Below, piece by piece: positions 1 to 20,000 of a stretch of 20,000 nucleotides of DNA (positions within the stretch are counted from its first letter, which is position 1; each line of letters starts with the position of its first letter). The DNA comes from an uncultured virus (IMG/VR IMGVR_UViG_3300045930_000291). Its lineage: Duplodnaviria; Heunggongvirae; Uroviricota; Caudoviricetes. The notes beneath the pieces were generated by a model, which was not told the DNA's origin, made no database searches, and worked only from the letters and a program-made list of their open reading frames with translations. The stretch lies in the IMG/VR virus record IMGVR_UViG_3300045930_000291. One strand, given 5' to 3'. The translations under genes were made by a program, and so were the position numbers.

Positions 1-1
1 C

Positions 2-247
2 GTGCCGGGCGAGTTGGAGGTGGCGACGACCGCGTATCAGGCCGCCCTCAGGCGCCGAGATGACGCGCACGCCGAGTTGGCCCGCGCCAGGGCGGACGTG
101 CCGGTTACGCGCCAGCGGCTGGCCCGGGCCATCGTCGCGGCCTACGTGAACGACTACGCCCGGGTAAACGACTTGGCCCGCGCTACGGGCTATGGCCGTG
201 AGCAGGTACGTAGGATCTTGCGCGCGGCCGGAGTGGACCCCGACTGA
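2..247 (+). CDS. Small helix-turn-helix DNA-binding protein (start may lie upstream of window)
   Basis: C-terminal RVNDLARATGYGREQVRRIL has an HTH pattern, preceded by a long amphipathic helix; codon usage is GC3-rich. Confidence 0.7.
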   Translation: MPGELEVATTAYQAALRRRDDAHAELARARADVPVTRQRLARAIVAAYVNDYARVNDLARATGYGREQVRRILRAAGVDPD

Positions 248-633
248 CCTCAGCCGTTTGGGCCGAATCCGGTTTACCGACCGTTCACTTCTGGTGTCGG
301 TCGTGCGGTCTGATCCGGAGGCGATTGCTCCAGAACCGCAGGTCAGACACCTAGTGAAGACGATCTATTGACTTCCGCGCCAACCTAGTCACGACCCGTT
401 GGCGCACAATCCACCGATCATCCGATCCCGCTACCAGCCAAAACGTGAGGGGTGCATACAACGGTGACCGGGTGTAGACAGGTGGGCACACCTTGACACC
501 CGTCCTCGCCCCGGGATGTAACACCCTGCCGGTCACCAGCGATATGAGCCGAAGGGGGTGTCGGGGTGGAGGGCTCACAACCTTCTACCTGGGCCAACGA
601 CCTAGGGCCATTCGCCTGATCGGAGGTTTGACC

Positions 634-1062
634 TTGACTGCCCTTAGGTGGCTGTACATTGCCGTCACCGCCGCCGTCGCCTATGTGATCCACCTCGTGT
701 ATGCACATCTTGCTGACAGCCCGGTACTGCCACCACGACTCAACACGCTCGCCCTGGACATCCTCGTCGCCGGGGTGGTGATCGCCGCGGTTGTGGTGGT
801 CGTACTGCCGGTCATCGGCCGTATCGAACGACGGCTGGATGCCATCACCAACAACCAGGCCGCCCACGGCGCCCACTTGGACGAGATCACCAGGGACCTG
901 CCCATCCGGGGCGTGGCCAGGGTGTACTACATCCCCTCGGACAAGCAGCGGGTGCCGTCGCTGCCGCCCGTGGATACGACCTATCTTGCCGAGGCGGCCG
1001 AGTACTACGAACTCGGCCGGCAGGCGGGTCTCGCCACCCGGGACGACCCGCCGATCGGTTGA
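634..1062 (+). CDS. Putative membrane protein with two TM helices
   Basis: Lies within ORF 493..1062. GGAGG at 622-626 favours a TTG start at 634. Hydrophobic segments are WLYIAVTAAVAYVIHLVY and ILVAGVVIAAVVVVVLPVI. Confidence 0.7.
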   Translation: MTALRWLYIAVTAAVAYVIHLVYAHLADSPVLPPRLNTLALDILVAGVVIAAVVVVVLPVIGRIERRLDAITNNQAAHGAHLDEITRDLPIRGVARVYYIPSDKQRVPSLPPVDTTYLAEAAEYYELGRQAGLATRDDPPIG

Positions 1063-1088
1063 TCTCCCCCAAGGGACCCCCAAACGGA

Positions 1089-1118
1089 GTCAGCCCCGGT
1101 CGGTAGACCGGGGCTGAC
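1089..1118. terminator. Hairpin, probable terminator (replacement terminator for the target tRNA, possibly bidirectional)
   Basis: Perfect 13-bp inverted repeat GTCAGCCCCGGTC-GGTA-GACCGGGGCTGAC between convergent transcription units, just 3' of the tRNA fragment on the minus strand. Confidence 0.8.
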
Positions 1119-1141
1119 CTGCGCAAAGATAGATCAAAGAG

Positions 1142-1167
1142 TGGGGTGACTGAGGGGACTCGAACCC
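1142..1167 (-). other. att core: 3' fragment of a tRNA, probably tRNA-His (not a complete tRNA)
   Basis: Minus strand reads GGGTTCGAGTCCCCTCAGTCACCCCA: T-loop TTCGAGT, 3' acceptor strand, discriminator C and CCA. C73 is characteristic of bacterial tRNA-His. The upstream sequence does not complete the T-stem. Confidence 0.85.
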
Positions 1168-1225
1168 GAAAACAGGCCCAGGTCAGAGGTCTGACAACGC
1201 GGCTGACCTGCACCCATAGGGTCTG

Positions 1226-1255
1226 TCGAGGTACCTCGGGGTACGTCGGGGTACG
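1226..1255. repeat. Three tandem 10-bp repeats in the att arm (candidate Xis/accessory protein sites)
   Basis: TCGAGGTACC / TCGGGGTACG / TCGGGGTACG, with a period of about one helical turn. Confidence 0.6.
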
Positions 1256-1284
1256 CCGTTCCCCCCAGTGGACCCCCAAGTGGA

Positions 1285-2454
1285 TCACAGGTCGGTCAGC
1301 TCCTCCGCGACCTCGGCGTCGAGCTCGTCCGCCGCGATCTCCCTCAGCGCCTCCGCCACCGCGTCGAGGATGCCCTGATCGACCTCCTCGCGCAGGTGCC
1401 CGTACAGCGCGTCGGTGACCGCGATCGACGAGTGGCCGAGCCGGCGGGAGATCGCCGACAGTGGCCGGTTCGCGGCAATCAGCATGGCCGCGTGGGTGTG
1501 GCGCAGGTCGTGCACCCGCAGCCCGTCGAGTCCGGCCCGGGCACAGGTGGCCAGCCAGATCCGCCGGAAGTTCCGGGTCCGGATCATGTTCCCCAGCACT
1601 GTGGTGAACACGACCTCGTCGCCGTCCTTCCCGACCAACAACGGAGCCAACCGCAGCGCGACCGTGGTCGGGAACGAGACGGTGCGCCGCGACCGGGCCG
1701 ACTTCGGGGAGGAGAAGTACAGGTCGGATCCGGATCCGGGCCGCTCCTGCAGCTGCTCCTCGACCCGCAGCTGGGGCCGGGCCGCGAGCAGGTCGACCCG
1801 CCGCACCTTCAGCCCGATCGCCTCACCCCACCGCAGCCCGGTCGCCACCAGCAGCAGCACCAGCGGACGCCAGTGCTCGGGCATCGCGGAGATCAGCCGG
1901 CCGATCTCCGGGTCCGACAGGAACCGCATCTCCTTCGGTTCCCGCTTCGGCAGCGACTTGCCGGTGGACACGCACGGGTTGATGCGGATCCGCCGCGCCG
2001 CGACGGCGGCGTCGAGGATGGTGTGCAGCACGCCGTGCACGTTGTGGACAGTCTTCGGGGCCAGCCGCCTGCGCGCGCCGTGGGTGCTCGGCCACGGACC
2101 GAGGCCGTCGGAGAGGTCGGACAGCCACTGCAGGATGACCACCGAGTCCAAGTCGTCCAGCACGTACCCGCCCAGCAGCGGCCGGATGTGGTTGCGGACC
2201 CTGGCGCCCTCAGAGTGGGCGGACGTGTCCTTGAGGCTGCGTTCGTAGTGCGGCCACCACTCGTCGATCCAGTCGTCGAGGGTGATCGTCCCACCCCGAG
2301 GCAGGAGGGCGTCGCCGCGTAGCACGTCGGCCGCGAGTAGCTTCATCCCGTCGTTGGCGGCGGCCTTGGTGCGGTAGCCGCCGGCGATGGTGACCTTGCG
2401 TCCGCCGCGCTCGTCGCGGATGCGGAACTTCTTGCCGTGCGGCTCAACCCACAT
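1285..2454 (-). CDS. int: Tyrosine recombinase / phage integrase
   Basis: Catalytic motifs TGLRWGE (R), PKS (K), VHDLRHTHA (HxxR), LGH and ALYGH (Y); 389 aa with an N-terminal arm-binding region; adjacent to the att core. Confidence 0.97.
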   Translation of the reverse strand: MWVEPHGKKFRIRDERGGRKVTIAGGYRTKAAANDGMKLLAADVLRGDALLPRGGTITLDDWIDEWWPHYERSLKDTSAHSEGARVRNHIRPLLGGYVLDDLDSVVILQWLSDLSDGLGPWPSTHGARRRLAPKTVHNVHGVLHTILDAAVAARRIRINPCVSTGKSLPKREPKEMRFLSDPEIGRLISAMPEHWRPLVLLLVATGLRWGEAIGLKVRRVDLLAARPQLRVEEQLQERPGSGSDLYFSSPKSARSRRTVSFPTTVALRLAPLLVGKDGDEVVFTTVLGNMIRTRNFRRIWLATCARAGLDGLRVHDLRHTHAAMLIAANRPLSAISRRLGHSSIAVTDALYGHLREEVDQGILDAVAEALREIAADELDAEVAEELTDL

Positions 2455-2839
2455 CGGGTCCGCCGACGAGGTCGATCATCGCCTGGGTGGCCTCGAGCTC
2501 GCGCGCCCGCCGTTCGCGGACGTGGGCGATCATCCTGGCTTTCTGCGGGTCGGACAGCCTGGAGCCGAGGATCACCCGCAGTTCCGGGTCGCTGATGTCG
2601 GGGCTTCCGATGATGTTGCCAGCGGCGAACATGGCCAGGGCCATGTCCACGTCCAGCGCTGCGGCGATCGCGCGGACGCTCGCGACGTTGAGCGAACGAC
2701 CGCCAAACCGGATCCAGTCAAAGATCGTCCCCCGGGCGATCCCGGACTCTCGTGCCAATCTGGCGACACTCCACCCCGGCTGCGAGGTCATCGAGCGGAG
2801 GAACCGCGACCATGCGTCGGGGCCCTCGACAGTCGCCAT
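2444..2839 (-). CDS. XRE-family HTH immunity repressor (CI-like)
   Basis: GWSVARLARESGIARGTIFDW is an XRE HTH. The gene overlaps the int start and is divergent from cro. ATG 2839 is preferred over the ORF-track start 3034 because the extension spans the intergenic switch. Confidence 0.85.
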   Translation of the reverse strand: MATVEGPDAWSRFLRSMTSQPGWSVARLARESGIARGTIFDWIRFGGRSLNVASVRAIAAALDVDMALAMFAAGNIIGSPDISDPELRVILGSRLSDPQKARMIAHVRERRARELEATQAMIDLVGGPDVG

Positions 2840-3111
2840 GCGTAGACAATATGTGTCGCTCCACCTGCGCGGATAGGTCGGTGGACGTCCTCTCCCGGTG
2901 ACGGTTGCCCGGGGACTGGCGTGTCCCCTGACCCGGTTCTTGCGCCCTGCCCACTCGCGCTCTCTGTGTCGCATATGGGCGACTGTAACTCTCACCCTTT
3001 TAACGCGCGACTGACCGAACGGGTGAATCGTCACTCGTAGGGGTCGTTACTTGCGTCATGTCTTGGTGACGGTTTAGTCTCTTCGCCATGGCAGCGACAT
3101 CTCTAGGTGAC
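2832..3111. promoter_or_regulatory. Lysis/lysogeny switch region with 16-bp operator-like sites GTC-N10-GAC
   Basis: GTCGCCATGCGTAGAC 2832-2847, GTCCTCTCCCGGTGAC 2887-2902, GTCGCATATGGGCGAC 2968-2983, GTCATGTCTTGGTGAC 3055-3070; degenerate copies at 3030-3045 and 3096-3111. Confidence 0.65.
3051..3080 (+). promoter_or_regulatory. Rightward early promoter (HrdB/SigA type), probably leaderless transcript
   Basis: TTGCGT (3051-3056), 18-nt spacer, TAGTCT (3075-3080), then 7 nt to ATG 3088; no Shine-Dalgarno. Confidence 0.7.
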
Positions 3112-3357
3112 GGTCTCGACCTCGACAACGAGGTTGAGGCCGTTTTGCGTGTGGAGGTCTACCGCGCGTTCGTGGCCGCCCGCGGCATCACGAGCGTCAC
3201 CGCAATGGCTGCCCTGCACGGGATCAGCCGCCAGCACATGCACCGACTGCTCAACGGCGAGCGCACCGCGAGCCTCTCGCTCGCGATGCACATCGCCCGT
3301 CAGTTCAACACGACGGTCGAGGCGCTGTTCGAGCTGAAGAAGGCGAGGGCGGCGTGA
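3088..3357 (+). CDS. Cro-like XRE HTH regulator
   Basis: SVTAMAALHGISRQHMHRLLNGERTASLSLAMHIARQFNTTVEALF is a typical HTH_3 pattern; first gene divergent from the repressor. Confidence 0.88.
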   Translation: MAATSLGDGLDLDNEVEAVLRVEVYRAFVAARGITSVTAMAALHGISRQHMHRLLNGERTASLSLAMHIARQFNTTVEALFELKKARAA

Positions 3358-3614
3358 TGTACGACCTCACCGAGGCGGCGTGCCAGCTCTGCGTGAGCCG
3401 CGAGTGGCTGCGCAAGCAGGTCACCGCTGAGCGGGTCGCGTGCACCCGCCTCGGTCGGAAGGTGCTCTTCACCGACGAGCAGATCTCGCAGATCATCGCC
3501 GATCACGTGCAGCCCGTGGCCAACCATCGACCGCGGCTGTCCACCGACGCAACCCCGGCAGCCGGGCAGGCCAACCCAGCCAACCAAATCGACGAGCGCG
3601 GCGAGTTGAGATGA
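3354..3614 (+). CDS. xis: Excisionase-like HTH_17 DNA-binding protein
   Basis: YDLTEAACQLCVSREWLRKQV...TRLGRKVLFTDEQI matches the Xis/HTH_17 pattern; follows cro with a GTGA overlap. Confidence 0.82.
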   Translation: MMYDLTEAACQLCVSREWLRKQVTAERVACTRLGRKVLFTDEQISQIIADHVQPVANHRPRLSTDATPAAGQANPANQIDERGELR

Positions 3615-3691
3615 GCCGCCGCCGCCTATACCCCGCACCGCCGACCTCCCCCGGCGTCGGTGCGGTGCGCCAGCCCCTCCCCCCGGGCTGA
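3611..3691 (+). CDS. Possible 26-aa peptide MSRRRLYPAPPTSPGVGAVRQPLPPG
   Basis: ATGA overlap with the xis stop; lies over the first two hairpins of the structured segment. Confidence 0.35.
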   Translation: MSRRRLYPAPPTSPGVGAVRQPLPPG

Positions 3692-3873
3692 GCGCAAGGG
3701 GGGCCCAGCCGTTCTGAGGGGTGCGGACGGGCCCCCCACCTCAAGACGTGGGGGAGCCGGAAACTACCGATCCACGGGATGGGCACTCGGCCAGCCGGCT
3801 CCCCCACACCGCAAGACCTGAAGACGACCGAGGACCCGAACCGGTCAGCACCCGGCCGGGCCCTCTCGAAGAC
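3633..3873 (+). other. Array of five consecutive stem-loops (putative structured RNA element)
   Basis: Inverted repeats at 3633-3665, 3666-3696, 3698-3737, 3748-3807 (perfect 13 bp) and about 3829-3868 (imperfect). Confidence 0.6.
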
Positions 3874-3898
3874 CAGATGACACAAGGAGATGGTCAAC

Positions 3899-4756
3899 GT
3901 GACAACCACTCTACCGGCCACACAGGACGAAGGCGCGACCATCGGCGTCGAGCTGTACGGCGACGAGCACCAAACCTGGCTCGGCCGCCATCCGATTGCA
4001 CCGTATCGCCAGCCCGGCGAGCCGACGATCGTGCGCCGCCGCGCCGGCCAGATCGCGGCAGTGTTCCCCGCGGCCGGCAGTGTCGAGGAACTCGACGTGA
4101 TTGCTGCCGGCCTGGCTCCGACGTGGACGTGCCGGCACATCCCCGCCGTCGTCGGCAAGATATGGGCCTGCCCCGAACAGGGCTGCGGCTACCACATCGC
4201 CGACGGCCCGGCCCCGGACGATGAACTGTCCACCTTGGAGCTGATCCGCGAGCACCTCGAACAGCACGAGCGCGATCGGGCTCCCGGCCCGTACGCCGGG
4301 GTTGCGGCCGAACTACGGCGTATCGCCGACGACCTCGCCACGATCACCGGCGACCAGTCGGTGCTCGGGGTCAGGCTAACCGTCTACGTGCCCTACGGCC
4401 TCCGCAACGCGAGCGACGCCCGCACTGCCGATCTGGTTGACCCGGTGGCGTTGGCCCTGACGGGTGAGTCCGGCCAGGCCGAGCGGGCGGGCGCCGGCTG
4501 GCACCACCAGGCCAGTTGTGACCGTGGCCCCGTGAACGTCTGGGTGTACGGCACCATCGCAGATCCGACCGTGCGGGAACAGGACGCCGAGCTGGAGCGG
4601 CTGCGCGCGGAGAACGACGCACTGCGCTTGGCTGCAGGTCAGTCGGGCCCAAAGGCTGTATCTGCCGCTGCCACGAGCGTGGACCCCGCCGACCCTATCG
4701 GCTCTGCCTCCGGTGTGGCCTCCTCGGGTGACGCCGCCGGGTCGGTGTCCCAGTGA
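3899..4756 (+). CDS. Hypothetical phage protein with C2H2-like Zn-finger segment and C-terminal coiled coil
   Basis: AAGGAG at 3884-3889 favours GTG 3899; contains CPEQGC...EHLEQH and ELERLRAENDALR. Confidence 0.75.
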   Translation: MTTTLPATQDEGATIGVELYGDEHQTWLGRHPIAPYRQPGEPTIVRRRAGQIAAVFPAAGSVEELDVIAAGLAPTWTCRHIPAVVGKIWACPEQGCGYHIADGPAPDDELSTLELIREHLEQHERDRAPGPYAGVAAELRRIADDLATITGDQSVLGVRLTVYVPYGLRNASDARTADLVDPVALALTGESGQAERAGAGWHHQASCDRGPVNVWVYGTIADPTVREQDAELERLRAENDALRLAAGQSGPKAVSAAATSVDPADPIGSASGVASSGDAAGSVSQ

Positions 4757-5151
4757 CCCGCCCGGTGGACCCGCTGTGCGAGCGGCTGCGTGAGATCCGC
4801 CAGCGCGCTGGTCTGTCGCTGCAGCAGGTGCAGGAAAAGTCCGCGGGCCGGTGGAAGGCGGTGGTGGTCGGTTCGTGGGAGCGCGGCGACCGGACGCCCA
4901 CCGTACGCGGCGCGCGGGAACTGTTGGACTTCTACGGCTTCCGGCTGGAGGTGCTTGGTCCGGACGATGTGGTGGCTCGCCACGGCGCGGACGGGGGGTC
5001 CAGTGTGGACTACTTCGTCGTGTACGGCGGCGGTTCGATCCCGTGCGCAGACTTCAGTGAGGCCGAGGCGATCGCGTCACACATGCCCGGCTCGCGGGTG
5101 GCGTACCGGACGCGGACGGTGGGCGATCTGGTGCTGGTCGGTGCGTCGTGA
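4753..5151 (+). CDS. BldD-like XRE regulator (BldD DNA-binding domain with an unrelated C-terminus)
   Basis: LREIRQRAGLSLQQVQEKSAGRWKAVVVGSWERGDRTPTV..ELLDFYG closely matches the BldD N-terminal signature GLSL..VEEKS.GRWKAVVVGSYERGDR...DFYG; GTGA overlaps at both ends. Confidence 0.88.
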   Translation: MTRPVDPLCERLREIRQRAGLSLQQVQEKSAGRWKAVVVGSWERGDRTPTVRGARELLDFYGFRLEVLGPDDVVARHGADGGSSVDYFVVYGGGSIPCADFSEAEAIASHMPGSRVAYRTRTVGDLVLVGAS

Positions 5152-5759
5152 CCCTCAGTACGGACGTATACGTCCTCGACGAAGTCGACCCAGCCGAGGT
5201 GTTCCGCTTCTGCCAAGGGCTGTTGACCAAGTACGACAACCCGCGCCACATGCCGCCGCGACTGCAGCGGGTACGCGACGAGCAGGATACGTCGTACACC
5301 GGCACCCCGGGAGAGTTTGAGGTCCGACCGGGCAACCCGTGGTCTCGCGACAACGAACCGCAGCAAGGGCTGCCAGCGTGGCTCATGACCTCGTACCGGC
5401 CCGACGGTCCCCTTCGGGCCGAAGTGGCTGGCCACGATGACGACTGCGACGAGGACTGCACCGGCAATTACCACGACCGCGCATGCTGGATGTCGATCGA
5501 CTTTGACACGGCGTACGGCTACCGCGACGGCCGTGGCTGGGGATGCGGCGACCTGCACGCGGCCATGGTGTCCGAACTCGGTGCCTGGCTCACGACTAAG
5601 GGCGTCCGCTGGGAGTGGCGCAACGAGTTCACGGGCGAGGTCCACACCGGACCCGACGGGTTGACCGAACTCGGTAAGGCCGGAGCGGAGGCACAGGACT
5701 GGTTCCGCACCGCCGTTCTTCCCGCCATCGACGCCAGCCTGTCGGGCGGTGGTTCATGA
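5148..5759 (+). CDS. Hypothetical phage protein
   Basis: 203-aa ORF coupled to its neighbours, GC3-rich, with a small Cys/His/acidic cluster HDDDCDEDCTGNYHDRAC. Confidence 0.8.
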   Translation: MTLSTDVYVLDEVDPAEVFRFCQGLLTKYDNPRHMPPRLQRVRDEQDTSYTGTPGEFEVRPGNPWSRDNEPQQGLPAWLMTSYRPDGPLRAEVAGHDDDCDEDCTGNYHDRACWMSIDFDTAYGYRDGRGWGCGDLHAAMVSELGAWLTTKGVRWEWRNEFTGEVHTGPDGLTELGKAGAEAQDWFRTAVLPAIDASLSGGGS

Positions 5760-5965
5760 CCCCCGTCGCCCGTCTCCTCGCCCAGCATCACGCCGGCATG
5801 CTCACCACCAGCCAGCTCATCGACGGGCTGCGCCGCGAGGGTGTGGCCAACCCTGAGGGGCTGGCCAACGACCGGAGCCTGCCGGACCCGTCGTCGTGCG
5901 GGTTCGAGCAGCGCGCAGCCGTCCACATTGAGCGGTCGCCGCTACTCGGCGGGTGGGTGCGATGA
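5756..5965 (+). CDS. Small hypothetical protein
   Basis: ATGA overlaps at both ends. Confidence 0.65.
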   Translation: MTPVARLLAQHHAGMLTTSQLIDGLRREGVANPEGLANDRSLPDPSSCGFEQRAAVHIERSPLLGGWVR

Positions 5966-6306
5966 CGACCCCGAACGACGCCGTGTACAACTGGCTGCGC
6001 ACCTACGCCAGCCGTTACCTCGACACCGACGTACCGGTAGAGGACCTGGCCCGGATCGCTGATATGGCGGTTGCGGGCCTGCGTGACGCGGGCCTGCTAA
6101 ACCGGGGCGAGACGACGCCGCGAACCTTCGCACTTCCGGAGATGCCGGCAGACGTGGTGGCAGTAAAGGACCGCGGGGGAAGGACGTGGCGTCGATATGA
6201 GCCCGGTGACGATTTCTGGGTCAACGACGGAAGCATCGTCGGCCACTCGTCGATTCAGCTGATAGCCACCCGGGGTCCACTCACTGAGGTGGTGGACTCG
6301 TCGTGA
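5962..6306 (+). CDS. Hypothetical phage protein
   Basis: ATG 5962 overlaps the previous stop; C-terminal VVAVKDRGGRTWRR...RGPLTEV module. Confidence 0.75.
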   Translation: MTTPNDAVYNWLRTYASRYLDTDVPVEDLARIADMAVAGLRDAGLLNRGETTPRTFALPEMPADVVAVKDRGGRTWRRYEPGDDFWVNDGSIVGHSSIQLIATRGPLTEVVDSS

Positions 6307-6638
6307 CCCCCACCTCCACCGCCTTCACCGTGCTCGCCGTCATCGCCTGCCTCGCCGCATCCGGCATCGGCCTGTGGTGGGCCATCAGCCGCGCCGCGCG
6401 GGAATTGACAACCGCCGACACCGAAACTGACGGCGACCTGACCGAGGTCATCCCGTGGGCCGACCTCACGCAACCCCCACGGCGTGAGGTGCCCGACTGG
6501 CTCGATCACCAGGACGAGTGCGACGAAGAGTTCGACGACCTTGTCGTCGCGCTGATCGAAACCGATCAGCCCTGGGTCGACGCCTTCGAGGCGCTCGGCG
6601 AAAGGCTGCGCGACTACGACCCGGAGGAGTCCCGATGA
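6303..6638 (+). CDS. Membrane-anchored acidic hypothetical protein
   Basis: N-terminal TM segment AFTVLAVIACLAASGIGLWWAI followed by a D/E-rich tail. Confidence 0.75.
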   Translation: MTPTSTAFTVLAVIACLAASGIGLWWAISRAARELTTADTETDGDLTEVIPWADLTQPPRREVPDWLDHQDECDEEFDDLVVALIETDQPWVDAFEALGERLRDYDPEESR

Positions 6639-7258
6639 CCGTACTGATCCCATGGTGGGCCCAAGCCGCTGCCGTGCCACTGCTCATCACATTCGGCTGG
6701 TGCGCCGCATACTCCCGCCTGTGGTGGATGCGAGAGCAGGTCGCCGACCAGAAAGCTGACCTAGCCCGGCTCACCACTTGGGCCCCGACGACGGCCGAGC
6801 CCCGCGAGCCGGGCGCCACGCTGTGGCCGAAGCCGTTGCACCCGCGCGACCGGGAACGACTGCTCGCGTTCGCCAACCGGGGTGCACTACCAGCGGTGCC
6901 GGCGCCGCCGCGTCTGCGCCGCCCGGATCCGCTGTGGGAACCGCACGACACCGGGGTGGGTCGGCGTTGGGTGCCGGCAGCTGCGCGGCCGACATGGCGG
7001 CAGCGAATCCGCACCGCCATGCGGCTGTGGCTGGCCCGGGCGAAGCGGTACGTACCGATGGTGGGTGCACCTGGACGGCACCGCGCTGACCTTTCGTGGT
7101 CATCGCGGCCGGACGAAAAGGTGTCGGTCCAGCCAACTCCTGAACCCACCGTCGTCGAGGTGATCGCGGCCGAGCCCCACGCCGACGACTTCGACCGGGC
7201 GTTCCGTGAGATGGAGGCCGGGCTGCTGGCCACGATCGCTAGGGGCGGTGCCCGATGA
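6635..7258 (+). CDS. Membrane-anchored Pro/Arg-rich hypothetical protein
   Basis: GGAGGAG RBS then ATG 6635 (ATGA overlap); N-terminal hydrophobic segment. Confidence 0.7.
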   Translation: MTVLIPWWAQAAAVPLLITFGWCAAYSRLWWMREQVADQKADLARLTTWAPTTAEPREPGATLWPKPLHPRDRERLLAFANRGALPAVPAPPRLRRPDPLWEPHDTGVGRRWVPAAARPTWRQRIRTAMRLWLARAKRYVPMVGAPGRHRADLSWSSRPDEKVSVQPTPEPTVVEVIAAEPHADDFDRAFREMEAGLLATIARGGAR

Positions 7259-8001
7259 CCAACACCCAAACTCTCGGCGCGGCGCTGGCCATCATGTCGG
7301 TCCTGACCATCGTCACAGTCCTGATCGACGCCCGGCAGCAGCGCACCATCCGTGGCCTCGAGGCCGAGGTGAGGGACGCCAATGATTGGCAGGCCCAGTA
7401 TCTGAAGGCCCGCAAGGACCAGGTCACCGCGGCGGCCGACGCGAAACGGGCCACCGAACTGCTGTTGGACCGGCAGAACCGGGTGGTCGAGTTGCAGGCC
7501 CGTGTTGTCGAGCAGGACACCGAGATGGCCGGGCTGTACAAGCTGGTCGACCTGCTGTGCGACGCGGCCGGACCCGCCGTATTGCGACCCAGGGGCCGCT
7601 ACACCATTTCGGTGCTCGACGGGGTCTGGAAGTACATGGTGCTCGAGACCACCGACATGGGCGCCAACGGTAGGGCCACGATCCATCTGGTCCGCGAGGA
7701 TGACCTCACCTGGTCATCCGACCAGGCGACGCTGCGTCGGGCAGCGGTCGTTGACGCCGACGCCACCGCCGTGCTGGACGCCATCCGTGACGATGAGCTG
7801 CCCGGCATGTGGGCGGGGGCCGACCTGATCGGCGGGCAGACCGACGTCGACGCCACCGCGGTCCTGTCCGCCGCGATCGACCCGGGCGTGAGCGACACCA
7901 CCGGGCTGGCCGTGCACCGCCAGTGCGAGCGGGCCCACGAGCGGGCCGACCACGACCGCGCGAGTGCGTGCTCTGCCGGCCGGCGCTGCACCCGGCGGTG
8001 A
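7255..8001 (+). CDS. Membrane-anchored coiled-coil hypothetical protein
   Basis: N-terminal TM segment LGAALAIMSVLTIVTVLI, a heptad-rich region and a duplicated D(A/V)DATAVL motif. Confidence 0.75.
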   Translation: MTNTQTLGAALAIMSVLTIVTVLIDARQQRTIRGLEAEVRDANDWQAQYLKARKDQVTAAADAKRATELLLDRQNRVVELQARVVEQDTEMAGLYKLVDLLCDAAGPAVLRPRGRYTISVLDGVWKYMVLETTDMGANGRATIHLVREDDLTWSSDQATLRRAAVVDADATAVLDAIRDDELPGMWAGADLIGGQTDVDATAVLSAAIDPGVSDTTGLAVHRQCERAHERADHDRASACSAGRRCTRR

Positions 8002-8004
8002 ACT

Positions 8005-8205
8005 ATGTCAGCTGACCTGCTGCGCCGGGCGGCCGAGAAGCTCCGGCATCCGTACCTGTGCAACTGGCCCGTCGGTGTCCCGACCGCACTAGCCGACTGG
8101 CTGGAGTACGAGGCGCGGGACGCGGAGCTTGATCTCGGCTCGATCTGCGGCCGTGAGCTTGCCGTCGCGACCGCCCGCGCCATCCTGCGGGAGGAGTCGT
8201 CATGA
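8005..8205 (+). CDS. Small hypothetical phage protein
   Basis: ADLLRRAAEKLR...ALADWLE...AVATARAIL; coupled to the next gene. Confidence 0.7.
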   Translation: MSADLLRRAAEKLRHPYLCNWPVGVPTALADWLEYEARDAELDLGSICGRELAVATARAILREESS

Positions 8206-8393
8206 GCATCCTTGCCCTCAGCGAGCTGTCGGCCGACTGCGCCCTCGGCTACCCCGAGGCGTGCACCGACCCGACGTGTGCTGGCTACGACCACCTACCC
8301 GACCGCGACGACACACCAGTGTGGACAGACGAAGACGAGATGGCGTCGTGGCTCGACGACGACCAGCGGCAGGAGAGGCGCGGCGATGTCTGA
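8202..8393 (+). CDS. Small acidic hypothetical protein with Cys/His cluster
   Basis: GGAGGAG RBS and ATGA overlap; C..C..C..H pattern. Confidence 0.65.
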   Translation: MSILALSELSADCALGYPEACTDPTCAGYDHLPDRDDTPVWTDEDEMASWLDDDQRQERRGDV

Positions 8394-8823
8394 TCACATG
8401 TACGCCGACGCCGTCATCGCCTGCGCCGACCTCGTCGGCCGGGCCGGAGCCAGCGGCTTTGAAATCGGCTACCTCCACGACGACGTACCCGTCGAGGACG
8501 CCGCCTGGTACGCGATGGCCACCTACCAGGGCACCAGACTCATGGCCGACGAACACCGCTCCCCGACCGCCGCTGCGATGGCGCTGGCCGAACGGATCCT
8601 GGGCGGTGCCGCCTGCCGCTGCGGCCAACACGTGGCCCTGTCCGACGACGCGGCCGGTTGCCGCTGGCAGCTCATGGGCCAGAAGTGGCAGCCCGGCTGC
8701 GATGTGGCGCCGATCAGCGTGCCCGGCCCACGGGGCGACTATGCGGCCATCACCAGGGCGTACAGCGAGCAGGTCGGCAACCGCGCACAGCGGCGGGCCC
8801 GGAAGCGGGGTGGTACGCGATGA
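8386..8823 (+). CDS. Hypothetical phage protein
   Basis: AGGAGAGG RBS before ATG 8386; contains CRCG...C..C and ends NRAQRRA. Confidence 0.75.
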   Translation: MSDHMYADAVIACADLVGRAGASGFEIGYLHDDVPVEDAAWYAMATYQGTRLMADEHRSPTAAAMALAERILGGAACRCGQHVALSDDAAGCRWQLMGQKWQPGCDVAPISVPGPRGDYAAITRAYSEQVGNRAQRRARKRGGTR

Positions 8824-9980
8824 CCACCTCCATCGCTGCCCCGGTCGCCGTCACCGCCGAAGACGGCCACCGGTTCTACCCCATCGACGACGAGCAGTAC
8901 TGGTCCGTCACCACCGCCCTCACCGTCCTATCCAAGGACGGCCTCACATTCTGGGCCGGCGGCCAGGCCGCCAAAGCCGCCTTCGCCGAACTCCCCAAGG
9001 TGTTGGTCGCCTCCCGTACCCGGCCGTGCGGCAACACCTACAGCCAATGCCGGTCCGGCCGCGGCGACAACGCCCACGACTGGCGCATCACCTGCTCCAC
9101 CTGCCCCTGCGACCAGTGCCAGGCATGCATGACACGGTGGCTCACCGAACGGCACATCGCCGTCCGGAACCGCCGCGCCGACGAAGGCAAACGCACCCAC
9201 GCCTGGATCGAGGAATGGGTCCTGTCCGGCGGCGTCATCGCCCCGTTCCCTGACGACATCGCCCCCTACGTGCGGGCGTTCCTCGCCTTCGTCAAGGCGT
9301 ACGGGCTCACCCCGGAGTCGTGGCTGTTCAGCGAGGCCATCGTCATCAACCGTGACGAGCGCTACGCCGGCCAGACCGACGGCGCGATCCGATTCGAGGC
9401 CACCGCAACCGACCTTGCTGCCGAGATTGTGGCGATGCTGCACCAGCAGCCGGTCAGCGTCTGCCGGCAGCAGCAGCTGTACGCCGACGTGCTGGTGGAC
9501 GTGAAGACGAAGGAGGACCCGCCAGAGAAGGCGGTCAAGTTCTACGACGAAGTCTCGTTGCAGCTGAGCGGCTACGAGCATGCGCCGGTGATATACATCC
9601 GCCGTATCGGTGCCGAGGAGCCGATGCCGGCCCTGCACGGGGCGATGGCGCTGCAGCTGCGCCCGGACATGGCGGTGCCCCGGCTGTGCGTGACGGACGA
9701 GCGGACGTTCGCGGCGTTCCTGTGTGCGCTGCAGCTGTACCGGTGGCGGGTCGAGTTCGGTACGGCGTCGGTGTCGTCGCGGTCGTTCAAGGTGCCGCCG
9801 GAGCCGAAGCCGGTCAAGGCCACGACGAAACGGGCCCCGGCCAAGAAGACCGCCCCACGCAGGACCGCGGCCGCCGCGAAGCCCGCAGCCGTCAACCCGG
9901 TGATGGCTCAGCTGAAGGCGTGGCCGAAGCAGGCCGACCCACACCCGAACTCGCTCTACCAGGACGAGGTGCCTTTCTGA
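8820..9980 (+). CDS. PD-(D/E)XK (Cas4/RecB-like) phage exonuclease with Cys-rich insertion
   Basis: Motifs YWSVTTAL, ADEGKRTHAWIE, FSEAIV...YAGQTDG, LVDVKT and QLSGY; start at the ATGA overlap 8820. Confidence 0.85.
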   Translation: MTTSIAAPVAVTAEDGHRFYPIDDEQYWSVTTALTVLSKDGLTFWAGGQAAKAAFAELPKVLVASRTRPCGNTYSQCRSGRGDNAHDWRITCSTCPCDQCQACMTRWLTERHIAVRNRRADEGKRTHAWIEEWVLSGGVIAPFPDDIAPYVRAFLAFVKAYGLTPESWLFSEAIVINRDERYAGQTDGAIRFEATATDLAAEIVAMLHQQPVSVCRQQQLYADVLVDVKTKEDPPEKAVKFYDEVSLQLSGYEHAPVIYIRRIGAEEPMPALHGAMALQLRPDMAVPRLCVTDERTFAAFLCALQLYRWRVEFGTASVSSRSFKVPPEPKPVKATTKRAPAKKTAPRRTAAAAKPAAVNPVMAQLKAWPKQADPHPNSLYQDEVPF

Positions 9981-11176
9981 TGCCCGGTCGCATACTCACA
10001 CTCCAGCGGCAAGTCCGCGAACTCGGCCGCCTGCGCGCCGGCCTGTCTGTACCGTCCAGCACGCCCGGCAAGCTTCGCCCGCAGTCGTCGCCGAACTGGA
10101 TCCTCACCAGCCCGAACCGGGACTACATCGACGCCGCAGCCGCCATCTGGGGCGGGCCGGTCGACCTGTGGCAGCCGCTCGGCAACGGACCCAAGGTGTG
10201 GCGCGTCATCACCGAACGCCCGAGAATCCCGGCCATCCTGCCCCCCGGCGACCCGCTCAACCAGGCATACGAGATGTGGTCGGCCGGCGGCTGTCAGCGC
10301 CGCTGCGACGGAGAAATCGAACAGCGCACCCAGCAGCCGTGCCTGTGCCGGGCCCAGTTCGGCGACGACATCCACCTCGTGCCGTCCCTCGGCCCGGACA
10401 AGAAGCCGCAACGCTGCCAGATCCACACCCGCCTGTCGGTGTTCCTGCCGGACCTGCCCGACATCGGCATGTGGCGTGTCGAGACCCACGGCTACTGGCC
10501 GAGCGTGCGGATCACCGGCTACGTCGAGTTCATCAAGGGCCAGGTAGGGACCTCGGTGATGGTGCCGATCGGGTTGGGCATTGAACCCCGGACGAAGGTC
10601 ACGGATGGGAAGACGTCCCACTACGTCGAGATCGTTGTGTCGCTGTGGAATCCGGTCACGTTCGGGGAGATCGCCGCGTCGCCGCAGGTGCTGGCGATCG
10701 GCGGCCCGGCCGACGACCGCACCATCGAGGCCCCACCCGAGCGCCCCGCGATCGGTGCGGCCCCATCCAACGGGACCGGCGTCCCGGAACCGGTAGCGGC
10801 CGATGCCGTGGATTGGCTGGCCCGCTTCGCCGCGGCGTCCACGATGGACGAACTGCGCGACCTGTGGAGGCAGGCCGGCGGCGCCAACGCCCTGGATGAG
10901 GACACCCGTAAGGCGTGGCACGCAAAGGGCATGGAGCTGAAGGCGGCTGCCCGCGGTGCCGAGCCGGAGGCGGCGACGGGCACCGAACAGCAGGCGCAGG
11001 AGCCGGATCGGGACCAAGTGTGGACGGAAATCATGGGCCTGGCCGCCCAAGCCGGCTGGGCCACGGATGAGCTGATGGACCGCTTCCAGGCCGCCATGGG
11101 GGTCGAGGCGTACGACGCAGACGGCTGGACATACGAGCAGTTCCGCGACTCCCTCAAGAGCGGAGCAGTCGCATGA
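9980..11176 (+). CDS. Gp3-like (recombination directionality factor-like) protein, probable recombination partner of the exonuclease
   Basis: N-terminus ILTLQRQVRELGRLRAG, plus YEMWSAGGCQRRCDG and GMWRVETHGY, resembles the actinophage Gp3-like family; TGATG overlap with the exonuclease. Confidence 0.7.
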   Translation: MPGRILTLQRQVRELGRLRAGLSVPSSTPGKLRPQSSPNWILTSPNRDYIDAAAAIWGGPVDLWQPLGNGPKVWRVITERPRIPAILPPGDPLNQAYEMWSAGGCQRRCDGEIEQRTQQPCLCRAQFGDDIHLVPSLGPDKKPQRCQIHTRLSVFLPDLPDIGMWRVETHGYWPSVRITGYVEFIKGQVGTSVMVPIGLGIEPRTKVTDGKTSHYVEIVVSLWNPVTFGEIAASPQVLAIGGPADDRTIEAPPERPAIGAAPSNGTGVPEPVAADAVDWLARFAAASTMDELRDLWRQAGGANALDEDTRKAWHAKGMELKAAARGAEPEAATGTEQQAQEPDRDQVWTEIMGLAAQAGWATDELMDRFQAAMGVEAYDADGWTYEQFRDSLKSGAVA

Positions 11177-11985
11177 AGTGGCTCCTGGACGGCCCGCTCG
11201 GGTGCTTCGACGTCGAGTCGACCGGCATCTCGGTCGAGACGGACCGGATCGTCACCGCCACCGTCGGCCTGCTCCAGCCGGGCACGCCGTGGTCGGTGGA
11301 CACCAAGTCGTGGCTGATCGACCCGGGCGTCGAGATACCTGAGGACGCCAGTGCCATCCACGGGGTGACCACCGAGCAGGTACGCGAGCACGGCGAGAAG
11401 CCCGAGGTGGCGCTCGACGTGATCGCCGCCGACCTGGCCCGCGCGTTCCTTGCCCGCATCCCGGTCATCGTGATGAACGGCGTGTTCGACTTCACGATGA
11501 TCGAACGCGAGCTTCGCCGGCACGGACTGCCCACCGTCGAGGAACGCATCGGCGGCCCGGTCCGGCCGGTCGTCGACGTGCTGGTCATCGACAAGTGGCT
11601 GGACCCGTACCGCAAAGGCGGCCGCCGGCTGACTGACCTGTGTGGACAGTACGGGGTGCGCATCGACGGCGCCCACGACTCCGCGTTCGACGCATTGGCC
11701 GCCGCCCGGGTCGCCTATCGGATCGCGCTGATGTCGCAGTACCCGCCCGAGCAGCTGGCCCAGATCTACGCCGACCGGCGCAGGCCGATGGAGGTCGTCG
11801 AGCGGTTCGCCCAGCTGGCCGAGATGAGCGCCGCGGATCTGCACGACGCGCAGATCGGTTGGCGCCGTGTGCAGTGCGACGGGCTGCGCACCTACTTCGA
11901 CAGCAAGGGCATCGCCCACGACGGGGTCCGGGGCGACTGGCCGCTCATCCCAGCAATCGCGACCGACGAGGCGGTGCTGGCATGA
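11173..11985 (+). CDS. DnaQ-like DEDDh 3'-5' exonuclease (Pol III epsilon-like)
   Basis: Exo I FDVESTG, IHGVT, Exo II MNGVFDF, Exo III AHDSAFDA. Confidence 0.93.
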   Translation: MKWLLDGPLGCFDVESTGISVETDRIVTATVGLLQPGTPWSVDTKSWLIDPGVEIPEDASAIHGVTTEQVREHGEKPEVALDVIAADLARAFLARIPVIVMNGVFDFTMIERELRRHGLPTVEERIGGPVRPVVDVLVIDKWLDPYRKGGRRLTDLCGQYGVRIDGAHDSAFDALAAARVAYRIALMSQYPPEQLAQIYADRRRPMEVVERFAQLAEMSAADLHDAQIGWRRVQCDGLRTYFDSKGIAHDGVRGDWPLIPAIATDEAVLA

Positions 11986-12437
11986 TCCGCATCCCCGCCC
12001 TGTCGCTGTGGCGGCCCTGGCCCGGGCTGATCTTGCGGCACGGCAAGAACATCGAGAACCGCGGCTGGTCCACGCAGTACCGCGGACCGATGTGGATCCA
12101 CGCCGCCAAACCGTGGTCCGACCTGGACGCCGAGTGGCTGCTGGAACGCGGCATCGACCCGGGCCAGGTTGAGCCCTGGACCCCCGAGCATCCGAAAGGC
12201 ATCGTCGGCCTAGTCGACGTGGTCGGCGTCTGCAACACGTGGTCCTCCAGCCTCTCGTACAGCAAGGACTGCGAGTGCGGGCCGTGGGCGATGCCGGATC
12301 AGTTCCACTGGCAGCTGGCCGACCCGCGCCCACTCCCGGAGCCGGTGCCGTGCCCGGGACGACCGGGCCTGTGGTACCCGGTCGGCGAGGTGGCCAAGGC
12401 GCTTGTCGCGCTGGCGGAGGTGATGGTCAATGCGTGA
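11982..12437 (+). CDS. ASCH domain protein
   Basis: ALSLWRPWPGLILRHGKNIENRGWSTQYRGPMWIHA...GIVGLV...HWQL...PVPCPGRPGLW. Confidence 0.9.
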   Translation: MIRIPALSLWRPWPGLILRHGKNIENRGWSTQYRGPMWIHAAKPWSDLDAEWLLERGIDPGQVEPWTPEHPKGIVGLVDVVGVCNTWSSSLSYSKDCECGPWAMPDQFHWQLADPRPLPEPVPCPGRPGLWYPVGEVAKALVALAEVMVNA

Positions 12438-12918
12438 ACGGTTCTGGTCCGACGACTTCGACATGGACCTCCTCAAGGTGCTGCCCGACCTGGAGCGACG
12501 CCTCGGCGACGCTGTCGACATTCCCCTGTGGACGTACGGCAACACCACCTACGGGCGGCTCAACTGCCCGGCCGTGTGGAACGGGTACGACGGGTTCGAG
12601 GCGTACTTCGGCACCGACGATTCGGGAACCTGGAAGCCGGAGGGCAACTGGTCGTCCTGGGACACACCGGTCGTCTGCACGTGGCTGGAAGTGCTGCGCG
12701 ACGTGTGGGTCCACCACTGCATCGTGCACGTTGACGGCCGGCCGGTGTGGAACAGCCAACGCCACCAAGCCGTCTTCGACCGACTCATGTACCACCTGCG
12801 GGGCTGGCCGCACGGCCGGCCGGTCGATGTGGACAAGGTGAAGGGTGAGTTGTTGGCCAGCATCCTCGCCGCCACCGCCGATCTGCGCACGGTCGTAACC
12901 GCGAAGGCAGGCGCGTGA
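12430..12918 (+). CDS. Hypothetical Trp-rich phage protein
   Basis: GGAGG RBS; overlaps both neighbours; GC3-rich. Confidence 0.75.
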   Translation: MRERFWSDDFDMDLLKVLPDLERRLGDAVDIPLWTYGNTTYGRLNCPAVWNGYDGFEAYFGTDDSGTWKPEGNWSSWDTPVVCTWLEVLRDVWVHHCIVHVDGRPVWNSQRHQAVFDRLMYHLRGWPHGRPVDVDKVKGELLASILAATADLRTVVTAKAGA

Positions 12919-13367
12919 TGGGCCGCCTCATCGTCTGCCGCCTCTGCGGCGAAGAGAAAGACCACAAGGCCGACGGCTGCTGCGCCACCTGCTACGCCGC
13001 CGACTACCGCGACCGCCGCGGCGACGGCGCACCCCTCGTCGACGGGCGTGGCTCGCCCGGGCTGGCCGCCATACTCGGTGCCCCCGGTGGACCAACCATG
13101 CGGCAGGTCGACAACTGGGTGCGCCGCGGCCTGCTCCGCCCCACCGTGGTACCCGGCGAAGGGCGCGACCGGTGGGAGTGGGATCCGACCGAGCAGTTCG
13201 TGGCCGTACGGATGGCTCGCCTGTTCACGGCCGGGCTGCGCGCTGACGCCGCGGAGAGGGTCGCCCGTCACCCGGCCGGGGGCCCGGTGGTGCTCGGCCC
13301 GCAGATCGTCATCTCCGTCTTCCCGCTGCGCCCCGCGGCAAACGTGGAGGAGGCGAGGGCATCGTGA
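12915..13367 (+). CDS. Zn-ribbon plus MerR-like HTH protein
   Basis: N-terminal CxxC..H...CxxC; TMRQVDNWVRRGLLRP...GEGRDRWEW...RLFTAGL is a MerR-type winged HTH pattern. Confidence 0.72.
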   Translation: MMGRLIVCRLCGEEKDHKADGCCATCYAADYRDRRGDGAPLVDGRGSPGLAAILGAPGGPTMRQVDNWVRRGLLRPTVVPGEGRDRWEWDPTEQFVAVRMARLFTAGLRADAAERVARHPAGGPVVLGPQIVISVFPLRPAANVEEARAS

Positions 13368-13894
13368 GGTCAGCCTTCCTGCCACTGCTGCCGGACCAGA
13401 CCTGGGTAGACCGCGCCGCGTGCCGTCCAGGTACCGACGTGCCGGCGGCCCTGTTCTCCTCCGCCACCATGCCGGCCAAAGCCGCCGCCCTGCACGTTTG
13501 TCACAACCACTGCCCGGTCGTGGCCCAGTGCGCGGCGGAGGCCGCGTCGACCGACAACCGGTCGATCGTGATGGGCGGGGTCTCCTATAACCAATACGGC
13601 AAACCCAACGACGACCGCCGCATCGCACAGACCACATGCCCGCTGTGCACCTACCGACCGCAGCCGTGGCCGGCGCACGGCGCGCAGTCCCGGCGTGGAC
13701 GAAAAGAGACCGGACTGGATCCCTGCGGCACGGATGGCGCCTACTCGCGTCATGTGCGCCGCAAGGAGTTGATCGACGAGGCGTGCCGCGAGGCGCACCG
13801 GGCGGCCGGGTTGTTACGCAAGCAGGAATTGCGGCAGCGCTGCCGTGCCGGGCAGTGCCCGCATCCGCAGCACCGTAAGGCGGTGGCGTCGTGA
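13364..13894 (+). CDS. WhiB-family (Wbl) regulator with C-terminal extension
   Basis: WVDRAAC...LF...ALHVCHNHCPVVAQC...IVMGG supplies four Cys and a degenerate G[V/I]WGG turn; extra CGTDGAYSRH...C domain. Confidence 0.8.
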   Translation: MRSAFLPLLPDQTWVDRAACRPGTDVPAALFSSATMPAKAAALHVCHNHCPVVAQCAAEAASTDNRSIVMGGVSYNQYGKPNDDRRIAQTTCPLCTYRPQPWPAHGAQSRRGRKETGLDPCGTDGAYSRHVRRKELIDEACREAHRAAGLLRKQELRQRCRAGQCPHPQHRKAVAS

Positions 13895-14322
13895 ACCAGT
13901 ACCGTCGCGGGTCAGACTTCGAACGCAAGGTCGCCGAACACCTCACCACCAACGGCTACCTCGTCGTACGGGCAGCCGGGTCGCACGGCCACGCCGACCT
14001 GGTCGCGCTCAAACCAGGTCAGGTTCTGCTGGTTCAGTGCAAGCTGACGGGGGCGTCGGCAGTGCGGCCAGGGGAGTGGAATGGCTTCTACGCCGCCGCT
14101 GTCGGGGTCGGCGCTGTTCCGCTAATCGCCTGGCGGCCGGCCCGTGGCCAGATCGGGTTTCTGCGGATGACGGCTACCAAGACCGGGGTTCAGGGTGTGC
14201 GCCCGCCGTGTGTGCCCTGGGTCGCGGACGAGATTGCTGGGCCGATCGCCGAACCTGCGTCGTCTCCGTACGTGTCCACCGTGGATGGCGGGCTGTTCGC
14301 CGTGGAGGGTGGCCCGCGATGA
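13891..14322 (+). CDS. Hjc-type Holliday junction resolvase (PD-(D/E)XK)
   Basis: RGSDFERKVAEHL..NGYLVVRAAGSHGHADLVALK...LLVQCK. Confidence 0.85.
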   Translation: MNQYRRGSDFERKVAEHLTTNGYLVVRAAGSHGHADLVALKPGQVLLVQCKLTGASAVRPGEWNGFYAAAVGVGAVPLIAWRPARGQIGFLRMTATKTGVQGVRPPCVPWVADEIAGPIAEPASSPYVSTVDGGLFAVEGGPR

Positions 14323-14969
14323 GGTACATCATCCGGCCGCTCGGCCCGTGGCTCGACCCGGTCACTCAGGATCGGCGTAGTGCGTCCACCTTCCGCGCCA
14401 CCTGGGACGACACCCTCGCGCTACTGAGCAGCGAAGTTGAAATGCTCGGCGGTGAGGACGTCGTGCTGCAGATCGACGTCCAAGAGGGCGAACTCCGCCG
14501 CGACGGCATGCTGCGCACCAACGCCACGGTCAAGTTCCCGGGCGTACGGGTGTCGTTCACGTCGGTGCACGGTCCGCTCACGTACGCCACCGACGCCTAC
14601 GAGTCCCGCTACTACGGCGGGTTGACCAGCTGGCAGGCCAACGTCCGCGCCATCGCCTTGGGGCTGCTCGCGCTGCGGGCCGTTGACCGGTATGGCATCT
14701 CGGCCCGCGGCCAGCAGTACACCGGCTGGACCGCGATCTCCAGTCGGCCGGCCGAGATGTCCCGCGAGCAGGCGGCCGAGTTCTTGGCGCATTGGGCCGG
14801 GTTGGGCACCAGCCTCGACCTGTTCGCCGATTACCCGAACGCGGTTCACTCGGCCTATCGAATGGCTGCGAAGCGCGTGCATCCGGACCGTACCGGCGAC
14901 GACAGCGACACCATGGCCCGACTCAACGCCGCCCGCGACCTGCTGCTGAACGGAGCCCGCAATGCCTGA
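14319..14969 (+). CDS. Phage protein with C-terminal J-domain (type III DnaJ-like)
   Basis: AYRMAAKRVHPDRTG...MARLNAARDLL with the HPD motif; start at the ATGA overlap 14319. Confidence 0.88.
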   Translation: MRYIIRPLGPWLDPVTQDRRSASTFRATWDDTLALLSSEVEMLGGEDVVLQIDVQEGELRRDGMLRTNATVKFPGVRVSFTSVHGPLTYATDAYESRYYGGLTSWQANVRAIALGLLALRAVDRYGISARGQQYTGWTAISSRPAEMSREQAAEFLAHWAGLGTSLDLFADYPNAVHSAYRMAAKRVHPDRTGDDSDTMARLNAARDLLLNGARNA

Positions 14970-15342
14970 CGCTCCAACACAGCTAGCCGCCACCTGGAAC
15001 CCCGACGCTGCGCTCGTGCCAGCGGAACTGGCCGACGCCCTCCACACCATGCGCGTCATCCTGCTGGCCCGCGGCTACCGCGACATCACCAAACACGGCG
15101 CGCTGAAACTCGGCGCCCGCGTCTACCACCGCGGCCACCAATGGCCGGGCGCCTCTGCCGGTACGGGCACCGTCGCCGCGGTCATGCAGCGGGACCCGTC
15201 GCCGTGGGCGCAGGCGTGGGGCCGGCCGGACGTCGAGCTCATCGTCTGGTACGACGACGGTGGCGGCATCCTCGACGGCAAGCTGCACAGTCTGGCCGAC
15301 TATCACCTGCGGGTCGCCGAGGCGGTGAGTGTGGATGCGTAG
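14962..15342 (+). CDS. Hypothetical phage protein
   Basis: GGAG RBS; overlaps the previous stop; GC3-rich. Confidence 0.75.
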   Translation: MPDAPTQLAATWNPDAALVPAELADALHTMRVILLARGYRDITKHGALKLGARVYHRGHQWPGASAGTGTVAAVMQRDPSPWAQAWGRPDVELIVWYDDGGGILDGKLHSLADYHLRVAEAVSVDA

Positions 15343-15794
15343 CTACGACGAAGCCTGGGCCGCCGCAACCGACCGGCGACCGTTCTCCAACGGGCACCGA
15401 AGGCTACGCCTGGACCGGCAACTCGTTGCCGCTGCCCGTAGCCGAGCACGACGAGTTTGGCGCGATCGCCGCATACATCGACATGTTGCGCCGCGATATG
15501 GCCATCGAGGTCGAGTTCGGCGCGAGCGCGGTCCGGGTCCGGGAGGAGTTCGCTCGCGAACTGGAGCGGCTCGCGCCCGTGGTCGCGGCGGCCCGGGCAT
15601 GGCGGGCCAACGTCAAGGCGTGGGGGCCACCGCTTCGCAAGGTGCCCGGCTCGATAGCTGGCGCAGTGGAACTCATCGCCGCCGTGGACGCGCTGGACGC
15701 CACGGGGTCGTGCATCTGCAACCCGGAGCATCGGCCCGACGATCCGATCTGCCAGTACCGGCCGGACACATTGGACGGAGACGACCGTGGCTGA
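15335..15794 (+). pseudogene. Hypothetical phage gene with apparent +1 frameshift near 15392-15394
   Basis: The ATG 15335 frame reads MRSYDEAWAAATDRRPFSNG and then degenerates. Removing one G from GGG joins it to TEGYAW...DDRG in the 15141..15794 frame. Confidence 0.6.
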
Positions 15795-15951
15795 CCGCGC
15801 CGTCCACTACCGCCGCCCCGGCGGCTACCTGTGCGGTGTCGGCGCCGGCTGGTCCAGCCAGACCATCACCTCCAACCCCAACCCCGACGCGGTCACCTGC
15901 CGCAGCTGCCTGCGGGTACTGGCCGCGCGAACGACAGGAGCCCCGGCATGA
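15787..15951 (+). CDS. 54-aa putative Zn-finger microprotein (absent from ORF track)
   Basis: My translation is MADRAVHYRRPGGYLCGVGAGWSSQTITSNPNPDAVTCRSCLRVLAARTTGAPA (H, C, CxxC). It has a GGAG RBS and exactly fills the gap, overlapping both neighbours. Confidence 0.75.
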   Translation: MADRAVHYRRPGGYLCGVGAGWSSQTITSNPNPDAVTCRSCLRVLAARTTGAPA

Positions 15952-16361
15952 GCGACTACCTTGCCCCACCGAAGCCTCTGGCGATGGCCACGCTGGACAC
16001 CAACAGCGGCCCCGTCACGCTGCCGTGCGAACCGGTCAACGAGTGGCTGGCCATCGTCCCCCACGTCTTCATGGACGAGGACGGCAAGACGTGGCTCGGC
16101 GGTGACTTCACCGTCGTTCACCTTCCCTCGCAACTTGAAATCGTCGAGGGGGCCGGCTGCATCCACTGCTGCCGGCGGGCGGGCCGCTTGCTCGCCGACG
16201 CCGCAGTCGACTGGTCGACGCTGACCGCCGACAACTCGCGCGACTGGTCAACAGGTCTGGGCGAGGACACGAAGATGGCCCTCGCCGTCGCCCGGGCGGT
16301 CGAGTGGGGCTGTGACGCCGAGTTGTGCGAGTCCGACGAGGAGGCGGACGACCGTGGCTGA
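15948..16361 (+). CDS. Hypothetical phage protein
   Basis: AGGAG RBS and ATGA overlap; contains CIHCC. Confidence 0.75.
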   Translation: MSDYLAPPKPLAMATLDTNSGPVTLPCEPVNEWLAIVPHVFMDEDGKTWLGGDFTVVHLPSQLEIVEGAGCIHCCRRAGRLLADAAVDWSTLTADNSRDWSTGLGEDTKMALAVARAVEWGCDAELCESDEEADDRG

Positions 16362-16809
16362 CAGGACCTGGCTTGTCGTCGACGGACAACCTGACCGACC
16401 GACACGTCCAACCCAGGTGTTCGACGCAGCGGAGAGCCGAGAGTCCGTGCCCGACCGCCCGACCCCCGAAGCCGTCGACCTTGTCGCCCAGATGCTGCGC
16501 GAGCACGTCGACCAGATCGTCCGGACCAACGACGGCGGACCGACCGTGACCTGTAGCTGCGGCCAGTGGCGTATGGCGTACGACCACCTTGGCATCACCG
16601 AGATCGCGGCCGAGCACCGCCGCCACTGGGCCGCCGCCATCCTCGCCGCCCTCGCCGCCGGCGGGCACCTCGCCGACGTGGGCCTGCGCACCGCCGCCAC
16701 CCGGCTCGTTCAGGTGTCCGGCCTCAACCAGACCGAAGCCACCTACAACACCATCGCCGACATTCGCCGCGCCCTCAACCACCCCAACCCCGAGGCAGAC
16801 ACCCCATGA
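16354..16809 (+). CDS. Hypothetical phage protein with CxC...H-x3-H motif
   Basis: GAGGAGG RBS before GTG 16354; VTCSCG...AEHRRH. Confidence 0.7.
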   Translation: MADRTWLVVDGQPDRPTRPTQVFDAAESRESVPDRPTPEAVDLVAQMLREHVDQIVRTNDGGPTVTCSCGQWRMAYDHLGITEIAAEHRRHWAAAILAALAAGGHLADVGLRTAATRLVQVSGLNQTEATYNTIADIRRALNHPNPEADTP

Positions 16810-17168
16810 ACCCCGACCCCGCCACCCTTCACCAGCAGGCCGTCGACCGGGCCATCGCCGCCGCCACCGCCGACCTCACCATCGACGTCGACACCATGGC
16901 CCGCGCCGCCCTGTACTCCCGCTACCACTTCAGCCGCATCTTCACCGCAAAGACCGGCATGCCGCCGCGCCGGTACCTCAAACAGCTGCGCATGGCCGAA
17001 GCGCAGCGCCTGCTCGCCCAAACGTCCAAGACTGTGGCCGACGTCGCGGTGGCGGTCGGGTACGGGTCGGTGGGCACGTTCGGCTGCGAGTTCAAAGCGT
17101 GGTGCGGCTGGTCACCGATGGCGTACCGGCGGCTCGCCCACATGGGGGAGGCTGCGACAGCATGCTGA
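16806..17168 (+). CDS. Single-domain AraC-family HTH regulator
   Basis: MARAALYSRYHFSRIF...GMPPRRYL..LRMAEAQRLL...VADVAVAVGYGSVGTF...FK...GWSP.AYR; no effector domain. Confidence 0.92.
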   Translation: MNPDPATLHQQAVDRAIAAATADLTIDVDTMARAALYSRYHFSRIFTAKTGMPPRRYLKQLRMAEAQRLLAQTSKTVADVAVAVGYGSVGTFGCEFKAWCGWSPMAYRRLAHMGEAATAC

Positions 17169-17623
17169 CCGTTACCGACCTGCCAAGCCGCATCGCCGCA
17201 CGAATCAACGAAAGCGGCCCCTTACCACCTGACCCGTTCACGCCGATCGAGACTCCATGCTGGCTCTGGACCGGATGGCACAACGACCAGGGATACGGCT
17301 ACCTGTACTGGCAGGGGCGCGACCAACCGGCGCACCGGGTCATCCACGAGCTGCTGACCGGACAACCTCTCGCCGGGTTCGACCGTGACCACCTCTGCCG
17401 GATCGTCAGCTGCGTCCGGCCAGACCACGGTGAACGCGTCCCGCACGCCGAGAACCAGCGCCGGCTCAGTCTTCATCAAGTAGCCTGCCGCCGCGCAGGT
17501 CACGACTGGACCAACCCCAACAACGTCCGCGTACGGCCCAACGGCAGACGGTACTGCGCTGAGTGCGACCGGATCAGCCTGCGCGCTCGGTACGCCGCCC
17601 GCACCGGGAGGGCCGCAGCGTGA
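17162..17623 (+). CDS. HNH endonuclease family protein
   Basis: CWLWTG...GYG...AHRVIHE...DHLCRIVSCVRPDH...ENQRR, plus a C-terminal C..GH...RYCAEC Zn motif. Confidence 0.9.
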   Translation: MLTVTDLPSRIAARINESGPLPPDPFTPIETPCWLWTGWHNDQGYGYLYWQGRDQPAHRVIHELLTGQPLAGFDRDHLCRIVSCVRPDHGERVPHAENQRRLSLHQVACRRAGHDWTNPNNVRVRPNGRRYCAECDRISLRARYAARTGRAAA

Positions 17624-19170
17624 CATTGACCCTTTGCGATCTGTTTTGTGGGGCGGGCGGCAGCTCCTCAGGCGCCGAGCTCGTGCCCGGCGTCCGCGTC
17701 CGCATGGCCGCCAACCACTGGCGCCTCGCCGTCGACACCCACGCCGGCATGTTCCCCCACGCCGACCACGACACCGCCGACATCTCCCAGGCCGAACCCC
17801 GCCGCTATCCGGCCACCGACATCCTGTGGGCGTCGCCGGAGTGCACCAACCATTCCCAGGCCAAAGGCCGCCGCCGCGCCGACGCCCAACCCGACCTGTT
17901 CGGCGACACCCTCCCCGACGACGCCGTCGTTCGCTCCCGGGCCACCATGTTCGACGTCCTGCGCTTTGCCGAGGTGCACCGGTACCGGGCCATCGTCGTC
18001 GAGAACGTCGTCGACGTCCGCGACTGGATCCTCTGGCCCGCCTGGATCACCGGCCTCGACGCGCTCGGTTACGACCATCAGGTCGTCTACCTCAACTCGA
18101 TGTTCGCCCAGCAGGCCGGCCCACCCGCCCCCCAGTCCCGGGACCGGCTGTACGTCGTCGCGTGGCGCCGCGGTGACCGGGCGCCGGACCTGACCCGCTG
18201 GACCCGCCCGGCCGCGTGGTGCCCCGCCTGCGACCGCACCGTGACACCGATCCAGGCGTGGAAGCGGGTTGACCGGCAACGCGGCCGCTATGGCCAGCAG
18301 TACCTGTACCGATGCCCGGCCGTGGCCTGCCGTGGCCAGCAGGTCTACCCCGGCGTACTCCCGGCCGCCGTCGCGATCGATTGGACCCTCGCCGGCGAGC
18401 GCATCGGCGACCGGGCCCGGCCGCTTGCCCCGAAGACGGTCGCCCGGATCGAGGCCGGACTGCACCGGTACGCCCGGCCGATCCACCTCGAGGCGGCCGG
18501 GAACACGTTCGAACGCCGCCCCGGGGTGCGGGCGTGGCCGGTGGACGAGCCGCTCAAGACCATGCACACCACGGCGTCCAAGGCGCTGGCAGTGCCGGCT
18601 GGGGGCACCTGGAACGACGAAGCCCGCACAATCATGGAGCCGTTCCGCACCCGCACCACCCGCGACACCGAGGCCCTCGTGGTGCCACTGCGCAACAACG
18701 GCGTGGCCCGGCCGGCCGGAGAGGCGCCCGCCCCGACGGTGGCCGCGGCCGGCAACCACCACGCCCTCGTCATGCGCAACAACGACGGCGGGGCCGAGAT
18801 GTCCACCCCGGTCACCGAGCCACTGCGGACGCTGACCGCGGCCGGCCATCAGTCGCTCATCCGCTGGGACCACCTGCTCGTCCCGTACTACAACACCGGC
18901 GTAGCCCGGCCCGTGAACGAGCCGGCCGGCACCGTCACCACCAAAGACCGCACCGCCCTCGTCAGCGCGAGCGTCGCCGTTGACGACTGCACGTTCCGAA
19001 TGCTTGAACCACACGAGATCCAGGCCGCCATGGCCTTCGGACCGTCCTATGTGGTCCTCGGCAACAAACGCGAGCGCGTTAGACAGCTTGGTAATGCAGT
19101 TACCCCACCCGCCGCCCGTGACCTCATCGCCGCGGTCGTTGAGGCGATCACTGGCGAGGTGATCGGCTGA
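17620..19170 (+). CDS. Orphan DNA (cytosine-5)-methyltransferase
   Basis: Motif I DLFCGAGG, IV ASPEC, VI ENV, VIII QSRDR, IX-X RMLEPHE...GNAVTP; GTG 17620 overlaps the HNH stop. Confidence 0.95.
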   Translation: MTLTLCDLFCGAGGSSSGAELVPGVRVRMAANHWRLAVDTHAGMFPHADHDTADISQAEPRRYPATDILWASPECTNHSQAKGRRRADAQPDLFGDTLPDDAVVRSRATMFDVLRFAEVHRYRAIVVENVVDVRDWILWPAWITGLDALGYDHQVVYLNSMFAQQAGPPAPQSRDRLYVVAWRRGDRAPDLTRWTRPAAWCPACDRTVTPIQAWKRVDRQRGRYGQQYLYRCPAVACRGQQVYPGVLPAAVAIDWTLAGERIGDRARPLAPKTVARIEAGLHRYARPIHLEAAGNTFERRPGVRAWPVDEPLKTMHTTASKALAVPAGGTWNDEARTIMEPFRTRTTRDTEALVVPLRNNGVARPAGEAPAPTVAAAGNHHALVMRNNDGGAEMSTPVTEPLRTLTAAGHQSLIRWDHLLVPYYNTGVARPVNEPAGTVTTKDRTALVSASVAVDDCTFRMLEPHEIQAAMAFGPSYVVLGNKRERVRQLGNAVTPPAARDLIAAVVEAITGEVIG

Positions 19171-19619
19171 TGCCCCGTCGCACCCCACCACCACCTCCGC
19201 CGCCCGCAGTGAACGAGGCGCTACGCGCCCACGTCACCTCCGCCAAGTTCGTGCTCACGTTGGGCGCCACGCACATCGCCGCGTTGGTCTGGGTCGAGCG
19301 GCAACTACGCAACAACAAGTCAACCGACGAGAAACTGCACGACGGCACCCTCGCACCCCACGACCCGCCGCTCGGCCACCCGCTACGGCGCGCCTTCCGC
19401 CACTCCGGCATGGGCGGACTCATCACCCGCGGCCTCGTCCTGCACCACCTCCCAGCCGAATACGCCCAGCCGGGCGTGTGGGGCGGCCACCTCAAACCGG
19501 CCGAGATCTGGACCATCACCAAAGCGGGCCGGGCCGTCATCGACCTGCTGGTTGAGAGCGGGGTCTGGGCGGAGTATGCCGACGCGATGCCCGCTGAAGT
19601 CGAGCGGGAGGTGGCGTAG
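19170..19619 (+). CDS. Hypothetical protein (possible winged helix)
   Basis: TGATG overlap; LITRGLV...WTITKAGRAV resembles a wHTH wing. Confidence 0.7.
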   Translation: MPRRTPPPPPPPAVNEALRAHVTSAKFVLTLGATHIAALVWVERQLRNNKSTDEKLHDGTLAPHDPPLGHPLRRAFRHSGMGGLITRGLVLHHLPAEYAQPGVWGGHLKPAEIWTITKAGRAVIDLLVESGVWAEYADAMPAEVEREVA

Positions 19620-20000
19620 ATGGCCCGACGCGTACTGTCTGTCGTCGAGCGGGTCGCCATGGAACTGCGCCAGATCGAAGCCGAAGACGCGGCCGAGGCT
19701 GCCGGCAGCCGATACCCGTACACCGCAGCCGAAACGTGGGACCGCGCGTCCGAGGTGCTGCGCTCCGGCTACCGGGAGGTTGCCCGCCGGATCGTTCGCG
19801 TCGTCCGCAACCAGCCGGTCGAGCAGGTCCAGCAGTTGGCCCAGCCGGAACCCCCGCAGCAGCTGGCCGCCGTTCCGCCCGTGGACGAGGATGGCGCTCC
19901 GCTGCGCATGTGCACCGTCTGCGGCACCCGCGGCGCATGGGGGCCGGGCTGGTGCTGGTACGGGTCGTGGCGTGACGTCGATGAGGGCCGCCCGTACACC
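19620..20000 (+). CDS. Hypothetical protein, 3'-truncated by window, with CxxC motif
   Basis: GGGAGG RBS and ATG 19620; open to the window end: MARRVLSVVERVAMELRQ...RMCTVCGTRGAWGPGWCWYG. Confidence 0.7.
   Translation, partial: MARRVLSVVERVAMELRQIEAEDAAEAAGSRYPYTAAETWDRASEVLRSGYREVARRIVRVVRNQPVEQVQQLAQPEPPQQLAAVPPVDEDGAPLRMCTVCGTRGAWGPGWCWYGSWRDVDEGRPYT

Follow-up and report, generated by a model that had tools for sequence, protein, structure and literature searches.

A BldD-like early regulator with a different C-terminal domain in a probable temperate actinophage

The window analysed here, 20,000 nucleotides of DNA from an uncultured virus, encodes a 132 aa regulator which, on profile and alignment evidence, joins a BldD-type helix-turn-helix (HTH) domain to a small C-terminal domain of another kind. 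BldD is the master developmental repressor of sporulation in sporulating actinomycetes; BldD and c-di-GMP are at the top of the network governing development and antibiotic production. The regulator may be an accessory early transcription factor which occupies host BldD boxes regardless of c-di-GMP and represses development (probability about 0.4). Takeover of the host regulon and purely phage-internal regulation are about equally likely.

The gene and its phage setting

The regulator gene lies in a rightward operon, and its surroundings are as follows.

1285..2454, - strand: tyrosine integrase; shares 65% identity with IntM of Micromonospora phage pMLP1
2444..2839, - strand: cI-like HTH repressor, the immunity-type regulator of the phage itself; adjoins the integrase
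3088..3357, + strand: Cro-like HTH regulator, with which the rightward early operon opens
3354..3614, + strand: excisionase-like protein (phrog_1840)
3890..4756, + strand: 288-aa protein without a family match, encoded just upstream in this operon
4753..5151, + strand: regulator gene, BldD-DBD-like (BldD-model and PDB matches, GC3, N-terminus in common with P0003)
5148..5759, + strand: 203-aa protein of phrog_2984 (unknown function); its gene follows and overlaps the regulator gene
13364..13894, + strand: WhiB-like transcription factor; with the regulator, it makes two homologues of host developmental regulators in this phage

The regulator gene has a GTG start, which is supported by close relatives (including P0003) with the same N-terminus. 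The start shares the letters GTGA with the stop of the upstream gene, and the regulator gene's own stop overlaps the next gene's start. Its GC3 is 0.86. Both the reading frame and residues 12-62, as quoted in an earlier sequence-only reading, match the translation exactly. Contigs from RNA libraries match the regulator gene (4995..5145) and its neighbours exactly; past about 10.6 kb there are no exact full-length pieces among them, an absence from which nothing is inferred.

The integrase, cI-like, Cro-like and excisionase genes support the assignment of the regulator to an early operon of a temperate actinophage, and agree with the phage-encoded setting proposed earlier. The regulator is the fifth gene of this operon, between the excisionase and the recombination genes; a GC-rich gap of 275 nt (3615-3889) precedes the 288-aa upstream gene. 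BldD orthologues have conserved chromosomal synteny, as PMC4255298 describes for the orthologues it treats; the regulator does not share it, being located in a phage early operon. The Gp3-like protein of the phage has its nearest relatives in Streptomyces phages. The host was probably a high-GC actinomycete that sporulates, similar to Micromonosporaceae or Streptomyces, and the phage probably came from soil.

Identity with a cI-type immunity repressor was considered and rejected: the switch site is taken by the cI-like gene on the minus strand and the Cro-like gene on the plus strand. Since these genes are present separately, the regulator is unlikely to be the lysis-lysogeny switch. A promoter and terminator scan of positions 2700-6700 found no promoter-like site and two terminator-like sites (1.2 expected), and is uninformative. 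A tRNA scan, used as a clue to attP, found no tRNA.

Protein domains and family

The protein can be divided into three parts.

4774..4962, + strand: BldD-type four-helix HTH, aa 8-70 (profile, PDB, fold and BLASTP evidence)
4936..4983, + strand: conserved post-HTH segment, aa 62-77 (family alignments, dimer model, HipB-like fold matches)
4999..5118, + strand: C-terminal beta-beta-alpha-beta domain, aa 83-122 (family HMM and alignments, structure model)

The HTH helices are at aa 7-18, 23-29, 36-44 and 51-60; the extended turn and recognition helix are formed by aa 30-47. Similarity of this domain to BldD is, by all the scores that follow, far above chance. The NCBIfam BldD model NF050110 matches the regulator at 79 bits (E 3e-22, profile positions 9-75). 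The Pfam families HTH_31 (PF13560; 27.5 bits, gathering cut-off 27) and HTH_3 (PF01381; 25 bits, cut-off 23) are both matched above their cut-offs. In a search of PDB sequences, the DNA-binding domain of S. coelicolor BldD (2ewt) is found at E 2.7e-17, and the first non-BldD match is at E 0.18. The structure model superimposes on 4ob4 and 2ewt with an rmsd of 0.6-0.9 Å at 61-64% identity. Identical residues number 37 of 61 aligned positions with 2ewt (a manual count on the alignment) and 39 of 64 by BLASTP with P0067, which is taken as a full-length BldD on the strength of 293 bits on the NCBIfam model. Over aa 12-62 the identity with P0067 is 34/51 (67%), and over aa 30-47 it is 16/18. The two-thirds identity, the almost wholly BldD-like recognition region and the greater closeness to BldD than to generic XRE proteins (79 bits vs 25-27.5; phage XRE proteins at most 38% identical) had all been claimed from the sequence, and each is borne out. 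The evidence thus supports a specific likeness of the HTH to BldD, as opposed to a generic phage XRE domain.

The regulator retains 25 of the 28 positions with 90% or more conservation across 31 BldDs. Y42W is the sole change from BldD-conserved residues within aa 30-47; the BldD-conserved Q18 and Q19 are replaced by R and A. The C-terminal segment of the DNA-binding domain also departs from BldD (V63F, P64R and others). This segment sets dimer geometry, so the spacing of half-sites may differ from that of BldD. The BldD-DNA complex was resolved at 4.5 Å, and residue-level contacts are not known as far as the account of the complex in PMC4151990 goes.

The C-terminal part had been called unrelated to BldD and devoid of the RxD-x8-RxxD motif, and both statements hold. 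In profile-profile alignment (hhalign) of the regulator family with BldD, the N-terminal 75 columns align and nothing C-terminal does; the aligned part includes a hydrophobic segment past helix 4, which is homologous between the two. The motif is absent from the regulator itself and from all 32 family members, and is found in 25 of 25 BldDs. These results support the replacement of the c-di-GMP-binding domain of BldD by an unrelated small domain, which bears a conserved loop, MPGSRV(G/A)YR. This domain has no usable match in the protein atlas, no Pfam family for the regulator, and no credible match among PDB sequences (best E 0.0013, no single aligned stretch passing by itself). The best Foldseek match has E 1.4, and the best Z in a VIA-align comparison with 48,161 chains is 3.2. 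The absence of such matches does not make the fold new.

On this domain architecture the regulator belongs to an undescribed family with a BldD-type HTH and a beta-beta-alpha-beta C-terminal domain, and does not represent an isolated capture. With an HMM of this last domain, 32 relatives are found among 158 collected proteins, at E-values from 1e-4 to 1e-40. The members reside in early regions of phages or prophages and are diverse (at least 32 clusters); one, P0022, is annotated in Catenuloplanes. The family consensus of the post-HTH segment is RLxVLxPGDVVV. A search of viral contigs with the single protein found no match, whereas a search with the family alignment found 11 loci. In three of these (L002-L004) the family gene is a few kb from a divergent integrase and ahead of recombination genes; the downstream neighbours are small membrane-like proteins and are not conserved. 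The sole locus that the C-terminal-domain alignment found in genome contigs (L012) was rejected as a Mur-ligase-like false positive. A single match in the plasmid set, confined to the N-terminal domain and located in a Nonomuraea record of 11.85 Mb, is presumably the Nonomuraea BldD and was also set aside. Among 50,697 GenBank phage records, no protein matches at E 1e-3 and only generic XRE proteins appear up to E 10; the best match has E 8e-3 and at most 38% identity across part of the HTH. The window DNA has no match among GenBank phages. A literature search for phage-encoded BldD-type regulators found no described example; the sequence-only reading likewise named no characterised one.

On the BldD model, the family's N-terminal domains reach 48-83 bits, against roughly 135-160 for those of true BldDs. 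The range for full-length BldDs is 250-293 bits, and the regulator's 79 bits for the whole protein is under the curated cut-off of 250. About half of the family has no BldD-type extended turn (G-R-W-K), so recognition of BldD boxes cannot be its common function. In one tree the regulator is placed outside a clade holding 31 of 32 motif-bearing BldDs (SH-aLRT 97), and in a second outside a clade holding 30 of 32 (support 93/96), a placement that rests on an alignment of only 63 columns. Both trees show the family as a grade that lies outside the compact clade of BldDs; for rooting, the Cro-like outgroup was dropped (branch length 10), and the cI-like outgroup is also long-branched. BldD-type HTH domains are also present in viral contigs of 45-47% GC, whose hosts are unlikely to be sporulating actinomycetes. 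The earlier proposal that the phage captured the DNA-binding domain of BldD and swapped its sensor is therefore only partly upheld: the replacement domain is unrelated, but capture as stated does not fit a diverse family which scores 48-83 bits, in about half of its members is without the turn and lies outside the BldD clade, nor the presence of BldD-type HTH domains in the 45-47% GC contigs. Sequence comparison places the HTH with BldD and apart from generic XRE proteins, and the trees place it outside the BldD clade.

Dimerisation, DNA sites and function

A homodimer of the regulator is predicted with an ipSAE of 0.60 (three runs: 0.58, 0.60 and 0.60; best control 0.00), a score which may reflect solved HTH dimers already known to the predictor and which rests on an alignment made in this work. 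The mark used is reached by 20 of 30 solved homodimers and by 1 of 23 solved monomers. The runs share at least 88% of contacts, and the partner pLDDT is at least 77. Structure prediction had been proposed as a check on dimerisation through the C-terminal domain; a dimer is indeed predicted, but it is centred on the strand after the HTH. The predicted interface consists of aa 62-77, aa 48-58 and the N-terminus, and at its centre is an antiparallel pairing of aa 63-69. BldD, as described in the structural account in PMC4151990, has DNA-binding domains which dimerise weakly; c-di-GMP drives dimerisation of the C-terminal domain and raises their local concentration, a c-di-GMP tetramer being required to bring two of them together. 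The same account calls the DNA-binding mode SinR-like. Since the regulator is predicted to pair through its post-HTH strand, its dimerisation may not need c-di-GMP.

The BldD box is the palindrome TNAC-N5-GTNA. The 20 kb window contains no canonical box (about 2 expected), and five phage loci contain 2 (about 8.3 expected); depletion in these loci is not claimed, as the null model overestimates at other spacings too. Palindromes of BldD half-sites with spacings of 0-12, in either orientation, are not enriched in the 20 kb. TNAC/GTNA words are dense in the cI-cro switch region (2840-3087): its 248 nt contain 16 of them, a density 3.7 times the mean of the window.

If the regulator is a c-di-GMP-independent stand-in for BldD, its HTH, with a near-identical extended turn and recognition helix, would read BldD-box-like palindromes. 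The post-HTH strands of two copies would pair to give a stable dimer without ligand, and the beta-beta-alpha-beta domain would stand where BldD has its c-di-GMP-binding domain. With the recognition surface of BldD and self-dimerisation, the protein should occupy TNAC-N5-GTNA sites at any c-di-GMP level. As there is no BldD box in the 20 kb of phage DNA, host BldD boxes would be the most likely targets, and host developmental genes would be kept repressed during phage replication; only 20 kb are in view, and targets in the phage's own DNA could be elsewhere. The missing boxes and the predicted dimer are compatible with action on the BldD regulon but do not show it. Host development contains phage infection, according to the results given in PMC10117723 for two mutants: a hypersporulating bldD mutant has smaller plaques, and resistant cells regrow faster; a vegetative-only bldN mutant has large clear plaques. 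An extended form of the proposal is rather unlikely. It would make a family of early proteins of temperate actinophages self-dimerising c-di-GMP-independent BldD stand-ins, which occupy host BldD boxes, keep infected hyphae vegetative, prevent the escape by sporulation that restricts the spread of plaques and act with the phage WhiB-like factor, while the C-terminal domain senses a phage or host cue.

Phage HTH proteins mostly act on phage DNA. The regulator could accordingly be phage-internal, controlling delayed-early or late genes, or the exclusion of related phages, through its own operators; its likeness to BldD would then reflect common descent in an actinobacterial and phage XRE subfamily, possibly the source of BldD. 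This has practically the same standing as the stand-in reading. As diversifying operator specificity would lead one to expect, the N-terminal domains vary, and the BldD-type turn is missing from about half of them; the grade outside the BldD clade, the occurrence of BldD-type HTH domains in low-GC contigs and the early-operon position conserved in L002-L004 point the same way. The dense TNAC/GTNA words of the switch region could be such operators, but their density is partly due to base composition and equally fits operators of cI and Cro, a pair which already provides the phage with regulators. Nor does the window have the spacing-5 BldD palindrome or an excess at other spacings. The 16/18 identity in the turn and recognition helix, retained despite about 40% divergence elsewhere, is unexplained if operators drift freely.

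A competitor or dominant-negative form of host BldD, which occupies boxes without repression or pairs with BldD DNA-binding domains by way of the homologous segment at their C-terminal end and so de-represses the regulon, is improbable. It would share BldD's recognition surface, and its predicted interface lies at the segment homologous to the one that makes the weak contact between BldD DNA-binding domains, but the interface residues are unlike those of BldD. Such a protein would also appear to be at odds with phage replication, because de-repression would speed sporulation, which in the mutant results of PMC10117723 limits spread. Still less probable is a HipB-like antitoxin or autoregulator, whose HTH-plus-strand dimer neutralises or regulates the product of the overlapping downstream gene. 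HipB chains are the next fold matches after BldD (70-72 columns, E 2.4e-3 to 1e-2), the dimer is predicted to be strand-mediated and the two genes overlap; however, no toxin or defence system matches the 203-aa downstream product, PADLOC finds only a weak HTH match, and the downstream neighbours vary in L002-L004.

Should the stand-in reading be true, the regulator would be a natural tool for uncoupling BldD-box occupancy from c-di-GMP. It would also be the first case of phage takeover of the BldD checkpoint, and a handle on sporulation and secondary metabolism. If its only targets are phage genes, the family still informs the question of where the DNA-binding domain of BldD came from, since it shows this domain to be a module that mobile elements have too.

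Comparison with known systems

BldD (NF050110; 2ewt, 4ob4) is the nearest known system. Both proteins have a four-helix XRE-type DNA-binding domain with a turn two residues longer (S-x-G-R-W-K) and the helix VVVGS(Y/W)ERGDR. The regulator differs in having neither the BldD C-terminal domain nor RxD-x8-RxxD, in its position outside the BldD clade and in a phage early operon, and in its predicted ligand-free dimer. XRE proteins of the HipB/SinR type have an element after the HTH that pairs the subunits, as is predicted for the regulator, and HipB chains are at fold ranks 4-6; identity is only 13-18%, and the regulator has no HipA-like partner and an extra beta-beta-alpha-beta domain. Generic phage XRE repressors (cI/Cro; phrog_4) share the HTH_3 and HTH_31 matches and a weak phrog_4 match (E 7.5e-4), but their identity is at most 38% over part of the HTH, and the regulator is not at the switch. 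The WhiB- and Lsr2-type regulators of actinophages, among the examples in PMC8612146, are likewise phage-borne homologues of host global or developmental factors; they belong to other protein families.

A BldD-type DNA-binding domain joined to a different C-terminal half

The reading frame at 4753..5151 (+) is a genuine gene with a GTG start and a product of 132 aa. Codon usage is typical of a high-GC coding sequence (GC3 0.86, GC2 0.52), and the gene overlaps both neighbours, its start lying across the upstream gene's stop and its stop across the start of the gene that follows. The N-terminal residues of the closest relative, P0003, are the same. The residue string quoted for aa 12-62 in the sequence-only reading matches the translated frame exactly, and the close identity to BldD stated there holds against a full-length BldD (P0067): 34/51 residues (67%) are identical over this stretch, 39/64 in the BLASTP alignment and 16/18 across aa 30-47, which comprise the turn and the recognition helix. 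The NCBIfam BldD equivalog NF050110 matches residues 8-74 with 79 bits (E 3e-22), and the generic Pfam models HTH_31 and HTH_3 score 27.5 and 25 bits. Among all PDB sequences, significance is reached by the DNA-binding domain of BldD alone (2ewt/4ob4, E 2.7e-17; next E 0.18). An AlphaFold model from a 32-sequence alignment (mean pLDDT 90) superposes on the solved BldD domains with an rmsd of 0.6-0.9 Å. The protein keeps 25 of the 28 positions conserved in at least 90% of 31 motif-bearing BldD representatives; the departures are G9C, Q18R and Y42W. No match at E 1e-3 was found in 50,697 GenBank phage records, and at E up to 10 only generic XRE repressors appear, with identities of at most 38%. 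By the comparisons with the BldD model, the PDB and the phage records, the likeness is specific to BldD, and the protein does not group with generic phage XRE proteins.

The C-terminal part is unrelated to BldD, as had been proposed: profile-profile comparison of the family (alignment A2) with BldD (A5) aligns 75 N-terminal columns only, with a probability of 99.8%. The c-di-GMP motif RxD-x8-RxxD, a signature reported as perfectly conserved in BldD (PMC5499655), is present in 25/25 BldDs compared and 0/32 family members; its absence from this protein is confirmed. Residues 83-122 are predicted to form a beta-hairpin followed by a helix and a strand. This domain has no match in Pfam or the protein atlas, no credible match among PDB sequences (best E 0.0013, where no single aligned stretch passed by itself), and no convincing structural match in Foldseek (best E 1.4) or in VIA-align against 48,161 chains (best Z 3.2).

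Family members and their relation to BldD

Searched exhaustively with HMMER, 1.84 billion representatives yielded 879 matches at E <=1e-3. Among 158 proteins collected, an HMM of the C-terminal domain identifies 32 relatives with overall identities of 35-62%. The single capture of a BldD DNA-binding domain that was first envisaged gives way to a family, of which this protein is one member; wherever context is visible, the surroundings of family genes are phage-like. A tyrosine integrase in divergent orientation is found 2-5 kb from the gene in IMG/VR contigs L002-L004, where the gene precedes YqaJ, RecT, RusA or DUF3799 genes; in locus L001 the gene is downstream of a RecD-like helicase. Public records give the L001 protein (P0022) as a Catenuloplanes HTH protein encoded on a contig of 9.7 Mb, which suggests a prophage in a sporulating representative of the Micromonosporaceae. 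PHROG has no entry specific to the family; the sole match is phrog_4 (E 7.5e-4).

BldD-type N-terminal domains also occur alone (75-100 aa) or with other C-termini (P0008, P0042, P0098, P0066, P0025 and others), so the domain is modular beyond this family; P0042 has a Cys- and His-rich tail. P0015 (1002 aa) and P0026 (703 aa) have an unusual architecture of 8-11 tandem XRE HTH domains, with RstR-like matches up to 435-572 bits. The representative library also holds many BldD fragments that are cut short, frameshifted or joined to ProC, NusB or a response regulator (e.g. P0047, P0061, P0073, P0120); faulty assembly or gene calling is the probable cause.

Trees were built from 86 rows picked from the 158 proteins, leaving out about 70 rows resembling truncated or frameshifted BldD; the 63-column domain gives low resolution. 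Motif-bearing BldDs fall in a single clade in both the quick tree (31/32, SH-aLRT 97) and the careful tree (30/32, 93/96), with the phage protein outside it each time. The careful tree groups the phage protein with P0003 and P0009 in a supported trio (99/86). The family members make up a grade. Scored on their own against the BldD model, N-terminal domains of true BldDs reach about 135-160 bits, compared with 48-83 bits for the family. The phage protein is 52-65% identical to BldD N-terminal domains (median 57), a range which overlaps the low end of BldD-to-BldD pairs (median 68, 5th percentile 52). In about half of the family members the turn is two residues shorter and lacks G-R-W-K. Four viral contigs of 72-102 kb and 45-47% G+C (L005:3472-3678, L007, L008 and L009:8001-8162) encode BldD-type HTH domains with a long S-x-G-K-W/H-K turn, a BldD-like tail and short, different C-termini; the careful tree places them within or close to the BldD clade. 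The grade, the short-turn members, the viral occurrences at 45-47% G+C and the other C-termini show the BldD-type domain to be a module common to BldD and mobile-element proteins. Outgroups are long-branched, so root and direction of transfer are not readable from the trees.

Genomic setting and occurrence

The window represents a temperate phage's early region and has the following features:

1285..2454 (-), tyrosine integrase
2444..2839 (-), cI-like HTH gene
3088..3357 (+), Cro-like HTH gene
3354..3614 (+), excisionase
3615-3889, GC-rich non-coding gap of 275 nt, between the excisionase and a 288-aa gene
between this gap and the BldD-like gene, the 288-aa gene, with no assigned function
past the BldD-like gene, further small genes, a recombination exonuclease, a Gp3-like protein and a DnaQ-like exonuclease
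13364-13894 (+), WhiB-like factor (Pfam Whib E 1.3e-8; phrog_12112)
also in the window, a Hjc-type resolvase, an HNH endonuclease and a C5 methyltransferase

Since separate cI-like and Cro-like genes are present, the BldD-like protein is not the lysis-lysogeny switch; it is the third HTH protein of the region, in an accessory role. BldD has been described as a repressor of host whiB (PMC10117723); the phage thus has homologues of two linked developmental regulators. Clues to the host are the integrase, which shares 65% identity with IntM of Micromonospora phage pMLP1, the Gp3-like protein, whose nearest relatives are in Streptomyces phages SF3, VWB and mu1/6, and the G+C content of 69%. Inverted repeats and runs of G/C abound in the 3615-3889 gap, which may mark a transcriptional boundary before the operon with the BldD-like gene; a simple terminator scan found nothing within it.

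At least part of the window is present in 20/20 soil metagenome runs listed, possibly from one campaign; ten contain at least half of the sampled words, and six of these may be the source. Three soil metatranscriptome libraries contain contigs identical to parts of the early operon, at 3321..3549, 4188..4386, 5217..5812 and, inside the BldD-like gene, 4995..5145 (151 nt). DNA carry-over is possible in such libraries, so these contigs are weak evidence of transcription.

Predicted dimer and possible targets

DNA binding by BldD requires C-terminal domains bridged by c-di-GMP; the DNA-binding domains make a weak contact (<300 Å2 buried) through hydrophobic residues near the domain end (PMC4151990). 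In the family, the homologous segment after helix 4 is conserved (consensus RLxVLxPGDVVV), and it is central in the symmetric interface of a predicted homodimer, where antiparallel pairing of aa 63-69 is supplemented by aa 48-58, the N-terminus and a few residues from the final strand. The homodimer scores 0.60 (runs 0.58, 0.60, 0.60) against 0.00 for the best control, with at least 88% of contacts agreeing between runs and a partner pLDDT of at least 77. In calibration the mark was reached by 20/30 solved homodimers and 1/23 solved monomers; the pass is based on an analyst-built alignment and may partly reflect solved HTH dimers. If the predicted dimer is real, it would hold BldD's recognition surface in a ligand-independent form.

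The slightly favoured reading, to which we give a probability of roughly 0.4, is that the protein binds BldD boxes independently of c-di-GMP and acts on the host regulon. The BldD box, TNAC-N5-GTNA (PMC4151990), is absent from the 20-kb window (2.0 expected), where no half-site spacing from 0 to 12 is enriched, and four related loci have only two further boxes; the sites of a protein with BldD specificity would therefore lie in host DNA. A biological rationale comes from phage Alderaan on S. venezuelae: plaques were smaller, and resistant cells grew back faster, on a hypersporulating bldD mutant, and a vegetative-only bldN mutant showed large clear plaques (PMC10117723). A regulator with its own operators in phage DNA is nearly as likely, and several points count against host boxes. 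Q18 and Q19 of BldD are changed, the differing interface residues may alter half-site spacing, and the window covers just 20 kb of this phage. The BldD-DNA complex was solved at 4.5 Å, without residue-level contacts (PMC4151990). Phage DNA also has a region dense in TNAC/GTNA words between cI and cro: 2840-3087 holds 16 in 248 nt, the densest part of the window and 3.7 times its mean. Palindromes there, such as GTGA-N4-TCAC at 3023-3034, and a stem formed by 3054-3071 are probably operators of the switch proteins.

Competition with host BldD, the other role proposed from the sequence, is unlikely. A HipB-like antitoxin or autoregulator is less likely again; HipB chains come next after BldD in the fold search, in line with the predicted strand-paired dimer.

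In the literature searched on BldD with phage, prophage or actinophage (titles, starts of abstracts and some passages), no phage-encoded BldD homologue was found described, in agreement with the statement that no characterised example was known. WhiB and Lsr2 homologues are already known from phages (PMC8612146); the BldD-type homologue is an addition to such cases.
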